Positions 1 to 64,000 of a stretch of 64,000 bases of DNA are shown piece by piece (position 1 is the first letter of the stretch; each line of letters starts with the position of its first letter). The notes beneath the pieces were generated by a model, which did not search any database, was not told the DNA's origin, and saw only the letters and a list, made by a program, of their open reading frames with translations. The DNA is taken from assembly GCF_003018255.1 (NCBI RefSeq), contig NZ_CP027440.1, one strand, 5' to 3'. The position numbers were made by a program, and so were the translations under genes. This DNA comes from Escherichia coli (lineage in GTDB: Bacteria; Pseudomonadota; Gammaproteobacteria; Enterobacterales; Enterobacteriaceae).

Positions 1-113
1 CGGTCTACGTAGTCATGTCCGGGGAGATAAAGCTGGTCAGAAGGAATAGTCATACAACGGTGCTGTAAAAGGTTGTCGGCGTCTTTGCCAAGCAACTGCG
101 CAATATCTGTCAT
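1..113 (-). CDS. fbaB: Fructose-bisphosphate aldolase class I, N-terminal fragment (gene runs off the window start)
   Basis: Reverse complement of 1..113 translates MTDIAQLLGKDADNLLQHRCMTIPSDQLYLPGHDYVDR, which I recognise as the FbaB N-terminus; ATG is at complement 111..113. Confidence 0.8.
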   Translation of the reverse strand, partial: MTDIAQLLGKDADNLLQHRCMTIPSDQLYLPGHDYVD

Positions 114-369
114 TACTATGCTCCCGTAAATTCCGATTGGATATCGGCTATGGATTGTCCTGGCCCGCCTTTTGCGGGCAATCATAATCCTGGTCGTTAC
201 AGGCGAGTTTTTCCATCTTTTGGATGTTTTTTCAGCGTTTTCTGTTGGCTCGATTCATCAGAAAAAATGTTACCGCGGTCAAGTTTTCACCGCAAAGGTA
301 TTTAAAAGGTATTATTAAATGGTATTGTCATCGCGTACCTTACATTACCTGTCATGAAGGAATTAAAAG

Positions 370-1647
370 ATGAAAACAACAGCAAAGCTGTCGTTCATGA
401 TGTTTGTTGAATGGTTTATCTGGGGCGCGTGGTTTGTGCCATTGTGGTTGTGGTTAAGTAAAAGCGGTTTTAGTGCCGGAGAAATTGGCTGGTCGTATGC
501 CTGTACCGCCATTGCGGCGATCCTGTCGCCAATTCTGGTTGGCTCCATCACTGACCGCTTTTTCTCGGCGCAGAAAGTGCTGGCGGTATTGATGTTCGCT
601 GGTGCGGCGCTGATGTATTTCGCTGCGCAACAGACCACTTTTGCCGGGTTCTTCCCGTTACTGCTGGCCTACTCGCTAACCTATATGCCGACCATTGCGC
701 TGACTAACAGTATCGCTTTTGCCAACGTGCCGGATGTGGAGCGTGATTTCCCACGCATTCGTGTGATGGGCACTATCGGCTGGATTGCCTCCGGTCTGGC
801 ATGTGGATTTTTGCCGCAAATGCTGGGTTATGCCGATATCTCTCCGACTAACATCCCGCTGCTGATTACCGCCGGAAGTTCTGCTCTGCTCGGTGTGTTT
901 GCGTTTTTCCTGCCCGACACGCCGCCAAAAAGCACCGGCAAAATGGACATTAAAGTCATGCTCGGCCTGGATGCGCTGATCCTGCTGCGCGATAAAAACT
1001 TCCTCGTCTTTTTCTTCTGTTCATTCCTGTTTGCGATGCCACTGGCGTTCTATTACATCTTTGCCAACGGTTATCTGACAGAAGTCGGCATGAAAAACGC
1101 CACCGGCTGGATGACGCTCGGCCAGTTCTCTGAAATCTTCTTTATGCTGGCATTGCCGTTTTTCACTAAACGCTTTGGTATCAAAAAGGTATTGTTGCTT
1201 GGTCTGGTCACCGCTGCGATCCGCTATGGCTTCTTTATTTACGGTAGTGCGGATGAATATTTCACCTACGCGTTACTGTTCCTCGGCATTTTGCTGCACG
1301 GCGTCAGTTACGATTTTTACTACGTTACCGCTTACATCTATGTCGATAAAAAAGCCCCCGTGCATATGCGTACCGCCGCGCAGGGGCTGATCACGCTCTG
1401 CTGCCAGGGCTTCGGCAGTTTGCTCGGCTATCGTCTTGGCGGTGTGATGATGGAAAAGATGTTCGCTTATCAGGAACCGGTAAACGGACTGACTTTCAAC
1501 TGGTCCGGGATGTGGACTTTCGGCGCGGTGATGATTGCCATTATCGCCGTGCTGTTCATGATTTTTTTCCGCGAATCCGACAACGAAATTACGGCTATCA
1601 AGGTCGATGATCGCGATATTGCGTTGACACAAGGGGAAGTTAAATGA
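370..1647 (+). CDS. yegT: Nucleoside permease, NupG/XapB-like MFS transporter
   Basis: 425-aa ORF on the track, multi-pass hydrophobic, ATG at 370; position after fbaB matches K-12 yegT. Confidence 0.85.
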   Translation: MKTTAKLSFMMFVEWFIWGAWFVPLWLWLSKSGFSAGEIGWSYACTAIAAILSPILVGSITDRFFSAQKVLAVLMFAGAALMYFAAQQTTFAGFFPLLLAYSLTYMPTIALTNSIAFANVPDVERDFPRIRVMGTIGWIASGLACGFLPQMLGYADISPTNIPLLITAGSSALLGVFAFFLPDTPPKSTGKMDIKVMLGLDALILLRDKNFLVFFFCSFLFAMPLAFYYIFANGYLTEVGMKNATGWMTLGQFSEIFFMLALPFFTKRFGIKKVLLLGLVTAAIRYGFFIYGSADEYFTYALLFLGILLHGVSYDFYYVTAYIYVDKKAPVHMRTAAQGLITLCCQGFGSLLGYRLGGVMMEKMFAYQEPVNGLTFNWSGMWTFGAVMIAIIAVLFMIFFRESDNEITAIKVDDRDIALTQGEVK

Positions 1648-2648
1648 AAACAGAACGTATTCTCGGTGCTCTTTATGGGCAGGCGTTAGGGGATGCGATG
1701 GGGATGCCCTCCGAGCTTTGGCCGCGCAGTCGCGTCAAAGCACACTTTGGCTGGATTGACCGTTTTCTGCCTGGGCCAAAGGAGAATAACGCAGCCTGTT
1801 ATTTTAACCGCGCCGAATTCACCGACGATACCTCGATGGCGCTGTGTCTGGCGGATGCGTTACTGGAACGTGAAGGCAAGATCGATCCGGATCTGATTGG
1901 GCGTAATATTCTCGACTGGGCGCTGCGTTTCGACGCCTTTAACAAAAACGTACTAGGTCCGACCTCGAAGATTGCTCTCAACGCCATTCGCGACGGTAAA
2001 CCCGTTGCTGAACTGGAAAACAACGGCGTGACCAACGGCGCAGCGATGCGCGTCTCGCCATTAGGTTGTTTGCTTCCGGCGCGTGATGTTGATTCCTTTA
2101 TTGATGATGTGGCGCTGGCCTCCAGCCCGACACATAAATCCGATCTGGCGGTTGCGGGGGCGGTAGTCATCGCATGGGCGATTTCTCGTGCCATTGACGG
2201 AGAAAGCTGGTCAGCGATTGTTGATTCACTGCCTTCAATTGCGCGACATGCTCAACAAAAACGCATCACTACCTTCAGCGCCTCACTGGCAGCACGTCTG
2301 GAGATTGCGCTGAAAATTGTGCGCAATGCCGACGGCACCGAATCCGCCAGCGAACAGCTTTACCAGGTCGTTGGCGCAGGTACCAGCACTATTGAGTCCG
2401 TTCCGTGCGCCATTGCGCTGGTTGAACTGGCACAAACCGACCCGAACCGTTGCGCCGTCCTGTGCGCTAACCTTGGCGGCGACACAGACACCATCGGTGC
2501 TATGGCGACGGCAATTTGCGGCGCGTTGCATGGCGTTAATACTATCGATCCTGCGTTAAAGGCGGAACTGGATACAGTAAATCAGCTTGATTTCAACCGC
2601 TATGCCACGGCGCTGGCGAAGTATCGCCAACAACGGGAGGCGATATGA
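1644..2648 (+). CDS. yegU: ADP-ribosylglycohydrolase family protein
   Basis: 334-aa ORF; start overlaps the yegT stop by 4 nt (ATGA), suggesting translational coupling; position matches K-12 yegU. Confidence 0.8.
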   Translation: MKTERILGALYGQALGDAMGMPSELWPRSRVKAHFGWIDRFLPGPKENNAACYFNRAEFTDDTSMALCLADALLEREGKIDPDLIGRNILDWALRFDAFNKNVLGPTSKIALNAIRDGKPVAELENNGVTNGAAMRVSPLGCLLPARDVDSFIDDVALASSPTHKSDLAVAGAVVIAWAISRAIDGESWSAIVDSLPSIARHAQQKRITTFSASLAARLEIALKIVRNADGTESASEQLYQVVGAGTSTIESVPCAIALVELAQTDPNRCAVLCANLGGDTDTIGAMATAICGALHGVNTIDPALKAELDTVNQLDFNRYATALAKYRQQREAI

Positions 2649-3610
2649 GCGGCGCTCGATTACACACGCTGCTGCCTGAATTAACCTCGCGTCAGCCAGT
2701 TATGGTGATTGGCGCGGCGGTCATTGATGTGATCGCCGACGCTTATGCCCTCCCCTGGCGTGGGTGCGATATCGAACTGAAACAGCAGAGCGTTAACGTT
2801 GGCGGCTGTGCACTGAATATTGCCGTGGCATTAAAGCGCCTCGGCATCGAAGCGGGTAATGCCTTGCCGCTCGGTCAGGGGGTGTGGGCGGAGATTATTC
2901 GCAACCGGATGGCAAAAGAGGACTTAATCAGCCTGATCGATAACGCCGAAGGTGATAACGGCTGGTGTCTGGCGCTGGTTGAGCCTGATGGCGAACGCAC
3001 TTTTATGTCATTCAGCGGTGTGGAAAATCAGTGGAATCGCCAGTGGCTGGCGCGATTAACCGTTGCGCCTGGCAGCCTGCTCTATTTTTCCGGTTATCAA
3101 CTGGCCTCGCCCTGCGGCGAATTGTTAGTGGAATGGCTGGAAAAGCTGCAAGACGTGACGCCGTTTATCGATTTTGGCCCACGTATTGGCGATATCCCGG
3201 ATGCATTACTGGCGCGGATCATGGCCTGTCGACCTTTAGTGTCACTCAATCGTCAAGAGGCTGAGATTGCCGCCGAACGTTTTGCTTTATCCGCAGAGAT
3301 AACAACACTTGGCAAGCAATGGCAGGAGAAATTTGCCGCGCCGTTGATCGTTCGTCTCGATAAAGAGGGCGCATGGTATTTCAGCAACGACGCTTCTGGC
3401 TGCATTCCGGCATTTCCAACGCAAGTTGTAGACACCATTGGGGCGGGCGACAGTCATGCCGGTGGCGTACTTGCCGGGCTGGCCTCTGGTCTGCCACTGG
3501 CGGATGCCGTATTACTGGGCAATGCAGTGGCGTCGTGGGTTGTCGGGCATCGGGGCGGTGATTGTGCGCCAACGCGCGAGGAACTACTCCTCGCACACAA
3601 AAACGTATAG
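2645..3610 (+). CDS. yegV: PfkB/ribokinase-family sugar or nucleoside kinase
   Basis: 321-aa ORF with the PfkB-type motif DTIGAGDSHAGG near the C-terminus; 4-nt overlap with the yegU stop. Confidence 0.8.
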   Translation: MSGARLHTLLPELTSRQPVMVIGAAVIDVIADAYALPWRGCDIELKQQSVNVGGCALNIAVALKRLGIEAGNALPLGQGVWAEIIRNRMAKEDLISLIDNAEGDNGWCLALVEPDGERTFMSFSGVENQWNRQWLARLTVAPGSLLYFSGYQLASPCGELLVEWLEKLQDVTPFIDFGPRIGDIPDALLARIMACRPLVSLNRQEAEIAAERFALSAEITTLGKQWQEKFAAPLIVRLDKEGAWYFSNDASGCIPAFPTQVVDTIGAGDSHAGGVLAGLASGLPLADAVLLGNAVASWVVGHRGGDCAPTREELLLAHKNV

Positions 3611-4330
3611 ATCGCTGCGACAGTGGCTGATGCTGTACTCAATAGGCCGTTGCTGTTGGTCAAGCGCCACTTGCTTGATCACCAGCACCGGTATTTTGCT
3701 ATCTAACTGAATATGTGACTGAAACTCGGCATCCGGCATCCGGGCGCTAACGCGGGAACGCGTACGTTGTGGGTAAATGTGCTGGCTGCGGAAGTAGTCA
3801 TAAAGAGAAATCCCGATGGCATCAACATCATGAATTAAATGTGCCGGAACCCACGATTCCTCAATCGATACCGCCTCTTCATCGACATAGCGAATACGCT
3901 TAAGCAAAAAGACATCACTTCCCGCTTCGACCGCCAGCTGCTGCGCGACTTCTTCGGGACATTTCACGACACGCTTGTTAACCCATAACGTATCGGGCTT
4001 TTTCCCGCGCAATACCACCTGCTGAGAAAACCCCCGCGCTTCTTTCAGCGAGTATTCGAAGATGTTGTTGATCTGCGTGCCGTAACCACGCGAACGCGTC
4101 ACCACGCCCTCTTCTTCCAGCGACTGCATCGCCTTGCGCACCGTAATGCGCGAAACGCCGGTTAACTGACTTAAATCACGCTCACCGGGCAAAATATTGC
4201 CATGCTCCAGCACCCCGCTGCGCACGGCATTTTTTACCGTTTCGGCAAACTTAATATAAAGCGGCGTGTTATCCGCCGCTAAAATACGCTCGTTCAGTTG
4301 GGCAATCAGCTGGGTATGCGCTTGTTCCAT
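3584..4330 (-). CDS. yegW: GntR/HutC-family transcriptional regulator
   Basis: 248-aa ORF with an N-terminal winged-HTH region (LPGERDLSQLTGVSRITVRKAMQSL) and a UTRA-like C-terminal half; 3' end overlaps yegV convergently by 27 bp. Confidence 0.8.
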   Translation of the reverse strand: MEQAHTQLIAQLNERILAADNTPLYIKFAETVKNAVRSGVLEHGNILPGERDLSQLTGVSRITVRKAMQSLEEEGVVTRSRGYGTQINNIFEYSLKEARGFSQQVVLRGKKPDTLWVNKRVVKCPEEVAQQLAVEAGSDVFLLKRIRYVDEEAVSIEESWVPAHLIHDVDAIGISLYDYFRSQHIYPQRTRSRVSARMPDAEFQSHIQLDSKIPVLVIKQVALDQQQRPIEYSISHCRSDLYVFVCEE

Positions 4331-4381
4331 TTGTCTTTTTCCTGCCGGGGAATCTGGTGGGAGTATATCACTGCTTCTTAT

Positions 4382-5200
4382 TTAAGGCGTTTCTTTAATC
4401 CCATCAACGAATGCCTGCAACTCCTCCACCGTGCCATTAAACACATTAAAATCCACCGGACCATTAATGCCATCGACCTGTCCACGGTCGGAATGCTGCC
4501 AGAAGCGCCAGGCCATGCCGTCATTGTCCGGGCGACGTTGATAATAGTGAGCCACCCACCACGGATATTCATTGAAATAGCCCGCCAGATTGGTGTGATA
4601 AAAAACGGCTCCTGAGTAAATAATTGGCTTTTTACCCGTACGTTTTTCGACCATTTTTAGCCACTGACTTACCCGCTTGCGTAATTCTTTTGCCGATAAT
4701 TTTCCCCGTTCTTCTACGTCCAGCACGGCAGGGAAATCGCCTTGTGAGAAATCCACCGTTTGCAGAAATAATCTCGCCTGAACTGAAGCAGATACCGACG
4801 GGGAAAAATAATGATACGCCCCGCGCAGCAGGCCATTTTCGCGGCTTAGTTGCCAGTTACGCGAAAAATAGGGGTCCACCAGCTTTTCGCCTTCCGTCGC
4901 CTTAATAAAAGCAAACTGTAAGCGGATACCGTTGTCGCGCATTTTTGCCACACGCTGCCAGTCGATCCGCTCCTGCCAGCGTGAAACATCTATTCCGTGA
5001 ATGGTGTAACTGGCAGGAATGCGAATAGCGAAAGATTTAACCGGGCGATAACCGTAGAAGTGGATGTAGTCTTTAATCTGAATTGCTGTCGAATAGAAAA
5101 AATTCACCGTCTGACGCGGATAAATTGCAACGATGGAAATTAGCCCAAGAGCGCATAATAAAACGGTGAATTTTTTTCGACTGGTGATTCTCAACTGCAT
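4382..5200 (-). CDS. yegX: Membrane-anchored glycoside hydrolase family 25 (lysozyme-like) protein
   Basis: ORF 4382..5209; start set at the internal Met (MQLRITS...) to give 272 aa, matching my recollection of K-12 YegX; N-terminal TM segment. Confidence 0.65.
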   Translation of the reverse strand: MQLRITSRKKFTVLLCALGLISIVAIYPRQTVNFFYSTAIQIKDYIHFYGYRPVKSFAIRIPASYTIHGIDVSRWQERIDWQRVAKMRDNGIRLQFAFIKATEGEKLVDPYFSRNWQLSRENGLLRGAYHYFSPSVSASVQARLFLQTVDFSQGDFPAVLDVEERGKLSAKELRKRVSQWLKMVEKRTGKKPIIYSGAVFYHTNLAGYFNEYPWWVAHYYQRRPDNDGMAWRFWQHSDRGQVDGINGPVDFNVFNGTVEELQAFVDGIKETP

Positions 5201-5264
5201 TGGTTTCATCCCTGAATGTCAGCACCAAAGGCTGACAATAACCAAAGCAGCTATAGTACGGTGC

Positions 5265-6065
5265 TCACCACCAGGCGTGGAAGTGGTGAACCGGACCAAT
5301 ACCGTGACCAACTTCCAGCGTGTCGGCCTGGGCTAATGCCGATGAAAGCCAGCTTTTTGCCTCCTGTACGGTGTCAGCCCAGTTTGTATGGCGCGGGCGT
5401 AGTGCAGCCAACGCCGCAGAGAGCGTACAACCAGTGCCGTGGGTGTTTTTGGTCATAATGCGCGGTGCAGTAAATCGTTGTTCCCCCTCACGAGTAAACA
5501 GCCAGTCCGGGCTTTGCTCATCATCCAGATGACCACCTTTCATTAGCACTGCGCCACAGCCCATCACCAACAGCGATCGCCCTTGTTCCAGCATTTCCTG
5601 TTCGGTGCGCGCGTGTGGCGCGTCGAGCAAGGCGGCTGCTTCGGGCAAGTTTGGCGTTATTAATGAAACATGTGGCAATAATCGACTGCGCAGCGTAGCA
5701 ACCGCCGAAGGTGAAAGCAGCGGGTCGCCGCTTTTTGCCAGCATAACGGTGTCGAGTACCACGTTTTGGATCTGATAACGTTGCAACCGTTCTGCCACCG
5801 CTTCAACAATATCGGTTTCCGCCAACATACCGATTTTAGTGGTGTCGATTCGCACATCACTGAACACCGAATCGAGCTGGGCGGCGACAAAATCAGGCTC
5901 AATGCGATACACCGACTGTACACCACGGGTATTTTGCGCCACCAGTGCAGTAATAACTGAGCAACCATAAGCGCCAAGTGCCGAGAAGGTTTTAAGATCG
6001 GCCTGAATCCCCGCACCACCACTCGGATCAGTACCGGCAATCGTCAGAGCGTTAATTCGTTTCAT
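5265..6065 (-). CDS. thiD: Hydroxymethylpyrimidine/phosphomethylpyrimidine kinase
   Basis: 266-aa ORF starting [27 protein letters not shown], a typical ThiD N-terminus; overlaps thiM by 4 nt. Confidence 0.9.
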
Positions 6066-6850
6066 GCCTGCACCTCCTGCGTCAATTGCCAGAGCGCATC
6101 AAGGAAATGTGGAACAAAACTGCCTGGCCCCTCGCTTCTGGCAACTGCGCGTTCTCCGGCTTGTTTCATCCAGTGACAGGCAGATGCGATATTTTCCAGC
6201 GTATCGCCTGGTAGCGCACAACAGGCAGCGACAACCGCCGATAGTGCACAGCCAGTTCCTACCACTTTGGCCATTAGCGGATCGCCACCGTGAATGCCAA
6301 CGGTGCGACGACCATCGGTAACATAATCCACCTCGCCAGTGACCACGACGATTGCGCCAGTTTCCCGTGCCAGTGTTTGTGCAGCGGGTATCGCATTAGC
6401 TGCGGCGTCAGTGGTATCCACTCCCCGTCCACCATTAGCAACGCCAGCTAATGCCATGATTTCCGAAGCATTACCACGTATGGCGGTTGGCTTATGGGAC
6501 AGAAGTTCCACACAAAAACGGCGGCGATAATCGAGCGCACCAACCGCAACCGGATCAAGCGTCCAGGGCGTTTGTGATCGTGTTGCTTGCTCAACGGCAG
6601 CACTCATCGCTTGCGCTCGTGGCTGCGTCAGTGTGCCAACGTTAATCAGCAACGCACTGGCGATAGCCGCAAACTGACTGGCTTCTTCGGTTTCGATAAC
6701 CATCGCTGGCGATGCACCGAGCGCCAGCAAGGTATTGGCAGTAAAGGTTTGCACCACATCGTTGGTCATACAGTGCACAAGAGGGGAATGTTGGTGAAAA
6801 AGGTGTAACGCGTGCGCAGATTGCGCTGAACTCAGCAGGTCGACTTGCAT
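6062..6850 (-). CDS. thiM: Hydroxyethylthiazole kinase
   Basis: 262-aa ORF directly downstream of a TPP riboswitch and upstream of thiD. Confidence 0.9.
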
Positions 6851-6852
6851 AG

Positions 6853-6985
6853 TTTGCTCCTGCCATAACGTGAAGAAGCAATGACCTGGTGGTCCGTGAC
6901 TTCCCTACGCTGGCATTATCCAGATCAGGTGATACGGGTATTTCTCAGCCTTCACAAAGAAGGGCACCCCGAGTCGTTTGGTTGC
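6853..6985 (-). promoter_or_regulatory. TPP (THI-box) riboswitch in the thiM leader
   Basis: Minus-strand sequence contains CTGAGAAATACCCGTATCACCTGATCTGGATAATGCCAGCGTAGGGAAGTCACGG, which matches the classical E. coli thiM TPP aptamer, immediately 5' of thiM. Confidence 0.85.
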
Positions 6986-7072
6986 GATAATAAATCGCAG
7001 AGGAGGATGGTAATGTCCAGCGCACGCGTTGTAAACGGGGAAAAACGGCGGTATTACAATCGCGTTAATAAA

Positions 7073-7345
7073 TTATTTGATATAAGAATCCAGCACCTTC
7101 AGAACGACATCCAGATCTTCTTCACGTTTTAGCTCATCCCCCTGGTGAACGATGTGTTCCGTCAGATGGCCTTTAATCACTTCCCGCATCAGACCGTTTA
7201 CCGCGCCACGGATAGCAGCAATCTGTTGTAAAACTGCAGCGCATTCATGCGGTTCGTCGAGCATTTTCTTGAGCGCCACGACCTGGCCCTGAATCTTACT
7301 GGCACGCGCTTTCAGTTTCTGTTTATCACGGATTGTATGAGACAT
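7073..7345 (-). CDS. rcnR: Ni/Co-responsive transcriptional repressor (CsoR/RcnR family)
   Basis: 90-aa ORF divergent from rcnA; the intergenic region carries RcnR operator motifs. Confidence 0.85.
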
Positions 7346-7393
7346 GGCAACACCTGGTTAACAAGAATATGAAAAATCATAGCACTATTAATC

Positions 7394-7428
7394 TACTGGG
7401 GGGTAGTATAAGGTACTGGGGGGGAGTA
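7394..7428. promoter_or_regulatory. Two RcnR operator sites (TACT-G6-N-AGTA)
   Basis: tactggggggtagta and tactgggggggagta are read directly in the rcnR-rcnA intergenic region. Confidence 0.8.
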
Positions 7429-7465
7429 GAATCAGATTGCCGAATTAATACTAAGAATTATTATC

Positions 7466-8290
7466 ATGACCGAATTTACAACACTTCTTCAGCAAGGAAA
7501 CGCCTGGTTCTTCATCCCCAGCGCCATCTTACTTGGTGCGCTTCATGGCCTGGAACCGGGGCACTCAAAAACGATGATGGCGGCGTTTATCATCGCCATC
7601 AAAGGCACCATTAAACAGGCGGTGATGCTCGGACTGGCAGCAACTATTTCGCATACCGCAGTGGTCTGGTTAATTGCCTTTGGCGGGATGGTGATCAGCA
7701 AACGCTTTACTGCTCAATCAGCAGAACCGTGGCTCCAGTTGATTTCCGCAGTGATCATTATTAGCACCGCGTTCTGGATGTTCTGGCGTACCTGGCGCGG
7801 CGAACGCAACTGGCTGGAGAATATGCACGAGCATGATCATGAGCATCATCACCACGATCACGAAGATCACCACGACCATGGACATCATCACCATCACGAA
7901 CATGGCGAGTATCAGGATGCCCATGCACGAGCCCATGCCAATGACATTAAACGACGCTTTGATGGTAGAGAGGTCACCAACTGGCAAATTTTGCTATTTG
8001 GCTTAACCGGTGGCCTTATCCCCTGCCCGGCAGCAATTACCGTGCTGTTGATTTGCATTCAGTTGAAAGCCCTGACACTGGGCGCAACACTGGTCGTCAG
8101 TTTCAGCCTCGGCCTGGCGTTAACGCTTGTCACCGTAGGCGTTGGCGCAGCAATCAGCGTTCAGCAGGTCGCAAAACGCTGGAGCGGATTTAACACTCTC
8201 GCTAAACGCGCTCCCTATTTTTCCAGTCTGTTGATTGGCTTAGTTGGTGTGTATATGGGCGTACATGGCTTCATGGGCATAATGCGATAA
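7466..8290 (+). CDS. rcnA: Nickel/cobalt efflux permease
   Basis: 274-aa membrane protein with a His/Asp/Glu-rich loop (HEHDHEHHHHDHEDHHDHGHHHHHEHGE). Confidence 0.9.
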   Translation: MTEFTTLLQQGNAWFFIPSAILLGALHGLEPGHSKTMMAAFIIAIKGTIKQAVMLGLAATISHTAVVWLIAFGGMVISKRFTAQSAEPWLQLISAVIIISTAFWMFWRTWRGERNWLENMHEHDHEHHHHDHEDHHDHGHHHHHEHGEYQDAHARAHANDIKRRFDGREVTNWQILLFGLTGGLIPCPAAITVLLICIQLKALTLGATLVVSFSLGLALTLVTVGVGAAISVQQVAKRWSGFNTLAKRAPYFSSLLIGLVGVYMGVHGFMGIMR

Positions 8291-8508
8291 CTCAATCCTT
8301 TAGGCTTGCATGTTATCTTCAGCCCAGGATGATTCTTAAATCAGCTATTTCCGCTGACTCTCTGCTCGCTAAGGATGCTTTTAGGGCATCCTTTCATTTA
8401 CACTTTTTACGAAATCATGGGATCACTAACAAAATATCGCTTGTCAGTTATATTGTATGGCAGGAAAGATATGCGACTGATATTACAGATCCCCAAAGTG
8501 GAGAGTTT

Positions 8509-8847
8509 ATGACCATTAAAAATAAGATGTTGCTGGGTGCGCTTTTGCTGGTTACCAGTGCCGCCTGGGCCGCACCAGCCACCGCGGGTTCGACCAATAC
8601 CTCGGGAATTTCTAAGTATGAGTTAAGCAGTTTCATTGCTGACTTTAAGCATTTCAAACCAGGTGACACCGTCCCAGAGATGTACCGCACCGATGAGTAC
8701 AACATTAAGCAGTGGCAGTTACGTAACCTGCCCGCGCCTGATGCCGGGACGCACTGGACCTATATGGGTGGCGCGTACGTGTTGATCAGCGACACCGACG
8801 GTAAAATCATTAAAGCCTACGACGGTGAGATTTTTTATCATCGCTAA
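8509..8847 (+). CDS. rcnB: Periplasmic Ni/Co homeostasis protein
   Basis: Start set at the internal Met (MTIKNKMLLGALLLVTSAAWA signal peptide) within ORF 8329..8847, giving 112 aa; GGAGA-like RBS upstream. Confidence 0.75.
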   Translation: MTIKNKMLLGALLLVTSAAWAAPATAGSTNTSGISKYELSSFIADFKHFKPGDTVPEMYRTDEYNIKQWQLRNLPAPDAGTHWTYMGGAYVLISDTDGKIIKAYDGEIFYHR

Positions 8848-8928
8848 AAAAAAGCCCCCTCGGAGAGAGGGGGGAATGCAGACACCTTAATATTTTTATT
8901 ATTAGCCACTTGCTCGTCTTGCTTGTTA

Positions 8929-9963
8929 TTAGTCGTATTTCACGTTGATTAATGCGGTTGCCTCCAGTGCGCCAGATTTAACTTTGTTTGTATCGTAGAC
9001 GTAGTAACTGGCCGTTATCGGAATTGAAACCGTTGTATCTGTAAGTTTTGACTTTGCCGCAATTTCTTTTAAATTTGTATATCCTTTACTGCTGTTAGTG
9101 ATATTTAAAAGTGTGACTGGCGTACCATTACTTTCAAGAATAAATCCTACGCCATTATCTTCCGCACCTTTCAGGATCGTGTTGCTGTTGGTTAACAAGT
9201 CAGAACTTGATAAATACACCTGCATTTTCCGTGATGTTTGATTTTGTTGACCTAATAAATTTTTACAACGCAGAATAATATCCCCTTTTTTACTATTTAT
9301 TGTTGTTTTGTTACCTGTGGCTGGTAATTGTGAAACGGGAATACTCTCTAACGTAATTAATAAATCGTCCGGTTTGCAGGTTGTGGTTATCGGGTTGTAT
9401 GACAATGTCAGATTAAAGGAATAGACACCTGCATTTTGTGCCAATGCATTTCTGTAGCTATTTACACATGCATCCCATGACTTACCACCTAATAAACACA
9501 GTAGAAATTGTACTGCGGCACTCCCGCGTGTCGATGATGAAGCACTGGATAATGTCGCAACTCCATTAATCATCACTGAACCACCGCCCCCCGCAGAAAC
9601 ATTCACTTTTGCATTACTGGCCGCAGGTGTCACCGTCACCGAATAACCACTGGTGAAACTGGTCTGATTATTTGACAACGTAATGTTGTTTTTATTGGTC
9701 CATTCAAAATGTAAATTTAATTTAATGGTATCGTTATAAAGTCCAACAATAATATCCGACGGGCTCATAGGTGTGATAGTATTTGTACTCACGCATGACG
9801 AATCATTAAAATTATGCTCATATGTCGCCATTTGTGTTTGAGTAAGTGCAAAATCCCCCTGAACAACCAAATTGTGCTGAACAGATAACTCACTATAACA
9901 TGCCGCATAGCTCACAGGCATAACCATCATCATTACTATAAATAGCATTATGCGAATTTCCAT
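8929..9963 (-). CDS. yehA: Fimbrial subunit or tip adhesin of the yeh chaperone-usher operon
   Basis: 344-aa ORF with signal peptide, Ser/Thr/Asn-rich; last gene of the yehD-C-B-A operon. Confidence 0.75.
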   Translation of the reverse strand: MEIRIMLFIVMMMVMPVSYAACYSELSVQHNLVVQGDFALTQTQMATYEHNFNDSSCVSTNTITPMSPSDIIVGLYNDTIKLNLHFEWTNKNNITLSNNQTSFTSGYSVTVTPAASNAKVNVSAGGGGSVMINGVATLSSASSSTRGSAAVQFLLCLLGGKSWDACVNSYRNALAQNAGVYSFNLTLSYNPITTTCKPDDLLITLESIPVSQLPATGNKTTINSKKGDIILRCKNLLGQQNQTSRKMQVYLSSSDLLTNSNTILKGAEDNGVGFILESNGTPVTLLNITNSSKGYTNLKEIAAKSKLTDTTVSIPITASYYVYDTNKVKSGALEATALINVKYD

Positions 9964-9978
9964 AGAACCACCTGACTA

Positions 9979-21000: not shown

Positions 21001-21813
21001 CCCAAACCAAACAAAAGCGATGATGAATTACAGGCGAACAATGCTGTTAACCGCTACAAATTGCTGAAAAAAGATGCGCGTACCGTCGCCGCCCAGCAGG
21101 TAGCAAGGCTGGAATCCGCCATGTGCCTGCGTCGCCGCTGGTCACCGGAAAACTTTCAGCTCTTCCTGGTTGAGCATCCGCTGGTCCGCCACTTAACCCG
21201 CCGTCTGATTTGGGGCGTTTATAGCGCCGAAAACCAGCTACTGGCTTGCTTTCGCGTAGCGGAAGATAACAGCTACAGCACCGCTGACGATGATCTTTTC
21301 ACCCTGCCGGAAGGCGATATCTCTATTGGTATTCCTCACGTTCTGGAAATATCACCGACGGATGCTGCCGCCTTCGGGCAGCTTTTTGCCGACTACGAAC
21401 TGTTACCACCGTTCCGCCAGCTTGATCGTAACAGTTACGCGCTGACAGAAGCCGAGCGCAATGCCAGCGAACTGACACGCTGGGCAGGCAGAAAATGCCC
21501 GAGTGGTCGGGTAATGGGGCTGGCAAATAAAGGCTGGATGCGTGGTGAACCGCAGGACGGTGGCTGGATCGGCTGGATGATCAAACCTCTGGGCCGCTGG
21601 TCGTTAATCATGGAAATCGATGAAGGTTTTGCGGTCGGCATGTCGCCAGCCGAACTCAGTGCCGAGCAACTCTTAAGCAAGCTGTGGCTATGGGAAGGCA
21701 AAGCGGAAAGCTATGGCTGGGGGAGTAATTCAACACAGGAAGCGCAGTTCTCCGTACTCGATGCCATCACCGCCAGCGAGCTAATTAACGATATTGAAGC
21801 CCTGTTTGAATAA
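18025..21813 (+). CDS. molR: Giant uncharacterised protein with N-terminal WGR-like domain (DUF4132 family); intact here
   Basis: Uninterrupted 1262-aa ORF with ATG at 18025; N-terminus MRHFIYQDEKSHKFWAVEQQGNELHINWGKVGTNGQ resembles a WGR domain; paralogous to the next ORF. Confidence 0.75.
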   Translation: MRHFIYQDEKSHKFWAVEQQGNELHINWGKVGTNGQSQVKSFADAAAAEKAGLKLIAEKVKKGYVEQAKDNSLQPSQTVTDSLKVADLSTIIQEQPSFVAETRAADKNTDAVLPWLAKDIAVVFPPEVVHTTLSHRRFPGVPVQQADKLTQLRRLACSVSQRDNKTATFDFSACSLEWQNTVAQAISQIDGLKTTQLPSPVMAVLTALEMKCTRYKEREDVMDQIIQEGGLEYATDVIIHLQQISIEWDYVNNNIVFLSSGISPDYLQQYSSFELRLRKHLSLAEESLWQKCAQKLIAAIPHIPEWRQPLIALLLPEKPEIAHEISQRLLGQKKLPSLEWLKIVATDEHILASLEKYHEPYAIFDDYYCGAIWSATVLQEQGVTALPRFAPYAASDYCADVLRHINHPFALTLLIRVAGHTKRCHDRMTKACAAFPHAALAALAELLVQKEENSWRIMLMTMLISHPTLAEQVIPWLSTPAVAVLKSCQQQLTQPSNHASADLLPAIVVSPPWLSKKKKSPIPVLDLAPLNLESICTITDTEAKEFQTHWDWEPHKPSEGAKNFLYSLGYRRWDFDTYKYIGASDSAIDAWEREDFATLIQMFKAHHAPYQGEWHLNSLPFLPMQKAIKLWEFLSKEPHTAIKPVMLYLRLAGMSGFLHSFSRYPQEGFAVANYFAATELAPAVARAFNKLKTLRQDASSWLLKYPEHAITGLLPAALGKASEAQDNARAALRMLTENGHQPLLQEIARRYNQPEVTDAVNALLALDALDNHPTKIPTLPTFYQPSLWTRPLLKANAQSLPDSALLHLGEMLRFPQEEALYPGLLQVKDACTTDSLAEFAWDLFTAWQTAGAPSKESWAFTALGVLGNDDTARKLTPLIRAWPGESQHKRATVGLDILAAIGSDIALMQLNGIAQKLKFKALQERAKEKIADIAESRELTVAELEDRLAPDLGLDDNGSLLLDFGPRQFTVSFDETLKPFVRDASGSRLKDLPKPNKSDDELQANNAVNRYKLLKKDARTVAAQQVARLESAMCLRRRWSPENFQLFLVEHPLVRHLTRRLIWGVYSAENQLLACFRVAEDNSYSTADDDLFTLPEGDISIGIPHVLEISPTDAAAFGQLFADYELLPPFRQLDRNSYALTEAERNASELTRWAGRKCPSGRVMGLANKGWMRGEPQDGGWIGWMIKPLGRWSLIMEIDEGFAVGMSPAELSAEQLLSKLWLWEGKAESYGWGSNSTQEAQFSVLDAITASELINDIEALFE

Positions 21814-21822
21814 GGAAAGAGC

Positions 21823-24800
21823 ATGGACAAGGAATTACCGTGGCTGGCGGATAACGCCCAACTGGAACTGAAATATAAAAAAGGCAAAACACCACTCAGC
21901 CATCGCAATTGGCCAGGCGAACCGGTACCTGTTATCACTGAAAACATCATTCAGACACTGGGTGATGAATTGCTACAAAAAGCAGAGAAGAAAAAAAACA
22001 TTGTCTGGCGTTATGAAAACTTTTCACTGGAGTGGCAGTCCGCCATCACGCAGGCCATCAACTTGATCGGCGAACACAAACCCTCAATCACGGCCCGGAC
22101 AATGGCGGCGCTAGCCTGTATCGCGCAAAATGATAGCCAACAGTTGCTCGACGAAATCGTCCAACACGAGGGGCTGGAATATGCAACTGAGGTGGTGATT
22201 GCACGCCAGTTTATTGTACGGTGTTATGAGAGTGATCCTCTGGTAGTAACATTGCAATATCAGAACGAGGACTATGGCTATGGTTATCGCTCAGAAACCT
22301 ATAACGAATTCGATCTCCGATTGCGTAAGCATCTCTCTCTGGCAGAGGAAAGCTGCTGGCAGCGTTGCGCCGACAAACTCATTGCCGCACTGCCAGGAAT
22401 AACCAAAGTTCGCCGCCCTTTTATTGCGCTGAACCTCCCGGAAAAACCCGAAATCGCCAACGAGCTGGTAAGCCTTGAATGTTCGCAAACTCATTTTCGC
22501 TCAAAAGAGTGGTTAAAAGTTGTTGCTGATGACCCTAAGGCGGTGAAAGAACTCGCACGTTACTGGAGCCAGGATATATTTAGCGATCGAGAAGCCAGCT
22601 ACATGTCGCATGAAAACCACTTCGGCTACGCGGCCTGCGCTGCCCTTTTGCGCGAACAAGGACTGGCAGCCGTTCCGCGCCTCGCGATGTATGCACATAA
22701 AGAAGATTGCGGCAGTCTGCTGGTACAAATTAACCATCCGCAAGTCATCCGCACCTTGCTACTGGTGGCTGATAAAAACAAACCCAGCCTGCAACGTGTG
22801 GCTAAATACAGTAAAAACTTCCCCCATGCGACGCTCGCCGCACTGGCAGAACTGCTGGCGTTAAAAGCCCCCCCTGCGCGCCCTGGTTATCCCATCATCG
22901 AAGACCAAAAGCTGCCTGCACAGCAAAAAGCACGTGATGAATACTGGCATACGCTGTTACAAACGCTGATGGCATCGCAGCCACAACTGGCAGAAGAGGT
23001 GATGCCGTGGTTAAGTACTCAAGCCCGGGCAGTGCTGAATAGTTATTTATCGGCACCGCCCAAAACGGTTATTGATAGCACCGATAACAGCCAAATGCCT
23101 GAAATCCTCGTTTCACCACCGTGGCGTAGTAAGAAAAAAATGACAGCTCCACGTCTTGATTTGGCACCGCTCGAATTAACCCCGCAAGTTTACTGGCAAC
23201 CAGGCGAACAAGAGAGGCTTGCCTCCACTGAGTCTGCCCGTTATTTCAGCACGGAATCTCTTGCTGAACGCATGGAACAAAAAAGTGGACGAGTTGTATT
23301 ACAGGAACTGGGTTTTGGGGATGATGTATGGCTGTTTCTGAATTATATACTCCCCGGAAAACTGGATGCTGCACGCAATTCACTCATTGTTCAGTGGCAT
23401 TACTACCCAGGGCGGGTTGAAGAGATCATGAATGGCTGGAGCTCCCCGGAAGCTCAATTAGCAGAACAGGCGCTTCGCAGCGGTCACGTAGAAGTGTTAA
23501 TTAACATATGGGAAAATGACAGCTACTCACGTTATCGTCCGGAAAAGAGTGTCTGGAACCTGTATTTATTGGCACAGTTGCCGCGTGAGATGGCTTTGCC
23601 TTTCTGGCTACGTATCAATGAGAAAAAGCATCTGTCTGCGGGTGAGGACTATTTTCTCAGTATCTTCGGATTGGATGCTCTACCAGGTCTGCTGTTGGCT
23701 TTTTCACATCGTCCAAAAGAAACATTTCCGTTAATTTTAAATTTTGGCGCAACAGAACTGGCCCTGCCCGTTGCCCGCGTCTGGCGACGTTTCGCGGCGC
23801 AGCGTGATCTGGCCCGCCAGTGGATTTTACAATGGCCGGAACATACGGCTACTGCACTTATCCCTCTTGTCTTCACCAAACCCAGCGATAATAGCGAAGC
23901 TGCATTACTTGCCCTACGTTTACTTTACGAACAGGGACATGGTGAATTGCTGCAAACCGCGGCAAACCGCTGGCAGCGTACAGATGTATGGCCTGCCCTG
24001 GAGCATTTACTTAAACAGAGTCCAATAGAGATTTACCCGGCACGCATGCCAAAAGCCCCTGATTTCTGGCATCCGCTAATGTGGTCCAGGCCGCGCCTAA
24101 TCATTAATCATCAACTTATTACCGATGACGCTCTGGAAATTATCGGCGAAATGCTGCGCTTTACCCAGGGGGGACGTTTTCATAGCGGGCTGGAACAACT
24201 GAAAACGTTCTGCCAGCCGCAAACGCTGGCAGCTTTTGCCTGGGATCTCTTCACTGCGTGGCAACAAGCTGGTGCCCCCGCAAAAGACAACTGGGCATTT
24301 CTGGCGTTAAGTCTCTTTGGTGACGAAAGCACGGCACGGGATCTAACGACACAGATCCTCGCCTGGCCACAAGAAGGCAAATCTACCCGTGCTGTCAGTG
24401 GCCTGAACATCCTTACCCTGATGAATAATGATATGGCGCTGATACAGCTGCATCATATATCGCAACGGGCGAAATCCCGCCCCTTACGTGATAACGCGGC
24501 GGAATTTCTTCAGGTGGTCGCAGAAAATCGCGGGCTAAGCCAGGAAGAGTTAGCGGACAGATTAGTCCCAACACTGGGCCTTGATGATCCGCAGGCGTTG
24601 AGTTTTGATTTTGGTCCCCGGCAGTTTACCGTTCGCTTCGATGAAAACCTTAACCCGGTTATCTTTGATCAGCAAAACGTTCGCCAGAAAAGCGTTCCCC
24701 GGTTGCGCACCGATGACGATCAACTGAAAGCGCCCGAGGCACTGGCCCGATTAAAAGGGCTAAAAAAAGATACGACTCAGGTGAGCAAAAACCTGCTCCC

Positions 24801-25455
24801 CCGTCTTGAAGCTGCCCTGCGTACCACCCGACGCTGGTCGCTGGCAGATTTTCATTCTCTGTTTGTTAATCATCCCTTTACCCGTCTGGTTACCCAGCGA
24901 TTAATATGGGGCGTGTATCCGGCAAATGAACCGCGTCGTTTACTCAACGCCTTTCGTGTGGCCGCAGAGGGGGAGTTCTGCAATGCGCAAGATGAGCCCA
25001 TTGACCTGCCTGCGGATGCTCTGATTGGCATTGCCCACCCGTTAGAAATGACAGAAGGAATGCGCAGTGAATTTGCACAGCTTTTTGCCGATTACGAAAT
25101 TATGCCGCCTTTTCGCCAGTTGGCGCGGCGCACGGTGCTGCTCACACCTGACGAGTCAACCAGTAACAGCCTGACTCGCTGGGAAGGTAAATCCGCTACC
25201 GTTGGGCAGCTTATGGGAATGCGATACAAAGGCTGGGAGTCAGGCTATGAGGACGCATTTGTCTATGGCCTGGGCGAGTACCGGCTGGTCCTTAAGTTTT
25301 CACCCGGTTTTAACCACTACAATGTTGATAGCAAAGCGTTAATGAGCTTCCGTTCTCTTCGAGTGTACCGTGACAATAAATCCGTCACTTTTGCCGAACT
25401 TGATGTGTTTGATTTGAGTGAGGCGTTAAGCGCACCTGACGTCATTTTCCATTAA
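21823..25455 (+). CDS. yehI: Giant uncharacterised protein (DUF4132 family), paralog of molR without the WGR-like N-terminus
   Basis: 1210-aa ORF sharing several motifs with the molR product (FDLRLRKHLSLAEES, AWDLFTAWQ.AGAP, RLIWGVY). Confidence 0.75.
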   Translation: MDKELPWLADNAQLELKYKKGKTPLSHRNWPGEPVPVITENIIQTLGDELLQKAEKKKNIVWRYENFSLEWQSAITQAINLIGEHKPSITARTMAALACIAQNDSQQLLDEIVQHEGLEYATEVVIARQFIVRCYESDPLVVTLQYQNEDYGYGYRSETYNEFDLRLRKHLSLAEESCWQRCADKLIAALPGITKVRRPFIALNLPEKPEIANELVSLECSQTHFRSKEWLKVVADDPKAVKELARYWSQDIFSDREASYMSHENHFGYAACAALLREQGLAAVPRLAMYAHKEDCGSLLVQINHPQVIRTLLLVADKNKPSLQRVAKYSKNFPHATLAALAELLALKAPPARPGYPIIEDQKLPAQQKARDEYWHTLLQTLMASQPQLAEEVMPWLSTQARAVLNSYLSAPPKTVIDSTDNSQMPEILVSPPWRSKKKMTAPRLDLAPLELTPQVYWQPGEQERLASTESARYFSTESLAERMEQKSGRVVLQELGFGDDVWLFLNYILPGKLDAARNSLIVQWHYYPGRVEEIMNGWSSPEAQLAEQALRSGHVEVLINIWENDSYSRYRPEKSVWNLYLLAQLPREMALPFWLRINEKKHLSAGEDYFLSIFGLDALPGLLLAFSHRPKETFPLILNFGATELALPVARVWRRFAAQRDLARQWILQWPEHTATALIPLVFTKPSDNSEAALLALRLLYEQGHGELLQTAANRWQRTDVWPALEHLLKQSPIEIYPARMPKAPDFWHPLMWSRPRLIINHQLITDDALEIIGEMLRFTQGGRFHSGLEQLKTFCQPQTLAAFAWDLFTAWQQAGAPAKDNWAFLALSLFGDESTARDLTTQILAWPQEGKSTRAVSGLNILTLMNNDMALIQLHHISQRAKSRPLRDNAAEFLQVVAENRGLSQEELADRLVPTLGLDDPQALSFDFGPRQFTVRFDENLNPVIFDQQNVRQKSVPRLRTDDDQLKAPEALARLKGLKKDTTQVSKNLLPRLEAALRTTRRWSLADFHSLFVNHPFTRLVTQRLIWGVYPANEPRRLLNAFRVAAEGEFCNAQDEPIDLPADALIGIAHPLEMTEGMRSEFAQLFADYEIMPPFRQLARRTVLLTPDESTSNSLTRWEGKSATVGQLMGMRYKGWESGYEDAFVYGLGEYRLVLKFSPGFNHYNVDSKALMSFRSLRVYRDNKSVTFAELDVFDLSEALSAPDVIFH

Positions 25456-25516
25456 AAACACAGCGGGCAGTGATGCAACTGCCCGTTATCAACACGACTT
25501 ACCAGCGGGGAAAGCG

Positions 25517-25870
25517 ATGATCGTGCAAAAAGAGCTGGTTGCTATTTACGATTATGAGGTCCCTGTACCTGAAGATCCGTTTTCCTTCAGACTTGAGATC
25601 CATAAATGCTCTGAATTATTTACAGGTTCCGTCTATCGACTGGAGCGATTCCGGCTACGTCCAACATTTCATCAACGTGATCGAGAAGATGCTGACCCGC
25701 TAATAAATGATGCGTTGATTTATATAAGAGATGAGTGTATTGATGAGCGGAAATTACGAGGTGAATCACCTGAAACTGTAATAGCAATTTTTAATCGTAA
25801 ACTACAGAATATATTCAACCAACTAATAGAATATTACTTTATTAAAGGGGGAAGCGGTTTTCCCCCTTAG
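25517..25870 (+). CDS. yehK: Small uncharacterised protein
   Basis: 117-aa ORF on the track; true start uncertain (I recall the K-12 product as shorter); stop codon lies inside the hairpin that begins the first zor repeat. Confidence 0.5.
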   Translation: MIVQKELVAIYDYEVPVPEDPFSFRLEIHKCSELFTGSVYRLERFRLRPTFHQRDREDADPLINDALIYIRDECIDERKLRGESPETVIAIFNRKLQNIFNQLIEYYFIKGGSGFPP

Positions 25871-25889
25871 TTGCGTTTCAATTTGCCCA

Positions 25890-25979
25890 TTACTTCAACA
25901 AATCAATCAACCGTAACAGAGCCACTAATAGCTCCAGTACAGCAATGAGCACGGTTAACTTTTGTGTCAGCGTGTCCAT
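25890..25979 (-). CDS. zorO: Type I toxin small hydrophobic peptide, 29 aa (ZorO-like)
   Basis: Minus-strand ATG..TAA encodes MDTLTQKLTVLIAVLELLVALLRLIDLLK; AAGGAG SD 5 nt upstream; long 5' UTR; flanking hairpin terminator; too short for the ORF track. Confidence 0.7.
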   Translation of the reverse strand: MDTLTQKLTVLIAVLELLVALLRLIDLLK

Positions 25980-26217
25980 CCGCTCTCCTTATTAAGGAGC
26001 GCAACACCAGCACCTTACCCTTACACTGCCTGTCGACACTGGTTTACGTTTGTTGAGTCGCCATGTTGCACTCCGGATCAGAGCACTACCTGCGGCACCA
26101 CCCGTCCGGTAGCCAGGACTTGAAATGGGTTCGATCCGGCGCAACTTCCCAACAGTCAGGATTATAAATCTCATTATCTTAATTGCAACACGGTCCAGCG
26201 GTGGTTATAATTCGTTC

Positions 26218-26300
26218 GTTGAGATGCCATGTTGCACTATCAGTAACTTAACATCAAAGTAGTAAATAAAAGAACCTGCCTCACCAGCAGGTTCTTTTAT
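26218..26300 (+). ncRNA. orzO: Divergent antitoxin sRNA (OrzO-like), about 80 nt
   Basis: Consensus-like promoter TTGCAA-17-TATAAT (26183..26211), then a transcript ending at hairpin gaacctgc-ctcaccagc-gcaggttc plus T-run; 5' end gttgagatgccatgttgcact is complementary to the toxin 5' UTR (26053..26073). Confidence 0.6.
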
Positions 26301-26497
26301 TTTCTGCGATCTACTTTCCAGATATTTTTCGCCAATAGCCCACCATAAATATTCACATCCCGGCCAAATAGTACGTTGATTATAAAATCGATGAATTTAT
26401 AAATAAAAATGAGTTATATGATGAATTAATAAAAACAGTAATCATTTTATTAAAGGGGGAAACGGTATTCCCCCTTAGATGCGTTTCAATTTGCCCG

Positions 26498-26587
26498 TTA
26501 CTTCAACAAATCAATCAACCGTAACAGAGCCACTAATAGCTCCAGTACAGCAATGAGCACGGTTAACTTTTGTGTCAGCGTGTCCAT
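26498..26587 (-). CDS. zorP: Type I toxin small hydrophobic peptide, 29 aa, second copy (ZorP-like)
   Basis: Coding sequence identical to copy 1 (same 29-aa peptide), same SD and terminator hairpin. Confidence 0.7.
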   Translation of the reverse strand: MDTLTQKLTVLIAVLELLVALLRLIDLLK

Positions 26588-26825
26588 CCGCTCTCCTTAT
26601 TAAGGAGCGCAACACCAGCACCTTACCCTTACACTGCCTGTCGATACTGGTTTACGTATGTTGGTACGAAACGTTGCTCTCCGGATCAGGGCACCGCCTG
26701 CGGCACCACCCGTCCAGCAGCCAGGACTTAAAATTGGTCCGATCCGGCACAACCTCCCAACGGGCAGGATTATAAATCTCATTCACTGAATTGCAATGGA
26801 GTGTGGATATGGTTATAATTTATTC

Positions 26826-26908
26826 GTTGGTACGAAATGTTGCACAATCAGCAAGTTAGCGTCATTGTAGTAAATAAAAGAACCTGCCTCACCAGCAGGT
26901 TTTTTTAT
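26826..26908 (+). ncRNA. orzP: Divergent antitoxin sRNA, second copy (OrzP-like)
   Basis: Promoter TTGCAA-17-TATAAT (26791..26819); 5' segment gttggtacgaaatgttgcaca is complementary to the copy-2 toxin UTR (26661..26681); same terminator hairpin. Confidence 0.6.
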
Positions 26909-27017
26909 TTACTGTGATCTGCTTTCCAGATATTTTTCGCTCAAACAACTAATGCGGCAAACATTTATTGCGCGTAAAATATCGTTTATTTCATTAATAC
27001 ATTTCAGGGATGAATAT

Positions 27018-28106
27018 ATGTCACCGCAGAATAATCATCTGCAGCGTCCGCCTGCCGCTGTGTTATACGCCGATGAACTGGCAAAATTAAAACAAAATGA
27101 TCACGCACCTTGCCCGCCCGGTTGGCAGTTAAGTTTGCCTGCGGCCCGCGCTTTTATCCTTGGCGATAGCGCGCAAAATATTAGCCGTAAAGTCGTGATC
27201 AGTCCCTCCGCTGTCGAACGCATGTTAGTCACTCTCGCTACCGGGCGCGGTTTGATGTTGGTGGGGGAACCTGGCACCGCAAAATCGCTCCTGTCTGAAT
27301 TACTGGCAACCGCTATTAGCGGCGATGCCGGGTTAACCATCCAGGGCGGCGCATCTACCACCGAAGATCAAATCAAGTACGGCTGGAACTACGCCCTGCT
27401 TATCAACCATGGTCCGTCAACGGAAGCGCTGGTCCCTGCCCCGCTTTACCAGGGAATGCGCGACGGCAAAATTGTCCGTTTTGAAGAGATAACGCGTACA
27501 CCGCTGGAAGTACAAGACTGTCTGTTAGGTATGCTTTCTGACAGGGTAATGACGGTGCCGGAACTCACCGGTGAAGCCAGTCAGCTCTATGCGCGAGAAG
27601 GCTTTAATATTATTGCCACTGCCAATACCCGCGATCGCGGCGTCAATGAGATGAGTGCCGCGCTAAAGCGTCGCTTCGATTTTGAAACCGTCTTTCCGAT
27701 TATGGATTTCGCCCAGGAGCTGGAACTGGTCGCCAGTGCTTCGGCGCGTTTGCTGGCCCATAGCGGTATTCCGCATAAAGTGCCTGACGCGGTACTGGAG
27801 TTACTGGTCCGCACCTTCCGCGATCTGCGTGCCAACGGCGAAAAGAAAACGTCAATGGATACCCTGACGGCAATTATGTCCACCGCTGAAGCCGTGAACG
27901 TGGCCCACGCAGTGGGCGTCCGCGCCTGGTTTTTAGCGAATCGCGCAGGTGAGCCAGCCGATCTGGTGGACTGTATTGCCGGAACCATCGTCAAAGATAA
28001 CGAAGAAGATCGCGCTCGTCTGCGCCGTTACTTCGAACAGCGAGTCGCCACACATAAAGAAGCTCACTGGCAGGCTTATTATCAAGCTCGCCACCGCCTG
28101 CCGTGA
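27018..28106 (+). CDS. yehL: MoxR-family AAA+ ATPase (YehL subfamily)
   Basis: Start set at the internal Met (MSPQNNHLQRP; GGGA RBS) within ORF 26952..28106, giving 362 aa; Walker A GEPGTAKS. Confidence 0.85.
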   Translation: MSPQNNHLQRPPAAVLYADELAKLKQNDHAPCPPGWQLSLPAARAFILGDSAQNISRKVVISPSAVERMLVTLATGRGLMLVGEPGTAKSLLSELLATAISGDAGLTIQGGASTTEDQIKYGWNYALLINHGPSTEALVPAPLYQGMRDGKIVRFEEITRTPLEVQDCLLGMLSDRVMTVPELTGEASQLYAREGFNIIATANTRDRGVNEMSAALKRRFDFETVFPIMDFAQELELVASASARLLAHSGIPHKVPDAVLELLVRTFRDLRANGEKKTSMDTLTAIMSTAEAVNVAHAVGVRAWFLANRAGEPADLVDCIAGTIVKDNEEDRARLRRYFEQRVATHKEAHWQAYYQARHRLP

Positions 28107-28116
28107 GGAAAGATGC

Positions 28117-30396
28117 ATGAGCGAGCCGTTAATTGTCGGCATCCGGCATCATAGTCCGGCCTGCGCCCGGCTGGTGAAATCGTTAATCGAAAGCCAGCGG
28201 CCACGATACGTGTTGATTGAAGGCCCGGCTGATTTTAATGACCGGGTAGACGAACTGTTTTTAGCCCACCAGCTTCCGGTAGCTATTTACAGTTATTGCC
28301 AGTATCAGGACGGTGCAGCCCCCGGGCGTGGTGCCTGGACGCCATATGCTGAATTTTCGCCGGAGTGGCAGGCGCTACAAGCCGCTCGTCGTATTCAGGC
28401 ACAAACTTACTTCATCGATTTGCCTTGCTGGGCGCAGAGTGAAGAAGAGGACGATTCGCCTGATACGCAAGAGGAAAGCCAGACCTTGCTGCTGCGTGCC
28501 ACCCGCATGGATAACAGCGACACCCTGTGGGATCACTTGTTCGAAGATGAAAGCCAGCAAACTGCATTACCCTCTGCACTGGCGCACTATTTTGCACAAC
28601 TGCGGGGCGATTCCCCCGGAGATGCTCTCAATCGTCAGCGCGAAGACTTTATGGCCCGCTGGATTGGTTGGGCGATGCAGCAAAACAATGGCGACGTGTT
28701 AGTCGTCTGCGGTGGCTGGCACGCTTCTGCACTGGCAAAAATGTGGCGCGAATGCCCGCAGGAAATTAACACGCCGGAATTGCCCTCGCTGGCAGATGCC
28801 GTTACAGGTTGTTATCTCACCCCCTACAGTGAAAAGCGCCTTGATGTGCTGGCAGGATACCTTTCCGGTATGCCTGCCCCGGTCTGGCAAAACTGGTGCT
28901 GGCGGTGGGGCTTGCAGCAGGCAGGTGAACAACTGCTGAAAACGGTTCTTACCCGTTTGCGCCAGCACCACTTGCCTGCTTCAACAGCGGATATGGCTGC
29001 CGCTCATCTGCATGCGATGGCACTGGCACAGTTGCGTGGTCATACACTACCGTTACGCACTGACTGGCTGGATGCCATAGCAGGCTCGCTGATTAAAGAA
29101 GCCCTGAATGCGCCGTTGCCGTGGAGCTATCGCGGCGTTATTCATCCCGATACCGATCCGATTCTGCTAACGTTGATAGACACATTAGCGGGTGACGGAT
29201 TCGGTAAACTTGCCCCCTCTACGCCACAGCCGCCTCTGCCAAAAGATGTCACCTGCGAACTGGAACGTACAGGAATCTCTTTTCCGGCGGAGCTTACTTT
29301 AAATCGCTTTACCCCCGATGGACTGGCGCAAAGTCAGGTGTTACATCGGCTGGTAATACTGGAGATCCCAGGGGTTGTGCGCCAGCAGGGAAGTACACTG
29401 ACACTTGCAGGCAACGGTGAAGAACGCTGGAAATTAACCCGCCCGCTTAGCCAACATGCGGCATTAATTGAGGCCGCCTGCTTTGGTGCCACACTCCAGG
29501 AAGCCGCACGCAATAAATTAGAAGCCGATATGCTGGACGCGGGTGGAATCGGCAGTATCACCACATGTCTTAGCCAGGCGGCGTTAGCGGGTCTGGCGTC
29601 CTTCAATCAACAATTACTGGAGCAACTCACATTATTAATCGCCCAGGAAAATCAGTTTGCCGAAATGGGCCAGGCGCTGGAAGTGCTATATGCCTTATGG
29701 CGGCTGGATGAAATTAGCGGTATGCAGGGCGCGCAGATATTACAAACGACATTATGCGCGGCCATCGATCGCACGCTGTGGCTATGTGAATCCAACGGCA
29801 GACCGGATGAAAAGGAGTTTCACGCTCACCTGCATAGCTGGCAAGCGCTTTGCCATATCCTGCGCGATCTACATAGCGGCGTTAATTTACCCGGCGTTTC
29901 TCTTTCTGCGGCGGTAGCCTTACTGGAGCGACGCAGTCAGGCGATTCATGCCCCGGCGCTGGATCGCGGCGCGGCACTTGGCGCACTGATGCGTCTGGAA
30001 CATCCCAACGCCAGTGCCGAAGCGGCGCTGACAATGCTGGTGCAATTATCCCCGACACAATCCGGCGAGGCGCTGCACGGTTTGCTGGCATTAGCCCGTC
30101 ATCAACTGGCCTGTCAGCCGGTATTTATCGCCGGTTTCAGCAGTCATTTAAATCAACTGAGTGATGCCGATTTTATCAATGCCCTGCCCGATTTACGCGC
30201 GGCGATGGCCTGGCTACCACCACGAGAACGCGGGACGCTGGCGCATCAGGTGCTTGAGCATTATCAACTGGTGCAACTTCCCGTTTCGGCACTGCAAATG
30301 CCGTTGCATTGTCCACCACAAGACATTGCACATCATCAACAACTCGAACAGCAGGCACTGGCATCGCTGCAACACTGGGGAGTTTTCCATGTCTGA
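28117..30396 (+). CDS. yehM: Large uncharacterised protein encoded between MoxR ATPase and VWA genes
   Basis: Start set at the internal Met (MSEPLIVGIRHHSPACARLV; GAGGAA RBS) for 759 aa; begins 10 nt after the yehL stop. Confidence 0.8.
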   Translation: MSEPLIVGIRHHSPACARLVKSLIESQRPRYVLIEGPADFNDRVDELFLAHQLPVAIYSYCQYQDGAAPGRGAWTPYAEFSPEWQALQAARRIQAQTYFIDLPCWAQSEEEDDSPDTQEESQTLLLRATRMDNSDTLWDHLFEDESQQTALPSALAHYFAQLRGDSPGDALNRQREDFMARWIGWAMQQNNGDVLVVCGGWHASALAKMWRECPQEINTPELPSLADAVTGCYLTPYSEKRLDVLAGYLSGMPAPVWQNWCWRWGLQQAGEQLLKTVLTRLRQHHLPASTADMAAAHLHAMALAQLRGHTLPLRTDWLDAIAGSLIKEALNAPLPWSYRGVIHPDTDPILLTLIDTLAGDGFGKLAPSTPQPPLPKDVTCELERTGISFPAELTLNRFTPDGLAQSQVLHRLVILEIPGVVRQQGSTLTLAGNGEERWKLTRPLSQHAALIEAACFGATLQEAARNKLEADMLDAGGIGSITTCLSQAALAGLASFNQQLLEQLTLLIAQENQFAEMGQALEVLYALWRLDEISGMQGAQILQTTLCAAIDRTLWLCESNGRPDEKEFHAHLHSWQALCHILRDLHSGVNLPGVSLSAAVALLERRSQAIHAPALDRGAALGALMRLEHPNASAEAALTMLVQLSPTQSGEALHGLLALARHQLACQPVFIAGFSSHLNQLSDADFINALPDLRAAMAWLPPRERGTLAHQVLEHYQLVQLPVSALQMPLHCPPQDIAHHQQLEQQALASLQHWGVFHV

Positions 30397-31525
30397 ACTG
30401 AACGATCTTCTGACCACCCGTGAGCTACAACGCTGGCGATTAATTCTTGGCGAAGCGGCAGAAACGACGCTTTGTGGGCTGGATGACAACGCCCGGCAGA
30501 TAGACCACGCGATGGAGTGGCTGTATGGGCACGATCCTGAACGGTTCCAGCGTGGTGAACGCTCCGGTGGATTAGGTTGCTCAAATCTCACCCCCCCTGA
30601 GTGGATCAACAGTATTCACACGCTGTTTCCGCAACAGGTGATTGAACGGCTGGAAAGCGATGCCGTACTGCGCTACGGCATTGAAGATGTGGTGACGAAT
30701 CTCGACGTGCTGGAACGTATGCAACCGTCTGAAAGCCTGCTACGCGCCGTTTTGCACACCAAACATCTGATGAATCCCGAAGTACTGGCTGCCGCCCGCC
30801 GGATAGTACGCCAGGTTGTTGAAGAAATTATGGCTCGACTGGCAAAGGAAGTTCGTCAGGCTTTTTCTGGTGTCCGCGATCGCCGCCGTCGCTCATTTAT
30901 TCCACTGGCGCGTAATTTCGATTTCAAAAGTACGCTGCGTGCCAACCTGCAACACTGGCATCCGCAACACGGCAAGTTGTATATCGAATCCCCCCGCTTT
31001 AACAGCCGCATTAAGCGCCATAGCGATCAATGGCAACTGGTCTTACTGGTTGATCAAAGCGGATCGATGGTTGACTCGGTGATCCACTCAGCGGTGATGG
31101 CGGCCTGTTTATGGCAGTTACCCGGCATTCGTACCCATCTGGTGGCGTTTGACACCAGCGTGGTTGATCTCACGGCAGACGTTGCCGATCCGGTAGAGTT
31201 ATTAATGAAAGTACAACTGGGCGGCGGGACCAATATCGCCAGTGCCGTGGAGTATGGTCGGCAACTTATTGAACAACCTGCAAAAAGTGTCATTATCCTC
31301 GTGAGCGATTTCTATGAAGGTGGTTCATCATCATTGCTGACGCATCAGGTGAAAAAGTGTGTCCAGAGCGGCATCAAAGTGCTGGGACTGGCGGCGCTCG
31401 ATAGCACCGCAACACCTTGCTATGACCGCGATATGGCCCAGGCACTGGTTAATGTCGGTGCACAAATAGCCGCCATGACGCCGGGCGAACTGGCGACCTG
31501 GCTTGCGGAGAATCTTCAGTCATGA
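30389..31525 (+). CDS. yehP: von Willebrand factor A (VWA) domain protein
   Basis: Start set at the internal Met (MSELNDLLTT) for 378 aa; MIDAS-like motif LLVDQSGSM; overlaps the yehM stop by 8 nt. Confidence 0.8.
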   Translation: MSELNDLLTTRELQRWRLILGEAAETTLCGLDDNARQIDHAMEWLYGHDPERFQRGERSGGLGCSNLTPPEWINSIHTLFPQQVIERLESDAVLRYGIEDVVTNLDVLERMQPSESLLRAVLHTKHLMNPEVLAAARRIVRQVVEEIMARLAKEVRQAFSGVRDRRRRSFIPLARNFDFKSTLRANLQHWHPQHGKLYIESPRFNSRIKRHSDQWQLVLLVDQSGSMVDSVIHSAVMAACLWQLPGIRTHLVAFDTSVVDLTADVADPVELLMKVQLGGGTNIASAVEYGRQLIEQPAKSVIILVSDFYEGGSSSLLTHQVKKCVQSGIKVLGLAALDSTATPCYDRDMAQALVNVGAQIAAMTPGELATWLAENLQS

Positions 31526-33512
31526 ATTCACTACGTCCGGAATTATTAGAACTGACACCACAGGCACTGACGGCGTTAAGCAATGCCGGTTTTGTTAAGC
31601 GCAGCCTTAAAGAACTGGAAAATGGCAACGTCCCGGAAATCAGTCATGAGAACGGCGCTTTAATCGCCACCTTCAGTGACGGTGTCCGCACCCAGCTGGC
31701 GAACGGCCAGGCACTGAAAGAGGCTCAGTGCAGCTGCGGGGCCAGCGGCATGTGCCGCCATCGCGTGATGCTGGTTTTAAGTTATCAGCGACTTTGCGCC
31801 ACCACCCAGCCTACGGAAAAAGAAGAAGAGTGGGATCCGGCAATCTGGCTGGAAGAACTGGCTACCCTGCCCGATGCCACCCGCAAACGCGCACAGGCGC
31901 TGGTCGCTAAAGGCATCACCATTGAGTTGTTCTGTACGCCGGGCGAAATTCCCTCTGCCCGCTTACCGATGAGCGATGTACGTTTTTATTCCCGCAGCAG
32001 CATTCGTTTCGCTCGCTGTGATTGTATTGACGGCACACTTTGCGAACATGTCGTACTGGCTGTGCAGGCCTTCGTCGAGGCCAAAACTCAGCAAGCGGAA
32101 TTTACTCATTTAATCTGGCAGATGCGCAGCGAACACGTCACATCATCTGACGATCCGTTTGCCAGCGAAGAGGGCAACGCGTGTCGTCAATATGTTCAGC
32201 AATTAAGTCAGGCATTATGGCTGGGCGGCATCAGCCAGCCGCCAATCCATTACGAGGCCGCTTTCAGCCGCGCACAGCAGGCGGCGGAACGCTGCAACTG
32301 GCGATGGGTGAGTGAATCGCTACGGCAACTGCGCGCCAGCGTTGATGCCTTCCACGCCCGCGCCAGCCACTATCATGCCGGAAAATGCTTGTGCCAGCTT
32401 GCGGCGTTAACCAGTCGCTTGAACAGTGCACAAGAGATAGCGCGACGTGACAGTGTCGGTGAAGTACCGCCCATGCCGTGGCGCACGGTCGTTGGCTCTG
32501 GCATTGCCGGAGAAGCAAAGCTTGATCATCTGCGGCTGGTGTCTTTAGGTATGCGTTGCTGGCAGGATATTGAGCATTATGGTTTACCGATCCCGACACC
32601 GGCAGTATTTTGCATCTTTCGCGTAGTTGGCCGAGAAGCGAACAGGAAAACTCACCGGCAGCGACGCGTCGGCTGTTTAGTTTTCAGGCTGGCGCACTGG
32701 CGGGCGGGCAAATTGTTTCACAAGCAGCAAAACGCAGTGCCGATGGCGAGCTGCTGTTAGCTACCCGCAACCGCTTAAGCAGCGTTGTGCCGCTGTCGCC
32801 TGATGCCTGGCAAATGTTGAGCGCGCCGTTACGCCAGCCGGGCATTGTGGCTTTGCGGGAATATTTACGCCAGCGTCCCCCCGCCTGCATACGGCCTCTT
32901 AATCAGGTCGATAACTTATTTATTCTGCCGGTCGCTGAGTGTATTTCGCTCGGTTGGGATAGCAGCCGCCAGACGCTGGATGCGCAGGTAATCAGCGGCG
33001 AAGGTGAAGATAATCTGCTGACGTTATCACTGCCAGCCTCAGCCAGCGCGCCTTATGCCGTTGAACGCATGGCGGCGCTTTTGCAACAAACAGACGACCC
33101 CGTGTGTCTGGTTTCTGGCTTTGTCAGCTTTGTAGAGGGGCAATTGACACTGGAACCACAGGTAATGATGACAAAGACTCGTGCCTGGGCGCTGGACGCA
33201 GAAACTGCGCCTGTGGTGGCATCACTACCTTCTGCCAGCGTTCTGCCTGTGCCGTCTACTGCTCATCAGTTGCTGATGCGCTGCCAGGCGTTACTTATTC
33301 AACTGCTCCATAACGGCTGGCGCTATCAGGAACATAGTGCTATTGGTCAGGCAGAGTTGCTGGCGAATGACCTCACCGCGGTGGGTTTTTATCGGCTGGC
33401 ACATGTGTTGGGACAATTTCGTAATACAGAAAGCGAGGCACGGGTAGAAGCAATGAATAACGGTGTTTTGCTGTGCGAACAATTATTCCCCATGCTTCAG
33501 CAACAAGGATGA
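31522..33512 (+). pseudogene. yehQ: SWIM zinc-finger protein gene split by a frameshift
   Basis: ATG at 31522 overlaps the yehP stop (ATGA); two CxC...CxH SWIM-like motifs (QCSCGASGMCRH, RCDCIDGTLCEH); the reading frame 31522..32760 switches to the frame 32610..33512 within about 32575..32650. Confidence 0.6.
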
Positions 33513-33636
33513 AATAGTGCTTTTTACTAAGAGTTCTACTCCAGTTCCGGACTGCTCACGCCACGGTATTAGGCATATCCTATATAGCCCCTGGTGAGAG
33601 TCACCAGTTCCTTGATTAAATAAAATGGAGTTTTAC

Positions 33637-34098
33637 ATGAAGGCTTTCAATAAGCTGTTTTCCCTCGTTGTTGCATCTGTTCTGGTTTTCTCTCTTGCTG
33701 GCTGCGGTGACAAAGAAGAATCGAAAAAATTCAGCGCCAATCTGAACGGTACTGAAATTGCCATTACCTATGTCTACAAAGGTGACAAGGTGCTTAAGCA
33801 ATCTTCTGAAACCAAAATTCAATTTGCCTCCATTGGTGCAACCACCAAAGAAGACGCTGCCAGGACACTTGAGCCGTTAAGCGCCAAATACAAAAACATC
33901 GCGGGTGTTGAAGAAAAATTAACCTATACCGATACCTACGCGCAGGAAAACGTGACTATCGATATGGAAAAAGTGGATTTTAAAGCCCTGCAGGGTATTT
34001 CAGGAATCAACGTTTCTGCTGAAGATGCCAAAAAAGGTATCACTATGGCGCAAATGGAACTGGTGATGAAAGCCGCTGGTTTTAAAGAAGTGAAATAA
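33637..34098 (+). CDS. yehR: Lipoprotein (DUF1307 family)
   Basis: Start set at the internal Met; signal peptide with lipobox LAGC (MKAFNKLFSLVVASVLVFSLAGCGD). Confidence 0.8.
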   Translation: MKAFNKLFSLVVASVLVFSLAGCGDKEESKKFSANLNGTEIAITYVYKGDKVLKQSSETKIQFASIGATTKEDAARTLEPLSAKYKNIAGVEEKLTYTDTYAQENVTIDMEKVDFKALQGISGINVSAEDAKKGITMAQMELVMKAAGFKEVK

Positions 34099-34104
34099 TC
34101 TGTC

Positions 34105-34130
34105 GGCGGCCATGTTTTTGCATGGCCGCC
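34105..34130. terminator. Intergenic hairpin between convergent yehR and yehS (probable bidirectional terminator)
   Basis: ggcggccatg-tttttg-catggccgcc perfect 10-bp stem. Confidence 0.45.
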
Positions 34131-34139
34131 ATACCCGTC

Positions 34140-34610
34140 TTAGCTTTTCTTCACATGCTGGCGCGCTGCCAGTCCACGCAGAAAATAACGTAAAAATTGA
34201 TCGCCGCATTCGCGGAAGTTTTTATGATCCGGTGCACGCATCATCGCCGTAATTTCCGGCATCGAAACACGGAACTGCTGTTCGGTAAGGATCGCCAGAA
34301 TGTCATCGGTTTTCAGCGAAAACGTGATGCGTAATTTTTTCAGCACGATGTTGTTATTAATGCGACGTTCCGGCTCCATTGCCGGAGCAGACTCATCCTT
34401 GCCACGTTTTTCATAAATCAGGCCATTGAGGAAGGAAGACAAAACAATGTCCGGACAACGCTGAAAACCCTCTTCGTCTTCTTTACGTAGCCAGACGGCG
34501 ATCTGTTCCGCGGTGGCTTCGACATTACCCAGCGCCAGAATACGCACCAGGTCATTATTATTGGCTTTCAAAATGTAGCGCACGCTGCGCAGAATATCGT
34601 TACTTAGCAT
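34140..34610 (-). CDS. yehS: DUF1456 family protein
   Basis: Start set at the internal Met (MLSNDILRSVRYILK) for 156 aa; position next to btsR. Confidence 0.7.
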   Translation of the reverse strand: MLSNDILRSVRYILKANNNDLVRILALGNVEATAEQIAVWLRKEDEEGFQRCPDIVLSSFLNGLIYEKRGKDESAPAMEPERRINNNIVLKKLRITFSLKTDDILAILTEQQFRVSMPEITAMMRAPDHKNFRECGDQFLRYFLRGLAARQHVKKS

Positions 34611-34656
34611 GAGGCCTTCAGGTGTTGATGAGGCAAAAAGCCATTTTAGCAGTCTT

Positions 34657-35376
34657 TTACAGGCCAATCGCCTCTTTTAAGCTTTTCAGATAACGACGGC
34701 TGACCGGCACGGTTAAGCCATTACGCAAAATCAACTCGGCCTGGCCGTTATCTTCCAGACGAATCTCCTGTAAATGCGCGAGGTTAACCAGATACTGACG
34801 ATGGCAGCGTAGTAGTGGTGTACGACTCTCCAGGGTACGTAATGTCAGTTCGGTAAAGCCCTCTTTCCCTTCGTGACTGGTAACGTAGACACCGCTCATC
34901 CGACTGCTGACAAATGCCACATCTTTCATTTGCAGCAAATAAATCCGACTATGCCCCGTACAAGGGATAAATTTCAGCGCCTGTTGATTTTCCGGTAACA
35001 ACGAAACATCCTGCTTGCTGCGCTCCAGACGCAATCGCGCCAGCGTTTTCTCCAGTCGCGCTTCATCAATTGGCTTCAGCAGATAATCAAAGGCATGTTC
35101 TTCAAAGGCTTTAATGGCGTATTCATCAAACGCGGTGAGAAAAACAATATACGGACGATGTTCCGGGTCGAGCATCCCCACCATTTCCAGACCACTGATG
35201 CGCGGCATCTGGATATCGAGGAACAGCACATCCGGGCGCAGTTTATGCACCGCGCCGATCCCTTCCACGGCGTTTGAACACTCACCAACGATTTCAATAT
35301 CGCTCTGCTCCTGCAAAAATACGCGCAGGTTCTCCCGTGCTAACGGTTCATCATCGACAATTAAGACTTTAATCAT
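34657..35376 (-). CDS. btsR: LytTR-family response regulator of the BtsS/BtsR (YehU/YehT) two-component system
   Basis: Start set at the internal Met ([17 protein letters not shown]) for 239 aa; receiver domain plus LytTR output domain; overlaps btsS by 4 nt. Confidence 0.85.
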
Positions 35377-37058
35377 GCCTCGTCCCTCCATGGTAGTCGT
35401 AACGTTATTCGGGTGTAACAATCAGGCTCACAGGCGACGCTTATCCCATAGTCATCGCCAAACCGTTCACGTAAACGCTTATCCACCAGATTCATCCCCA
35501 GCCCACTGGCATTGGTTACCGGTTGATACAAACCGGCATTGTCTTCGATCTCCAGCATCAAATGTTGCCCCTCACGTCGGGCGCTGATTGCCACTCGCCC
35601 TGTATCCAGCAGTTGTGATGTCCCATGTTTAATGGCGTTTTCCACTATCGGTTGCAGGGTAAACGCGGGCAATTGCTGCTGGGATAATTCTTGCGGAATA
35701 GCAATGTTGACCTGCAACCGCGACTGGAAGCGCGCCTTTTCAATTTGCAGATAAGCGTTCACATGTTCAATTTCGTCTGCGAGAGTAACAAACTCCGAAG
35801 GCCGCTTTAAGTTTTTGCGGAAAAAAGTGGAAAGATACTGGACCAGCTGGCTGGCCTGTTCGCTGTCGCGGCGGATCACCGCTTTAATGGTGTTAAGCGC
35901 ATTAAACAAAAAATGGGGGTTCACCTGGGCGTGAAGCAGTTTGATCTCTGACTGGGTGAGCATCGCTTTTTGCCGCTCATATTGCCCGGCGAGGATCTGC
36001 GCCGAAAGCAGTTGCGCAATCCCCTCGCCCAGCGTGCGGTTGATTGAACTGAATAAACGGTTTTTGGCTTCATACAATTTGATGGTGCCCATCACCCGCT
36101 GATTTTCGCCACGCAACGGAATGACCAGCGTCGACCCCAGTTTGCATTGCGGATGCAAAGAGCAACGATAAGGTACTTCGTTGCCATCAGCGTAGACCAC
36201 TTCACCGGTTTCAATCGCTTTTAAGGTGTAAGTCGAAGAAATCGGTTTGCCGGGTAAATGGTGGTCGTCACCAATTCCGGTAAAGGCCAGCAATTTCTCT
36301 CGATCGGTAATCGCGACTGCACCAATATCCAGCTCCTGATACAGCACCTGTGCCACTTTCATGCTGTTCACTTCGTTAAACCCCTGGCGCAAAATGCCTT
36401 CCGTCGAGGCAGCCACTTTTAGCGCAGTGGCAGAAAAAGCCGAAGTGTATTTTTCAAACATCGCGCGTTTATCGAGCAATATACGCATAAACAGCGCCGC
36501 GCCGACGGTATTGGTAACCATCATTGGCGCAGCAATATTACTCACCAGACGCACCGCATCTTCATAAGGTCGGGCGATCGCCAGGATGATCAACATTTGC
36601 ACCATTTCAGCGACGAACGTGACGGCACCGGCGGTAATGGGGTTAAAGACTTTATCAGTGCGCCCGCGACGGATCAGGATGCTGTGTACCAGGCCGCCGA
36701 GCAACCCTTCAACGATGGTCGAGATCATGCAACTTAGCGCGGTCATGCCCCCCATCGAATATCGATGTAACCCGCCGGTCAGACCAACCAGCCCACCGAC
36801 GACCGGACCGCCGAGTAAGCCGCCCATTACCGCGCCTATCGCACGGGTATTGGCAATAGAATCGTCAATGTGCAACCCAAACCAGGTGCCCATGATGCAG
36901 AAGATGGAAAAAACGATGTAGCAGAGAAATTTATGCGGCAGACGAACCGTGACCTGCATTAACGGTATGAATAATGGCGTTTTACTCATTAACCACGCAA
37001 TGACTAAAAAAACGCACATCTGCTGAAGCAGCAGCAACACCAGATTAAAATCGTACAT
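35373..37058 (-). CDS. btsS: LytS-type sensor histidine kinase of the BtsS/BtsR system
   Basis: Start set at the internal Met ([14 protein letters not shown]) for 561 aa; N-terminal multi-TM domain, GAF-like region and His-kinase C-terminus. Confidence 0.85.
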
Positions 37059-37279
37059 ACTCGCAAACCACACTTCCCTTTAAAACGCGTAACATACATT
37101 GCTTGCGTTTAACTTTCTTTGAACTCTTGCAGAAAAATGAGAATTCGTGAGTACGATCACTCAAAATCGCCTGGCAAAAATAAAATCACCCTATAGATGC
37201 ACAAAAAACGGGCAAAACTACCTGGTTCGCAAAACTGCGTCTAAAGTTAAACCGGGACCTCGCGAGCAAGGGTGAGACG

Positions 37280-38011
37280 ATGGCGCTTTACACAATTGGT
37301 GAAGTGGCGTTGCTTTGTGATATTAACCCTGTCACGTTACGCGCGTGGCAGAGGCGTTACGGATTGCTGAAACCGCAACGGACAGACGGCGGTCATCGGC
37401 TGTTCAATGATGCCGATATTGACCGGATCCGCGAGATCAAACGCTGGATCGACAACGGCGTGCAGGTCAGCAAAGTTAAAATGCTGCTCAGTAATGAAAA
37501 TGTTGATGTGCAGAACGGCTGGCGCGATCAGCAAGAAACATTACTAACTTACCTGCAAAGCGGCAATCTGCATAGCCTGCGAACGTGGATCAAAGAGCGC
37601 GGTCAGGATTACCCCGCCCAGACACTCACCACGCACCTGTTTATTCCTCTGCGCCGACGACTTCAGTGCCAACAACCGACTCTCCAGGCGCTGCTGGCGA
37701 TCCTCGACGGCGTACTGATCAACTACATCGCCATTTGTCTGGCTTCGGCACGTAAAAAACAGGGTAAAGATGCGCTGGTGGTTGGCTGGAATATTCACGA
37801 TACCACCCGTCTGTGGCTGGAGGGCTGGATTGCCAGTCAACAAGGATGGCGCATTGATGTCCTCGCCCACTCGCTCAATCAACTACGCCCTGAACTGTTC
37901 GAAGGCCGTACATTGCTGGTGTGGTGCGGTGAAAATCGAACCTCCGCCCAACAGCAGCAACTCACCAGTTGGCAGGAACAAGGCCATGATATTTTCCCAC
38001 TCGGCATTTAA
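37280..38011 (+). CDS. mlrA: MerR-family transcriptional regulator
   Basis: 243-aa ORF with N-terminal MerR HTH (YTIGEVALLCDINPVTLRAWQRRYGLL). Confidence 0.85.
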   Translation: MALYTIGEVALLCDINPVTLRAWQRRYGLLKPQRTDGGHRLFNDADIDRIREIKRWIDNGVQVSKVKMLLSNENVDVQNGWRDQQETLLTYLQSGNLHSLRTWIKERGQDYPAQTLTTHLFIPLRRRLQCQQPTLQALLAILDGVLINYIAICLASARKKQGKDALVVGWNIHDTTRLWLEGWIASQQGWRIDVLAHSLNQLRPELFEGRTLLVWCGENRTSAQQQQLTSWQEQGHDIFPLGI

Positions 38012-38070
38012 TCATTCGTTAACAAATGCGCTTTACTGTACAATCCTTTCGTTAACATAAGGAGTGCATT

Positions 38071-38178
38071 ATGCGCATAGCTAAAATTGGGGTCATCGCC
38101 CTGTTCCTGTTTATGGCGTTAGGCGGAATTGGTGGCGTCATGCTCGCAGGTTATACCTTTATTTTGCGTGCTGGCTGA
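38071..38178 (+). CDS. yohO: Small single-TM membrane peptide, 35 aa
   Basis: ATG preceded by TAAGGAG; encodes [35 protein letters not shown]; below the ORF-track cutoff; 3' end overlaps convergent yehW. Confidence 0.6.
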
Positions 38179-38890
38179 ACGCCTGCACCAGCCTTTCAAA
38201 CAGGCGGTCTGCGATGATCGCCGCCAGTGCCACCAGTAACGCTCCCTGGATCACATACGCGGTATTAAATCCGCTAAGTCCGATGATGATGGGCGTACCC
38301 AGCGTGTTGGCCCCTACCGTTGAGGCGATCGTCGCCGTGCCAATGTTGATAATCACCGAAGTTCGTACACCCGCCAGAATCACCGGAGCTGCCAGCGGTA
38401 GCTCGACCTTACGCAGTCGCTGACTACAGCTCATTCCCATGCCTTTGGCAACTTCGGTCACGCTGGCATCAATCGATCCCAGCCCGGCAAGTGTCGCCTG
38501 CAGGACGGGCAGCACACCGTAAAGGATCAAGGCGATAATCGCCGGTTGCTGACCAAAGCCGATCACCGGAACGGCAATCGCCAGCACTGCAACGGGCGGA
38601 AAAGTCTGTCCAACGGCGGCAATAGTTTCCACCAGTGGACGAAATTCCGCGCCCCAAGGGCGAGTGACAGCAATTCCGGCACCAGTACCAATGATCACCG
38701 CAAACAAACTCGAAATTCCCACCAGCCAGAAATGAGCCAGTGCCAGAGCTGCAAAGCTTTCCTGCTGATAAACGGGTCGTGGCAGTTGTGGGAACAAGGC
38801 AGCAAACAGCGGCTGGCTGTAAGGCAGCCAGAAAATCAGCGCCACAAACAGAGCAATCAGCCAGAACAGCGGATCGCGCAACATCTTCAT
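38159..38890 (-). CDS. yehW: Osmoprotectant ABC transporter permease
   Basis: 243-aa membrane ORF; last gene of the osmF-yehYXW operon. Confidence 0.85.
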
Positions 38891-38894
38891 ACGA

Positions 38895-39821
38895 TTACGC
38901 CTCCTCCAGCAGATCCTGAAAATGCAGCGTGCCGCAAGGCTCGCCCTGCGTGTTCACCACCGGCAGCACCTCGCATCCCCGCGCGACAAACAGAGAAAGC
39001 GCATCGCGTAGCGTCATCTCTTCTGCCAGCGCCTCACCTTCTGCCCGTTCTTCGCGACGCACGTAATCCGCCACGCTACGTAACGAAAGCAGGCGGACAC
39101 CCAGTTCACTATGCCCAAAAAACTGGCGGACAAAATCATTCGTCGGACGAGTCAGCATCGTCAGCGGATTGCCCTGCTGCACCACTTCACCGTGATCCAT
39201 CAACACCAGATGTTCTGCCAGTCGTAGCGCCTCATCAATATCATGAGTGACCAGCACAATGGTACGCCCCAGCAAACGGTGTATGCGCGTCATCTCTTGT
39301 TGCAACGCGCCGCGCGTTACCGGGTCCAGCGCGCCAAAAGGTTCATCCATCAGTAAGACTTGCGGATCGGCAGCCAGCGCGCGGGCCACTCCCACACGTT
39401 GCTGCTGACCACCGGAAAGCTGATGCGGATAACGCTCACGCAAATTTGGCTCCAGCCCCAGTAGCGCCATTAATTCGTCGATACGATCGTCGATCCGCGC
39501 CCGTGACCATTTTTGTAATTGCGGCACGGTGGCAATATTTTGCGCCACGCTCCAGTGGGGAAACAGGCCAATAGATTGAATGGCATAGCCCATCCGGCGG
39601 CGCAACTCCAGCACTGGCAGCGAGCGAATTTCTTCTCCGGCAAAGCGGATCACGCCACTGTCATGCTCCACCAGGCGGTTAATCATTTTCAGAGTGGTGG
39701 ATTTACCGGAACCCGACGTGCCAATCAGTACCGAAAAACTCCCTTCCTGAAAATTGAGATTGAGATCGTTAACGGCTTTTTGTGCGCCGAACAGTTTGCT
39801 GACATGGCTAAATTCAATCAT
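38895..39821 (-). CDS. yehX: Osmoprotectant ABC transporter ATP-binding protein
   Basis: 308 aa; Walker [13 protein letters not shown] signature LSGGQQQRV, Walker B VLLMDEP. Confidence 0.9.
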
Positions 39822-40971
39822 TACGTTTCACCTTCAGCAGTGCGATAAGCAAATCGAACAGCGCGTCGGTAAGCACCGCCAGAACAATTACCGGGATCAC
39901 CCCCAGCAACACTAAATCAATGGCACTGCTTAGCAGCCCCTGGAAAACCAGCGCACCAAAACCGCCTGCGCCGATTAACGCCGCAATCACCGCCATGCCA
40001 ACGGTTTGTACCATCACCACCCGCAGGCTGCGCAGAAATACCGGTAACGCCAGCGGTAACTGAACATGCAGGAAACGCTGCACCCCGCTCATCCCCATCG
40101 CTCTGGCGCTCTCCAGCACATCGCGCGGGATCTGGTTCAAGCCGACTACTACGCCGCGCACCAGCGGCAGCAAGGCATAGAGCACCAGCGCAATCAGTGC
40201 GGGTGTCATTCCGGTTCCTGCTATGCCGAGCGTTCCCAGCCACGGAAAGGCCGTAACCAGCGCGGCAAGCGGCGCAATCAGCAGGCCAAAGAGCGCTACC
40301 GAAGGCACGGTCTGAATGACATTCAGCAGAGAAAAAATCGCCCCCTGCCGCGCGGTGGAAAAGTAGCACCAGATGCCCAACGGCACACCAATCACTAACG
40401 CAGGCAGCACCGCACCAAACAGCAACGTCAGATGTTGTGCCAGCGCGTCGTCAAACACATCCTGACGGTTGGCGTATTCTTTCATTAACGAGAGATCGTT
40501 AAGCGTGCCGGAGTACAGCAACCACAGCGGAACAATGGCAATCTGCATATGCAACAACCAGCGCCACAGCGGATGCGTGGAGATTCGGCGGATGGCATCG
40601 CTACAGGCCAGCAGTGCCAGCGCCGCAGCCAGCCAGAAACCACTTCCGAGGCTGGTACGCGCCAGCGCACTGCCATTTTGCGCCAGTTGTGTCGCCGCCT
40701 TTCCAGCTCCCCACACCAGCAATACGAAGACGAATTGCGCCAGAATGAGTGCAAAAATGCTGCCTTTTTTAGCGGGAATAAAACAGGCTGTCAGCCAGGC
40801 GCAACCAACGCCCACCAGCATCCAGAGAGTTTGCGGCCACAGCTGCCAGAGATGACGCCCCTCACCCGAAACTAAACGATTAGGTGCGTAACTGATAAAC
40901 GGCAGCGCCGCTGCGATTGCCGTCAGCAACAGCAGCAGCGCCAGAACAGGATTAATACGGAAATAAGTCAC
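39814..40971 (-). CDS. yehY: Osmoprotectant ABC transporter permease
   Basis: 385-aa membrane ORF; apparent GTG start as given by the track; overlaps yehX by 8 nt. Confidence 0.8.
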
Positions 40972-40977
40972 GGGAAA

Positions 40978-41895
40978 TTACTTCGTCCACCCTTTTTGTT
41001 TCAGGTAGTCGGCTGCCACTTTTTTGGCATCCAGTCCTTCCACTGCAATGCTGGCATTCAGCTGCTGCAATGTTTTTTCATCGAGGCTGGCGAAGACTGG
41101 CTGTAGCCACTGTGCTATTTGCGGATACTCTTTCAGCACCGACTCACGCACCACTGGCGCAGGCGCGTAGATAGGTTGCACGCCTTGCGGATCGCTTAAA
41201 GTTTGCAGCCCCAGCGCCGCGACCGGGCCGTCAGTGCCGTAAGCCATCGCCGCATTAACGCCAGAGGTTTGCTGGGCAGCGGCTTTGATCGTCACCGCCG
41301 TGTCACCACCGGCCAGTGACAGCAACTGATCCTGACTGAGCTTAAAGCCATAGGCTTTTTCAAACGCGGGTAAGGCATCGGCGCGTTCGATAAACTCTGC
41401 CGAGGCTGCCAGTTTAAAGGTGCCGCCCTCTTTCAGATAACGACTCAGGTCGGCAAGCGAAGTGAGTTTGTTTTTCTCTGCCACATCCTGACGCACGGCG
41501 ATGGTCCAGGTGTTATTTGCAGGCGCGGGCGTCAGCCAGATTAACTTGTTTTGCTCTGCATCGAGTTTTTTGACTTTCTCATAGCCTTGCTGCGCGTTTT
41601 TCCATGCCGTATCGTTTTCATCTTTAAAGAAAAACGCGCCATTGCCAGTATATTCCGGATAGATATCCAGCTCGCCAGAAGTGATCGCCCCGCGCACTAC
41701 GGGAGTCGTTCCCAGCTGCACTTTATTTACCGTAGGAACGCCGTGACTTTCCAGCACCTGCAAAATGATATTGCCGAGCAGCGCGCCTTCCGTATCGATT
41801 TTTGAACCAACCTTAACGGGGGAAGCCGCCTGTAGCGGCAGGCTCACGGCTGCCAACAAAACCAGTGAACCTGCCCAGACCTTTGAGAGTGGCAT
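40978..41895 (-). CDS. osmF: Periplasmic glycine betaine/osmoprotectant-binding protein
   Basis: 305-aa ORF with signal peptide; first gene of the operon. Confidence 0.85.
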   Translation of the reverse strand: MPLSKVWAGSLVLLAAVSLPLQAASPVKVGSKIDTEGALLGNIILQVLESHGVPTVNKVQLGTTPVVRGAITSGELDIYPEYTGNGAFFFKDENDTAWKNAQQGYEKVKKLDAEQNKLIWLTPAPANNTWTIAVRQDVAEKNKLTSLADLSRYLKEGGTFKLAASAEFIERADALPAFEKAYGFKLSQDQLLSLAGGDTAVTIKAAAQQTSGVNAAMAYGTDGPVAALGLQTLSDPQGVQPIYAPAPVVRESVLKEYPQIAQWLQPVFASLDEKTLQQLNASIAVEGLDAKKVAADYLKQKGWTK

Positions 41896-42024
41896 GATGC
41901 TTTCCTCATTCTTTTACTGTTGTTTTCAGCGAATTAAGAGAAAAGCATAGTTGATAATGGCGGAGTTAGCCTGAGCGGACGGATTCAGTTGCAGAATCAG
42001 ATAAATACTTAAAAGGCATATTTT

Positions 42025-42072
<48 letters not shown>

Positions 42073-42084
42073 AAACATCGAAAA

Positions 42085-44382
42085 TTACAGCAACTCAAAC
42101 TCGCCTTTCTTAACGCGTGCGGAATCAGTGCCGATGAAGACATTGAACTTGCCAGGCTCGGCGTCATATTTCATCTGTTGATTCCAGAACTTCAGCGCCT
42201 CAATATCGATTGGGAAGCTGACGGTCTGAGTTTCGCCCGGTTTCAGGGTGATTTTCTCAAAGCCTTTCAGCTGCTTCACCGGGCGACTCATGGAAGCCGT
42301 CACATCCTGCAAGTACATCTGTACTACCGTGGCCCCTTCGCGTTTACCGGTGTTCGTCACCTGCACGCTGGCCGTCACTTTGCCGTCACGCTTCATGGTC
42401 GGCGCAGAAAGTTTCACATCAGAGACGGTGAAAGTGGTGTAGCTCAGACCATAGCCGAACGGATAAAGCGCCCCGTTAGCTTCATCAAAATAACGCGAAG
42501 TGTATTTGTTCGGCTTGTCGGCATTATACGGACGCCCGGTATTCAGATGGCTGTAGTACACCGGGATCTGCCCGACAGAACGCGGGAAGGACATCGGTAG
42601 CTTACCGGACGGGTTGTAATCGCCAAACAATACATCGGCAATCGCATTCCCCCCTTCCGTACCCGCAAACCAGGTTTCCAGAATCGCATCAGCCTGCTGA
42701 TCTTCTTTCACCAGCGCCAGCGGACGCCCGTTCATCAGCACCAGCACCAGCGGTTTACCGGTGGCTTTCAGCGCCGCAATCAAGTCACGTTGGCTTTGCG
42801 GAATAGTAATATCGGTACGGCTGGAGGCCTCGTGCGCCATCCCCTGTGCTTCACCGACCACAGCCACCACCACATCAGATTGTTTCGCGGTCTGCACCGC
42901 TTCATCAATCATCTCTTGCGGCGAACGCGGATCGACTTTGACCGCTTCTTCATACTGATTCAGGAAATCGATAATGCCTTTGTCACTGGTAACGTTCGCC
43001 CCTTTGGCATACAGCACTTTACCGTTTTCACCGACGGCATTTTTAATCCCGGTTAGCACAGTAACAGATTGATCGGCGACACCTGCCGCCGACCAGCTTC
43101 CCATCACGTCACGCTTGCTGTCTGCCAGCGGGCCAACCACCGCAATGATTGCAGATTTTTTCAGCGGCAGCGTTTCGAGACGATTTTTCAGCAACACCAG
43201 GCTTTCGCGCGCCACTTCACGCGCTTCTTTGCGGTGCAGGCGGCTTTCGGCATTGGTATCCACCGGGTCAGACTCTTTCGGACCGAGATGGCTGTACGGG
43301 TCGTTAAACAACCCCATATCATATTTCACGTTCAGTACATGACGGGCAGCGTCATCCAGCTCTTCCATCGTCACTTTGCCGGATTTGATCAACCCAGGCA
43401 GATACTTCGAGTAATACTCATCGCTCATACTCATGTTGATGCCGGATTTCAGTGCCACGCGCACCGCATCTTCCGGGTCTGCCGCCGTGCCATGTTTAAT
43501 CAGCTCTTTGATTGCGCCATGATCGGAAACGGTAATGCCTTTAAAGCCCCACTGATCGCGCAGCACATCTTTCAGCAGCCAGGAGTCGGAAGTTGCTGGC
43601 GTGCCATTCAGCGAGTTCAGCGCCACCATTACCGCGCCGCTGCCTGCGTCCAGCCCCGCTTTGTACGGCGGCATATAGTCGTTAAACAGGCGCTGCGGAC
43701 TCATATCAACGGTGTTGTACTCTTTACCGCCTTCTACCGCGCCGTATGCGGCAAAGTGTTTGACGCTGGTCATCACCGAGTAACGATCTGCCGGGCTTTT
43801 ACCCTGCATCGCTTCCACCATGGTTTTGCCCATTATTGAGGTGAGATACGTATCTTCGCCAAAACCTTCGGAAGCACGTCCCCAGCGCGGATCGCGCGAG
43901 ACATCGACCATCGGTGCCCAGGTCATATTCAGGCCATCATCTGCCGCTTCATAAGCAGAGACACGCCCGACTGTTTTCACCGCATCGAGGTTAAAAGACG
44001 AAGCCAGACCGAGACTAATCGGGAACACCGTGCGCTGACCGTGCAGCACGTCGTAAGCAAAGAAAAGAGGAATTTTCAGGCGGCTTAATTCCATCACCTG
44101 ATCCTGCATGGCGCGGATATCCTGACGGGTTACAGTGTTGAAAATCGCCCCAACCTGACCGTCTTTGATCATCTCGCGGATCGCCTCTTTCGGGTTATCC
44201 GGGCCGACGCTGATTAAGCGCAGCTGACCAATTTTCTCATCAACTGTCATTTTCTTAAGCAGTTCGGTGACGAACGCATCCCGCGCTTCGGGCGTTAATG
44301 GATGGTTGCCGAATAAATCATCCGCCAGTGCTGGCTGCAGGGCCAGACTCACCGCGATTCCTACTGAACATAGCCATTTCAT
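42085..44382 (-). CDS. bglX: Periplasmic beta-glucosidase (GH3)
   Basis: Start set at the internal Met (MKWLCSVGIAVSLALQPALA signal peptide) for 765 aa. Confidence 0.9.
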   Translation of the reverse strand: MKWLCSVGIAVSLALQPALADDLFGNHPLTPEARDAFVTELLKKMTVDEKIGQLRLISVGPDNPKEAIREMIKDGQVGAIFNTVTRQDIRAMQDQVMELSRLKIPLFFAYDVLHGQRTVFPISLGLASSFNLDAVKTVGRVSAYEAADDGLNMTWAPMVDVSRDPRWGRASEGFGEDTYLTSIMGKTMVEAMQGKSPADRYSVMTSVKHFAAYGAVEGGKEYNTVDMSPQRLFNDYMPPYKAGLDAGSGAVMVALNSLNGTPATSDSWLLKDVLRDQWGFKGITVSDHGAIKELIKHGTAADPEDAVRVALKSGINMSMSDEYYSKYLPGLIKSGKVTMEELDDAARHVLNVKYDMGLFNDPYSHLGPKESDPVDTNAESRLHRKEAREVARESLVLLKNRLETLPLKKSAIIAVVGPLADSKRDVMGSWSAAGVADQSVTVLTGIKNAVGENGKVLYAKGANVTSDKGIIDFLNQYEEAVKVDPRSPQEMIDEAVQTAKQSDVVVAVVGEAQGMAHEASSRTDITIPQSQRDLIAALKATGKPLVLVLMNGRPLALVKEDQQADAILETWFAGTEGGNAIADVLFGDYNPSGKLPMSFPRSVGQIPVYYSHLNTGRPYNADKPNKYTSRYFDEANGALYPFGYGLSYTTFTVSDVKLSAPTMKRDGKVTASVQVTNTGKREGATVVQMYLQDVTASMSRPVKQLKGFEKITLKPGETQTVSFPIDIEALKFWNQQMKYDAEPGKFNVFIGTDSARVKKGEFELL

Positions 44383-44577
44383 ATGGATTTTTCTTCCTTT
44401 GTTGCCCGACGTGGCAGCGAAAATGGTGCAAAAACCGTAGTTTGCCATAAGCATGATGGAGAGAGAAAAAGAATGCTCAGTTTATTGTCTGAATTTTCAA
44501 AATATTCACTCGCTGAATTGTCATACAAGGCGCTATTCTAGTTTGTGATATTTTTTCGCCACCACAAGGAGTGGAAA

Positions 44578-46293
44578 ATGTCTTCCATGACAACAACTGA
44601 TAATAAAGCCTTTTTGAATGAACTTGCCCGTCTGGTCGGTCATTCACACCTGCTCACCGATTCCGCAAAAACGGCCCGCTATCGCAAGGGCTTCCGTTCT
44701 GGTCAGGGCGACGCGCTGGCTGTCGTTTTCCCTGGCTCACTACTGGAATTGTGGCGGGTGCTGAAAGCCTGCGTCACCGCCGACAAAATTATTCTGATGC
44801 AGGCTGCCAATACAGGCCTGACCGAAGGATCGACGCCAAACGGTAACGATTATGATCGCGATATCGTGATCATCAGCACCCTGCGTCTCGACAAGCTGCA
44901 CGTTCTTGGCAAGGGCGAACAGGTGCTGGCCTATCCGGGCACCACGCTCTATTCGCTGGAAAAAGCCCTCAAACCGCTGGGACGCGAACCGCACTCGGTG
45001 ATTGGATCATCGTGTATAGGCGCATCGGTCATCGGCGGTATTTGTAACAACTCCGGCGGCTCGCTGGTGCAACGTGGCCCGGCGTATACCGAAATGTCGT
45101 TATTCGCGCGTATAAATGAAGACGGCAAACTGACGCTGGTGAACCATCTGGGGATTGATCTGGGCGAAACGCCGGAGCAGATCCTTAGCAAGCTGGATGA
45201 CGATCGCATCAAAGATGACGATGTGCGCCACGATGGTCGTCACGCCCACGATTATGACTATGTCCACCGCGTTCGTGATATTGAAGCCGACACGCCCGCA
45301 CGTTATAACGCCGATCCGGATCGGTTATTTGAATCTTCTGGTTGCGCCGGGAAGCTGGCCGTCTTTGCGGTACGTCTTGATACCTTCGAAGCGGAAAAAA
45401 ATCAGCAGGTGTTTTATATCGGCACCAACCAGCCGGAAGTACTGACCGAAATCCGCCGTCATATTCTGGCTAATTTCGAAAATCTGCCGGTTGCCGGGGA
45501 ATATATGCACCGGGATATCTACGATATAGCGGAAAAATACGGCAAAGACACCTTCCTGATGATTGATAAGTTAGGCACCGACAAGATGCCGTTCTTCTTT
45601 AATCTCAAGGGGCGCACCGATGCGATGCTGGAGAAAGTGAAATTCTTCCGTCCGCATTTTACCGACCGTGCGATGCAAAAATTCGGTCACCTGTTCCCCA
45701 GCCATTTACCGCCGCGCATGAAAAACTGGCGCGATAAATACGAACATCATCTGCTGTTAAAAATGGCGGGCGATGGCGTCGGTGAAGCCAAATCGTGGCT
45801 GGTGGATTATTTCAAACAGGCCGAAGGCGATTTCTTTGTCTGTACGCCGGAGGAAGGCAGCAAAGCGTTTTTACACCGTTTCGCCGCTGCGGGCGCAGCA
45901 ATTCGTTATCAGGCGGTGCATTCCGATGAAGTCGAAGACATTCTGGCACTGGATATCGCTCTGCGGCGTAACGACACCGAGTGGTATGAGCATTTACCGC
46001 CGGAGATCGACAGCCAGCTGGTGCACAAGCTCTATTACGGCCATTTTATGTGCTATGTCTTCCATCAGGATTACATCGTTAAAAAAGGCGTGGATGTGCA
46101 TGCGTTGAAAGAACAGATGCTGGAACTGCTACAGCAGCGCGGCGCGCAATACCCTGCCGAGCATAACGTCGGTCATTTGTATAAAGCACCGGAAACGTTG
46201 CAGAAGTTTTATCGCGAGAACGATCCGACCAACAGTATGAATCCGGGGGTTGGTAAAACCAGTAAGCGGAAAAACTGGCAGGAAGTGGAGTAA
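44578..46293 (+). CDS. dld: FAD-dependent D-lactate dehydrogenase
   Basis: Start set at the internal Met (MSSMTTTDNKAFLNELARLVG) for 571 aa. Confidence 0.9.
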   Translation: MSSMTTTDNKAFLNELARLVGHSHLLTDSAKTARYRKGFRSGQGDALAVVFPGSLLELWRVLKACVTADKIILMQAANTGLTEGSTPNGNDYDRDIVIISTLRLDKLHVLGKGEQVLAYPGTTLYSLEKALKPLGREPHSVIGSSCIGASVIGGICNNSGGSLVQRGPAYTEMSLFARINEDGKLTLVNHLGIDLGETPEQILSKLDDDRIKDDDVRHDGRHAHDYDYVHRVRDIEADTPARYNADPDRLFESSGCAGKLAVFAVRLDTFEAEKNQQVFYIGTNQPEVLTEIRRHILANFENLPVAGEYMHRDIYDIAEKYGKDTFLMIDKLGTDKMPFFFNLKGRTDAMLEKVKFFRPHFTDRAMQKFGHLFPSHLPPRMKNWRDKYEHHLLLKMAGDGVGEAKSWLVDYFKQAEGDFFVCTPEEGSKAFLHRFAAAGAAIRYQAVHSDEVEDILALDIALRRNDTEWYEHLPPEIDSQLVHKLYYGHFMCYVFHQDYIVKKGVDVHALKEQMLELLQQRGAQYPAEHNVGHLYKAPETLQKFYRENDPTNSMNPGVGKTSKRKNWQEVE

Positions 46294-46297
46294 AAAT

Positions 46298-46325
46298 TAC
46301 GGATGGCAGAGTATCGCCATCCGTC
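46298..46325. terminator. Hairpin between convergent dld and pbpG (probable bidirectional terminator)
   Basis: acggatggc-agagtatc-gccatccgt stem-loop. Confidence 0.5.
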
Positions 46326-46331
46326 ATTCAT

Positions 46332-47264
46332 TTAATCGTTCTGTGCCGTCTGCCCCGCCGCCGCCATTTGGGCGGCTTTTTGTTTTTTATAGCTCAACGC
46401 TGCTGCCGGAACAGGCATCACTTTACCGGTCTCAATCCAGGTACGCAGGCGGCTGGCATCGGCAAAATGGGTATATTTGCCAAACGCGTCCATCACTACC
46501 AGCGCCACCGGTTTATTATTGATAACCGTACGCATCACCAGACAATGGCCCGCCGCATTGGTAAAGCCCGTTTTGGTTAACTGAATATTCCAGTTATCGC
46601 GATACACCAGATGGTTAGTATTGCGGAACGGCAGCGTATACGTCGGGTTAGAGAAGGTTGCCATATCTTCCCTGGTAGTACTTAACTGACCAATCAACGG
46701 ATATTGTTTGCTGGCAATGAGCAGTTTGGTTAAGTCACGGGCAGTTGAAACGTTATGCACCGACAATCCGGTCGGTTCAACAAAGCGCGTGTTGTTCATT
46801 CCGAGCGATTTCGCTTTCGCATTCATCGCCTTAATAAAGGCTTTGTAACCACCGGGATAATGGTGCGCAAGGCTTGCCGCCGCGCGGTTTTCTGAAGACA
46901 TCAGCGCCAGCAACAGCATATCTTTACGGCTGATTTCGCTGTTCAGTCGTACGCGCGAATAGACCCCTTTCATCTCCGGCGTCTGGCTGATATCCACTTT
47001 TAGTTTTTCATCCAGCGGCAGTCGTGCATCCAGCACAACCATCGCGGTCATTAATTTGCTGATAGACGCAATCGGACGCACCAGATCCGGGTGGTTCGAA
47101 TAGATCACTTTGTTGGTATTCAGATCAACAATCATCGCGCTACCGGAGGCAATTTCCGGTTGTGAAGCGGTGGTAGCGGCTGCCGTTTTCGCAACGGCCT
47201 GCGGTGCCAAAGGCACAGCCAGCATCAGGGCCAGGCTAAATAAAGAAACTCGAAATTTCGGCAT
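46332..47264 (-). CDS. pbpG: D-alanyl-D-alanine endopeptidase (PBP7)
   Basis: Start set at the internal Met ([20 protein letters not shown]) for 310 aa; SxxK active-site motif (ASISKLMTA). Confidence 0.9.
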
Positions 47265-47437
47265 GATGAGCATTCAGATAGTGGTTCACGCGCACGGGTT
47301 GCGCACCGCCGGAGTAAGGATTTACTGAGGCTAGCGACGCCATCATAACGAGCAAAAAGTGCGATCGTCAAAGAAGAATCGTGAGGAAATGCTGCATTGC
47401 TGACATTTACGCCAGCAATGCAGCGCAAAAGAACTTT

Positions 47438-48025
47438 CTAGAACAAACGATAACCGTAGCCCCATAGTATAACGGTAAGGGCGAGCAGCACTTCCAGCAC
47501 CAGCACGCCTATCGCCAGTGTCGAACTGGAGAAGCTAAGTCCTTCCTCTTTGTTGATATTCAGGAAGCTCGGAATACCGAGATACAGCAGGTAGCCGGTG
47601 TAAAACAGCGCCACCGTGCCGACCAGCGCACACAACCAGACCAGCGGGTAAAGCGCCACCAGACCGCTTAAAAACAGCGGAGTTGCAACGTAGCCCGCGA
47701 AGACCATGCAGTGCGCAAGTGACGGACGCTGCGGATAATTACGCGCCATCCACCAGATGACCCGCCCCATCACCGCAACCCCAGCCAGCATAACGCCGTA
47801 AAACAAGACAGCCAGCGCCAGTCCGGTAAACCAGGATAACTTCAGGATAGTGCCATCGCCAAAATTCCAGCCAATCTGTGTAGTGCCAATGAAGGCGCAA
47901 ATCACCGGAATCGCCGCCATCAGCAAAACGTGGTGGGTGTAATGGTGAGAAATCGTTTCGTTTTCGCGATTAATCACCTGCATTTCACGATCGGGATGGG
48001 AAAACAGTCCCCAGACATGGCTCAT
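47438..48025 (-). CDS. yohC: Inner-membrane protein (Yip1 family)
   Basis: Multi-TM ORF; start set at an internal Met for 195 aa; K-12 order. Confidence 0.7.
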   Translation of the reverse strand: MSHVWGLFSHPDREMQVINRENETISHHYTHHVLLMAAIPVICAFIGTTQIGWNFGDGTILKLSWFTGLALAVLFYGVMLAGVAVMGRVIWWMARNYPQRPSLAHCMVFAGYVATPLFLSGLVALYPLVWLCALVGTVALFYTGYLLYLGIPSFLNINKEEGLSFSSSTLAIGVLVLEVLLALTVILWGYGYRLF

Positions 48026-48194
48026 ACCGCCCCCTTGTTGTGAGTTCATGAACCTGACAGTTCAAGTATAAGTCAGCTTGTGATTATTTTTTGTTCGCTC
48101 ATGTAATTTGCACCGTCTGATGTACGTCCTTTTTCAGCGTGAACTATTCACAGGGTGTATGCTTACAGGCAAGCAAAGGGAGACAGACTGGCCT

Positions 48195-48773
48195 ATGGAT
48201 CTCAATACACTCATCTCACAATATGGTTATGCCGCGCTGGTGATCGGTAGCCTGGCGGAAGGTGAAACCGTGACTTTGCTGGGAGGCGTTGCGGCACATC
48301 AGGGGCTATTAAAGTTCCCGCTGGTGGTACTTTCTGTGGCGCTTGGCGGCATGATTGGCGACCAGGTGCTTTATCTGTGCGGGCGGCGCTTTGGCGGCAA
48401 GCTATTACGCCGTTTCTCGAAACATCAGGATAAAATTGAGCGGGCGCAGAAACTTATCCAACGCCATCCGTATCTGTTTGTCATTGGTACGCGTTTTATG
48501 TATGGCTTTAGGGTGATTGGCCCGACGCTGATTGGTGCCAGCCAGCTGCCGCCGAAAATCTTTCTGCCGCTGAATATTCTCGGCGCATTTGCCTGGGCGT
48601 TGATTTTTACCACTATCGGTTATGCTGGTGGTCAGGTGATTGCGCCGTGGTTGCACAATCTCGACCAGCATTTGAAGCACTGGGTCTGGTTGATTCTGGC
48701 CGTGGTTCTGGTGGTAGGCGTGCGCTGGTGGCTGAAACGACGCGGGAAGAAAAAGCCGGATAATCAGGCGTAA
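48195..48773 (+). CDS. yohD: DedA-family inner-membrane protein
   Basis: Start set at the internal Met (MDLNTLISQYGYAALVIGSLAEGE) for 192 aa. Confidence 0.8.
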   Translation: MDLNTLISQYGYAALVIGSLAEGETVTLLGGVAAHQGLLKFPLVVLSVALGGMIGDQVLYLCGRRFGGKLLRRFSKHQDKIERAQKLIQRHPYLFVIGTRFMYGFRVIGPTLIGASQLPPKIFLPLNILGAFAWALIFTTIGYAGGQVIAPWLHNLDQHLKHWVWLILAVVLVVGVRWWLKRRGKKKPDNQA

Positions 48774-48794
48774 AGCAGTTGCCACAGATAAGCA

Positions 48795-48862
48795 TTCACG
48801 CCACATCCGGCACCGGATGTTCCATGCCTGATGCGACGCTGGCGTGTCTTATCTGGCCTAAC
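48795..48862. repeat. REP element(s), Z-type
   Basis: gcctgatgcgacgctggcgtgtcttatctggcctaac matches the REP Z-type consensus, with an adjacent partial REP. Confidence 0.55.
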
Positions 48863-48891
48863 CCATTGAAATAACCACGCACCTCACTGCG

Positions 48892-49653
48892 CTATTCTGG
48901 GTTGAACTGCGGATTCGCCAACATAAAGCCGCCATCCACTATCAACGACTGCCCGGTGGTGTAATTTGCGCCCTCCGAACAAAGCCATACCACCAGGCTG
49001 GCAATCTCATGCGTTGTGCCAAAACGTCGCAAGGGAATCGAAGGCTCCGCGTCGGGCCTCACATCGCTATCATCCATGCCGTTCATTGGCGTGGCGATCG
49101 CCCCAGGTGCGACTGCGTTCACCAAAATTTTATGCCTGACCAACTCCAGCGCCATTGCTTTGGTTAACCCGCCGAGCGCATGTTTAGCTGCTGTGTAAGC
49201 GCTGGCATCCGGCAGCGGCGTATGTTCATGCACCGACGTAATGTTGATGATGCGACCGCCCTGCCCTTGTTTCACCATCTGACGAGCCGCAATTTGCGAG
49301 CATAAGAATGCACCGTCGACATCAACGGTAAAAATCTTGCGCCACTCATCAAAAGCCATATCAAGAAACGGCGCTTTGGTCATTGCACCCGCATTATTCA
49401 CCAGCACATCGATGCGCCCCAGTCGTTGAATGAGTTTCTCCAGCGCCTGCGCACCTTCTGACAGTTTACCGAGATCCAGCTGCACGATCTCCGCACGTGC
49501 GCCGTGGCTAACCACCTCACGCGCAGTATCTTTTGCCCCTTCTTCATCAGAGTGCCAGGTAATGCCAATATCAAACCCCTGCTGCGCCAGTAATAACGCG
49601 CACTCTTTGCCGATCCCCGAATCGGAGGCGGTAATTATCGCGACCTGTGCCAT
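48892..49653 (-). CDS. yohF: Short-chain dehydrogenase/reductase (SDR)
   Basis: Start set at the internal Met (MAQVAIITASDSGIGK, Rossmann motif) for 253 aa; catalytic YxxxK (YTAAKHA). Confidence 0.85.
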   Translation of the reverse strand: MAQVAIITASDSGIGKECALLLAQQGFDIGITWHSDEEGAKDTAREVVSHGARAEIVQLDLGKLSEGAQALEKLIQRLGRIDVLVNNAGAMTKAPFLDMAFDEWRKIFTVDVDGAFLCSQIAARQMVKQGQGGRIINITSVHEHTPLPDASAYTAAKHALGGLTKAMALELVRHKILVNAVAPGAIATPMNGMDDSDVRPDAEPSIPLRRFGTTHEIASLVVWLCSEGANYTTGQSLIVDGGFMLANPQFNPE

Positions 49654-49705
49654 CGAGTTCTCCACTTAACGCTGAATAAATGTTAAGTATAGAAGGCGCA
49701 TATCA

Positions 49706-51142
49706 TCAGCGTTTGTAACCTCCGCCCAGCGCACCGGTGAGTTGAATGGAGGCATCCAGCCACTGCCCTTGCAATAACAGGCCATTGGCCCGCTCACGCA
49801 GCGCGGGGATTCTGGCTTCGCTGACGCGGGAACCAGCAATGATGCCCGCGTTAAAGCGCGCCTGCGCAAGACCTACCACACGCAAGGCATCGTGCTCAAT
49901 TTGCGCCTGATGCTGGTTTTTCTCCGCCAGTGTCTGAACCTGGCTGGCCGCCCGCGCCACGTCATTTACCGCTTCAACCACCGCTTTGTTGTAGCTGGCG
50001 ATAGACAAGTTGCTTTCGGCTTTTGCGATATCGAGATTGGCGTTAAGACGACCACTATCGAAAATGGGTAGCGTCAGGCCTGCCGTAACGCCCATTTGCT
50101 GCGCGGAATGACGGAACAGATCGCTTAAGTGCAACGCATCCTGTTGCAGAAAGGCCATCAGGTTGATGTCAGGATAAAATGCCGCTTTTGCCGCATCAAT
50201 AGTGCTTAACGATGACTCAACGTACCAGTGCGCCGCCTGCAAATCTGCCCGCCGGGCCAGTAAGGAGTACCCGAGTTCATCAGGAAGCTGACTTGCCACT
50301 TTCGGCAACGCGACCGGTTTAAGCTTCAATGACTTTGTCTGGTGGTTGGTGAGCGCACTTAACCGTGCCTCAATAATTTTCATTTTCCCCGCGACATCGT
50401 TGAGCTGCTGCCGGGTTTTGCTGGCATTAATATCGGTTTCCACACCTTCAACTGAAGAAGTAATCCCGTTCTGATATAGCTGGCGATCGGTCGCGATAAT
50501 GGTGTTCTGCTCTTTTTCGATTTGCTGCAAGACCGTGTTTAACGCCGCCTGGGTTTGCCACTCCCAGTACAGGCGGGCTACGCTGCCAGCCAGCAATTGG
50601 CAGGTTTGCTCGCGTTCCGCCGCCCGTGCTTTAACCGTACCGAGGCGAGCAGTAACCTCCGCCCGATTCTTTCCCCAGATATCGAGATGCCAGCCCGCCG
50701 TTAAGCCAAAAGTACCGTTGGTGTACCACGGACCGGTCGTACCTGCGGCAGGATCGTTCAGAGCAAACGGCCCCATTAACCCTTCTGCAGACATTTTTTG
50801 CCGCTCCATATCCGCAGAAAAGTCGATCTGCGGACCATCCTGAGTGGCAACTGCCTTCGCCTGGGCTTCAGCCAGCTGAATGCGCTGTTCAGCCACCTGC
50901 ATATCCGGTGCGTTCTGTAGTGCGTTATTAATTAAGGAAGTGAGTTGATTATCGTGATACTCCAGCCACCATTGGCTGTCTGGCCAACCATTTTTCAGCG
51001 CCGTGGGTAATACGGTGTCAACTTGTGCAGCGGGCGTTTGCTGGCTTAACGCCTGGCGGGTTTCATGCATAGGTGCACACCCGGCCAGCATCAGTAACAG
51101 CGGAAAACAGGCGATGGCGGGATAAAAGGAATCACGATTCAT
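49706..51142 (-). CDS. mdtQ: Outer-membrane efflux lipoprotein (NodT/OprM family); intact here
   Basis: Start set at the internal Met (MNRDSFYPAIACFPLLLMLAGC, lipobox) for 478 aa, uninterrupted. Confidence 0.8.
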   Translation of the reverse strand: MNRDSFYPAIACFPLLLMLAGCAPMHETRQALSQQTPAAQVDTVLPTALKNGWPDSQWWLEYHDNQLTSLINNALQNAPDMQVAEQRIQLAEAQAKAVATQDGPQIDFSADMERQKMSAEGLMGPFALNDPAAGTTGPWYTNGTFGLTAGWHLDIWGKNRAEVTARLGTVKARAAEREQTCQLLAGSVARLYWEWQTQAALNTVLQQIEKEQNTIIATDRQLYQNGITSSVEGVETDINASKTRQQLNDVAGKMKIIEARLSALTNHQTKSLKLKPVALPKVASQLPDELGYSLLARRADLQAAHWYVESSLSTIDAAKAAFYPDINLMAFLQQDALHLSDLFRHSAQQMGVTAGLTLPIFDSGRLNANLDIAKAESNLSIASYNKAVVEAVNDVARAASQVQTLAEKNQHQAQIEHDALRVVGLAQARFNAGIIAGSRVSEARIPALRERANGLLLQGQWLDASIQLTGALGGGYKR

Positions 51143-51365
51143 GGGGGAATAATCAGGTAAGAAAAGGTGCGCGGAGATTACCGTGTGTTGCGATATATTT
51201 TTTAGTTTCGCGTGGCAATACATCAGTAGCAATAAAACGACATATCCAGAAAAATATACACTAAGTGAATGATATCTTCCTATTTATCTTAATCGTTTAT
51301 GGATAGCGGCAAAGGGCTTCGTTTTTTCCTATACTTATTCAGCACTCACAAATAAAGGAACGCCA

Positions 51366-51449
51366 ATGAAAATTATACTCTGGGCTGTATTGATTATTTT
51401 CCTGATTGGGCTACTGGTGGTGACTGGCGTATTTAAGATGATATTTTAA
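51366..51449 (+). CDS. yohP: Small membrane peptide, 27 aa
   Basis: AAGGA RBS then ATG; encodes MKIILWAVLIIFLIGLLVVTGVFKMIF; below the ORF-track cutoff. Confidence 0.6.
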   Translation: MKIILWAVLIIFLIGLLVVTGVFKMIF

Positions 51450-51499
51450 AATTAATTAATGTCATCAGATCCGAAAATAACGAGAATATTTCAGTCTCT

Positions 51500-51770
51500 C
51501 ATCCTGTTGCGCTCCTGTCATGTGCATTGCTTCATATAATCACTGGCGCAAGGAGCGCGCAGGGGGCGGCCAATCGCCGCCGCCCCCTGCACCCCCGGGC
51601 TCTGGCGAACAAAATCGCCGCTGCGCGGTGCCCTCGGCTTATCCCTTACGGCTACCGGGTCGGGCGCGAGGTAACATCCCTGTAAAACGCGCCCTCAGCC
51701 CACATCCATGTGGGCTGCCCCGGCCTTCAGGGAACGCCTCGGCGATTTTGACGCCACCAAACAACCGTGC
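51500..51770. other. GC-rich, highly structured intergenic element with nested inverted repeats
   Basis: Perfect 12-bp stem gcagggggcggc/gccgccccctgc (51559..51590), palindrome cagcccacat/atgtgggctg (about 51697..51718), long-range pair caaaatcgccg/cggcgattttg (about 51610 and 51740); composition contrasts with the AT-rich flanks. Confidence 0.4.
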
Positions 51771-51821
51771 GGCCTATTGATAAAGAGCTAACACATTGTC
51801 AAAAAACATCACTATGGTTTC

Positions 51822-52769
51822 TTAGAGTTTCTCGATATCAATTGCCTGAATAGCCCTTGCAATATCAGGGGAATTATTCAACACCCGAACATGCTGAAAT
51901 AATTCCGTTGCTTCATCGTATTCTTTACGCAAATAACTCAACCACTGTTTAATCCGCGCAACGTGATATAACCCGGTATCGCCCTGCTTTTCCAGACGGG
52001 TATATTTTTGCAGCAAAGCAACTACCTCCGGCCACGGCATTCGCGGTTCGTTATATTTTACCACCCGGCTCAGGTTGGGAATATTGAGCGCCCCGCGACC
52101 AATCATCACTGCGTCGCATCCGCTGATCGTCATGCATTGTTGCGCACTCTGCCAGTCCCAGATTTCACCGTTGGCAATCACAGGAATATTCAACCGCTGG
52201 CGAATCTCGCCAATCGCCTGCCAGTCAATATGCTCCGCGCGGTAACCCTGCTCTTTTGTCCGCCCATGTACTACCAGCTCCGTAGCGCCAGCCTGTTGCA
52301 CCGCATCGGCGATTTCAAATTTCTTCTCACCGCTGTCCCAGCCCAGACGCACTTTTACGCTGACGGGCAAATGCGCCGGTACAGCTTCGCGCATCGCTTT
52401 TGCACCCTGATAGATGAGTTCAGGATCTTTGAGTAACGTCGCCCCACCGCCGCTACCGTTAACCGTTTTCGACGGGCAGCCGCAATTGAGATCCACGCCC
52501 CAGGAACCTAACTCGACCGCACGGGCGGCATTCTCTGCCAGCCATTGTGGGAACTGACCTAACAACTGCACGCGCACCAGCGTACCGGCTGGTGTCCGGC
52601 TGGCGTTTTGTAGCTCAGGGCAAATGCGATGAAAGACTTTTACCGGCAGCAGTTGATCCACCACGCGGACAAACTCGGTGATGCACAGATCGTAGTCGTT
52701 AACTTCGGTCAGCAATTCACGCACCAGAGAGTCGAGTACACCCTCCATCGGTGCCAGTAACACACGCAT
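51822..52769 (-). CDS. dusC: tRNA-dihydrouridine synthase C
   Basis: 315-aa ORF, N-terminus [22 protein letters not shown] (Dus-family TIM barrel). Confidence 0.9.
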
Positions 52770-52830
52770 ATCATCACCCGCAAAAAAATGAGGCGCTATG
52801 TTAGCGCCTATGGTCAGCGGATTAAAGTAC

Positions 52831-54024
52831 TCAGCGTGGTTGCAAACAGTTATCTTCTTTCCAGCCGTACAGCCACTCCATGCCGCGGTAAAACTCTGCC
52901 TGCGATTTCCCTTTCCACAACAGGTTACGTACCTGGCGCTCTACTCCTGCGGCATGATAAACCCGCCCCATTTCACGGGTCGACCAGACGATGCGCGCGG
53001 TGCGCGGAATACGTACCGACTCATACAGCGCAAAGGCTTGTGCCGCATCACCCTCACACTGCGCCAGCGCCTTACCCAGTGTTACCGCGTCTTCCAGCGC
53101 CATACAGGCACCCTGCGCCATATACTGCGCCACCGGATGGGCCGCATCGCCCACCAGCGTAATGCGCTTCGTTCCCCACTTCGCTACCGGTTCACGGTCG
53201 GCGGTTGACCAGCGTCGCCAGGAGGTCGGTTTATCCAGCATCTGGCGCGGACGGGGGTGAATCCCTTCAAAGTAAGAGAGCACTTCCTCTTTACTGCCAT
53301 CCTTCACGCCCCACTCTTCCTGCTGGCGGCTGTGGAATGTCACCACCAGGTTATACTGCTTGCCGCCACGTAAAGGGTAATGCACCAAGTGACAGCACGG
53401 CCCCGCCCACAGTACTGGTGCGTTAATGCGCAAATCTTCCGGCATATCGGCACAATCGATAACCGCACGGTAGACCACATGCCCGGTGACACGCGGCGCA
53501 TCGCCCAATAAGCTCTGGCGCACCACTGACTTCACGCCGTCACAGCCAATCAGAATATCGCCGATCCAACTATTGCCGCGATCGTCGAAAACGGTGACAT
53601 CGTCTTCTGTCTCGCGAATATCCACGACGTTGGTGGAGGTGTGATATTCCACGTCCGGATGCGTCAGTACCGCTTCCCACACCGAGGCATGAATATCAAC
53701 CCGGTGGATCACCGCGTAAGGGCCGCCGAAATGATCGCGAAAGGCCTGACCGGTTTCAATGCGCACCACTTCTTCGGCGTTTACCGCATCCATCATGGTG
53801 ATGTGATCGGTGAATACCGCGCGCTGGCGGGCGATTTCACCGACGCCGAGGCTATCCAACGCCGAAAACGCATTTGGCCCCAACTGGATACCTGCGCCAA
53901 TCTCACCGATCTCATGCGCCTTTTCCAGCAGCACCACTTTGATCCCCTGGCGGGCCAGTGACAACGCAGTTGCCGCACCGCCGATCCCGCCTCCCACAAT
54001 TACTGCGCGTGTCACTTTAGTCAT
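52831..54024 (-). CDS. FAD-dependent aromatic monooxygenase, likely 3-hydroxybenzoate 6-hydroxylase (MhbM-like)
   Basis: 397 aa; dinucleotide-binding motif [20 protein letters not shown] and GDAAH motif; last gene of a gentisate-pathway operon. Confidence 0.8.
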
Positions 54025-54038
54025 TATGGTTCTCCTGG

Positions 54039-54686
54039 TCAGGCTGAAATTTTATCTTGTTGATTTTCTGGCGCTGCGGCAATGAACGCTGGCAGCTGCG
54101 TGCAGGCGTCGTACACCGCTTTGCAGCGCGGATACCCGCTCAGATCGCAGTTCATACGTAGCGCGTTCGCCCACTGTGGAACAAGGCAGCAATCTGCCAG
54201 CGTCGGCGTCTCGCCCACACAAAATTGCCCCGACTGGCTCTGGCGCAGTAGCTGTTCCACCGCGCTTAACCCTTGCTGGATCCAGTGCGCATACCAGCGT
54301 TTTTTATCTTCTTCACTGACGTTCAGCTCTTCGGTCAGGTAGCGCAGCACGCGTAGGTTATTCAATGGATGAATATCGCAGGCGATGGCATAGACAATTT
54401 CCAGCACCTTGTTGCGGGCCGGTTCTTCCTGCGGCATCAGCGGAACTTGCGGGTAGTGACTCTCCAGCCAGTCAATAATCGCCAGCGATTGTCCGAGTGA
54501 TTCGCCCTCGTCGGTCAGCAGCGTCGGCACCAGCCCGACCGGATTCATCCGCCGGTAGGCCAGTTCGTTTTGCTGACCAATGCGGATATTCACCCCTTCG
54601 GTCTGGTAATCGATACCCTTCAGCGCCAGCGCAATGCGCACCCGGTAAGACGCTGAACTATTAAAAAAACTGTACAGCTTCATCAT
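54039..54686 (-). CDS. Maleylpyruvate isomerase (GST-zeta / maleylacetoacetate isomerase family; MhbI-like)
   Basis: Start set at the ATG giving MMKLYSFFNSSASYRVRIALALKG (GAGGTG SD); the track start is a TTG. Confidence 0.75.
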   Translation of the reverse strand: MMKLYSFFNSSASYRVRIALALKGIDYQTEGVNIRIGQQNELAYRRMNPVGLVPTLLTDEGESLGQSLAIIDWLESHYPQVPLMPQEEPARNKVLEIVYAIACDIHPLNNLRVLRYLTEELNVSEEDKKRWYAHWIQQGLSAVEQLLRQSQSGQFCVGETPTLADCCLVPQWANALRMNCDLSGYPRCKAVYDACTQLPAFIAAAPENQQDKISA

Positions 54687-54690
54687 CACC

Positions 54691-55392
54691 TCAGACAATC
54701 TTCACCGCGATAGGCGTTAAGCCCTCGACGTTGCCCGTGATCACATCACCTTTGACTACTGAGCCAACCCCTTCCGGCGTACCGGTAAAGATTAGATCGC
54801 CCGGTTGCAGTTCAAAGAAGCCTGACAGGTAGCTGATGGTTTCATTCACTGACCAGATGAGATGACGAATATCGCTGCGCTGATGATCTTCGCCGTTAAC
54901 CTGTAACCAGATAGGTGCGTTATCAATACCGCCAGTTTCGCTGGCTTTGTGCAGCGGCGCGATGGGGGCCGAGAGATCGAACGCTTTGCCGATTTCCCAC
55001 GGGCGGCCCATCTGGCGCATTTCCATTTGACGGTCACGGCGAGTCATATCAAGACCCGTGGCATAACCCCAGACATATTCATGGGCGTTTTCCAGCGGGA
55101 TATCACTGCCTTTTTTACCAATCGCCACCACCAGTTCAATTTCATAATGGTAGTTATCGGTCTGCGCCGGATACGGCAGCGCCAGCGTTTCGCCAGCGGC
55201 AACCGGAACAATGGCATCCGCCGGTTTGCAGAAGAAGAATGGCGGTTCACGATCCGGATCAAAGCCCATTTCGCGGGCGTGGGCGGCATAGTTACGTCCG
55301 ACGCAGTAAACGCGGCGTACGGGGAATTGTTCATCACTGCCAACAACCGGTACGGTAACGGGCGCTTGTGGTTCGAATACGTATTGAGTCAT
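54691..55392 (-). CDS. Fumarylpyruvate hydrolase (fumarylacetoacetate hydrolase family; MhbH-like)
   Basis: 233-aa FAH-fold ORF between the dioxygenase and isomerase genes. Confidence 0.8.
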
Positions 55393-55407
55393 TTTCTCTC
55401 TCCCAAA

Positions 55408-56436
55408 TTAATAACGTGCTTCGCGGAACAGCCCCAGGGCTTCTTGTACCGGTCTGTCCGAAAAACTAAATAAAACGGTATCTTGCGTGGTCTGGAACGA
55501 CACGCCGTGCCAGGTCGGCACCACGAAGATATCTTTTGCACTAAAGCTGAAGGTTTCATTGCCGATAGTGACCTGCCCGCTACCTTCCACCACATGGTAG
55601 ATGGTGCTGTCAGTGGTACGCGCCACGCGTGAGGCAAACCCTTTCGGCAGCAGTTGCAGAAAAGCGCCCATCGACGGCATCGGATAGCCACCGGTGACCG
55701 GGTTGACGTAGCGCATTTTGTAGCCATCCCACTCATCGGCATCGCCCAGGCGGGTTAAATCGTGTAGCACTTCGCGGCTACGGTCATAACGGTAGTTAAA
55801 GATGGGCGAGGAGTTCCCGGTCTGATGGCGCAACGGCAACATATTGGCAGCGTAACGCGGCAGGTAATCGCCCTCTTTACGCGTTACTGGTTGTTGCTCC
55901 TCCGGGTAATCTTCGGCAAAACCGCAGCCCAGAGTGTTCACTAATGGCAGATCCAGCCCATCGAGCCAGATAACCGGTTCGTCGCCAGGGTTACCGTGAT
56001 CGTGCCAGCGCCACTGCGGGGTCAGGATAAAATCGCCCTCATTCATTGACGTGCGTTCGCCATCAACGGCGGTGAATGCCCCTTTACCTTCAACAATAAA
56101 ACGCAGCGCCGACTGGTTATGGCGATGACTCGGTGCCACTTCGCCCGGCATGATCAGTTGCAAACCGGCATATAAAGTCGCGGTGATGGAAGACTGCCCG
56201 CGCAGCGCCGGGTTTTCCAGCACCAGCACGCGGCGCACGGCTTCTTTCGCGCCAATCAGGCTGCCGCTCTCCAGCAGCAACGGGCGGATCTCCTGATAAT
56301 TCCAGTACGCTGGCGCACAGTTAGCGTTGGGCGTTTTTGGCACCAGATGGTGCAGTGACTCCCACAGCGGGGTCAGGTTTTGCCCGGAAATATGCTGATA
56401 AAATTGCTCGCGGCTATTTTGATTGTTATCAGTCAT
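55408..56436 (-). CDS. Gentisate 1,2-dioxygenase (bicupin; MhbD-like)
   Basis: 342-aa ORF with cupin His motif ([13 protein letters not shown]). Confidence 0.85.
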
Positions 56437-56447
56437 TGGGATGCTCC

Positions 56448-57806
56448 TTATTCGTTCACAACACCTGCGTGAGGCAGTGAGTCAGGGACAGAGGTCGACT
56501 GGCGAACCACGGTGATCAGCTGGGTTAACATCACCGCACTGATCGCCGCGGGCACAGCGATAATGAAAAACAGGGTGTCGAAAGAGAAATTCATCGCCAT
56601 CATAACGCCGCCAGACAGCGAGCCAACAATCGCGCCGCAGCGGCCCACGGCGTTTGACCAGCTCACGCCCGTGGCGCGACTTTGTGTTGGATAAAGTGTT
56701 GCGGTCAGCGCATTCAGCCCCACCTGCGATCCGCTGATGCCAATGCCGGTGCCGAAAATCGCCAGCGCCATTAGCCATAATCCGTCCTGGCTTAAGCCAA
56801 TCATCACGATGCATACAGCGCCTATGGCATAGCTCAGCGCCAGTACGCGGAAAGGATTGAACTTATCCATAAGCACGCCCAGCGCCAGCGCGCCCAACGT
56901 ACCGCCAATCTGGAACGCGGCGGTAACCCAGGAGGCATGTTGCAGGTCGATGCCGCGATGGTTGAGCTGCGTTGGCATCCAGCTTGAGAGCAGGTAAATA
57001 ATCAGCAAGCTCATAAAGAACACCACCCACAGCATCAACGTGATGGGTAACTGACGCCCCATAAACAGTTGACGAATGCTGCCTTTTGTAACGGAGGCTG
57101 ATTCAATGAGATAAAAGTGGGTATCGACATAACGCTCGCGGATGATGGCGCTGACGGTTTTCGCAATCACCGCCTGGGGTAGCTGGCGGCGCACCTGCCA
57201 GCGTGGCGATTCCGGCAGAACCACCAGCAGTGCAACAAACAGCATCAGCGGTAATACGCCACCCAACACCAGGATCCCGTGCCAGCCAATCACCGGCACC
57301 AGCTGCGCGCTGACAATCCCGCCAAACGCCGAACCCAGGGTAAAGCCGCAAAACATCAGCGTCACCAGCGCGCCGCGGCGGCGGGCAGGCAGATATTCCG
57401 AGGTCATGGTAATTGTATTTGGCATCGCGCCACCCAGCCCAAGGCCGGTGAGGAAACGCAGGAATACCAGCGTTTGCAGATCCGGTGAGAAAGCCGAGGC
57501 GAGGCTTAACGCGCCAAACAAAAAGACGCACAGCTCAATCACCCGTTTGCGGCCAAAGCGATCGGACAACGGACCACAAAGCAGTGCGCCTGCGGTTAAC
57601 CCCAGCAGACCCGCGCCAAAAAGCGGGGCGAGATCGCCTGCGGTGAGTTGCCAGTGAGTGCGAATATCAGGGGCGATAAAGCCGATAGCCGCGGTGTCAA
57701 AACCATCGAGCATTACCACCAGAAAACAGCAGATGATAACGCGCCACTGCATCTTGCCGACCGGAGCAGCATCGATCAGTGCTTGTAAATCACGTCGTTG
57801 AGTCAT
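56448..57806 (-). CDS. MFS aromatic-acid:H+ symporter, likely 3-hydroxybenzoate transporter (MhbT-like)
   Basis: 452-aa 12-TM-type ORF; first structural gene, divergent from the LysR regulator. Confidence 0.8.
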
Positions 57807-57932
57807 AGTAAATGCCTCAGTGCAGGTAAGGTAGATGTTTCATTTGTTTTATGTATGTTGCGATATTGTGATTAAAGAGATGAAATGTACAATGGCATTT
57901 CGGACAGAGAGATAACCTGGAGGTTATGGCAA

Positions 57933-58841
57933 ATGGCAAACTGGGCGCAGAAACTAAAGCTTCATCACCTGCAAATGCTGGTGGCGCTGGGTGAACAGGG
58001 CAATCTGACCCATGTCGCGCGGATGATGAATATCACCCAGCCTGCGCTGTCGAAATGGTTGTCACAACTCGAAGATGAGATCGGCCTCACACTCTTTGAG
58101 CGGCACAGCAAAGGACTTCGTCCTACTGAAGGCGGCAAATTGTTATTGCAACATGCCCAACGGTTAATCAATGACATGGAGCGCTCGCAACATGAACTGG
58201 CCCGTTTTAAACAAGGTGGACTGGTCGGCAGTCTGAAAATTGGCTGTTCTCCCGTCGCCACTGACTGCGTATCCCAGGCGATTTTGCATTTGCTCAAGGA
58301 GATGCCAACTCTACACCTGAATATCGAAGAGAAGGTGATGACCCCATTGCTGCAAGATCTGTTGGCAGGTTCTGTCGATGTGGTGGTTGGGCGAATTGGC
58401 GGTCGCGCGTTGCAGCTGCCGCTGAATTATCGCGTGCTCTACACCGAGCCGGTGTGTTTTGTCGCCCGTCCTGAGCATCCACTGGCGAAATACGCCACCC
58501 TCAGCTGGAATGATCTTGCTAACTGGCGGTGGATAGTCTGGCCGACAGGTACCCCCATCCGCATCAGCATTGATAATGCGCTGGTAGACCACGGCGTGAT
58601 GCTGCCAGAAAACACGATTGAGTCGGCGTCGATGAACGTCAGTACCAACCTGTTACAAAGCAGCGATATGATCTCTATTTTGTCATTACGCCTGGCGCAA
58701 CGTTATGCCAGCCAGGGACAACTGGTGATTCTCAACCTGCCAAAGATAGAACAGAAAGGCAGCGTCGGTGTGTTCTGGCGCAATAACGAAACGCCTTCTT
58801 ATGCTTTAAGTCAGTTTCTGCACTTTTTACAGCAGAATTAG
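57933..58841 (+). CDS. LysR-family transcriptional regulator of the gentisate cluster (MhbR-like)
   Basis: Start set at the internal Met (MANWAQKLKLHHLQMLVALGEQGNLTHVARMMNITQPALSKWL) within ORF 57885..58841; HTH plus LysR substrate-binding domain. Confidence 0.75.
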   Translation: MANWAQKLKLHHLQMLVALGEQGNLTHVARMMNITQPALSKWLSQLEDEIGLTLFERHSKGLRPTEGGKLLLQHAQRLINDMERSQHELARFKQGGLVGSLKIGCSPVATDCVSQAILHLLKEMPTLHLNIEEKVMTPLLQDLLAGSVDVVVGRIGGRALQLPLNYRVLYTEPVCFVARPEHPLAKYATLSWNDLANWRWIVWPTGTPIRISIDNALVDHGVMLPENTIESASMNVSTNLLQSSDMISILSLRLAQRYASQGQLVILNLPKIEQKGSVGVFWRNNETPSYALSQFLHFLQQN

Positions 58842-58935
58842 TGTGCTGAACTGGGCGCTCGCCCGAGGTTACGTCCCTAAAATTCAACTATGCTGAGATT
58901 TCTTAATGTGATCGGTAGCACGTTTTACGAATTAA

Positions 58936-60062
<1,127 letters not shown>

Positions 60063-60191
60063 AATTTGCGATGCGTCGCGCATTTTTGATGTAAGTTTCA
60101 CGCGTTGCATAATTAATGAGATTCAGATCACATATAAAGCCATAACGGGTTCGTAAACTGTTATCCCATTACATGATTATGAGGCAACGCC

Positions 60192-62187
<1,996 letters not shown>

Positions 62188-62344
62188 TATTTTCTCTTTT
62201 CTGTTAATTATTGAGAATAATTATTACTTCACTCAATAAGCTGCGGATATAACATTCTGAACCGCAGCTATTTGTGAATCCTTTCACAGTTTAAATTTCC
62301 CCACGCGCATAGCCTTAATATCAGCACGCAATATTTATACTCTA

Positions 62345-62475
62345 AATAATTCGAGTTGCAGGAAGGCGACAAGTGAGTGAGTCCCCAGGAGCTTACATAA
62401 GTAAGTGACTGGGGTGAGCGAACGCAGACGCAGCACATGCAACTTGAAGTATGACGAGTATATTTAGCGTTCGCC
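62345..62475. repeat. ERIC/IRU enterobacterial repetitive intergenic consensus element
   Basis: Contains aagtaagtgactggggtgagcg (ERIC2 primer sequence) and gtgagtccccaggagcttacat (near-match to the complement of ERIC1R). Confidence 0.8.
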
Positions 62476-62505
62476 TTAATTACTCATAGCATTAAGGAAG
62501 ATCAC

Positions 62506-63744
62506 ATGCCGCAACAAAATTATCTGGATGAACTCACTCCGGCTTTTACACCGTTACTGGCGATTAAAGAAGCCTCTCGCTGTTTATTATGCCATGACGC
62601 CCCCTGTAGTCAGGCTTGCCCGGCACAGACCGATCCGGGGAAATTTATTCGCTCAATCTACTTTCGTAATTTTAAAGGCGCTGCCGAGACAATTCGTGAA
62701 AATAATGCCCTCGGTGCCGTTTGTGCCAGAGTGTGCCCGACGGAGAAATTATGCCAAAGCGGTTGTACCCGTGCCGGTGTTGATACTCCCATTGATATCG
62801 GTCGCTTACAGCGTTTTGTTACTGATTTTGAACAACAAACTGGGATGGAAATTTATCAGCCCGGTACTAAAACGCTCGGCAAAGTCGCCATTATTGGCGC
62901 GGGTCCTGCCGGATTGCAGGCCAGTGTGACACTGACAAACCAGGGTTATGACGTCACGATCTATGAGAAAGAAGCACAACCCGGTGGCTGGTTGCGTAAC
63001 GGCATTCCGCAATTCCGGTTACCGCAATCAGTACTGGATGCAGAAATCGCCCGTATTGAAAAAATGGGCGTGACCATTAAATGCAATAACGAAATCGGTA
63101 ACACACTCACCCTGGAGCAGCTGAAAGCGGAAAACCGCGCGGTACTGGTCACTGTGGGGTTATCGAGCGGTTCGGGGCTACCACTGTTTGAGCATAGCGA
63201 TGTTGAGATTGCCGTCGACTTCTTGCAACGTGCACGACAGGCGCAAGGCGATATCAGCATTCCACAAAGCGCATTAATTATCGGCGGCGGTGATGTCGCG
63301 ATGGACGTAGCCAGCACGCTGAAAGTTCTCGGCTGTCAGGCAGTAACTTGCGTAGCGCGTGAAGAGTTAGATGAGTTTCCGGCAAGCGAAAAAGAGTTTG
63401 CCAGCGCCCGGGAGCTGGGCGTTTCGATCATCGATGGATTCACGCCAGTAGCTGTGGAAGGCAATAAAGTCACGTTTAAGCATGTACGGTTACCGGGCGA
63501 ACTGACGATGGCGGCAGATAAAATTATTCTCGCCGTCGGTCAGCATGCCAGACTGGATGCCTTTGCGGAGTTAGAGCCGCAGCGTAACACCATCAAAACA
63601 CAAAATTACCAGACCCGCGACCCGCAAGTCTTTGCTGCTGGCGATATTGTTGAGGGTGACAAAACCGTGGTTTATGCCGTGAAAACCGGGAAAGAAGCCG
63701 CTGAGGCGATTCATCACTATTTAGAGGGAGCTTGCTCATGTTAA
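62506..63744 (+). CDS. preT: NAD-dependent dihydropyrimidine dehydrogenase subunit PreT
   Basis: 412-aa ORF from the track; N-terminal 4Fe-4S cysteine motifs ([29 protein letters not shown]) and an FAD/NAD Rossmann motif ([14 protein letters not shown]). Printed numbering places the ATG 1 nt earlier than the track start. Confidence 0.9.
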
Positions 63745-64000
63745 CGAAAGATCTTTCGATTACCTTTTGTGGTGTGAAGTTTCCCAACCCGTTCTGCCTC
63801 TCTTCTTCGCCTGTAGGCAACTGCTATGAGATGTGTGCCAAAGCCTACGACACAGGCTGGGGTGGCGTGGTGTTTAAAACGATCGGTTTTTTTATCGCCA
63901 ACGAAGTCTCGCCGCGTTTTGATCATCTGGTGAAAGAAGATACCGGTTTTATCGGCTTCAAAAATATGGAGCAGATTGCTGAACATCCGTTGGAAGATAA
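63738..64000 (+). CDS. preA: Dihydropyrimidine dehydrogenase subunit PreA, N-terminal part (gene runs off the window end)
   Basis: ATG overlapping the preT stop by 7 nt; translation [32 protein letters not shown]... continues to the window edge. Confidence 0.75.

Follow-up and report, generated by a model that had tools for sequence, protein, structure and literature searches.

The yegTUV operon of Escherichia coli probably serves (we put this at roughly 60%) to import, then phosphorylate and then split a non-canonical riboside or similar glycoside, under repression by YegW/GgaR acting through GGTAT repeats. In the proposed scheme, YegT would bring in the riboside or glycoside by proton coupling, YegV would phosphorylate the primary 5′-hydroxyl of the imported riboside, and the two-metal centre of YegU would grip the cis-2′,3′-diol and hydrolyse the C1′ bond, yielding ribose 5-phosphate and the aglycone. 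GgaR bound to direct repeats overlapping the −10 element would keep the operon almost silent, with a weaker GgaR site within yegT and a CRP-like site just upstream as putative further control elements. The operon, its repressor and the structure of YegT are already in print; the reaction order, the type of YegU substrate and the operator sequence are what we infer here.

Within the window (the whole 64-kb stretch of DNA analysed), yegT (370..1647, 425 aa), yegU (1644..2648, 334 aa) and yegV (2645..3610, 321 aa) occupy the plus strand and yegW (ggaR; 3584..4330, 248 aa) the minus strand, as established from the ORF listing and direct reading. The divergent neighbour of yegTUV is fbaB, encoding a class I fructose-bisphosphate aldolase; its 5′ end (1..113, minus strand; reverse translation MTDIAQLLGKDADNLLQHRC) was identified in agreement with the RefSeq annotation, and the gene extends beyond the window edge. 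ATGA overlaps join yegT to yegU (1644-1647) and yegU to yegV (2645-2648), and yegV and yegW converge in a 27-bp 3′ overlap (3584..3610), exactly as the initial annotation had it from the sequence; its family assignments (permease, ADP-ribosylglycohydrolase-like protein, PfkB kinase and GntR regulator) are likewise correct by Pfam matches. A sequence scan of the yegV/yegW junction found no terminator-like hairpin between the genes. RefSeq annotates the four genes at matching offsets in a genome that is 99.9% identical, and 5420 of 5426 complete E. coli genomes carry the 5.4-kb stretch. The two 4-nt overlaps within the operon and the 27-nt overlap of yegV with yegW are unchanged in 13 loci from 13 enterobacterial species (in Escherichia, Citrobacter, Superficieibacter, Pseudocitrobacter, Enterobacter, Mangrovibacter and Pectobacterium). 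The yegTUV–yegW locus belongs to the E. coli core genome, and its arrangement is not due to chance. The three genes had also been called translationally coupled; beyond the overlaps themselves, coupling is plausible because Shine-Dalgarno-like sequences sit within the preceding genes (GGGGAAG at 1632-1638 in yegT and GGGAGG at 2635-2640 in yegU). A single mRNA of ~3.3 kb covers yegTUV by Northern blot (PMC10819704), and the yegV/yegW pair appears on an RNA-seq list of excludons (PMC12288877).

YegW is a GntR/HutC-family repressor with an N-terminal winged helix–turn–helix (Pfam GntR PF00392, 2.5e-16) and a C-terminal UTRA effector domain (PF07702, 2.3e-36). Saito et al. (2024) identified it, as GgaR, as a single-target repressor of yegTUV by ChIP-chip, EMSA, Northern blot and RT-qPCR, and thereby described the operon structure, its repression and two GgaR binding regions (PMC10819704). 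The initial annotation recognised the regulator family and suggested an EMSA on the yegT promoter with candidate effectors, and overlooked that this experiment is published: GgaR shifts the probe and ADP-glucose releases it, and the protein's identity and a glycogen phenotype are reported alongside (PMC10819704).

Upstream of yegT, a consensus scan, which returned no more sites than in shuffled sequence, predicts a plus-strand promoter at 286..315 (−35 TTCACC, 286-291; −10 TATTAT, 310-315), and this predicted −10 falls within a GGTATTAT repeat conserved in a 9-species alignment (A2). A repeat search (families D5/D6) revealed a candidate GgaR operator at 294..339 on the plus strand, with direct repeats GGTATT at 297-302, 308-313 and 321-326 and an inverted GTACC at 335-339. 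The candidate operator overlaps the predicted −10 and lies within the 190-bp probe-2 that GgaR shifts (PMC10819704). Upstream of the operon, GGTAT-N6-GGTAT is found in 17 loci that range from Escherichia to Vibrio, against only 4 occurrences elsewhere in 1.44 Mb, and this conserved repeat is our candidate for the operator. HutC-subfamily repressors such as MngR/FarR, PhnF and NagR share with YegW the winged helix–turn–helix plus UTRA architecture and the local repression of an adjoining catabolic operon. TGTATTA-type direct repeats have been reported for FarR/MngR, and the tandem GGTATT repeats are similar. The candidate GgaR operator consists of direct repeats with 11- and 13-bp spacing and not of a short palindrome; yegW also differs from the genes for MngR/FarR, PhnF and NagR in being convergent with its operon and overlapping it, and GgaR in that its effector found to date is ADP-glucose. 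The window contains only two matches to the repeat pattern, and one of them is a second, weaker candidate site, GGTATCAAAAAGGTATT (1177..1193, plus strand; yegT ORF nt 808-824). This site lies within probe-5 (yegT ORF 571-869), to which GgaR binds when present in higher amounts (PMC10819704). It is kept in 5 loci and codes for the conserved peptide FGIKKVL, and its conservation may be due only to the encoded residues. A CRP-like site, AAATGTTACCGCGGTCAAGTTT (265..286; core TGTTA 268-272, N6, TCAAG 279-283), has invariant TGTTA and G.TCA columns in alignment A2, and probably corresponds to the genomic-SELEX site listed as fbaB<CRP>yegT (Shimada 2011; PMC3105977).

In the model of Saito et al. 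(2024), yegTUV bears directly on the supply of ADP-glucose: ADP-glucose or a precursor enters through YegT, ADP-sugars are processed by YegU and YegV, and GgaR sets glycogen accumulation by sensing ADP-glucose. ADP-glucose is the only effector identified by experiment, releasing GgaR from the promoter probe in EMSA at 10-100 µM where ADP and glucose do not (PMC10819704). In the yegW deletion mutant, yegTUV mRNA is up about 30-fold and glycogen at 6 h is roughly twice as high. An earlier screen had given a low glycogen score to a yegV deletion, and the glycogen accumulation and slow growth of the yegW mutant are the only phenotypes on record (all PMC10819704). We nevertheless consider this model unlikely. 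The effector panel comprised only three compounds, and raising glucose from 0.25% to 1% induces yegTUV only about 3-fold, against 30-fold by deletion (PMC10819704). ARH enzymes cut at the ribose C1′′ and not at a glucosyl-phosphate bond (PMC7050489), YegU is without the ARH3 adenine clamp, and the hydrolase–kinase pair co-occurs in many phyla with PnuC-like, NCS1, ECF and PTS transporters, which are not known nucleotide-sugar importers. The glycogen effect could follow indirectly from overexpression of the kinase and hydrolase. If the operon instead handles a non-canonical riboside, the true inducer would probably be the substrate or its phosphate ester, with ADP-glucose possibly a partial mimic.

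YegT is, by family membership, an NHS-family (NupG-like) proton symporter: it matches Pfam Nuc_H_symport (PF03825, 1.6e-183) along the whole profile (positions 1-400 of 400), and its TIGR00889 score of 653.9 exceeds the cutoff of 446.1. A crystal structure is published, and G311 and D315 (the GxxxD of TM10), E255 and K267 agree with its numbering (PMC11979927). YegT shares with NupG and XapB the fold, the TM10 GxxxD motif and the protonatable Asp315, but identity is about 27%, and the residues with which NupG contacts the base are not retained (PMC11979927). In line with the unusual nucleoside suggested by the initial annotation, published tests of YegT were negative: U, A, C and G gave no ITC signal (PMC11979927) and uridine, cytidine, xanthosine and gemcitabine were not taken up (PMC11241209).

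YegV belongs by its profile matches to the PfkB kinases (Pfam PfkB, 1.6e-55), in a ribokinase-proximal clade. The best PDB matches of its family profile are ribokinases (7e-42), although YegV itself scores only 81.5 bits against the ribokinase equivalog TIGR02152 (cutoff 299.65). We compared its pocket across 47 ARH-adjacent kinases, using the equivalents of RbsK residues. RbsK binds ribose through Asn14, Asp16, Gly42, Lys43, Asn46, Glu143 and Asp255 (PMC9604405), a set that is incomplete in YegV. Positions equivalent to D16, G41-G42, N46, D255, N187 and E190 are kept across the 47 kinases, and the GG, NxxE and DTxGAGD motifs of YegV (G53-G54, N202/E205 and D269) recur in 44-47 of them. The N14 position is V26 in YegV and hydrophobic in all 47, the K43 position is C55 (Cys in 35 of 47, Lys in none), and the E143 position is A154 and variable (Glu in 11 of 47). 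YegV thus retains the ligands of the ribokinase 2′/3′/5′-hydroxyls without Asn14 and Lys43; pseudouridine kinases carry Ile10 and Val42 at the equivalents of N14 and K43 (PMC9247573). As judged from these residues, the sugar pocket is riboside-kinase-like rather than ribokinase-like, and we propose that YegV is a riboside 5′-kinase.

To place the pair in context, we compared 78 loci, each containing a YegU relative, that come from Proteobacteria, Firmicutes, Actinobacteria, Chloroflexi and Thaumarchaeota. A PfkB gene lies within 4 kb of the YegU relative in 61 of the 78, a GntR/UTRA gene is present in 47, and fusion proteins exist in both orders (PfkB-ARH and ARH-PfkB). Transporters at these loci include NHS (18), NCS1 (23) and PnuC-like proteins (13; TIGR01528, 144 bits against a cutoff of 42), along with ECF and MFS sugar-type transporters; all 53 loci having an NHS, NCS1 or PnuC-like transporter also carry PfkB. 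Pnu-type facilitators depend on a trapping kinase. Three loci without PfkB (L064, L075 and L081) have a BglG-type antiterminator and a PTS EIIBCA immediately 5′ of the ARH gene. Here the PTS would phosphorylate on import and so do the work of transporter and kinase alike, in keeping with a phosphorylation step that precedes hydrolysis. This phosphorylate-then-hydrolyse logic matches that of bglGFB-type PTS and phospho-glycosidase operons, with the differences that the hydrolase has the ARH fold and is not a GH1/GH4 phospho-glycosidase, and that E. coli yegTUV has a symporter and a soluble kinase and no PTS. The ARH proteins of these three PTS loci share only 33-36% identity with YegU, and their substrate may be another glycoside.

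The opposite order, in which YegU would cleave an imported unphosphorylated riboside in the manner of a nucleoside hydrolase and YegV would then phosphorylate the freed ribose, draws on the same kinase profile, whose nearest solved relatives are true ribokinases, and fusion and co-location leave the order of steps unfixed. We regard it as improbable. The ribose ligands N14 and K43 are missing in 47 of 47 relatives, YegV falls far under the ribokinase equivalog cutoff, PTS-linked YegU relatives occur without any kinase, and known ARH substrates bear a 5′′-phosphate. E. coli, moreover, already possesses RbsK. The YegV pocket, the replacement of the kinase by a PTS and the PnuC-like association are the observations that lend indirect support to a kinase-first order.

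YegU has a single Pfam match, ADP_ribosyl_GH (6.7e-66), and is predicted to adopt the all-helical ARH fold (AlphaFold model, pLDDT 97.1; Foldseek TM-score 0.81 to MJ1187 (1t5j) and 0.72-0.78 to ARH3 and DraG). Its E24, T60-D61-D62 and D280/D282/T283 align with ARH3 E41, T76-D77-D78 and D314/D316/T317, so that the di-metal site and Glu-flap glutamate common to ARH1, ARH3, DraG, Tri1 and MJ1187 are retained; among 28 relatives (alignment A1), D61 and D282 never vary, and T60, D62, D280 and T283 reach at least 90% conservation. By contrast, the adenine-stacking pair of ARH3, F143 and Y149 (PMC7050489), is replaced by N126 and V129, which are unconserved in A1 and lie beside a 3-residue deletion. 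The absence of this clamp leaves some ADP-ribose binding possible because ARH1 and DraG bind adenine differently. The YegU subfamily is further distinguished from other ARH hydrolases by invariant GP(S/T)(S/T)K (105-109), H164 and R218, and by its place in a catabolic operon with a transporter and a kinase. That YegU simply removes ADP-ribose from a protein or other macromolecule like DraG, ARH1/3 or Tri1, with unrelated neighbours, would accord with its Pfam match, fold and intact metal site but is very improbable given its scores far under the DraG (80 against 337 bits) and Tri1 (69 against 490 bits) equivalog cutoffs, the missing clamp, the overlap of yegU with transporter and kinase genes, and its fusion to a kinase in other organisms. 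On incidental inspection, the recurrent neighbours also showed no ADP-ribosyltransferase gene. We propose instead, from these sequence features, that YegU is a phospho-riboside glycosidase. No published activity for YegU or YegV was found in the literature searched. To our knowledge, the ARH-family enzymes characterised so far all act on ADP-ribosyl conjugates, and we found no precedent for a substrate of mononucleotide type.

A close parallel is the E. coli PsuT/PsuK/PsuG system (yeiM-yeiC-yeiN), in which a dedicated nucleoside transporter, a PfkB-family kinase that forms the 5′-monophosphate and a glycosidase that releases ribose 5-phosphate follow a logic like that suggested for yegTUV. The pocket of YegV follows the PsuK pattern: Asp, GG, Asn and a catalytic Asp are present, and the GG is not followed by Lys. 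YegU may work in the way PsuG does but is an ARH-fold di-metal enzyme and not a member of the PsuG family, and YegT is an NHS rather than a CNT transporter such as PsuT; the compounds reported as tested on YegT do not include pseudouridine (PMC11979927, PMC11241209). The unusual-riboside uptake and salvage suggested by the initial annotation is favoured by the conserved and sometimes fused pair, the transporter types, the negative YegT tests with canonical nucleosides and the YegV pocket; this functional reading is still one that we infer. A bolder idea, which we hold only tentatively, is that YegU-type proteins are the first ARH-fold enzymes to act on a small phosphorylated riboside and, with YegV, form a second widespread kinase-then-nucleotide-glycosidase route after PsuK/PsuG. 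Such a route would target ribosides that the usual nucleoside hydrolases and phosphorylases are unable to cleave. Given the selectivity of characterised ARH enzymes for alpha-1′′ linkages (PMC7050489), alpha-anomeric ribosides are among the candidates, for example alpha-ribazole-type cobamide lower-ligand nucleosides. Further candidates are non-aromatic N-ribosides (for example dihydrouridine) and pyridinium ribosides (for example nicotinamide riboside, given the PnuC-like link).

The yegTUV operon is one of the remaining function-unknown operons in the E. coli core genome, and its hydrolase–kinase pair is widespread, extending to gut Firmicutes, Actinobacteria, Pseudomonas and ammonia-oxidising archaea. 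Given the candidate operator and the logic of the cassette, the function of yegTUV can be tested directly on a small set of compounds. If the proposed pathway is correct, it would account for the indifference of YegT to canonical nucleosides, and the published link to ADP-glucose and glycogen may be indirect. The ARH fold would gain a metabolic role beyond ADP-ribosylation signalling, and the pathway would bring to light a nutrient or salvage source for which many bacteria compete, namely a riboside outside the scope of the standard nucleoside enzymes.

We favour, at a probability of roughly 0.6, a scheme for the yegTUV operon in which YegT would import a riboside-type compound, YegV would phosphorylate it at the 5′ position, and YegU would then hydrolyse it at C1′. 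Uptake and salvage of an unusual nucleoside, the guess of the initial annotation, is the best-supported reading, although it remains short of proof. Open reading frames are found exactly where that annotation placed them: yegT (370..1647, Pfam Nuc_H_symport, 1.6e-183), yegU (1644..2648, ADP_ribosyl_GH, 6.7e-66) and yegV (2645..3610, PfkB, 1.6e-55) on the plus strand, and yegW (3584..4330, GntR and UTRA) on the minus strand. The two ATGA junctions it described lie at 1644-1647 and 2645-2648, each a 4-nt overlap of stop and next start, and yegW does end 27 bp within yegV (common stretch 3584..3610). Purine runs resembling Shine-Dalgarno sequences lie 4-7 nt 5′ of the yegU and yegV starts, within the preceding gene. 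In an E. coli chromosome of 99.9% identity, RefSeq annotates these four genes at matching offsets, between fbaB and yegX-thiD-thiM. Of 5426 complete E. coli genomes, 5420 carry the 5.4-kb block, and 13 loci from seven enterobacterial genera share exactly the two 4-nt overlaps and the convergent one of 27 nt. This arrangement is under selection and not a matter of chance.

A sequence scan finds no terminator-like hairpin between yegV and yegW, so read-through from the derepressed operon could oppose yegW expression; the pair has been entered as an RNA-seq excludon (PMC12288877). On the minus strand, an extended −10-like TGaTATACT, seen by eye at 4362-4370, sits ~30 nt 5′ of the yegW start in the 51-bp gap following yegX, so that yegW may be transcribed from a promoter of its own and need no read-through from yegX. 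The neighbouring yegX (GH25 lysozyme-like, 4382..5200/5209), thiD (5265..6065) and thiM (6062..6850) are all on the minus strand, with a 4-nt overlap of thiD and thiM and, per the RefSeq annotation, a TPP riboswitch 5′ of thiM. Their synteny is confined to Enterobacteriaceae and they appear unrelated to yegTUV.

The spacer 5′ of yegT contains, by repeat search, three GGTATT direct repeats (297-302, 308-313 and 321-326, spaced by 11 and 13 bp) and an inverted GTACC (335-339); this GGTATT/GTACC array overlaps a promoter-like −10 element, TATTAT (310-315), located by consensus scan. With at most one mismatch, GGTATT-N5-GGTATT has two matches in the 64-kb window against 0.22 expected by chance, one in the yegT spacer and one at 1177-1193 within yegT, each inside a published probe. 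Because the pattern was picked after the spacer repeats had been seen, the cross-species test weighs more than the window count. In 17 loci, ranging from Escherichia to Vibrio, GGTAT-N6-GGTAT precedes the operon, and 5 loci have it at the intragenic position; elsewhere it occurs just 4 times in 1.44 Mb, against ~2.7 expected on a rough estimate assuming uniform composition. In a nine-species alignment the GGTAT repeats form invariant islands within a variable spacer. Since the intragenic pair codes for FGIKKVL, its conservation may be due to constraint on the protein. The candidate operator was not found beside NCS1- or PnuC-type cassettes outside Enterobacterales and Vibrio. A CRP-like TGTTA-N6-TCA(AG) at 268-283 (site 265-286), 5′ of the yegT promoter, is conserved in the nine species, with TGTTA-N6-TCA invariant, and is probably the CRP genomic-SELEX site reported in the fbaB/yegT spacer (PMC3105977). 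Rfam scans provide no ligand clue, since no riboswitch or leader adjoining the operon was found in window 1-5400 (E≤1), nor next to the operon in 16 related loci without a GntR match near the ADP-ribosylglycohydrolase (ARH) gene (gathering score). THF and TPP riboswitches in these scans were assigned to other genes and not to ARH operons.

The locus anatomy and its regulator are already in the literature. By ChIP-chip, fbaB/yegT is the sole binding location of YegW (GgaR), with one binding region in the 190 bp 5′ of yegT and a weaker one at nt 571-869 of the yegT ORF; no binding motif was given (Saito et al. 2024, PMC10819704). yegTUV forms a single ~3.3-kb mRNA that is undetectable in the wild type and rises ~30-fold on yegW deletion (PMC10819704). 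In EMSA, YegW was released by 10-100 µM ADP-glucose, while ADP and glucose had no effect, and the yegW mutant showed raised glycogen accumulation and poor growth on minimal glucose (PMC10819704). On this effector assay and these phenotypes rests the published view that yegTUV is tied to ADP-glucose and glycogen. The effector set comprised three compounds, the phenotypes come from a derepressed mutant, and the view is difficult to square with the partners that the cassette has in other phyla; we consider it unlikely.

Those partners emerge from a phmmer search of 1.84 billion representatives, which returned 232 YegU relatives at E≤1e-30, including PfkB fusions in both orders (PfkB-ARH, ~600-640 aa; ARH-PfkB, 664-758 aa). 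Single contexts join ARH and PfkB to an NCS1 permease, sometimes with a PNP_UDP_1 phosphorylase, to an ECF transporter, or to a phosphopentomutase-like gene with DeoC. A genome scan queried with an alignment of 28 YegU relatives yielded 78 loci spanning Enterobacterales, Vibrio, Bacilli, Lachnospiraceae, Negativicutes, Lactobacillales, Actinobacteria, Pseudomonas, Rhizobiales, Chloroflexi and Thaumarchaeota. By tblastn, a PfkB gene lies within 4 kb in 61 of these (absent within that distance in 17), and a GntR/UTRA gene is present in 47. Transporters are of the NHS (18), NCS1 (23) or PnuC-like (13) type, and every locus with one of these three also has PfkB (53/53); the PnuC-like protein scores 144 bits on TIGR01528 against a permissive cutoff of 42. 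Thaumarchaeal loci carry an MFS sugar-type transporter. Among rechecked loci, tblastn found no YegV match in L029, L031, L056, L062 and L087. The cassette looks decayed in two of them, with the ARH gene, the GGTAT repeats and no more than a yegW fragment left in Brenneria roseae (L029), and with ARH and GntR genes remaining but transporter and kinase gone in Edwardsiella hoshinae (L031).

Three loci that lack PfkB nearby (L064, L081 and L075, from Lachnospiraceae, Enterococcus pallens and Helcococcus) bear on the order of the two enzymes. Here a BglG-type antiterminator and PTS EIIBCA lie directly 5′ of the YegU-like ARH gene (L064, 6903-10818; L081, 8080-10963). The PTS phosphorylates its substrate during entry, so a single component has taken the place of transporter and kinase, as expected if the hydrolase requires a phosphorylated compound. 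The reverse order, in which YegU would act before YegV, seems improbable to us.

No additional aglycone-acting enzyme was found among the recurrent neighbours of ARH loci; the other clusters there reflect synteny within particular lineages (fbaB, yegS, thiDM) or consist of transporters and regulators. In one locus (L014), an isochorismatase-family gene (1555-2136) sits, translationally overlapped, with an NCS1 permease on one side and an ARH-PfkB fusion on the other. We rejected a nicotinamidase link, and with it this gene as evidence for nicotinamide riboside: its score on the PncA model is 25.6 versus 174 bits, and by eye it shows no metal motif of the PncA kind. In that organism the aglycone may therefore bear a hydrolysable amide. 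Two loci from Blautia and Lachnospiraceae (L071, L084) encode a 715-aa protein that begins with an ARH domain and continues into a long C-terminal stretch of no assigned family, together with ABC permeases, a PfkB gene and another ARH gene; a further protein (P0163, 692 aa) is a tandem pair of ARH domains. Four Chloroflexi loci (L066, L073, L074, L079) hold more distant ARH genes, with an FGGY-type kinase replacing PfkB, a likely SorC-type regulator, a xylose-isomerase-like TIM barrel protein and an ABC sugar transporter, all assigned by eye, and probably represent a different substrate class.

YegT alone of the four proteins reaches a curated NCBIfam cutoff, that of the nucleoside permease subfamily; YegU, YegV and YegW score far under all equivalog models. 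In the 3.1 Å structure of YegT(K267A), the base-contacting F143, Y318, F322 and N228 of NupG are unconserved, and no significant signal was obtained in ITC when uridine, adenosine, cytidine and guanosine were tried (Xiao et al. 2025, PMC11979927). Nor did YegT take up gemcitabine, xanthosine, uridine or cytidine in a transport study of 2024 (PMC11241209). Truncations of yegT are reported in Salmonella Typhi (PMC9241588).

YegV is nearest by family profile to true ribokinases (7e-42), and across 47 ARH-adjacent kinases the equivalents of RbsK D16, G41-G42, N46 and D255, like the NxxE motif, almost never vary. In RbsK, Asn14 and Lys43 are among the residues whose hydrogen bonds hold free ribose (PMC9604405). 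The Asn14 position is hydrophobic in all 47 kinases, and that of Lys43 is never Lys and is Cys in 35. Pseudouridine kinases, which need room at C1′, have Val42 following the GG (E. coli PsuK) or, for the plant enzyme, Ile10 (PMC9247573). By this comparison YegV resembles a ribofuranoside 5′-kinase more than a ribose kinase; the Glu143 position varies and is uninformative. Cys55, Cys108 and Phe120 (YegV numbering) are conserved in the ARH-linked kinases, close to the predicted sugar/aglycone pocket, and lack a counterpart in ribokinase. Our literature search found no activity assignment for YegU or YegV, the latter still an "uncharacterised sugar kinase" in 2025 (De Crecy-Lagard et al.), and no link of ADP-ribosylglycohydrolase with PfkB or PnuC.

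The AlphaFold model of YegU is confident (pLDDT 97.1) and aligns to MJ1187, Thermus ARH, ARH3 and DraG with TM-scores of 0.72-0.81; the best solved-structure match, MJ1187, is itself of unknown function, and a search of solved structures found neither YegU nor YegV with ligand. YegU retains every ARH3 metal ligand as well as the Glu-flap glutamate (E24, T60-D61-D62, D280/D282/T283), with the Asp/Thr ligands invariant or nearly so across relatives. The ARH metal centre binds the cis 2″,3″-hydroxyls of the distal ribose, which explains the α-1″ linkage selectivity of these enzymes, and Phe143 and Tyr149 form the adenine clamp of ARH3 (PMC7050489). These clamp positions are N126 and V129 in YegU, unconserved and beside a three-residue deletion, while GP(S/T)(S/T)K (105-109), H164 and R218 are invariants specific to the subfamily. 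From alignment and model, we read YegU as a predicted competent ribosyl-C1 hydrolase minus at least an ARH3-type adenosine site, which fits a ribose-5-phosphate-X substrate, the expected product of a 5′-kinase. We give very little weight to YegU removing ADP-ribose from protein.

For the substrate of the import, phosphorylation and hydrolysis scheme, an α-riboside, dihydrouridine and nicotinamide riboside are leads only. The scheme shares its logic with the pseudouridine pathway of PsuK and PsuG but would employ a glycosidase of the ARH fold.

Follow-up and report, generated by a model that had tools for sequence, protein, structure and literature searches.

A tandem RcnR operator common to the divergent rcnR and rcnA promoters of Escherichia coli

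The genes for the repressor RcnR and the nickel/cobalt efflux protein RcnA stand back to back in Escherichia coli, and the 120-bp gap between them (7346-7465) holds two G-rich repeats. The question raised by this locus is what these repeats are for. A sequence-only reading of the 64-kb stretch of E. coli DNA analysed here (the window) had proposed that they are paired G-tract sites for RcnR, situated 5 bp apart between the divergent genes. Direct reading of the sequence, a motif scan and the list of open reading frames confirmed the coordinates of both sites and their location inside the gap, and we are very confident that the segment 7394-7428 is the known tandem RcnR operator common to the back-to-back rcnR and rcnA promoters. 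The evidence that we contribute to this conclusion comprises the sequence of the sites, their identity to those of K-12, their position relative to published transcription start sites and their conservation. This metal-sensing switch is already known, having been footprinted in K-12 and used in cobalt-inducible expression systems and biosensors, and the present case illustrates that a real regulatory site is recognisable from sequence alone.

Each repeat is a 15-mer of the form TACT-G6-N-AGTA (Table 1), in which TACT and AGTA, the reverse complements of one another, flank one continuous tract of six or seven G residues, and the two repeats begin 20 bp apart. The shorthand TACT-G6/7-AGTA, by which the sites had originally been described, is accurate for site 2, but it misses the T that intervenes between the G-run and AGTA in site 1. 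Likewise, the two runs do differ by one G, as had been pointed out, but the contrast does not hold as a difference in length. The seventh position is the N of the motif, which is T in one site and G in the other, and the half-sites are therefore equally spaced, 7 bp apart, in both. The choice of T or G at this position may influence affinity. When both strands of the 64-kb window were scanned with TACTGGGGGGNAGTA, allowing up to two mismatches, sites 1 and 2 were the only matches and both were free of mismatches; the chance expectation for such matches is 0.17, and two or more were obtained in 0 of 100 shuffles. Two structural candidates in the same region were rejected. A G-quadruplex was dropped because the strand has only two G-runs, and an inverted repeat composed of 7382-7397 and 7425-7440 (75% complementary) was not retained as a separate element because it consists mostly of the TACT of site 1 pairing with the AGTA of site 2.

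Table 1. Features of the rcnR-rcnA region, with window coordinates and, where measured, column identity to the window over 58 distinct two-site intergenic regions.
Feature	Position	Strand	Sequence or description	Basis	Column identity
rcnR	7073-7345	-	90 aa; Ni(II)/Co(II)-responsive repressor, CsoR/RcnR family	open reading frame, NCBIfam	
rcnR transcription start	7368	-	from K-12	start-codon anchoring	
Putative rcnR extended -10 block	7376-7384	-	TGCTATGAT; 7 nt upstream of the start at 7368		76%
RcnR operator site 1, rcnR-proximal	7394-7408		TACTGGGGGGTAGTA = TACT-GGGGGG-T-AGTA, N=T	direct reading, motif scan	99.1%
-10-like hexamer	7404-7409	+	TAGTAT, formed by N=T and AGTA of site 1 and the flanking T7409; 8 nt upstream of 7418		
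Spacer	7409-7413		TAAGG, 5 bp; holds the only intergenic difference from K-12		48%
RcnR operator site 2, rcnA-proximal	7414-7428		TACTGGGGGGGAGTA = TACT-GGGGGGG-AGTA, N=G	direct reading, motif scan	99.8%
Minor rcnA transcription start	7418	+	from K-12	start-codon anchoring	
rcnA -10 hexamer	7427-7432	+	TAGAAT; 7 nt upstream of 7439; its first TA is the end of the AGTA of site 2		
Remainder of TAGAAT	7429-7432				93%
Main rcnA transcription start	7439	+	from K-12	start-codon anchoring	
Putative Fur-box-like palindrome	7452-7466	+	TAAGAATTATTATCA; over the rcnA ribosome-binding region	2 mismatches to consensus	
rcnA	7466-8290	+	274 aa; Ni/Co efflux protein	open reading frame; NCBIfam NF007454, 560 bits	
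rcnB	8509-8847	+	112 aa; periplasmic accessory protein	position matches K-12 b2107; RefSeq rcnB in 2014C-3338	
Other flanking stretches					35-49% (about 35-50%)

The identities of the flanking genes are well supported. The RcnR translation is identical to K-12 b2105 at 90 of 90 residues, scores 197 bits against the NCBIfam equivalog NF011613 (cut-off 138), and contains His3, Cys35, His60 and His64, which constitute the H-C-H-H metal-ligand fingerprint described for RcnR (PMC11672702). RcnA is identical to K-12 b2106 at 270 of 274 residues, and a search of the rcnB reading frame against NCBIfam gave no match. A 1.9-kb stretch around the sites is 100% identical to strain 2014C-3338, and the locus is found in 5369 of 5426 complete E. 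coli genomes, where the annotation is always rcnR / rcnA / rcnB. Some further features of these genes were noted in passing. Three of the four RcnA differences from K-12 fall in the histidine-rich loop (residues 121-135, window 7826-7870; HEHDHEHHHHDHEDHH vs HGHDYEHHHHDHEHHH), and strain N3 carries a 6-bp insertion that gives an rcnA of 831 bp instead of 825 bp. The minus-strand segment 6885-6981, which directly adjoins rcnR at its 3' end and precedes thiM, matches the TPP riboswitch family (Rfam RF00059, 71 bits).

Comparison with the K-12 operator, which had been suggested as a check on the initial proposal, bore it out: 150 of 151 bases between 7330 and 7480 are identical in MG1655, and both 15-mers are unchanged. 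The single change is at 7410, which is A here and C in K-12. To count these alleles we used a 55-mer query in which every 28-base seed must include base 7410, and found that, of 5426 complete E. coli genomes, 18 carry A and 5136 the C of K-12. This is the least conserved position of the region, with approximately 10% identity across species, and A is also present there in other genera. Judging from these distributions, A7410 is most likely neutral.

For binding, stoichiometry and release, we rely on the literature. Passages in three papers (PMC7055735, PMC3902906, PMC7105576) state that apo-RcnR binds TACT-G6-N-AGTA and that two copies of this sequence reside in the rcnR-rcnA intergenic region. 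The fit to the RcnR recognition pattern that had been proposed is thus exact, since both sites are the published sequence and the genes on either side are rcnR and rcnA. At type 1 sites of the CsoR/RcnR family, one tetramer binds per site and makes contacts at the TACT/AGTA arms, and the unbroken G-tract confers an A-form character that is read by shape (PMC3902906). RcnR footprints have been reported, and mutation of the AGTA dyad results in loss of binding (PMC3902906). Nickel or cobalt causes RcnR to dissociate from its operator (PMC7055735, PMC3902906, PMC7105576), and the operator designated rcnO places a foreign promoter under cobalt control (PMC7105576). A 2:1 tetramer:DNA model has been presented for Salmonella RcnR on the rcnA promoter (PMC5709419). 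In addition, two titles cited in PMC7055735 refer to wrapping of flanking DNA by RcnR (Iwig & Chivers 2009) and to a 'shared operator' (Blaha et al. 2011).

Transcription start sites in K-12 have been reported by Kim et al. 2012 (PMC3415461, supplementary file 2) for rcnR (2183841, minus strand, 23-nt 5'UTR) and for rcnA, which has a main start (2183912, plus strand, 27-nt leader, 25 reads) and a minor one (48-nt leader, 12 reads), all from one genome-wide data set with low counts (11-25 reads). We transferred these positions to the window by anchoring on the start codons, which places the rcnR and main rcnA starts 71 bp apart. With these starts at 7368 and 7439, site 2 therefore covers -25 to -11 and site 1 covers -45 to -31 of the main rcnA promoter (PrcnA), and site 1 also covers -26 to -40 of the rcnR promoter (PrcnR). 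Together, the two sites extend from -11 to -45 of PrcnA and from -26 to -60 of PrcnR and thereby overlap both promoters. The TGCTATGAT block is a putative promoter element of rcnR, and TAGTAT may provide a second rcnA promoter. A generic promoter scan also returned two candidates that disagree with the published start sites and were rejected. For one of these (TTGCCG-16-TATTAT; 7437-7464, plus strand), the start would follow the rcnA ATG, and the -35 element lies in the least conserved stretch; the other (TTAACC-18-TACAAT; 7361-7332, minus strand) is located partly within the rcnR coding sequence.

This arrangement is compatible with a simple mechanism. When nickel and cobalt are scarce, apo-RcnR tetramers would bind, one per TACT-G6-N-AGTA site, by reading the TACT/AGTA inverted repeat together with the unusual shape of the unbroken G-tract. 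Occupancy of site 2 would cover the spacer of PrcnA and the beginning of its -10 element, occupancy of site 1 would cover the -35 regions of both promoters, and the two bound tetramers would thus cover the core of both, in agreement with the title of Blaha et al. 2011, which speaks of a 'shared operator'. Since the sites lie over both promoters, bound RcnR would be predicted to keep RNA polymerase off rcnR and rcnA, such that the rcnAB efflux genes and rcnR itself would be repressed; promoter occlusion is the mode of repression that we infer. Binding of Ni(II) or Co(II) would then lower the affinity of RcnR for DNA, leading to its release and to transcription of both genes.

Comparative data were obtained from a scan for RcnR in one genome per species, which yielded 80 loci spanning Escherichia, Citrobacter, Salmonella, Klebsiella/Raoultella, Kosakonia, Rahnella, Hafnia, Erwinia, Edwardsiella, Morganella and one Vibrio. 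At every locus with enough sequence, rcnA is divergent from rcnR. Column identities over the two-site regions (Table 1) mark out the two sites and two -10 elements as a clean phylogenetic footprint. Within the spacer, positions 2-5 are free to vary between species, and 27 different spacer sequences are represented. The rcnR -10 block follows the pattern TGnTAnnnT, wherein TG, TA and the final T are conserved at about 90% or more among the 58 regions and the n positions are variable; a block of this pattern is present in 61 of 79 loci, and its commonest distance from the first site is 9 bp. On the other side, nearly all species have TAnnnT as the hexamer that follows site 2, and in 48 of 79 it is TAGAAT. 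Each of the six positions of TAGTAT reaches 90% conservation or more, and this holds also for T7409, which is not part of the RcnR motif. Some of the high conservation of the sites may be due to this overlap with promoter elements.

Although the published motif permits any base at N, this position is not free in nature: the rcnR-proximal site is exactly TACTGGGGGGTAGTA (N=T) in 59 of the 67 loci that have a second site, and the rcnA-proximal site is exactly TACTGGGGGGGAGTA (N=G) in 73 of 79. In 63 of the 67 two-site loci the sites begin 20 bp apart; this register, like the T/G asymmetry, is maintained across Enterobacterales and in one Vibrio. Possibly, the T of site 1 is kept because it helps to form the -10-like TAGTAT. 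The flanking base of site 2 that is equivalent to T7409 is G and is less conserved than T7409, suggesting that the latter may reflect promoter overlap rather than a symmetric contact with RcnR.

The number of sites also differs among species: most have two, Erwinia psidii, Edwardsiella anguillarum and one Enterobacter have a single site, and Kosakonia and Phytobacter have three. In Kosakonia/Phytobacter and relatives (9 loci), the third site is imperfect (AACTGGGGGGGAGTT) and is situated 21 bp from site 1 in the direction of rcnR, making three in a row. Eight loci, from Enterobacter sp. CC120223-11, Erwinia psidii, Edwardsiella anguillarum and Morganella, have only the G7 site, joined to the -10 hexamer. 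The intergenic region of the single-site species is 20 bp shorter, except that Morganella instead retains a degenerate remnant of site 1. Such sequences would fit with the acquisition or loss of an operator module of 20 bp. A different rearrangement is seen in Escherichia whittamii, which has lost 150 bp precisely between two imperfect 17-bp direct repeats (CATGGCAACACCTGGTT / CAAGGAAACGCCTGGTT; window 7343-7359 and 7493-7509). The deletion takes the whole operator-promoter region and the first rcnA codons, and joins the rcnR start codon to the interior of rcnA.

Differences in the length of the G-tract itself were also sought among the 5426 complete E. coli genomes, using short-run queries in which any seed must extend across the complete G-run. 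An allele of site 2 that is one G shorter (TACTGGGGGGAGTA, a 14-mer of the form TACT-G6-AGTA), and whose half-sites are consequently 6 bp apart instead of 7, was found in 133 genomes, and a G5 allele of site 1 in 37. Queries for longer runs (G8 in site 2, G7 in site 1) were uninformative because the low-complexity filter masks runs of seven or more; a wild-type C7 control, which is necessarily present, was likewise unmatched under the megablast low-complexity filter, and the negative results for G8 and G7 are therefore filter artefacts. As a coding control, the equivalent change in yehI (C7 to C6) was found in 3 genomes, and its haplotype occurs in only about 514-1114, giving 0.3-0.6% compared with 2.5% for the site 2 G6 allele, a contrast that is at most suggestive. 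Length variants occur in other species as well, including Citrobacter sp. R56 (site 2 G6), S. enterica arizonae (site 1 G5), and Enterobacter sp. R1 and one Morganella (both G8).

Five carriers of shortened runs that we examined have four different rcnR-rcnA haplotypes, and strain 675SK2 has both G-runs shortened; hence, some cases are probably assembly errors or recurrent slippage. Conversely, a sample of 60 carriers of the site 2 G6 allele includes the O111:H- reference 11128 and at least 12 independent O111:H8/NM genomes, and 11128, an O111:H8 field isolate, E2863 and RM9131 have the same RcnA and ThiM protein accessions. Because 11128 and many O111:H8 genomes carry the allele on one shared haplotype, it looks to be inherited in the O111 STEC lineage (O111:H8/H-), and its scattered occurrences outside this lineage may be assembly error. 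We tentatively raise the idea, which we regard as rather unlikely to prove correct in full, that the operator is a duplicated operator plus -10 module present in one, two or three copies, which would account for its site-specific N and 20-bp register, and that the shortened site 2 of O111 changes regulation. If this were true, the O111 allele could weaken RcnR binding or alter the spacer length of PrcnA, and thereby reset basal Ni/Co efflux.

Given that the sites and the promoters overlap, we considered whether the repeats might be kept mainly as core promoter elements, in the form of a duplicated -10 with an upstream module, and not for repressor binding. A -10-like hexamer overlaps or adjoins the end of each site (TAGTAT at 7404-7409 and TAGAAT at 7427-7432), the K-12 starts lie 8 and 7 nt downstream of these hexamers, respectively, and T7409 is conserved even though it is not part of the RcnR motif. 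However, the TACT arms and the full G-runs are equally invariant and yet match no sigma-70 element. Moreover, the reported RcnR footprints, the loss of binding upon mutation of the AGTA dyad (PMC3902906), and the cobalt control that rcnO gives to a foreign promoter (PMC7105576) all argue for a repressor site. We judge this explanation to be very improbable, and promoter overlap is best seen as a constraint added to that of RcnR binding rather than as an alternative to it.

Even less probable is the notion that the sites serve some other protein of the CsoR/RcnR family, such as the paralogue FrmR, rather than RcnR. Members of the family do recognise related G/C-tract sites (PMC3902906), and the RcnR protein of the window scores 76.5 bits on the FrmR model, but this value is far under the FrmR cut-off of 133 and the RcnR model is passed. 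Furthermore, the sites are located at the promoter of rcnR itself, and their exact sequence has been assigned to RcnR (PMC7055735, PMC3902906, PMC7105576). We give equally little credence to the proposal that the G-runs are prone to slippage and turn rcnA expression on and off within a population, as in phase variation. The short alleles of E. coli (site 2 G6, n=133; site 1 G5, n=37) and the similar variants in Citrobacter sp. R56, S. enterica arizonae, Enterobacter sp. R1 (G8) and one Morganella (G8) are what such a process might leave behind, but run lengths are constant in 73 of 79 species loci for site 2, in 59 of 67 for site 1 and in approximately 95% of E. coli genomes, which indicates stability. 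Runs of 6-7 are also short for contingency loci, and some of the variants are probably homopolymer assembly errors, an example being 675SK2 with both of its runs shortened.

Another block of the intergenic region, over the ribosome-binding region of rcnA, may be relevant to iron. The palindrome TAAGAATTATTATCA has two mismatches to the Fur 7-1-7 consensus TGATAATNATTATCA, and the window contains three such matches where 0.24 are expected. This block is 79% conserved across genera, versus 35% for its upstream neighbour, and its cross-species consensus is nAAGAATnATTCTCA. Previously, rcnA was listed among the members of the Fur-2 iModulon (PMC10164565), and the title of a 2007 paper ties RcnRA to iron homeostasis. 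We therefore describe 7452-7466 as a candidate element resembling a Fur box; a second Fur-like match lies within rcnA (7752-7766). Farther along the window, two copies of the OrzO-P antitoxin RNA (Rfam RF02083) are present about 600 bp apart on the plus strand (26225-26298, 90 bits; 26833-26906, 89 bits) and presumably mark tandem zor-orz type I toxin-antitoxin loci, and a Peptidase-S11 cis-regulatory RNA motif (Rfam RF03039, 73 bits) is matched on the minus strand at 47269-47349.

The comparative data assembled here, including the invariant positions and the single-site, three-site and shortened-tract variants, could guide the engineering of RcnR operators, and the same variants could guide the study of natural set-points for Ni/Co efflux. 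Among known systems, the closest is the rcnR-rcnA operator of K-12, with which the window shares the two 15-mers in the same order, orientation and 20-bp register, together with the promoter elements that flank them and RcnR itself, and from which it differs by one spacer base (7410, A here and C in K-12). All sequence-level features of this tandem operator, and of the type-1 CsoR/RcnR class, are present in the window. As in that class, each site has one unbroken G-tract with TACT/AGTA repeats 7 bp apart, and the sites are in tandem; no difference from the class was noted, the rcnR-rcnA locus being the example from which it was defined. Type-2 CsoR operators, such as that of Streptomyces lividans CsoR (PMC3902906), are likewise G-tract pseudopalindromes with a GTA dyad, and the repressors of both types are tetrameric four-helix bundles. 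In contrast, type-2 sites have two short G/C tracts that are 2-4 bases apart, with repeats about 11 bp apart and two tetramers bound per site (PMC3902906), whereas each site in the window has one continuous tract and, according to the stoichiometry given in PMC3902906, would be bound by one tetramer.

Follow-up and report, generated by a model that had tools for sequence, protein, structure and literature searches.

The histidine-rich linker of the Escherichia coli nickel/cobalt efflux protein RcnA varies in length between strains, very probably through slippage and misalignment at short direct repeats

The nickel/cobalt efflux protein RcnA (YohM) carries a histidine-rich loop that was first described in Escherichia coli K-12 by Rodrigue et al. 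(2005, J Bacteriol 187:2912), as that work is cited in PMC3391293 and PMC5183578. According to the same work as cited in PMC3391293, the K-12 protein is active in Ni(II)/Co(II) efflux. The loop is generally taken to bind metal (PMC6760104, PMC11247825), an inference that we share. The choice between RcnA as an exporter and RcnA as a chelator acting through its loop is left undecided in PMC11247825, which also quotes 17 histidines for the E. coli loop.

Length variation driven by repeats has been described at this position in other species. In Salmonella, the 6-bp CACGAC repeat STTR5 lies within the orthologous gene yohM (rcnA) (PMC5183578, PMC1781188), and is one of the five loci in the standard Typhimurium MLVA scheme, with a median of 10 copies in 12,112 isolates and a maximum of 26 (PMC5183578). 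Its single-unit slippage has been measured in vitro, during laboratory passage (PMC5183578), VNTRDB chose it as its example of a genuine variable-number tandem repeat, or VNTR (PMC1781188), and the Salmonella rcnA repeat is listed as VNTR-19 in a comparative genome paper (PMC3391293). After chicken passage, Salmonella was reported to have lost 54 nt, encoding (HD)9, at codon 123 (PMC6760104). Codon 123 is also the position of the E. coli tract described below, and the copy number of STTR5 varies between isolates. Its unit encodes the same His-Asp dipeptide as the (GACCAC)n arrays that we find in O157-type E. coli, one half-unit out of register. With a median of 10 and a maximum of 26 copies, the arrays in Salmonella exceed those of the O157 type (mode 6, range 4 to 15) in length, and the E. 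coli allele from which our analysis starts, in contrast, has no perfect array.

MLVA locus 27 of Klebsiella pneumoniae lies in rcnA and consists of a CATGGT repeat present in 0 to 19 copies (PMC3948817). It is likewise a hexanucleotide VNTR in the His-rich region of rcnA that is used for strain typing, a likeness established by description and not by alignment, but its unit encodes His-Gly rather than His-Asp or His-Glu and it belongs to another species. In E. coli O157:H7, the MLVA locus O157-19 (TR7) has a 6-bp unit with 6 copies in EDL933 (PMC3777172), clade medians of 6 to 7 (PMC10062581) and no null alleles (PMC3768571). The RcnA proteins of cable bacteria belong to the same family and have the same central loop, here enlarged to 100-123 aa with 33-53 histidines (PMC11247825), so that loop size is evolutionarily plastic. 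These long loops are fixed across the clade and represent variation between taxa, and repeat slippage is not invoked for them (PMC11247825).

The His-rich RcnA loop was thus on record by 2005, and the variation of its length through repeats is established knowledge that serves for typing Salmonella (STTR5) and Klebsiella. We add the picture for E. coli, in which about 14% of complete genomes, as estimated from a sample of 59, have a non-standard loop length, together with two independent hexamer arrays and an O157 series of 4 to 15 Asp-His pairs in otherwise identical genes. We found no paper describing the E. coli rcnA repeat as such in the searched literature, which did not include Rodrigue 2005 and Noller 2003.

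The analysis begins with a 64,000-nt stretch of E. coli contig NZ_CP027440.1, which we call the window. Three genes in it are relevant here, and their order is common to all of the E. coli loci that we fetched.

7466-8290, plus strand: rcnA coding sequence (274 aa and a stop codon) for a NicO-family protein of nickel/cobalt efflux (open reading frame list, Pfam, NCBIfam).
7073-7345, minus strand: rcnR, the divergent Ni/Co-responsive repressor (Pfam Trns_repr_metal, 3.5e-21; NCBIfam equivalog RcnR, 4e-59).
8509-8847, plus strand: rcnB, an accessory gene downstream of rcnA (Pfam RcnB, 7.3e-19; the annotation is rcnB in every E. coli locus that we fetched).

The identity of the transporter gene is well supported. 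Residues 13-273 match the Pfam profile PF03824 (NicO) at 3e-69 with 233.9 bits (cut-off 27.7), and residues 1-274 match NCBIfam NF007454/PRK10019 ('nickel/cobalt efflux transporter') at 5.8e-169 with 560.6 bits (cut-off 195); these full-length matches exceed the curated cut-offs and place the protein in the NicO/RcnA family. RefSeq E. coli genes annotated as rcnA are 100% identical in nucleotide sequence to the reading frame at 7466-8290. In an alignment of 33 RcnA sequences with identities down to 33%, residues H27, L29, E30, P31, G32, H33, K35, G179, G183, P186 and C187 are invariant, and both the N-terminal metal-site signature (the LHGLEPGHSK region) and the GGxxPC motif of the second half are present in the window protein. 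The latter is 98-99% identical to K-12 RcnA, whose loop differs by E122G, H125Y and D134H; gene, loop and genomic context are the same, and there is no difference in kind. Between rcnR and rcnA are two inverted-repeat sites with G-tracts, at 7394-7408 and 7414-7428 (TACTGGGGGGTAGTA and TACTGGGGGGGAGTA), which we take to be putative RcnR operators from their fit to the TACT-G6-N-AGTA consensus of Iwig and Chivers. Two minus-strand open reading frames crossing the histidine codons, at 7718-7987 (89 aa) and 7761-7928 (55 aa), were considered and rejected as genes; they are by-products of biased, low-complexity codons inside the strongly supported plus-strand rcnA.

The part of the gene that concerns us is a single tract in its middle.

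7826-7909, plus strand: His-rich tract, codons 121-148, HEHDHEHHHHDHEDHHDHGHHHHHEHGE, by translation; the sole part of rcnA that differs in length among E. coli strains in protein and DNA alignments.

The sequence-only reading had assigned 7826-7915 to the metal-binding, His-rich loop of RcnA. In the rcnA frame these positions translate to HEHDHEHHHHDHEDHHDHGHHHHHEHGEYQ, with the 28-residue peptide itself ending at 7909, and the assignment is borne out by the translation, by the Pfam and NCBIfam profiles and by an AlphaFold2 model. Histidine accounts for 17 of the 28 residues, which is 17 of the 23 histidines in the entire protein (binomial probability about 2e-21 at a 2.3% background). The codons are CAT (9), CAC (8), GAT (3), GAG (3), GAA (2), GAC (1), GGA (1) and GGC (1), and so the description of the tract as dominated by cat, cac, gat and gaa is essentially right by codon count, except that GAG outnumbers GAA.

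The AlphaFold2 model, built from the 33-sequence alignment, has a mean pLDDT of 79.6 and a pTM of 0.71. It places a helix at residues 83-120, coil with a pLDDT of about 50 at residues 121-148, and a helix at 149-165 that precedes the second membrane bundle. The model accordingly predicts that the tract is an unstructured linker joining the long third helix to the second half of RcnA. We took the membrane layout from the modeled secondary structure; a Kyte-Doolittle scan gave fragmented, overlapping windows. Arg and Lys are frequent in the flanks of the linker (R108, R111, R114, K162, R163, R164 and R168, read from the sequence), so the positive-inside rule suggests that it is probably cytoplasmic, and DeepTMHMM predicts the same side in PMC11247825. 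A search for a solved NicO-family structure returned none, giving only spurious matches to the His tract (a cobaltochelatase and a bacteriocin-type signal sequence-containing protein).

We now turn to the repeats within the window's own allele, which had been described as a short codon-repeat tract. Short imperfect repeats are indeed there, but a perfect array is not: the longest perfect hexamer run has 2 copies, and Tandem Repeats Finder detects only imperfect periods of 9, 12 and 18 nt with 74-90% match. Three repeat features stand out.

7832-7854, plus strand: CATGATCATGAGCATCATCACCA, the left copy of an imperfect direct repeat of 23 nt, found by repeat search; its last 11 nt, CATCATCACCA at 7844-7854, match the right copy perfectly.
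7871-7893, plus strand: CACGACCATGGACATCATCACCA, the right copy, which lies 39 nt further downstream and has its perfect 11-mer at 7883-7893.
7847-7903, plus strand: degenerate 18-nt periodicity with consensus CATCACCACGATCACGAA (HHHDHE), 3.2 copies at 74% match by Tandem Repeats Finder.

The two direct-repeat copies are 83% identical at a total spacing of 39 nt, and the degenerate 18-nt periodicity is probably a trace of older unit duplications. By definition, a VNTR is a head-to-tail array of at least three near-perfect copies of a short unit; the window allele contains no such array, whereas the (GACCAC)4-15 and (CACGAG)2-7 alleles described below do. The window tract is cryptically repetitive and is not a clean microsatellite.

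How widely does the tract vary? We searched 5,426 complete E. coli genomes by megablast with the window's rcnA, found the gene, annotated as rcnA, in 5,365 of them, and took rows at even rank steps to obtain a sample of 59 genes. The common form has 825 bp, as in the window (51 of the 59, or about 86%), and the other genes have 804, 822 (two genes), 840, 849, 852, 858 and 870 bp. With the further genes that we fetched, the overall range is 786 to 906 bp; every length is a multiple of three and every gene is annotated as an intact coding sequence. In the protein and DNA alignments of the fetched alleles, all gaps fall between codons 121 and 148, and the membrane parts of the aligned length alleles remain 97-99% identical. 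Measured from Met120 to Tyr149, the loop has 15 to 55 residues and 8 to 29 histidines across E. coli alleles, and 162 E. coli RcnA proteins contain 56 distinct loop sequences of 15-54 aa. This allele census draws partly on a protein homologue search, whose best 120 matches were E. coli clusters only.

The sequence-only reading had predicted that loop length varies between strains, and had named an alignment of rcnA alleles as the way to find out, with an invariant loop as the outcome that would speak against it. The alignment shows in-frame insertions and deletions inside the tract at the species level and, because loop length is not invariant, the prediction holds. The changes do not amount to phase variation, which requires repeat changes that shift the reading frame or the promoter spacing: the units here are 3, 6, 18, 36, 39 and 54 nt, and all gene lengths are multiples of three. 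For genome scans, differences in rcnA length between strains are to be expected, and give no reason to call an error or a pseudogene.

A few loci depart from this picture in other ways. There was no rcnA match in 61 of the 5,426 genomes. In strain ZF31 (NZ_CP047455.1), only the first 111 nt of rcnA are left, adjoining yehA, as a deletion would leave them. An IS1A transposase gene lies about 35 nt past the rcnA stop codon in strain 2018-05-2CC (locus L021, 939-982). Among all genomes, one rcnA match is located on a plasmid.

The clearest length series come from alleles with perfect hexamer arrays. An O157-type family, found in 325 genomes with a family-specific query, carries (GACCAC)n, which encodes Asp-His, and its tract is followed by an additional GDNE. 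Copy numbers of 4 (Sakai), 5, 6, 7 (SS17), 9, 10 and 15 were verified; for EDL933 (n = 6) and for the class with n = 8, the copy number was deduced from the length of the match, 133 and 145 nt respectively. Within a spread sample of rows carrying the canonical O157-type allele, the counts are 6 (n = 4), 3 (n = 5), 24 (n = 6), 12 (n = 7), 5 (n = 8), 2 (n = 9), 1 (n = 10) and 1 (n = 15). Seven O157-type alleles spanning n = 4 to 15 show no single-nucleotide differences in the remainder of rcnA; at the level of the locus, copy number thus differs between identical flanks, as in a VNTR. Such a series, identical outside its array, reads as the signature of recent stepwise slippage. The exact O157-type proteins of 283, 285 and 289 aa are absent from a collection of 15 billion proteins, where near-identical variants occur.

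A second family, with a short loop, was found in 153 genomes and carries (CACGAG)n, encoding His-Glu, with n = 1, 2, 3, 4, 5 or 7. The (CACGAG)2 and (CACGAG)4 alleles have no differences elsewhere in the gene, and the alleles with n = 3, 5 and 7 differ by 1-2 single nucleotides. In one genome, NZ_OZ546925.1 (isolate AF14), two places match the short-loop query, which may mean a second copy of rcnA; the copy fetched from it (L026) has the longest (CACGAG) array seen, n = 7.

The O157-type array invites comparison with the typing locus O157-19 (TR7), since both have a 6-bp unit, 6 copies in EDL933 (by match span for rcnA) and a center at 6-7 copies, although comparable copy numbers also occur at other loci, O157-37 among them. 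By unit size and copy number alone, the rcnA (GACCAC)n array is a candidate for O157-19/TR7, as a lead only. In the searched literature, which did not include Noller 2003, we found no genomic position, primers or motif for CVN014, CVN015, CVN007 or TR7/O157-19.

Outside the perfect arrays, loop length changes by larger or single steps. L002 and L003 contain one extra, diverged 18-nt unit, CATCATCAAGACCACGAA (HHQDHE), in a type represented by about 60 genomes. Rare alleles contain a 36-nt duplication (P0124) or a 54-nt duplication (P0104), and the 273-aa alleles have a single His-codon change within their CAT/CAC runs. Deletions can be traced to direct repeats. The 261-aa allele of NRG 857C (L028) is the window allele minus 39 nt, with no other difference in the gene, and its missing segment is one repeat copy ending in CATCATCACCA (7844-7854 or 7883-7893) together with the spacer. 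L010 has the same 39-nt deletion in another background with its crossover at CATGAACATC and, because background and crossover point both differ, this deletion arose independently of that in L028. L013 lacks 36 nt between ATCACGAACAT repeats.

As a small difference outside the loop, the 278- and 281-aa alleles (L002 and L003) end in ...GIM without the final Arg, and their annotated coding sequence falls 3 nt short of where the aligned region ends.

The window allele itself changes length rarely, by deletion between direct repeats of 8-23 nt, and is mostly stable. In a large protein collection, its exact protein is present on at least 1000 contigs, and its deletion derivatives P0012 and P0027 on 1 to 3 contigs. 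The earlier suggestion that the tract is slippage-prone fits the locus across the species and the alleles with perfect arrays, such as those of the O157 type, which differ only in the number of GACCAC units, but it overstates the instability of the window allele because the tract of the latter has no perfect array. By analogy with other O157 VNTRs (PMC3777172), long perfect arrays would be expected to mutate at about 1e-5 to 1e-4 per generation.

These observations lead us to the following reading, which we hold with high confidence: the flexible, His-rich linker of RcnA drifts in length by slippage and misalignment between short direct repeats, while the membrane core stays fixed. RcnA would export excess Ni(II) and Co(II), and its linker is written almost wholly in His, Asp and Glu codons (CAY, GAY and GAR). 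Because nearly all of its codons are of these three kinds, short direct repeats abound in the DNA of the tract. Whole codons would be gained or lost when these repeats slip or misalign during replication, and loop length would drift. Where a perfect hexamer array has formed, the locus acts as a true variable-number tandem repeat; the window allele, with the common 28-residue form and imperfect repeats only, undergoes rare deletions between its direct repeats. That slippage is the molecular mechanism in E. coli is inferred from the sequence patterns and from the Salmonella experiments.

Does the length of the loop matter to the cell? The sequence-only reading had suggested that it may tune metal specificity. 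In its adaptive form, the proposal states that loop length or histidine number is selected in each lineage for Ni/Co efflux capacity or for a preference between Ni and Co, with slippage as a fast 'tuning knob'. Changes in His-Asp or His-Glu number would alter Ni/Co buffering, the export rate or the Ni:Co preference, and niche selection would keep different lengths, for example in the bovine gut for O157 and in extraintestinal sites for the short-loop B2/F strains. We consider this chain of events unlikely. It agrees with the wide assumption that the loop binds metal, with the wide natural range (8 to 29 histidines in E. coli, and loops of 21 to 244 aa across the family), with the preserved reading frame of all variants, and with the pairing of a strongly expanded loop and heavy nickel use in cable bacteria (PMC11247825). 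Salmonella STTR5 alleles also cluster in the middle of their range, with extreme alleles mutating back towards it (PMC5183578). However, preservation of the frame is uninformative about selection, because repeat units of 3, 6 and 18 nt are multiples of three and produce in-frame changes automatically. The Salmonella mid-range bias is explicable by mutational bias (PMC5183578). The O157 copy numbers are unimodal around 6-7, a spread that neutral stepwise mutation would produce and that is equally compatible with stabilizing selection. In addition, alleles with only 8-10 histidines persist in many isolates. A link between repeat length and metal function has been raised in passing, as speculation (PMC5183578, PMC3391293, PMC6760104), and we found no paper in the searched literature that relates a Ni or Co phenotype to rcnA repeat number. 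A measurable adaptive effect of loop length is, in our judgment, doubtful, and our best estimate is that most of the variation is neutral or near-neutral drift in a disordered, functionally tolerant linker. The O157 allelic series offers a cheap test of whether metal resistance or selectivity depends on how many histidines the cytoplasmic loop of a transporter carries; if tuning were true, its alleles with n = 4-15 in otherwise identical genes would form a natural dose-response experiment.

Alternatively, the length classes could be old allelic lineages moved between strains by homologous recombination, with slippage playing a minor part. Some length classes do differ by many substitutions and look mosaic: the major classes are separated by 7-20 substitutions outside the loop and by 2-8% in overall identity, and L016, L020 and L022 join a window-type 5′ half to an O157-type 3′ half. 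Slippage is thus not the only process at work on the tract, to which recombination between old alleles also contributes. As the principal source of length variation, recombination is nevertheless improbable, because alleles within a class that differ only in copy number show 0-2 single-nucleotide differences elsewhere, a result that recombination between diverged alleles cannot yield. The rare deletions end exactly in direct repeats, and slippage at the orthologous Salmonella repeat has been seen in the laboratory (PMC5183578), as the slippage reading would have it.

The remaining explanation, that low-complexity repeats were collapsed or expanded during assembly, is extremely unlikely: short-read assemblies can miscount tandem repeats, and the 54-nt deletion in PMC6760104 comes from draft assemblies of 60 contigs, but our arrays of 24-90 nt are below sequencing-read length and were taken from RefSeq assemblies of complete genomes. 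Identical alleles also turn up repeatedly in independent genomes (for each of the 267-, 278- and 281-aa proteins, on at least 1000 contigs), the lengths always differ by an exact multiple of the repeat unit, and PCR with capillary electrophoresis sizing shows such variation in Salmonella and Klebsiella (PMC5183578, PMC3948817).

Slippage and misalignment at short direct repeats thus remain our account of the E. coli alleles. Across the wider family, a survey of 50%-identity representatives gave the loop range of 21 to 244 residues quoted above, and many of these loops consist of HD, HG, HS or HP repeats. A subset of the family (P0163, P0165, P0167, P0171, P0172, P0175, P0178, P0187 and P0206), with loops of 122-244 residues, contains a conserved insert that is not His-rich. 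Its motifs resemble DTGHG..ELS.FEDGVPP.FRL, IPEPH.F and then GH.H.Y, with His runs on both sides, and by its sequence the insert looks like a folded domain placed within the loop.

Follow-up and report, generated by a model that had tools for sequence, protein, structure and literature searches.

Tandem toxin modules between yehK and yehL

The window (the whole stretch of 64,000 nt analysed here, from contig NZ_CP027440.1 of E. coli assembly GCF_003018255.1) carries two tandem units of ~500 bp, at 25833–26332 (copy 1) and 26441–26940 (copy 2), that repeat with a period of 608 bp and are flanked by yehK and yehL. The left flank, yehK (25517–25870, plus strand), is present on the ORF list in a 117-aa form, and matching genomes annotate it as yehK or ‘hypothetical protein’ (WP_000636928.1). 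The right flank, yehL (27018–28106, plus strand), was assigned from the ORF list and the annotation of matching genomes and encodes an AAA-type ATP-binding protein. The order yehI-yehK-[zor/orz]-yehL-yehM is common to the other E. coli loci examined, and the chromosomal yehK-yehL position is one by which members of the zor-orz family are recognized in E. coli and Shigella.

Two direct repeats, each with a start-to-start distance of 608, define the units: one of 300 nt with 92% identity (25833–26132 and 26441–26740) and one of 131 nt with 86% identity (26202–26332 and 26810–26940). The tandem repeat is real and far exceeds chance. A previous sequence-only reading of this region had described a unit of ~490 bp, duplicated 608 bp apart between yehK and yehL at 25842–26938; the repeats bear out this description, and these coordinates differ from the unit boundaries by only a few bases. 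Repeat analysis leaves a non-repeated spacer of 108 bp between the units (26333–26440, 27% G+C). Its best local alignment to the yehK 3′ end or the yehL upstream region scores 29, a marginal result given that shuffled sequences reach up to 26.

Each unit contains a minus-strand ORF for a hydrophobic 29-aa peptide, found on the ORF list at 25890–25979 in copy 1 and 26498–26587 in copy 2. The two peptides are identical to each other (MDTLTQKLTVLIAVLELLVALLRLIDLLK) and to the UniRef entry ‘Small toxic protein ZorO, ZORO_ECO57’; the locus comparison revealed the same toxin sequence in STEC, E. coli W, S88, and other loci. Toxins of the family are ZorO or its one-residue variants ZorP (T3S) and ZorQ (A20S), and both ORFs encode the ZorO form, including the ALLRL segment reported to be necessary for toxicity (PMC6669753). 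An NCBIfam scan with the 29-aa peptide returned no family, even at E ≤ 10. The ribosome-binding site (RBS) AAGGAG is located 5 nt upstream of each ATG (25985–25990 in copy 1, 26593–26598 in copy 2), in line with the strong SD proposed earlier for a 29-aa ORF in each copy. Two other ORFs, of 60 aa on the minus strand and 53 aa on the plus strand, were considered as genes and rejected; they lie wholly inside the characterised UTR and have no support.

In the predicted folds, both minus-strand mRNAs end in a 9-bp hairpin with a GGGGG/CCCCC stem, the terminator expected for the toxin transcript. The copy 1 hairpin coincides with a terminator-like site (25845–25868, minus strand) that overlaps the last codons and the stop codon of yehK and, being palindromic, can also terminate the convergent yehK. 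Its copy 2 counterpart (26453–26476, minus strand) is identified by an inverted repeat and the mRNA fold. The predicted zor mRNA is ~310 nt long, in agreement with published northern bands of ~310 and ~280 nt; the 81 nt predicted for the sRNA likewise accord with published northern blots.

Only four sigma-70-like sites are found in the region 25700–27100. They form two divergent pairs, each with 10/12 matches, in which TTGCAA and TATAAT are 16 nt apart on the minus strand and 17 nt apart on the plus strand. In copy 1 (26161–26211), the –10 elements lie at 26161–26166 for zor (minus strand) and 26206–26211 for orz (plus strand), and one palindromic TTGCAA at 26183–26188 is predicted to act as the –35 element in both directions; in copy 2 (26769–26819), the promoter scan places the common palindromic –35 TTGCAA at 26791–26796. 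These hexamers are conserved in at least 99% of zor/orz loci (PMC11264685), and all four promoters conform to them, as does the AAGGAG of the toxin genes to the conserved RBS of the family.

Transcription start sites were inferred rather than mapped, from promoter geometry (7–8 nt after the –10 element) and agreement with published landmarks, and fall at 26153 in copy 1 and 26761 in copy 2. With these starts, the copy 1 leader spans 25980–26153 and the copy 2 leader 26588–26761 (both minus strand; promoter position and fold argue for each, and published landmarks also for copy 1). Each leader then measures 174 nt, with the RBS at +164 to +169 and the Orz target at +85 to +102, exactly the published numbers (PMC5397157, PMC3919570), with which the start sites also agree; for zorO, the leader length and RBS position are described in PMC5397157. 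The UTR of about 174 nt suggested earlier is thus equal to the published value. The RBS is enclosed in a hairpin in both predicted folds, formed in copy 1 by CUCCUU and AAGGAG. The copy 2 fold clearly shows the 5′ end paired across the Orz target region, in agreement with the published model of the closed full-length leader (PMC5397157); in the copy 1 MFE this pairing is less clear. Judged by the predicted folds only, these are long, structured leaders of 174 nt with a sequestered RBS and a closed EAP region.

Antitoxin sRNAs and their leader targets

The plus strand of each unit encodes an sRNA of 81 nt that matches the Rfam model RF02083 (OrzO-P) over positions 1–76 of 76, well above the gathering score of 60: 90.2 bits for copy 1 (26218–26298) and 88.9 bits for copy 2 (26826–26906). 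Both have the orientation and length of the ~80-nt divergent sRNA of the family. The copy 1 sRNA is a zorQ/orzQ-type allele with the 5′ sequence GUUGAGAUGCCAUGUUGCAC; that of copy 2 is of the OrzO type. Both terminate with a G+C-rich hairpin of 12 bp and then a run of U residues, and the copy 1 sRNA, with its terminator hairpin, has a fold z-score of –4.56. The plus-strand promoter, transcript of about 80 nt, and strong terminator that had been read from the sequence are thereby recovered in both copies. Rfam matches to ohsC_RNA, STnc370, and ncr1015 were rejected as lying below their gathering scores and covering mostly the terminator hairpin; ohsC_RNA, for instance, matches Orz with 35.4 bits against a gathering score of 50, largely through the terminator half.

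The two toxin and two sRNA genes are absent from every RefSeq annotation inspected, and there is no NCBIfam model for the peptide. Both facts would suit a generic intergenic repeat, or chance hairpins and small ORFs devoid of gene function. However, the Rfam matches exceed the gathering score, the peptide is an exact match to a named, experimentally characterised toxin (PMC3919570), and conservation at a single site on the chromosome extends to 5,232 of 5,426 complete genomes. The probability of a functionless repeat is negligible, and this reading is already refuted. The region is almost certainly a chromosomal zor-orz type I toxin-antitoxin locus of two tandem modules, one of the zorQ/orzQ type next to yehK and one of the zorO/orzO type next to yehL. 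The zor-orz system itself has been published and is not new. Because RefSeq annotation and an NCBIfam model are lacking, the locus keeps being ‘rediscovered’ by genome scans; the importance of its identification here lies mainly in annotation, and the biological addition is modest. No feature of the sequence contradicts the zor-orz assignment.

The 5′ end of each sRNA is complementary to the leader of its own module. The copy 1 target in the EAP/standby region (+82 to +102; 26052–26072, minus strand) forms a duplex of 6 bp, one A·A mismatch, and 14 bp including one G·U; the copy 2 OrzO target (+85 to +102; 26660–26677, minus strand) forms 12 bp, a G·U pair, and 5 bp. The earlier proposal that the sRNA 5′ end pairs with the toxin UTR therefore holds for both copies, although neither duplex is perfect, as is also the case for the reference alleles. 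The copy 2 duplex is identical to that of the reference zorO/orzO in an STEC locus (L001), and the reference OrzO:zorO duplex is experimentally sufficient for repression (PMC3919570). The energies of the cognate duplexes are –34.4 kcal/mol for copy 1 (shuffled mean –12.9) and –31.3 kcal/mol for copy 2.

According to the published rule, pairing requires at least 15 continuous nt, or at least 17 paired nt in a discontinuous duplex with one internal mismatch (PMC3919570). With G·U taken as pairing, which the published ‘18 nt’ also needs, copy 2 has 18 continuous pairs and copy 1 has 20 pairs with one mismatch, 6(1)14; both targets end at +102. The longest uninterrupted pairing in copy 1, 14 nt with one G·U, is one below the 15-nt threshold, and this copy qualifies under the discontinuous rule only. 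All Q-type loci sampled (L002, L005, L006, L010, L011, and L014–L016) share the copy 1 duplex, which argues for a conserved rather than a decayed allele.

This point bears on whether one or both modules may be decaying, with the toxin not expressed or not repressed and the locus persisting as sRNA genes with another role, as may be the case for K-12 orzP. Roughly 30% of E. coli have orz but no zor, and the orphan sRNA is expressed (PMC11264685; compare L003); eroded loci exist, with yehK frameshifted in S88 (L004), AVS0282 (L009), and EC21GDE043 (L012), and the continuous pairing of only 14 nt in copy 1 could be read as a further sign of erosion. We nevertheless consider decay very improbable: neither toxin ORF is disrupted and the two are identical, 10/12 matches are retained in each promoter pair, the RBSs, terminators, and pairing regions are intact, and the copy 1 duplex is constant across the sampled Q-type loci.

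The units differ mostly at the Orz 5′ end (33 of 45 positions identical), in the target/EAP region (36 of 47), and in the promoter spacer (43 of 58). Very few differences fall in the ORF and its terminator (141 of 147 identical), the RBS-proximal UTR (67 of 68), or the Orz terminator (35 of 36). Since the toxin is the same and the sRNA 5′ end has diverged in coordination with its target, each Orz is predicted to act on its own zor mRNA alone. The cross pairs have duplex energies of –16.0 and –23.4 kcal/mol, with longest Watson-Crick runs of 5 and 9 and several mismatches. Could either Orz silence either zor mRNA, so that the duplication would represent redundancy and not two insulated circuits? 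Both sRNAs contain GUUG...AUGUUGCAC, and the stronger cross pair (–23.4 kcal/mol), formed by the O-type Orz with the leader of copy 1, lies at the margin of the values for shuffled sequences (minimum –19.9). Yet the cross-pair runs are far under the threshold of 15 continuous nt, or 17 with one mismatch, and the divergence between the units falls precisely on the pairing segments. Moreover, OrzP failed to repress zorO in EDL933, a failure ascribed to the V1 region (PMC3919570). We thus regard cross-regulation as unlikely.

Relation to characterised loci and expected mode of action

The zorO-orzO/zorP-orzP pair of EDL933 (Fozo 2010; PMC3919570; PMC5397157) occupies the same site with the same 608-bp tandem architecture and promoter hexamers, and its 174-nt leader, RBS position (+164 to +169), and Orz target (+85 to +102) recur here. 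Copy 2 shares the toxin, the 5′ 18 nt of Orz, and the duplex with the reference zorO/orzO of the STEC locus, and its Orz shows one difference in the first 45 nt from OrzO of STEC strain 2013C-4081. In contrast, the partner module is not zorP/orzP. EDL933 ZorP carries T3S, whereas both toxins here have the ZorO sequence, and the window contains neither a T3S toxin nor an OrzP-type sRNA (5′ GUUGGAACACGAUGUUGCAC). The order of the modules is Q-type then O-type, such that the O-type module adjoins yehL here and yehK in EDL933.

Copy 1 resembles zorQ/orzQ, the third locus type (Shore et al. 2024, PMC11264685). Over its first 45 nt, the copy 1 Orz is identical to the Orz beside the A20S toxin, the ZorQ of that paper, in the yehK-proximal module of O103:H2 PV16-126 (L011), and the same identity holds for E. 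coli W. The copy 1 toxin, however, has the ZorO sequence rather than A20S, and the Q-type assignment is made through the A20S link and not by the bit-score criterion of PMC11264685.

The classification of the locus as a zor-orz-like type I module by the sequence-only reading is upheld by two RF02083 matches, by a peptide that bears the name ZorO, and by an STEC genome with an EDL933-type ZorO/ZorP pair at the same site. The similarity to known zor-orz loci that it had put forward as a check is exact for the peptide (ZORO_ECO57) and for the 5′ 18 nt of the copy 2 Orz. Its specific match to the O157:H7 zorO-orzO/zorP-orzP locus applies to copy 2; copy 1 is of the zorQ/orzQ type and zorP/orzP is missing. 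The supposed absence from K-12 is likewise correct for the toxin ORF but not for the whole locus: K-12-type genomes keep an orphan orzP at the same yehK-yehL site, with the same promoter and the same sRNA terminator half, as well as a zor leader stub (L003), and this sRNA (OrzPmg) is expressed in MG1655 (PMC11264685). K-12-type loci thus have orzP and a leader stub, whereas both modules of the window are complete and neither has a P-type sRNA.

Other type I systems of E. coli, tisB-istR1 and shoB-ohsC, likewise have a short, divergently encoded sRNA that pairs through its 5′ end at a site far upstream of a sequestered RBS; they too follow standby-site logic, and their active mRNA is a processed form (PMC5397157). 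They differ from zor-orz in toxin family and sRNA sequence.

What is shown for the present strain is the identity of the sequences, the anatomy of the modules, the pairing, and the predicted folds. Toxicity, mRNA processing, dependence on RNase III, and action at the membrane have been established in the literature, all for EDL933 zorO/orzO. The minus strand of each module would give rise to an mRNA of ~310 nt, in which the 174-nt leader would lock the RBS in a hairpin and keep the upstream EAP closed. In the published EDL933 system, the zor mRNA is processed to a Δ28 form. The divergent 81-nt Orz, transcribed from a promoter that has its –35 hexamer in common with the toxin promoter, would pair with the leader, and this pairing, to follow the literature on EDL933 zorO/orzO, would block translation and lead to RNase III-dependent, Hfq-independent decay. 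ZorO would be expected to insert into the inner membrane and cause depolarisation, ATP depletion, and growth stasis, as described for EDL933. Growth inhibition by a toxin identical to ZorO, and rescue by an Orz that has the same 18 nt at its 5′ end as copy 2, have been demonstrated (PMC3919570). By analogy, the Q-type copy may work like zorO/orzO. A growth benefit in aminoglycosides has been seen with extra copies, independent of ZorO toxicity (PMC9860968).

Distribution and history of the array

Loci were typed by free search and direct reading. Of 5,426 complete E. coli genomes, ~157 contain the Q+O pair at ≥95% identity, and ~860 contain the segment comprising the copy 1 promoter and orz 5′ end at that identity. 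DETEC-S792 and APEC O2-211 are examples of strains with this very locus, at 99.9–100% identity. This strain therefore carries a less common allele combination, Q-type and O-type modules that both encode ZorO, which makes it convenient for studies of antitoxin specificity. Besides the Q+O state of this strain, two-copy arrangements include Q+P, carried by E. coli W and O103:H2, and the O+P of EDL933. Triple Q-O-P arrays also exist, with the order yehK-Q-O-P-yehL intact in L014 and L015.

The Q+O combination fits the picture of a Q-O-P array losing units. Q, O, and P could be positional members of one array, from which two-copy strains arose through single-unit deletions by unequal recombination between the 608-bp repeats; as the Q and O units encode the same toxin and their antitoxins are expected not to cross-react, such an array would act as a set of independently gated channels for one toxin. 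We rate this model as slightly less likely than not. If it is true, the rare Q+O combination would be a natural test case for a Q-type antitoxin at the edge of the pairing threshold. Among the loci compared, the L009 leader carries a 1–2-nt indel, and the middle unit of L014 has a variant –35 element, TTGCAG.

Identity of the duplicated yehK-yehL locus

Two direct repeats, one of 300 nt with 92% identity (25833-26132 / 26441-26740) and one of 131 nt with 86% identity (26202-26332 / 26810-26940), recur at a common offset of 608 bp and thus delimit two ~500-bp units with a 108-bp spacer between them. The tandem duplication is genuine, and the 608-bp spacing is that given by the sequence-only reading. 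The spacer (26333-26440, 27% G+C) is not repeated and resembles the 3' part of yehK only marginally (local score 29, shuffled maximum 26).

Three independent lines identify the locus as zor-orz, confirming the ZorO/OrzO-like module proposed by that reading. The Rfam family RF02083 (OrzO-P RNA antitoxin) has two whole-model matches on the plus strand, with 90.2 and 88.9 bits at a gathering score of 60. The exact 29-aa peptide is catalogued in the protein collection as 'Small toxic protein ZorO ... RepID=ZORO_ECO57'. In the annotated complete E. coli genomes examined, the site of the homologous sequence is invariably the same, yehI-yehK-[...]-yehL-yehM. At the yehK-yehL site of STEC 2013C-4081, ZorO and an sRNA are followed by ZorP (T3S) and another sRNA, the published EDL933 arrangement.

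The system is already characterised. ZorO is toxic and OrzO rescues growth; OrzO acts in an RNase III-dependent, Hfq-independent manner, its first 18 nt are sufficient, and the V1 region discriminates OrzO from OrzP (PMC3919570). ZorO localises to the membrane, with depolarisation and ATP depletion (PMC6669753, PMC9860968). The zorO leader is 174 nt long with a processed form, delta-28; the EAP/standby region spans +73..+102 and the RBS +164..+169 (PMC5397157). The population of zor-orz loci has been surveyed in 2,212 genomes, with three locus types described and three copies in 16 of the 2,212 (PMC11264685).

Toxin mRNAs, antitoxin sRNAs and their promoters

The ORF list places the minus-strand toxin ORFs at 25890..25979 in the yehK-proximal unit (copy 1) and 26498..26587 in the yehL-proximal unit (copy 2). 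Both encode the same 29-aa peptide, MDTLTQKLTVLIAVLELLVALLRLIDLLK, with AAGGAG 5 nt upstream of the ATG. NCBIfam has no model for this peptide. None of the genomes inspected has a RefSeq annotation between yehK and yehL. The earlier remark that a size cut-off hides the toxin ORF holds.

A promoter scan of 25700-27100 returned exactly four sigma-70-like sites, arranged as two divergent pairs that include the plus-strand promoters described earlier. The -35 hexamer TTGCAA (26183-26188 in copy 1, 26791-26796 in copy 2) is a perfect palindrome, and a single set of 6 bp is thus scored as the -35 element of both zor (minus) and orz (plus). This common hexamer implies that RNA polymerase binding at the toxin and antitoxin promoters would be mutually exclusive or coupled.

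With the zor transcription start set 8 nt past the last -10 base, at 26153 (copy 1) and 26761 (copy 2), the UTR is 174 nt, as had been claimed, AAGGAG lies at +164..+169 and the Orz-complementary segment ends at +102. Because all three values equal those published, the start positions, although placed by inference from the -10 element, are well supported. The distance from start to terminator hairpin, ~310 nt, agrees with the northern bands of ~310 and ~280 nt in PMC3919570. In the predicted folds of both mRNAs the RBS is locked in a CUCCUU/AAGGAG hairpin and the 3' end carries a terminator stem of 9 bp; for copy 2 the fold also pairs the outermost 5' nucleotides across the Orz target, resembling the published closed full-length zorO form (PMC5397157).

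Taking the G located 7 nt after the -10 as the Orz 5' end, the predicted plus-strand sRNAs span 26218-26298 (copy 1) and 26826-26906 (copy 2). Each is 81 nt long, close to the ~80 nt anticipated, and ends in a U run after a 12-bp terminator stem. Orz also has sub-threshold Rfam matches to STnc370 and to ohsC_RNA, the ShoB-OhsC type I antitoxin (26218-26302, plus strand; 35.4 bits, gathering 50, E = 0.0068), with the similarity mostly within the terminator half.

The adjoining yehK (25517-25870, plus; RefSeq 'hypothetical protein' WP_000636928.1) encodes 117 aa; 'protein YehK' of other strains has 105-106 aa. Its added C-terminal codons and stop traverse the zor terminator hairpin (25845-25868), so that the convergent yehK and zor have one palindromic terminator in common.

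Allele types and antitoxin specificity

The proposed pairing of zorO with zorP did not hold: the two units are of Q and O type. Copy 2 Orz has one difference from STEC OrzO within the first 45 nt, and the duplex that it forms with its own leader, 12 bp, G·U and 5 bp, reproduces the reference zorO/orzO duplex exactly; judged by sequence, copy 2 is of the zorO/orzO type. The Orz 5' end of copy 1 differs (GUUGAGAUGCCAUGUUGCAC). Since its first 45 nt are also found adjoining yehK in E. coli W and O103:H2 PV16-126, the latter beside the A20S toxin variant named ZorQ, we assign copy 1 putatively to the zorQ/orzQ type, with the caveat that its toxin has the ZorO sequence.

The complementarity between sRNA and toxin UTR noted earlier is present in both copies, interrupted by the wobble in copy 2 and by a mismatch in copy 1. 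The copy 1 duplex comprises 6 bp, an A·A mismatch and 14 bp with one G·U. Of the two published thresholds, it reaches the one for pairing with a single internal mismatch (17 nt or more) and misses the one for continuous pairing (15 nt) by one. The same duplex occurs in 8/8 other Q-type loci sampled; the allele is therefore a stable one.

Cognate duplex energies are -34.4 (copy 1) and -31.3 kcal/mol (copy 2). For the cross pairs the values are -16.0 when Q-type Orz meets the O-type leader and -23.4 kcal/mol when O-type Orz meets the Q-type leader; shuffled controls have a mean of about -12 ± 3 kcal/mol. The longest Watson-Crick runs of the cross pairs, 5 and 9, do not reach the threshold set by experiment. 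Copies 1 and 2 differ chiefly in three segments, with identities of 33/45 in the 5' part of Orz, 36/47 in the target/EAP region and 43/58 in the promoter spacer. Three other segments are almost unchanged: 141/147 positions agree in the ORF with its terminator, 67/68 in the RBS-proximal UTR and 35/36 in the Orz terminator. Such a pattern is the signature expected of sRNA-target pairs that would be co-evolving and mutually insulated. Insulation has been demonstrated experimentally for OrzO and OrzP.

Arrangements among E. coli genomes

When a 1,108-nt query was compared with 5,426 complete genomes, 5,232 matched some part of it. Full-length matches had at least 99% identity in 16 records and 95-99% in 141; a sampled 98.3% match (L016) was again Q+O. 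Together these place Q+O in the minority, at an approximate share of roughly 3% of genomes.

Among the sampled loci, Q+O occurs in the window, L002 and L016, O+P in 2013C-4081 (L001), L008 and L013, and Q+P in L005, L006, L010 and PV16-126 (L011). L009 has a single P module, S88 (L004) and L012 one module each with another Orz allele, L014 and L015 a Q-O-P triple array, and the K-12-like L003 an orphan orzP only. The locus had been called absent from K-12. This is partly right, as only orzP remains, but the site is not empty: orzP is retained with 27-29 nt of zor leader (L003; PMC11264685), and the orphan is expressed (PMC11264685). The Q+O pair, taken together with the Q-O-P arrays, suggests that two-copy loci may arise through unit loss from a three-unit array. 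The Q+O allele combination is the only, mildly new, angle; the rest was already known.

The Q-O-P arrays (1838-3597 in both L014 and L015, between yehK and yehL) come from strains associated with pigs and from an O8:H8 strain. Each of their three toxins has the ZorO sequence, and the -35 of the middle orzO reads TTGCAG in place of TTGCAA. A fourth allele of the Orz 5' end, GUUGGGGCGCCAUGUUGCAU, occurs at the single-copy loci of S88 (1847-1960) and L012; it is akin to the Q type and has two G·U and one mismatch in its cognate pairing. In both genomes yehK is frameshifted. In the second unit of ET350 (L007, ~1351-1560) the zor ORF is intact and a pattern search found no canonical orz promoter; this unit could be an orz promoter variant or a zor-only unit.

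Elsewhere in the window, on the minus strand, Rfam matches include a TPP riboswitch (RF00059, 6885-6981; 71.2 bits, gathering 54.3) and a Peptidase-S11 RNA motif (RF03039, 47269-47349; 72.8 bits, gathering 34.8).

Follow-up and report, generated by a model that had tools for sequence, protein, structure and literature searches.

A conserved stem-loop at the 3' edge of the zor-orz module, probably the terminator of the zor toxin gene, meets the end of yehK in Escherichia coli

The hairpin that meets the 3' end of yehK in a 64,000-nt stretch of the E. coli contig NZ_CP027440.1 (hereafter the window) is quite probably a built-in component of the known zor-orz module, namely the stem-loop at the 3' end of the zor toxin mRNA. 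From its structure and position it is probably the terminator of zor, and we regard the yehK stop codon at its foot as an incidental quirk of the lineage: yehK ends at the hairpin because a minority lineage has lost its normal stop codon. The anatomy of the hairpin, its membership of the module, its conservation with covariation and the frequencies of the yehK alleles were established directly by comparing sequences. The feature is an ordinary one in a well-studied system, in which a hairpin behind a small toxin gene comes as no surprise, and its importance is small because the type I pair is already well known. The comparison has a modest value in defining the 3' edge of the zor module, the published conservation surveys having stopped at the stop codon, and in using cross-genus covariation as evidence of selection on the hairpin.

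The zor-orz locus and its 3' hairpin

The hairpin lies in a locus already in the literature, the zor-orz type I toxin-antitoxin pair between yehI/yehK and yehL, here present in two tandem copies (Table 1); the position between yehI and yehL was described in PMC2887945. In both copies a divergent orz sRNA gene lies upstream of the toxin gene, and a TTGCAA-16-TATAAT promoter is found about 180 nt upstream of each zor ORF, with the hexamers TTGCAA and TATAAT listed for zor promoters in Table 3 of PMC11264685. A 5' UTR of the same length as that of copy 1 is reported in PMC5397157. Both orz genes match the Rfam OrzO-P model well above its gathering score of 60. Relative to ZorO, ZorP carries the substitution T3S and ZorQ A20S (PMC11264685); the two toxin copies in the window both carry T3 and A20 and are thus ZorO, and the encoded protein is identical to ZorO. 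Zor toxicity and its rescue by Orz have been demonstrated for the O157:H7 genes (PMC3919570). Strain 2017.09.02CC is 100% identical to the window over the 1551 bases compared.

The 5' end of each Orz is complementary to its own zor 5' UTR (19/21 bases in copy 1 and 17/18 in copy 2), the pairing site lies at position 82-102 of the zor mRNA in both copies, and non-cognate Orz/zor pairs match much worse than cognate ones. The cognate pairing of copy 1 is interrupted (13 matches, 2 mismatches, 6 matches). The pairing region of this yehK-proximal copy, GUUGAGAUGCCAUGUUGCACU, is unlike the O and P types of O157:H7 and resembles that of the single copy of strain AF26; it is possibly the published 'Q' type. 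The orz genes also give sub-threshold Rfam matches to ohsC (35 bits) and STnc370 (31 bits) at 26218-26303, a hint of a common origin of divergent type I antitoxin sRNAs.

The locus therefore shares with zorO-orzO/zorP-orzP of O157:H7 (PMC2887945, PMC3919570, PMC5397157, PMC11264685) the yehI-yehL site, the 29-aa toxin, the promoters, the long 5' UTR, the divergent Orz sRNA, the tandem duplication and a hairpin after each copy. It differs from O157:H7 in that both copies encode ZorO, in the Orz pairing region of the yehK-proximal copy, and in that yehK abuts the hairpin, with its stop codon lost and without the 66-nt spacer.

Table 1. Coordinates of the yehK-zor-orz features in the window
Feature	Position	Strand	Basis or remark
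Hairpin CGGGCAGTGATGCAACTGCCCG, yehI-yehK spacer	25464-25485	T-run on - only	-13.5 kcal/mol minus, -14.9 kcal/mol plus
yehK, 117-aa stop-loss allele	25517-25870	+	RefSeq WP_000636928.1, 'hypothetical protein', on a genome identical over the region
yehK codon 107	25835-25837	+	TAC here; TAG stop in sister allele
Tail UUUAAUAAA after hairpin in toxin sense	25836-25844	-	alignment; tail score -3.75
Hairpin, zor copy 1	core 25847-25866; A-T extension 25845-25868		sequence, fold, covariation across genera
TAG ending the extended yehK ORF	25868-25870	+	3' foot of hairpin
zor copy 1 3' UTR, stop codon to hairpin	25869-25889	-	21 nt; alignment, alifold
zor toxin ORF, copy 1	25890-25979	-	29 aa, MDTLTQKLTVLIAVLELLVALLRLIDLLK; sequence and translation
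zor copy 1 5' UTR	25980-26153	-	174 nt; transcription start inferred from promoter position
zor copy 1 promoter TTGCAA-16-TATAAT	26161-26188	-	promoter match; -10 box 26161-26166
orz antitoxin sRNA gene, copy 1	26225-26298	+	Rfam RF02083, 90.2 bits
Hairpin, zor copy 2	26453-26476; core GGGGGAAACGGTATTCCCCC 26455-26474		repeat, fold, pattern count
zor toxin ORF, copy 2	26498-26587	-	29-aa protein identical to copy 1
orz antitoxin sRNA gene, copy 2	26833-26906	+	Rfam RF02083, 88.9 bits

The hairpin core of zor copy 1 reads GGGGGAAGCGGTTTTCCCCC (also given as gggggaagcggttttccccc) and follows the pattern GGGGGAA-N6-TTCCCCC, a G/C-rich stem of 7 bp (five of them G-C) around a 6-nt loop; additional A-T pairs lengthen the stem to 9-10 bp. 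Folded in 51-nt contexts, either strand of the hairpin gives -14.8 to -16.1 kcal/mol, and the z-scores relative to shuffled sequences are -2.2 to -3.2. The pattern occurs twice in the 64-kb window, at 25847 and 26455, against none expected. The first-pass annotation had the yehK TAG contained in the hairpin, which does not hold for the 20-nt string: the TAG begins one base past the core stem, and only its T (25868) falls within the extended stem, so the yehK-frame stop stands at the 3' foot of the hairpin and not inside it. The same annotation had placed the hairpin just 3' of the convergent toxin stop codon, and this is correct, the stop being the complement of 25890-25892, 21 nt away. The reading of it as a terminator-like element following the toxin gene is likewise supported.

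The hairpin had further been said to mark the edge of the duplicated unit, and it does. The repeat pairs 25833-26132 with 26441-26740 and 26202-26332 with 26810-26940 are spaced by 608 bp, and we place the left edge of the 608-bp repeat near 25833-25836, only a few bases beyond the foot of the hairpin. This edge coincides with that of the module conserved across genera. Cross-genus homology spans the promoter, the 5' UTR, the ORF, the 3' UTR and the hairpin and ends just after CTTTAATAA(A), so the hairpin and its tail form the 3' edge of the zor module as well as the left edge of the tandem unit. In the alignment the tail UUUAAUAAA, the end of both the module and the repeat unit, is nearly invariant across genera. 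The tandem arrangement is not a clean duplication: the A/T-rich segment of 108 nt (26333-26440) that separates the two zor-orz units is found neither beyond the second unit nor ahead of the first, and O157:H7 has it too.

Distribution and covariation of the hairpin

The hairpin follows both tandem zor copies in the window and every zor copy in the six E. coli strains compared. One genome per species was searched with a degenerate pattern of the toxin C-terminus, and Zor homologues turned up in two Escherichia species, E. whittamii (three copies), Superficieibacter electus, Citrobacter sp., Pluralibacter, Leminorella grimontii (two copies) and one MAG. All 12 Zor copies compared outside the window, at 11 loci in other Escherichia species or lineages, the four other genera and the MAG, are followed by the hairpin, with the end of the core stem at a constant +41 to +44 nt past the Zor stop and TTTAATAA next. 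The neighbours are unrelated from locus to locus and include a tyrosine integrase, a DeoC-family aldolase and a metallo-beta-lactamase-fold protein.

When 15 of these 3' regions were aligned, none of the nine core pairs was broken in any sequence and the loop varied freely. Three core pairs show compensatory G-C to A-U changes, and the covariation signal vanishes when the 3' partners are slid by one to three columns. These patterns indicate that the hairpin structure is under selection; identity of the module across genera is high and may reflect recent horizontal spread, which weakens the argument from conservation. Because all compensatory changes are of the G-C to A-T kind and wobble pairs show no strand bias (147 against 145 pairs), the structure by itself is strand-symmetric and cannot tell which strand's RNA matters. 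Wobble pairs were thus uninformative as a means of assigning the strand, and the assignment rests on position and distribution.

Some further observations concern the wider family, and take in the loci in other genera together with 26 E. coli genomes. The full Zor unit of promoter, UTR, ORF and hairpin occurs outside Escherichia/Shigella in Superficieibacter, Citrobacter, Pluralibacter and Leminorella. One Zor subtype adjoins a phage-type integrase, and its locus also holds a tRNA gene. C4 and isrK RNA matches were obtained at one Zor locus of another genus, and the Rfam OrzO-P model gave no match at its gathering threshold at the Zor loci of other genera. For the island-type zor-like module, a search of phages returned only two tiny unannotated 'phage' records, and a plasmid collection gave about 79% identity in eight E. 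coli records, several of them chromosome-size.

The yehK stop-loss allele and the orz-only sites

The core hairpin corresponds to codons 111-117 of yehK, the last seven sense codons (GGSGFPP), and the reading frame continues through YFIKGGSGFPP up to the in-frame TAG. Elsewhere the gene ends earlier. In its canonical form, as in E. coli B and in O157:H7, it ends in GAA TAA and encodes 105 aa, the former (orz-only) having no hairpin and the latter 66 nt between the stop and the core hairpin. E. whittamii has GAA TAA TAG TTTATTAAA, again with 105 aa, and 12 nt to the core. The S21 type (GAA TAT TAG) and the U1/RIVM type (GAA AAA TAG) both encode 106 aa and lie 9 and 10 nt from the core, respectively. 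In the window the end reads GAA TAT TAC, which gives 117 aa and puts the hairpin inside the ORF. The order of mutations that we infer would lead from an E. whittamii-like double stop, TAA TAG, to TAT TAC, as a result of which 11 more codons are translated, through the hairpin. Codon 107 was tallied in 5426 complete E. coli genomes: 226 of them (about 4%) have TAC and 485 have TAG, and the short yehK-hairpin junction is present in 944. The added residues are the hairpin in translated form; strain ECN24 has a different loop, and its extension reads GGNCIPP. A Pfam scan of the 117-aa YehK matched no family; the RefSeq 'hypothetical protein' is explained as YehK read past its lost stop.

The proposal that the module's junction sits at the very 3' end of a conserved gene is right in one part, since in the form that has no repeat-element insert the module abuts the yehK stop, as at the double stop of E. 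whittamii, and not in the other, the stop at the hairpin coming from stop-codon loss in a minority lineage (226 genomes). Between the yehK stop and the hairpin, many strains have additional sequence, from about 66 to over 300 nt long. Such inserts resemble partial or full ERIC-type repeats, and the 66-nt O157:H7 spacer may be a remnant of one. At the short U1/RIVM junction an insert of this kind seems to have been deleted.

Genomes lacking the module had been suggested as a definition of the empty site. When compared, K-12 and B turned out to have arisen by deletion, with orz and the first stretch of the zor 5' UTR still in place: in E. coli B an intact yehK is joined, about 20 nt past its stop, to the first part of the zor 5' UTR, followed by the zor promoter and an intact orz. 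This orz-only state has already been published, with about 30% of genomes in this state, 27-29 nt of zor UTR retained and the Orz sRNA expressed in orz-only MG1655 (PMC11264685), and sites of the K-12 type are therefore unfit as empty-site controls. In orz-only genomes such as E. coli B yehK is intact and the hairpin absent, so yehK can do without it. E. coli SW07091 carries an IS1 element in place of the yehI 3' end, yehK and all of the zor-orz region, and only about 110 bp upstream of yehL are left.

Transcript ends on the two strands

Tails were scored in the manner of TransTermHP and ranked among the positions of the window. In the zor sense (minus strand) the hairpin has -11.6 kcal/mol and the score of its tail falls in the top 2% of positions; in the yehK sense (plus strand) it has -11.7 kcal/mol and the tail UUAGUUGCG scores -3.43, in the top 4%. 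Either tail has only four U in its first eight bases. A consensus scan with a threshold of five T in eight called a terminator on the plus strand of copy 1 only, and none on the minus strand at either hairpin copy. When either zor mRNA is folded at full length, the hairpin forms as a 3' element of its own. Its position fits a terminator for zor, 21 nt past the stop, and does not fit one for yehK in this strain, where it is coding sequence.

The zor literature consulted (PMC2887945, PMC3919570, PMC5397157, PMC11264685) was found to contain no terminator, 3' UTR description or mapped 3' end. Northern blots of zorO gave transcripts of about 310 and 280 nt (PMC3919570). The transcript predicted for copy 1 would be 316 nt, from 26153 to 25838 in the tail, and 288 nt after the known 28-nt 5' processing; the two bands fit a 3' end at the hairpin, with the caution that this RNA came from a plasmid clone, whose 3' limit bears on the size. 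Terminator stem-loops of type I toxin mRNAs serve as descriptors in T1TAdb (PMC8594479). The zor hairpin is like these terminators in general in being a stable, module-borne stem-loop shortly 3' of a very small toxin ORF, and unlike them in that its U-tract is short and its 3' end is a prediction. We infer termination itself and the position of the 3' end from these features and propose the following course: transcription would start at the zor promoter on the minus strand, cross the 5' UTR, the 29-codon ORF and the 3' UTR, and most likely end in the UUUAAUAAA tail by intrinsic termination, to give an RNA of about 316 nt. The 3' hairpin would also shield this transcript from 3' exonucleases.

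Bidirectional intrinsic terminators between convergent genes are known from full-length RNA profiling of E. coli. The present hairpin resembles them in being symmetric, in standing alone between convergent stops and in having A/T-rich sequence to either side. It differs in that these flanks are not clean A- or U-tracts and one of the two ORFs runs through it. That it is a true bidirectional intrinsic terminator, ending both the yehK and the zor transcripts, is possible but doubtful. The convergent arrangement, the equal energy on the two strands, the high rank of both tails and the call on the plus strand all speak for this reading, as do five of the other loci, where a convergent gene ends 19-42 nt beyond the hairpin. 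However, the hairpin lies within the translated yehK ORF, and the stop of the sister alleles is only 9-10 nt upstream; for terminators a few bp past a gene or late in its coding region, Li et al. 2016 (PMC4824070) found strong repression by ribosomes. That geometry is matched here, with the hairpin in the last eight codons of the stop-loss allele and 9-10 nt past the sister-allele stop, although the published work used the phage terminator tR2 in reporter constructs and yehK is judged by geometry. With ribosomes translating through the hairpin, termination on the yehK strand should be weakened in this strain. The plus tail is also U-poor, and its sequence is dictated by the invariant zor 3' UTR on the other strand, so that its conservation carries no information on yehK and cannot be credited to that gene; moreover, yehK is intact without any hairpin in the orz-only genomes. 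Lying between convergent genes, the zor hairpin may still stop some yehK transcription.

It is unlikely, though the tail gives some grounds for it, that the hairpin acts only as a barrier to 3' exonucleases, with transcription ending further on, for example by Rho or at the hairpin of 25464-25485, and the RNA then being cut back as far as the stem. In favour of this are the weak U-tract and the lack of a scan call on the minus strand; about 360 nt further downstream the yehI-yehK spacer contains a more canonical minus-strand hairpin with a T-run; and an RNA trimmed to the foot of the stem would measure 309 nt, an equal fit to the band of about 310 nt. Yet the near-invariant tail and the sharp edge of homology suggest that the tail is functional, and there is no common downstream element at the internal copy or at the loci of other genera. 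With termination at the zor hairpin as the preferred reading, the hairpin at 25464-25485 could be a back-up stop for zor read-through. The strand that bears its T-run is antisense to yehI and yehK, and the same hairpin is present in E. coli B, which is without zor.

The distance between the yehK stop and the hairpin differs among E. coli lineages, from inside the ORF through 9-10 nt and 66 nt to well over 100 nt (a full repeat element). It is a long shot, in our estimate, that this spacing sets ribosome-coupled read-through from yehK, highest in the stop-loss allele, and that the resulting antisense to the whole zor mRNA adds a translation-dependent control of the toxin on top of Orz. Finally, the idea that the hairpin serves to terminate yehK, or arose by chance as a palindrome where a junction left a scar, in either case unlinked to the toxin, was rejected as very nearly excluded by distribution and covariation: although the hairpin overlaps the 3' end of yehK in the window, it also follows the internal zor copy, where there is no yehK, occurs in genera where the neighbour is another gene and is missing from orz-only genomes that bear yehK, and its stem is maintained by compensatory changes.

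The 21-nt zor 3' UTR contains UUGAAACGCA (25872-25881), which is invariant across genera, and the UTR as a whole is more conserved than a spacer would be. The consensus fold predicts an 8-bp stem around the stop codon (25899-25906 with 25878-25885), in which 5 of 11 sequences replace one U-A pair by C-G. The fold also predicts a pairing between AACGC (25873-25877) and GUGUU (26003-26007), the latter immediately 5' of the RBS-sequestering hairpin; in this model the pairing would close the whole zor ORF into one domain.

Follow-up and report, generated by a model that had tools for sequence, protein, structure and literature searches.

The zor-orz type I toxin–antitoxin systems illustrate how a short RNA duplex can decide which antitoxin silences which toxin. 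For the zorO-orzO pair of EDL933 alone, the toxin has been shown to be harmful on over-expression and to be countered by its cognate sRNA in an RNase III-dependent manner, with OrzO repressing zorO via 18 nt at the sRNA 5′ end (Wen, Won & Fozo 2014, PMC3919570). OrzP, an OrzO homologue, was unable to repress zorO in the same study, in which only the OrzP-on-zorO direction was assayed. Specificity was traced to V1, three nucleotides at +9..+11 that read GAA in OrzO and ACG in OrzP; swapping V1 moves specificity, and a compensatory mutation in zorO restores repression (PMC3919570). Repression requires an uninterrupted run of approximately 15 pairs, or 17 pairs interrupted by a single internal mismatch, and engineered OrzO variants with 16 discontinuous pairs, arranged as 5(2)11 and 6(1)10(1), gave no repression even when over-expressed (PMC3919570). 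The OrzO target falls within the EAP/standby region (+73..+102) of a 174-nt UTR, where OrzO also blocks translation (Wen, Harp & Fozo 2017, PMC5397157). [quoted passage not shown] 2024, PMC11264685); in the literature we searched, orzQ and zorQ are named by this survey alone. The survey also found promoter hexamers conserved in at least 99% of zor/orz loci, described a variable base-pairing region that "may prevent crosstalk", and reported strains that carry orzP only (orphan orzP; PMC11264685).

Several other type I systems invite comparison. Like zor-orz, tisB-istR1 and shoB-ohsC employ a divergent sRNA with short complementarity far upstream of a sequestered RBS, and in both the mRNA is activated by 5′ processing while the sRNA competes at the standby site (PMC5397157). 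They belong to another toxin/sRNA family, and as each is present in one copy there are no paralogues to be insulated from one another. The Sib/Ibs and Ldr/Rdl families, for their part, occur as several paralogous toxin/antisense pairs per genome, in which a few variable nucleotides set cognate repression; their antitoxins are cis-encoded, fully complementary antisense RNAs. Orz sRNAs, in contrast, are trans-encoded and pair over only 18–21 nt.

Here we describe a zor-orz array in a 64-kb window, by which we mean the whole stretch of Escherichia coli DNA that was analyzed. We put at about 85% the probability that the region comprises two tandem zor-orz type I units, copy 1 of the zorQ/orzQ class and copy 2 of the zorO/orzO class, with each sRNA predicted to repress its own toxin alone. 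The assignment to zor-orz is supported by sequence: both sRNAs match the Rfam family RF02083 (OrzO-P) over the full model length and above the gathering score of 60 (copy 1, 90.2 bits at 26225-26298; copy 2, 88.9 bits at 26833-26906), and both 29-aa ORFs encode MDTLTQKLTVLIAVLELLVALLRLIDLLK, the sequence of the published synthetic ZorO peptide (PMC6669753). The copy 1 sRNA also draws a weak, sub-threshold Rfam match to ohsC (35.4 bits versus 50). A search of NCBIfam found no model for the 29-aa Zor toxin, and the RefSeq annotation of the locus contains neither the toxins nor the sRNAs.

The two repeat units are offset by 608 bp. Positions 25833-26132 align with 26441-26740 at 92% identity, and a second segment, 26202-26332, aligns with 26810-26940 at 86%. 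The array is flanked by a yehK-like gene on one side and yehL on the other, the same chromosomal site as in the O157 lineage and other strains, and the sequence matches E. coli strain 2017.09.02CC at 100% identity. Its features are listed below, with transcript ends placed by homology with published zor-orz and UTR landmarks taken from the published zorO UTR (PMC5397157).

25845..25868, minus strand: terminator-like hairpin 3′ of the copy 1 toxin ORF (copy 2 counterpart, 26453-26476)
25890..25979, minus strand: copy 1 zor toxin ORF, 29 aa, from the ORF list
25980..26153, minus strand: copy 1 toxin mRNA 5′ UTR, 174 nt, with +1 placed at 26153 by homology
25985-25990, minus strand: copy 1 RBS AAGGAG, mRNA nt 164-169, inside a predicted stem; the ATG is at mRNA nt 175
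26052-26081, minus strand: copy 1 EAP/standby region, +73..+102
26052..26072, minus strand: copy 1 antitoxin target site, Q class, mRNA nt 82-102; plus-strand reading GTTGAGTCGCCATGTTGCACT
26161..26211, both strands: copy 1 divergent promoters, from a consensus scan with 10/12 matches each
26161-26166, minus strand: copy 1 zor -10, TATAAT
26183-26188: copy 1 -35, TTGCAA, palindromic and common to both promoters
26206-26211, plus strand: copy 1 orz -10, TATAAT
26218..26302, plus strand: copy 1 Orz antitoxin sRNA, Q class, with +1 placed from the published numbering (V1 = +9..+11)
26218-26238, plus strand: pairing 5′ end of the copy 1 Orz sRNA
about 26264-26302, plus strand: copy 1 Orz terminator hairpin, predicted fold
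26498..26587, minus strand: copy 2 zor toxin ORF, 29-aa ZorO, same as copy 1
26588..26761, minus strand: copy 2 toxin mRNA 5′ UTR, 174 nt, with +1 placed at 26761 by homology
26660..26680, minus strand: copy 2 antitoxin target site, O class; plus-strand reading GTTGGTACGAAACGTTGCTCT
26769..26819, both strands: copy 2 divergent promoters, sharing the -35 TTGCAA at 26791-26796
26769-26774, minus strand: copy 2 zor -10
26814-26819, plus strand: copy 2 orz -10
26826..26910, plus strand: copy 2 OrzO-type sRNA, with its 18-nt continuous pairing end at 26826-26843
26834-26836, plus strand: copy 2 V1, GAA at +9..+11, as in published OrzO

Both units retain in their sequence the promoters, the 174-nt spacing, the RBS at +164..169, the target at +82..102 and the terminators. 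The promoters of both genes in each unit are sigma-70-like and are built around a single palindromic -35 TTGCAA, their hexamers being the ones that the survey found so widely conserved (PMC11264685), and the targets sit 73–94 nt upstream of the ATGs. We infer that both units are expressed in the window strain. Under the mechanism we propose, each unit would produce the 29-aa membrane toxin ZorO from the minus strand, behind a 174-nt 5′ UTR, and by divergent transcription an Orz sRNA of approximately 85 nt from the plus strand. The Orz 5′ end would then bind the 3′ part of the EAP region in the toxin UTR, inhibiting translation and promoting RNase III-dependent decay, as the literature describes for O. 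The RBS is where it is expected, and folding predicts it to be paired whatever the class. In the full-length O and P UTRs, nt 1-22 are predicted to pair with nt 74-102, in agreement with the EAP model in the literature (PMC5397157); this fold pairs through the constant flanks of the Orz site and leaves the variable core in an internal loop. The predicted minimum free-energy fold of the Q unit UTR differs from this O/P model.

With V1 = GAA at +9..+11 and 18 continuous pairs, including one G·U, copy 2 belongs to the orzO class, and its target and sRNA pairing strings are those of the O unit in an O157-lineage strain (L004) and also those found in Escherichia whittamii. The second unit of L004 joins an ACG sRNA to a T3S toxin, as described for EDL933. 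This strain serves as our O-P reference because, in O157:H7 strain PV15-279 (L035), approximately 630 bp separate yehK from yehL and only one unit fits; the YehK and YehL proteins of L004 are identical to those of PV15-279. Copy 1 reads GCC at +9..+11, within the core GAGAUGCC. The orzP class is thus ruled out for either copy, V1 being GCC in one and GAA in the other rather than ACG. The copy 1 class is that of the first unit in two further strains (L002 and L003), the toxin of L003 carrying the A20S substitution of the "ZorQ" variant, and it is the only common third class, with the sRNA present in 855 genomes. From these sequence comparisons we infer that copy 1 is of the zorQ/orzQ type. Like the published zorQ/orzQ (PMC11264685), it is a complete zor/orz unit outside both the O and the P type; whereas the common toxin of that type is A20S, the copy 1 toxin has the ZorO sequence, without A20S.

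The closest described relative of the array as a whole is zorO-orzO/zorP-orzP of EDL933, which it resembles in locus, site, 29-aa toxin, 174-nt UTR, RBS at +164..169, EAP region and divergent sRNA, as well as in the constant flanks of the pairing site and the short specificity stretch between them. Three differences stand out. The partner unit in EDL933 is P (V1 = ACG, toxin T3S), whereas the partner here is the third class with core GAGAUGCC; the O unit is last in the window, adjoining yehL, but first in the EDL933-type array; and the two toxins of the window strain are identical, unlike the O/P pair of EDL933. The locus and its specificity principle are already known, from Wen et al. 2014 for O and P and from Shore et al. 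2024.

The two copies differ in the pairing segment, though not there alone. Toxin and sRNA are encoded on opposite strands, minus and plus respectively, so identity of target and sRNA on the plus strand amounts to RNA complementarity. The original prediction held that these segments match within each copy and have diverged between copies while the coding sequence stayed identical, and it quoted four 21-mers in evidence. All four are present, and the sRNA coordinates (26218-26238 and 26826-26846) are exact; the UTR strings, placed at 26053..26073 and 26661..26681, were set one base too high and actually occupy 26052-26072 and 26660-26680. The pattern itself holds: UTR and sRNA strings differ at 2/21 positions in copy 1 and 3/21 in copy 2, against 6–7/21 across copies, and the toxin coding sequences show 0/90 nt differences. 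The copy 1 duplex comprises 19 Watson-Crick pairs, one G·U and one mismatch in the pattern 6(1)14, and that of copy 2 comprises 18 Watson-Crick pairs, one G·U and two terminal-side mismatches, the uninterrupted run being 18 pairs long; five mismatches arise in either cross combination. The site is organized as constant flanks, GUUG ... AUGUUGCAC, around a variable core at sRNA positions 5-11 that includes the published V1.

Within this core, target and sRNA have acquired the same new bases at positions 5, 6, 10 and 11. The chance of such parallel changes is crudely estimated at P of about 8e-4 (hypergeometric overlap of 0.064 multiplied by (1/3)^4). Divergence across the whole repeat unit is 58/496 (11.7%), compared with 7/21 and 6/21 for the pairing segments. 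In the 64 kb, the four sites are also the sole occurrences of the motif GTTG-N8-YGTTGC, of which 0.49 are expected; 0/100 shuffles reach four.

The same logic extends across the species and beyond. Pairing strings were drawn from complete E. coli genomes, two other Escherichia species and 19 metagenome contigs, and comprise six distinct cognate duplexes, in which 91.3% of cells are standard pairs. The compensatory substitutions anticipated across E. coli loci are indeed there: 5/21 pairs (sRNA positions 5, 6, 9, 10 and 11) are altered on both sides, one-sided changes are G·U-neutral, and position 7 is unpaired in the Q and P classes and in Q2, an sRNA variant from IHE3034. The covariation score is 0.349 versus 0.169 in shuffles, none of 500 of which reach it, and sliding the register lowers the paired share to 29–39%. 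On both the motif count and the covariation score, a chance origin of the repeats is rejected. No new major class appeared among the 19 metagenome loci scanned.

The specificities also appear to be ancient. Escherichia whittamii carries an O-P array whose pairing strings are the same as in E. coli O and P, so the specificity classes must be old. The Q and O specificities are thus old allelic classes that did not diverge in the present genome. An exact-pattern scan of one genome per species returned matches only in E. whittamii and one Escherichia sp., a result that says little on more distant relatives, exact matches being required.

Counts in the wider population show target and antitoxin classes in step, at least for two of the three. 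We searched 5,426 complete E. coli genomes with class-specific 50-mers. For Q, the UTR target was found in 1097 genomes and the sRNA in a closely matching 1093 (855 plus 238 with Q2); for O, the corresponding counts of 1254 and 1261 agree just as well. The slight O sRNA excess fits orphan orzO, as seen in one genome (L006). For P, the sRNA was found in 4696 genomes and the target in 2865, an excess that fits the published orzP-only strains. Each class occupies approximately one place per genome: Q, 857 places in 855 genomes; O, 1261 in 1261; and P, 4700 in 4696.

The order of units is equally regular. A three-unit genome, that of O8:H8 strain 16F5M1D1 (L031), reads Q-O-P, and the arrangements seen, one exception aside, are order-preserving subsets of this series: Q-O in the window and two other genomes (L001, L032), Q-P in L002 and L003, O-P in three (L004, L005 and L010), and further subsets including orzO-only plus P (L006), singles and orzP-only. 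Since the three-unit genome reads Q-O-P, the window's Q-O array is a Q-O-P array minus P. The window's Q-O pair is matched over its whole 1109 bp, at 95% identity or more, in approximately 155 genomes, making it a minority form but not a unique one. This prevalence is drawn from the 155 whole-pair matches and two inspected examples; a junction query for genomes with O last discriminates poorly, as homology reaches position 119 in O-P genomes.

The exception to the array order is the complete genome JNE23-001 (L034), in which Q and O are followed by a rewired unit with a Q-type UTR and orzP. A metagenome contig (L016) likewise carries orzQ, followed by a unit that joins a Q-type UTR to orzP. 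Because this contig was co-assembled it may contain an assembly artefact, and its chimeric unit has no match of at least 99% among complete genomes. In both cases the array itself supplies a cognate OrzQ, which in JNE23-001 lies two units upstream and which, to judge from sequence, could act in trans on the Q-type target.

How, then, should divergence between units be explained? One account holds that pairing within each unit is selected, but that the units came to differ as paralogues drifting neutrally long ago, with insulation as a by-product. Some observations are congenial to it: divergence in the promoter spacers (17/64) and in the body of the sRNA (6/29) is nearly as great as in the pairing segments, the classes are ancient enough to be common to E. 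whittamii, and an orphan orzP without a toxin in about a third of genomes implies that sRNA retention is not always toxin-dependent. Nevertheless, neutral drift sits uneasily with variable positions clustered in a 7-nt core between otherwise invariant flanks, with each class being present about once per genome despite frequent recombination and loss of tandem units, and with the presence of a cognate sRNA elsewhere in the array for both mismatched toxin/sRNA units. We therefore regard neutral divergence as unlikely, though it deserves serious consideration. The evidence supports selection on within-unit pairing, and selection for insulation between units is plausible.

Predicted energies speak to insulation more directly. 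Across all four sRNA-mRNA combinations of the window, cognate duplexes are clearly stronger than non-cognate ones, rather than equal to them. Duplexes of the sRNA 5′ end with the whole UTR reach -34.4 and -31.3 kcal/mol for cognate Q and O, versus -22.5 and -23.4 kcal/mol for the cross pairs; the gain on whole-molecule cofolding (ddG) is -20.3 and -18.2 versus -4.1 and -6.3 kcal/mol. At the site itself, cognate hybridization amounts to -31.6 kcal/mol over 20 pairs in copy 1 and -29.6 kcal/mol over 19 pairs in copy 2. Both cross pairs form 16 pairs with two 2-nt gaps, OrzQ on zorO at -14.0 kcal/mol with a longest run of 7, and OrzO on zorQ at -21.7 kcal/mol with a longest run of 9. When the cost of opening the site is added to hybridization, the cognate Q and O pairs retain -17.3 and -15.8 kcal/mol, whereas OrzQ on zorO comes to +1.0 and OrzO on zorQ to -8.6 kcal/mol. 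For calibration, OrzP on zorO, which fails experimentally, is predicted at -17.2 kcal/mol with 16 pairs. In a 4x4 matrix of Q, O, P and Q2, cognate site energies span -29.6 to -32.3 kcal/mol and cross energies -14.0 to -22.7 kcal/mol with two exceptions, namely Q2 on the Q target, in effect a cognate pair, and Q2 on the P target, at -25.8 kcal/mol.

Neither cross pair of the window reaches the pairing that repression was found to need, 15 continuous pairs or 17 with one mismatch (PMC3919570). On the strength of these models, Q and O would be insulated from each other, and since the core has changed in parallel on both partners, each sRNA should repress its own toxin alone. The original prediction of two orthogonal specificities kept by compensatory change thus finds support in the modeled energies and in covariation, with the qualification that the divergence did not take place in the present genome, the classes being old.

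The asymmetry between cross pairs might be taken to mean that insulation is only partial, with OrzO from copy 2 still dampening the toxin of copy 1 by way of 16 pairs, 9 of them continuous, and the array acting as a partly redundant buffer. OrzO on zorQ is, after all, predicted to bind better than OrzQ on zorO both before and after correction, and somewhat better than the one cross pair known to fail (-21.7 versus -17.2 kcal/mol). Yet OrzO variants with the same number of discontinuous pairs, 5(2)11 and 6(1)10(1), failed even when over-expressed (PMC3919570), and the OrzO-zorQ pairing is broken by two separate 2-nt gaps. Such a buffer consequently seems improbable, and weak repression of zorQ by OrzO at high sRNA levels is best kept as a residual uncertainty of the modeling. 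It is more improbable still, indeed barely credible, that the match within each unit is kept not by selection on pairing but by gene conversion between two 21-bp direct repeats 166 bp apart: target and sRNA 5′ end do read alike on the plus strand and so are direct DNA repeats, but 21 bp is very short for homologous conversion, and homogenization is rejected by class-specific differences at positions 7, 8, 13, 19 and 21, G·U-neutral or at a fixed mismatch position, that persist stably across strains and species. Compensatory mutagenesis, moreover, identifies pairing as functionally decisive (PMC3919570).

Selected pairing within two units predicted to be insulated remains our preferred reading, with parallel core changes on both partners as the step that would confine each sRNA to its own toxin. 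The system illustrates how a few nucleotides in an 18–21-nt RNA duplex can insulate paralogous toxin–antitoxin pairs, and its value in this respect is confirmatory. To the established picture the present survey makes modest additions: matching target and sRNA class counts across 5,426 genomes, a Q-O-P order of units, the conservation of O and P in E. whittamii, and naturally rewired units. A broader view, plausible but tentative, is that the site is the remnant of an ordered Q-O-P array of three mutually insulated specificities older than the split of Escherichia species, from which strains keep order-preserving subsets. The conserved property may then be that no class of toxin UTR lacks a cognate sRNA within the array, and not that each toxin lies beside its antitoxin, as the rewired units of JNE23-001 and L016 illustrate. 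If this is true, selection would remove recombinants whose toxin has lost its cover, and the array would resist its own decay.

The zor toxin and Orz antitoxin genes of each unit are transcribed divergently, with one palindromic -35 hexamer common to both promoters. The elements concerned lie in the window as follows:

26183-26188, palindromic -35 hexamer TTGCAA common to the divergent zor and orz promoters, copy 1
26791-26796, the same hexamer, copy 2
26132-26153, toxin mRNA 5' end (minus strand), with the antitoxin-site region at 26052-26081, copy 1
26740-26761, toxin mRNA 5' end (minus strand), with the antitoxin-site region at 26660-26689, copy 2

TATAAT -10 boxes flank TTGCAA on both sides in each unit, at spacings of 16 and 17 bp, and the zor transcript, like that of orz, starts with GUUG. 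The promoter and 5' ends of each unit look like an inverted duplication. Because the two promoters have a single -35 hexamer in common, zor and orz should compete for RNA polymerase.

The toxin mRNA opens with ~22 nt that are similar to the constant segments of the sRNA (GUUGG...GUUGY). In O and P units, this stretch is predicted to pair at the antitoxin's own site, so that the variable core lies in an internal loop, in agreement with the published model for the EAP region of zorO. By this predicted pairing, the 5' end of the toxin mRNA would mimic the antitoxin intramolecularly in these two classes; for the Q unit, the predicted MFE departs from the O and P pattern.

Two further RNA elements in the window are ordinary features with no relation to the zor-orz finding:

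6885-6981, minus strand, TPP riboswitch (RF00059, 71.2 bits)
47269-47349, minus strand, Peptidase-S11 RNA motif (RF03039, 72.8 bits)

Within the sRNA-target duplex, sRNA position 7 (window position 26224 with 26058) is paired in the O class only. It is unpaired in the cognate duplexes of Q, Q2 and P (A.A, G.A and A.G), a conserved internal mismatch of the three classes. The Q2 sRNA, GUUGGGGCGCCAUGUUGCAUA (at 1881 in L007, the IHE3034 locus), is partnered with a Q-type target and is present in 238 genomes, ATCC 11775 among them. Among the off-diagonal combinations in the energy matrix, none is predicted to pair more strongly than Q2 with the P target (-25.8 kcal/mol, 18 pairs), and Q2 may thus be less well insulated from P.

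E. coli JNE23-001 (L034, NZ_AP045064.1, 1857-2270) has a three-unit array. Its third unit places orzP beside a Q-type toxin target, which forms 16 pairs with the mismatched neighboring sRNA versus 20 with the OrzQ of unit 1. Judged by this complementarity, the unit appears to have been rewired in nature to an antitoxin supplied in trans. A contig from a bat-gut metagenome co-assembly (L016, 1-700) carries a mosaic unit whose CDS, promoter and sRNA are P-like and whose UTR segment is Q-like, preceded by an orzQ gene. This mosaic is either a gene-conversion product like that of JNE23-001 or the outcome of tandem repeats collapsed in assembly.

That rewired third unit is also the exception to array order: E. 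coli O8:H8 16F5M1D1 (L031, 1564-3200) holds three units in the order Q-O-P, and the sampled arrangements are otherwise order-preserving subsets of it. In E. coli O157:H7 PV15-279 (L035), the yehK-yehL gap is only ~630 bp, space for one unit; two are described for O157:H7 EDL933, which suggests unit loss within this lineage. In the window, the gene flanking the array differs in length:

25517-25870, yehK-like ORF of 117 aa, annotated "hypothetical protein" (WP_000636928.1)

Most strains encode a yehK of 105-106 aa. The longer ORF of the window extends into the hairpin at 25845-25868, the terminator of the first toxin gene. This long form occurs in Q-O and Q-O-P genomes and was not seen in the Q-P genomes examined.

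A 2014 statement held that the locus was not found outside E. coli and Shigella. Escherichia whittamii Sa2BVA5 (L010, 11926-12950) nevertheless carries an O-P array, in which the pairing strings of both target and sRNA are the same as those of E. coli. This identity indicates that the zor-orz locus, together with its specificity classes, is not confined to E. coli and Shigella.

Follow-up and report, generated by a model that had tools for sequence, protein, structure and literature searches.

A common palindromic -35 hexamer between the divergent promoters of a tandem zor-orz toxin-antitoxin locus in Escherichia coli

The 64-kb stretch of Escherichia coli DNA analysed here (‘the window’) carries, between yehK and yehL, a tandem zor-orz type I toxin-antitoxin pair, and in both copies the promoters of the toxin mRNA and of the antitoxin sRNA face away from each other around a single self-complementary hexamer, TTGCAA, that is placed to act as -35 element in either direction. 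The feature is real, ordinary and already known, and its recognition amounts to a rediscovery of the published zor-orz locus; the only new content is the hypothesis that RNA polymerases at the two promoters exclude one another, which is modest and testable. We give about even odds (roughly 50%) to the reading that two sigma-70-type promoters share this -35, that their polymerases exclude each other and that the balance favours orz. It is a standing question what switches chromosomal type I toxins on, and such competition, if true, would add a simple transcriptional layer to a system explained so far by RNA pairing and processing; if the sharing is without effect, the finding is an accurate re-reading of a published promoter region.

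The assignment to zor-orz follows from two Rfam OrzO-P matches, two ZorO reading frames, the yehI-yehK...yehL context and the likeness of copy 2 to O157:H7. Specifically, the family RF02083 (OrzO-P) matches 26225..26298 with 90.2 bits and 26833..26906 with 88.9 bits (gathering score 60), and the flanking reading frames are yehI, yehK and yehL by K-12 and O157:H7 records. As in zor-orz, the toxin frames are hydrophobic, 29 aa long and preceded by an AAGGAG ribosome binding site (25990..25985 in copy 1), and both encode the ZorO protein sequence, with residues D2, T3, E16, A20, R23 and D26 in agreement with the ZorO residues named previously (PMC9860968; PMC11264685). An sRNA diverges from each toxin gene and is complementary through its 5′ end to the toxin 5′ UTR, in the EAP region (+73..+102). 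Tandem toxins (z3289/z3290) with divergent sRNAs have been described at the yehK-yehL site (Fozo 2010, PMC2887945), and the toxicity of Zor and its repression by Orz have been shown experimentally for zorO-orzO of strain EDL933 (PMC3919570). Elsewhere in the window, Rfam places a TPP riboswitch at 6885..6981 (minus strand, 71.2 bits) and a Peptidase-S11 RNA motif at 47269..47349 (minus strand, 72.8 bits).

The closest known system is thus zorO-orzO/zorP-orzP of O157:H7 EDL933 (Fozo 2010; Wen 2014, 2017; Shore 2024), which consists of the same genes at the same yehK-yehL site, with a 29-aa toxin, a 174-nt UTR, a divergent sRNA of about 82-85 nt and the same promoter hexamers and spacings. The window, in contrast, comes from another strain, which is not O157:H7. 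Its copy 2 unit is 98.6% identical to zorO-orzO of O157:H7 strain 86-24, and this O-type unit adjoins yehL in the window whereas it adjoins yehK in O157:H7. Copy 1 represents a third allele, with 87.6% identity to the O unit and 90.7% to the P unit; at an identity of at least 99% it was found in only 54 genome records among 5,426 genomes.

Table 1. Features of the two zor-orz copies, in window coordinates.
Feature	Coordinates	Strand	Basis and remarks
zor toxin ORF, copy 1	25890..25979	-	29 aa, MDTLTQKLTVLIAVLELLVALLRLIDLLK; ORF list
zor 5′ UTR, copy 1	25980..26153	-	174 nt; RBS AAGGAG 25985..25990; Orz target 26052..26072 = +82..+102
zor promoter -10 hexamer, copy 1	26161..26166	-	TATAAT on minus strand; ends 8 nt upstream of published +1; invariant in 39/39 related modules
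Common palindromic -35 hexamer TTGCAA, copy 1	26183..26188	.	Reading and scan; PMC11264685 Table 3; invariant in modules examined
orz promoter -10 hexamer TATAAT, copy 1	26206..26211	+	Reading and scan; ends 7 nt upstream of Orz +1
Orz antitoxin sRNA, copy 1	26218..26299	+	About 82 nt; 5′ end GUUGAGAUGCCAUGUUGCACU pairs with zor UTR
zor toxin ORF, copy 2	26498..26587	-	29-aa protein identical to copy 1; ORF list
zor 5′ UTR, copy 2	26588..26761	-	174 nt; Orz target 26660..26680; register as copy 1, offset 608 bp
zor promoter -10 hexamer, copy 2	26769..26774	-	Consensus scan
Common palindromic -35 hexamer TTGCAA, copy 2	26791..26796	.	Consensus scan
orz promoter -10 hexamer, copy 2	26814..26819	+	Consensus scan
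Orz antitoxin sRNA, copy 2	26826..26907	+	5′ end GUUGGUACGAAAUGUUGCAC identical to EDL933-type OrzO; oligo EF537 gives +1

Each Orz is predicted to pair best with its own zor UTR: the predicted energies are -37.6 and -34.0 kcal/mol for the cognate duplexes of copies 1 and 2, as compared with -23 to -29.5 kcal/mol where Orz and UTR are not cognate. The copy 1 duplex contains, near its centre, a single A-A mismatch and a single G-U pair. The fold of the copy 1 UTR is itself unremarkable (z = -0.46). The terminator hairpin of copy 1 Orz has its arms at 26266..26279 and 26287..26300, and the 3′ end of this sRNA was placed through homology to the K-12 Term-seq 3′ end at 2204485. A G5/C5 hairpin also stands directly downstream of each zor frame (25845..25868 and 26453..26476). 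In copy 1 a 117-aa yehK-like frame (25517..25870) reads through it, K-12 yehK being 105 aa long, and the hairpin at 25845..25868 may be a two-way terminator common to yehK and zor.

Published start sites anchor the promoters. Primer extension mapped the starts of both mRNAs and both sRNAs (Fozo 2010, PMC2887945), and the zor UTR is 174 nt long with its ribosome binding site at +164..+169 (Wen 2017, PMC5397157); counted from AAGGAG at 25990..25985 and the ATG at 25979, this UTR puts the zor +1 at G 26153, 8 nt past the minus-strand TATAAT. The first-pass annotation of this DNA had predicted a toxin start at about 26153 with a UTR of about 174 nt, exactly as the published length now gives it. 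For the sRNAs, the cloning oligos of Wen 2014 (PMC3919570 supplement) fuse the vector directly to GTTGG... for orzO and orzP (EF537 and EF541, which give the Orz +1), and to GTTGGGA for zorO (EF531, with which the zorO insert begins), so that the Orz +1 is G 26218 (26826 in copy 2), 7 nt past its TATAAT. The sizes agree as well: from its predicted +1 to the Term-seq 3′ end at 2204485, which falls in the U-run of the terminator, K-12 Orz measures about 84 nt, and the size of Orz on northern blots is about 85 nt (PMC2887945). The K-12 equivalents of the two starts are NC_000913.3 2204337 (minus strand, zor) and 2204402 (plus strand, orz); neither turned up in the available Cappable-seq, Kim 2012 and SMRT-Cappable-seq start-site tables, which may be truncated, so that this absence carries no weight. 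Since the published starts agree with the -10 boxes, we take the boxes to be real promoters; the same agreement bears out the annotation's assignment of one promoter to the toxin mRNA and the other to the antitoxin sRNA, and mapped starts, the check that it had proposed for the boxes, fit them exactly. The two start sites also form an inverted repeat, CAAC (26150..26153) ... GTTG (26218..26221), so that GUUG opens both transcripts, and a GUUGC motif is repeated at the zor 5′ end, in the Orz seed and across the -35 on the minus strand.

Between these starts, which lie 65 bp apart, direct reading and a consensus scan agree on the order ATTATA (26161..26166), 16 bp, TTGCAA (26183..26188), 17 bp, TATAAT (26206..26211), that is, two perfect TATAAT boxes 39 bp apart with a 16-bp spacer on the zor side and a 17-bp spacer on the orz side, each promoter matching the consensus at 10/12 positions. 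The hexamer is its own reverse complement, as had been noted along with the two distances, and the layout recurs identically at 26769..26819 in copy 2, as had also been claimed. TTGCAA is present only once between the two -10 boxes, which supports, together with a literature that names TTGCAA for both genes, the annotation's view that a single -35 can serve both. The best explanation of the interval 26153..26218 (repeated at 26761..26826) is that it forms the complete control region of one zor-orz module.

How far this layout exceeds chance depends on what is counted. A promoter scan of the 3-kb region gave 4 sites where 4.6 were expected, so that the number of promoter-like sites is not enriched; those 4 sites are exactly the zor and orz promoters of copies 1 and 2. 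The window contains two instances of the full 51-bp pattern, ATTATA-N16-TTGCAA-N17-TATAAT, and no more, and in 100 dinucleotide-preserving shuffles of the window, with up to 3 mismatches allowed, there were on average 0.03 matches per shuffle and in no shuffle (0/100) two. The improbable thing is the combined geometry, the single sites being not improbable. Both copies lie inside a 608-bp tandem duplication of which they are the two halves, so they are not independent and count as one event.

Much of this was already in print. Predicted -35 and -10 elements are boxed in Fig. 1A of Wen 2014 (PMC3919570), and Table 3 of Shore 2024 (PMC11264685) lists -35 TTGCAA and -10 TATAAT for both Zor and Orz, with -35 conservation figures that are identical for the two genes (99.4/99.4 and 99.7/99.7). 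As there is a single TTGCAA between the -10 boxes, the table must mean one hexamer, and the sharing is already implicit there. We found in the accessible zor-orz literature no statement that the hexamer is shared or palindromic or that polymerases exclude each other, and in the accessible literature no experiment that measures one promoter with the other disabled; a 2025 review raises promoter competition at divergent type I toxin-antitoxin loci in general terms only and describes zorO-orzO regulation as still to be deciphered.

The hexamer itself has properties that fit a double role. Enumeration puts the best possible match of a palindromic hexamer to TTGACA at 4/6 positions, and TTGCAA attains this maximum while keeping the TTG triad; any single substitution that raises one strand to 5/6 lowers the other to 3/6. 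TTGCAA is thus a balanced optimum, compensated by two perfect -10 boxes. In the O-type allele (copy 2) the palindrome extends imperfectly to 20 bp (26784..26803, CACTGAATTGCAATGGAGTG), and we considered this extension as a general operator; it occurs only in that allele and is not conserved, and was rejected, so that it is probably no conserved operator. Looking by eye for sites of known regulators in the 64 bp between the start sites, we found for CRP only TGTGA/TCACA halves in the wrong order or spacing, for CytR no proper pair of octamers and for Fis no match, and no other recognisable regulator site was seen there.

Conservation was examined in 39 related modules whose upstream sequence is complete and whose choice took no account of the hexamers; they come from a 271-bp BLAST of complete E. 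coli genomes, a toxin-peptide pattern in species-representative genomes and an Orz terminator 29-mer in metagenomes. The degenerate peptide pattern found only three Escherichia loci and one chance match, and misses alleles with A13T. The modules, which represent 14 distinct sequences, were drawn from E. coli, E. whittamii, two further Escherichia species and metagenomes, and 38 of the 39 read exactly ATTATA-N16-TTGCAA-N17-TATAAT. Variable columns number 0/18 in the hexamers as against 23/33 in the spacers (Fisher p from 1e-5 to 6e-7, values that are indicative only as the alleles are phylogenetically related), and across the 38 modules two alleles may be distinguished by as many as 15 of the 33 spacer positions, with no spacer indel. 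The contrast between strictly conserved hexamers and freely varying spacers is plain in these alignments. AATCTC beside the zor -10 (26167..26172) and TGGT before the orz -10 (26202..26205) are each nearly invariant, with one variant among the 14 alleles, while other spacer positions vary freely; neither motif makes an extended -10 of the TGn type.

Proof that the hexamer is required by both promoters cannot come from conservation alone, and the needs of the orz promoter could by themselves account for its invariance, which counts against competition. TTGCAA might accordingly be used by the orz promoter only, with zor independent of a -35 or reliant on other upstream contacts: the 16-bp zor spacer is the less favourable one, and transcription from a consensus -10 can proceed despite a poor -35. 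We regard this as quite improbable, given that TTGCAA at 16 bp is the best zor -35 candidate (a shift by one base drops the match to 3/6), that the distance on the zor side is constant in the 38 modules, and that TTGCAA is labelled as the zor -35 by the group that mapped the start (PMC11264685). The one exceptional module also bears on the question. On metagenome contig OBVG01003148.1 (L019, 337-409) a 20-bp insertion, TGTGTAAGTTCACAGAGATA, which the sister allele L021 lacks, lies directly beside TTGCAA; orz retains TTGCAA at 17 bp, while the zor -10 now faces TACACA, a 4/6 match of a quality that a random hexamer reaches about 4% of the time, at exactly 16 bp. This hints that zor may need a -35 at the 16-bp distance, and shows that sharing is not obligatory, although a single contig gives either point little weight. 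The inserted sequence looks like part of the zor spacer copied in inverse orientation (ATCTC..GTGAA / TTCAC.GAGAT), and the Zor protein encoded there carries K7R and A13T.

The geometry leads us to favour competition between the promoters. The sigma-70 holoenzyme contacts the -35 major groove through sigma region 4.2 and leaves a DNase footprint from about -55 to +20. On these established sizes, the canonical footprints of the two oppositely oriented promoters, placed by their mapped starts, would overlap by about 46 bp (26163..26208). Mutually exclusive occupancy by RNA polymerase would follow from this geometry as a sound steric expectation, because the hexamer is the same for both and the starts are only 65 bp apart: sigma region 4 of two holoenzymes could not occupy one hexamer together, and a polymerase binding or melting one promoter would block its neighbour until it escapes. 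The competition is probably biased towards orz, judged by consensus rules on spacer length and upstream A+T, on which this direction rests. The orz promoter would be favoured by its optimal 17-bp spacer and an upstream region (-38..-59) of 77% A+T, formed by the zor -10 and spacer, and zor would be disfavoured by its 16-bp spacer and by an upstream region of 50% A+T whose portion closest to the -35 is 82% G+C. Each firing of the antitoxin promoter would then make Orz and partly occlude the toxin promoter, a transcriptional bias on top of the Orz/RNase III and 5′-UTR controls. The analysis establishes what the locus is, its hexamers and spacings, their agreement with published starts and their conservation; that both promoters need TTGCAA is inferred, as is the exclusion, together with which way it works and how strongly. 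As interference scales with promoter occupancy, the effect may lie well under two-fold if escape is fast.

Several considerations weigh against such competition. The -35 may matter little to either promoter where the -10 boxes are perfect, and negative supercoiling from divergent transcription could stimulate instead. In the latter case the coupling would be positive, the negative supercoils behind each polymerase helping the other promoter to open so that the transcripts rise and fall together; such topological coupling is on record at Pr/Po and leu-500, and ilvY/ilvC and fepA/fes have been examined for it (PMC5175336), and the directions stimulate each other at bidirectional promoters that share a -10. 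Here Orz, at about 82 nt, and the zor mRNA, which we put at about 300 nt by taking it from +1 up to the hairpin that follows the ORF, are both very short, and RNAs that are short and poorly anchored make little supercoiling; moreover, the Pr/Po effect was not seen in E. coli (PMC5175336), melting is unlikely to be the limiting step at perfect TATAAT boxes, and a steric clash at the -35 would remain. We therefore leave this coupling only a slight probability.

A weightier objection is that both promoters use the hexamer to no consequence, the sharing being a by-product of a compact, duplicable 608-bp module whose promoters fire independently at low occupancy, while all meaningful control is post-transcriptional, through Orz pairing, RNase III and 5′-UTR processing. 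Taken as a whole this is somewhat unlikely in our judgement. All zor-orz regulation published so far is post-transcriptional (PMC3919570; PMC5397157), the module duplicates as a unit, no regulator site is recognisable between the starts, and both the L019 allele, in which the insertion separates the -35 positions, and the homologous K-12 locus shoB-ohsC manage with separate -35 sites, two facts that also speak against competition. Set against a mere by-product are the constancy of both spacings and all three hexamers while the spacer sequences diverge, and the abundance of Orz in exponential phase (PMC2887945), which suggests a promoter occupied to a more than negligible extent. A more far-reaching version of competition would make the common -35 a regulator-free transcriptional toggle, with toxin and antitoxin initiation anticorrelated in single cells; when Orz declines in stationary phase, orz promoter activity would fall and the toxin promoter be released simultaneously. 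If true, transcription itself would act as a switch and make single cells differ from each other, something not yet described for type I toxin-antitoxin systems, and the L019 insertion allele would be a natural uncoupled control, but we consider this toggle distinctly unlikely.

Among other divergent type I loci, shoB-ohsC resembles zor-orz in its divergent toxin mRNA and sRNA, in the pairing of the sRNA 5′ end to the toxin UTR and in the length of that UTR (about 180 nt, estimated from a predicted promoter). In a Smith-Waterman shuffle test of window 25885..26300 against K-12 shoB-ohsC (L014:1113-1599), the zor mRNA could be aligned with that of shoB in collinear fashion, through the UTR and on into the ORF, with a score of 58 against a shuffle mean of 21.6 (z = 11; reached by 0/500 shuffles), and Orz and OhsC align with z = 4.6, having in common GTTGAG..GCATG.TGCAC and the terminator; BLASTN of shoB-ohsC against the window gave nothing significant. 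On these alignments the two look like homologous loci, which the accessible papers call only ‘reminiscent’ of each other. In contrast to zor-orz, shoB and ohsC have no promoter element in common, their separate -35 hexamers, GTGACC (shoB) and TTGTAA (ohsC), being about 70 bp apart; the distance from one start to the other is about 143 bp and includes CpxR sites. The K-12 tisAB/istR locus (istR-1, istR-2) is likewise a divergent type I pair with short complementarity, and its toxin and istR-2 promoters stand back to back, whereas IstR-1 has its own promoter further away. The element common to tisAB and istR-2 is reportedly a LexA operator and not a -35. With separate -35 boxes in the one and a LexA box instead in the other, a shared -35 is peculiar to zor-orz among the divergent type I loci compared (shoB-ohsC and tisAB-istR).

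Outside type I loci, exclusion between neighbouring divergent promoters has precedents. At lambda PR/PRM, whose starts are about 82 bp apart, polymerase at one promoter hinders binding or opening at the other. Similarly, at an overlapping divergent promoter, RNA polymerase can exclude polymerase next door, as at aroP P1/P3, a case cited in PMC3167631. In both systems each promoter has a -35 hexamer of its own, and TyrR or CI/Cro does the steering, whereas a zor-orz regulator is not evident. Conversely, the bidirectional promoters with -10 symmetry (Warman, Forrest, Wade, Grainger) resemble zor-orz in having a symmetric core element read on both strands; there, however, the -10 is common, the starts lie 7-29 bp apart (mode 18) and the directions stimulate each other, whereas in zor-orz the -35 is common and the -10 boxes are separate. 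With starts 65 bp and -10 boxes 39 bp apart, zor-orz falls outside that class, and, if competition holds, it would stand beside the class as a clean natural bidirectional promoter that shares its -35.

Two strains carry reduced forms of the module. K-12 MG1655 (L002:780-1000; NC_000913.3 2204279-2204499) is orz-only and keeps the whole bidirectional module and about 30 nt of the zor UTR, the toxin being gone; judged by its sequence, the zor promoter left behind would direct antisense transcription into yehK at its 3′ end. K-12 Term-seq 3′ ends are at 2204446 and 2204485 (plus strand). In E. coli S1-INA-02-A (L009, NZ_CP145663.1), an IS1A replaces everything from inside the orz spacer through yehR, and the remnant consists of a zor UTR stub, the zor -10 and the -35 only.
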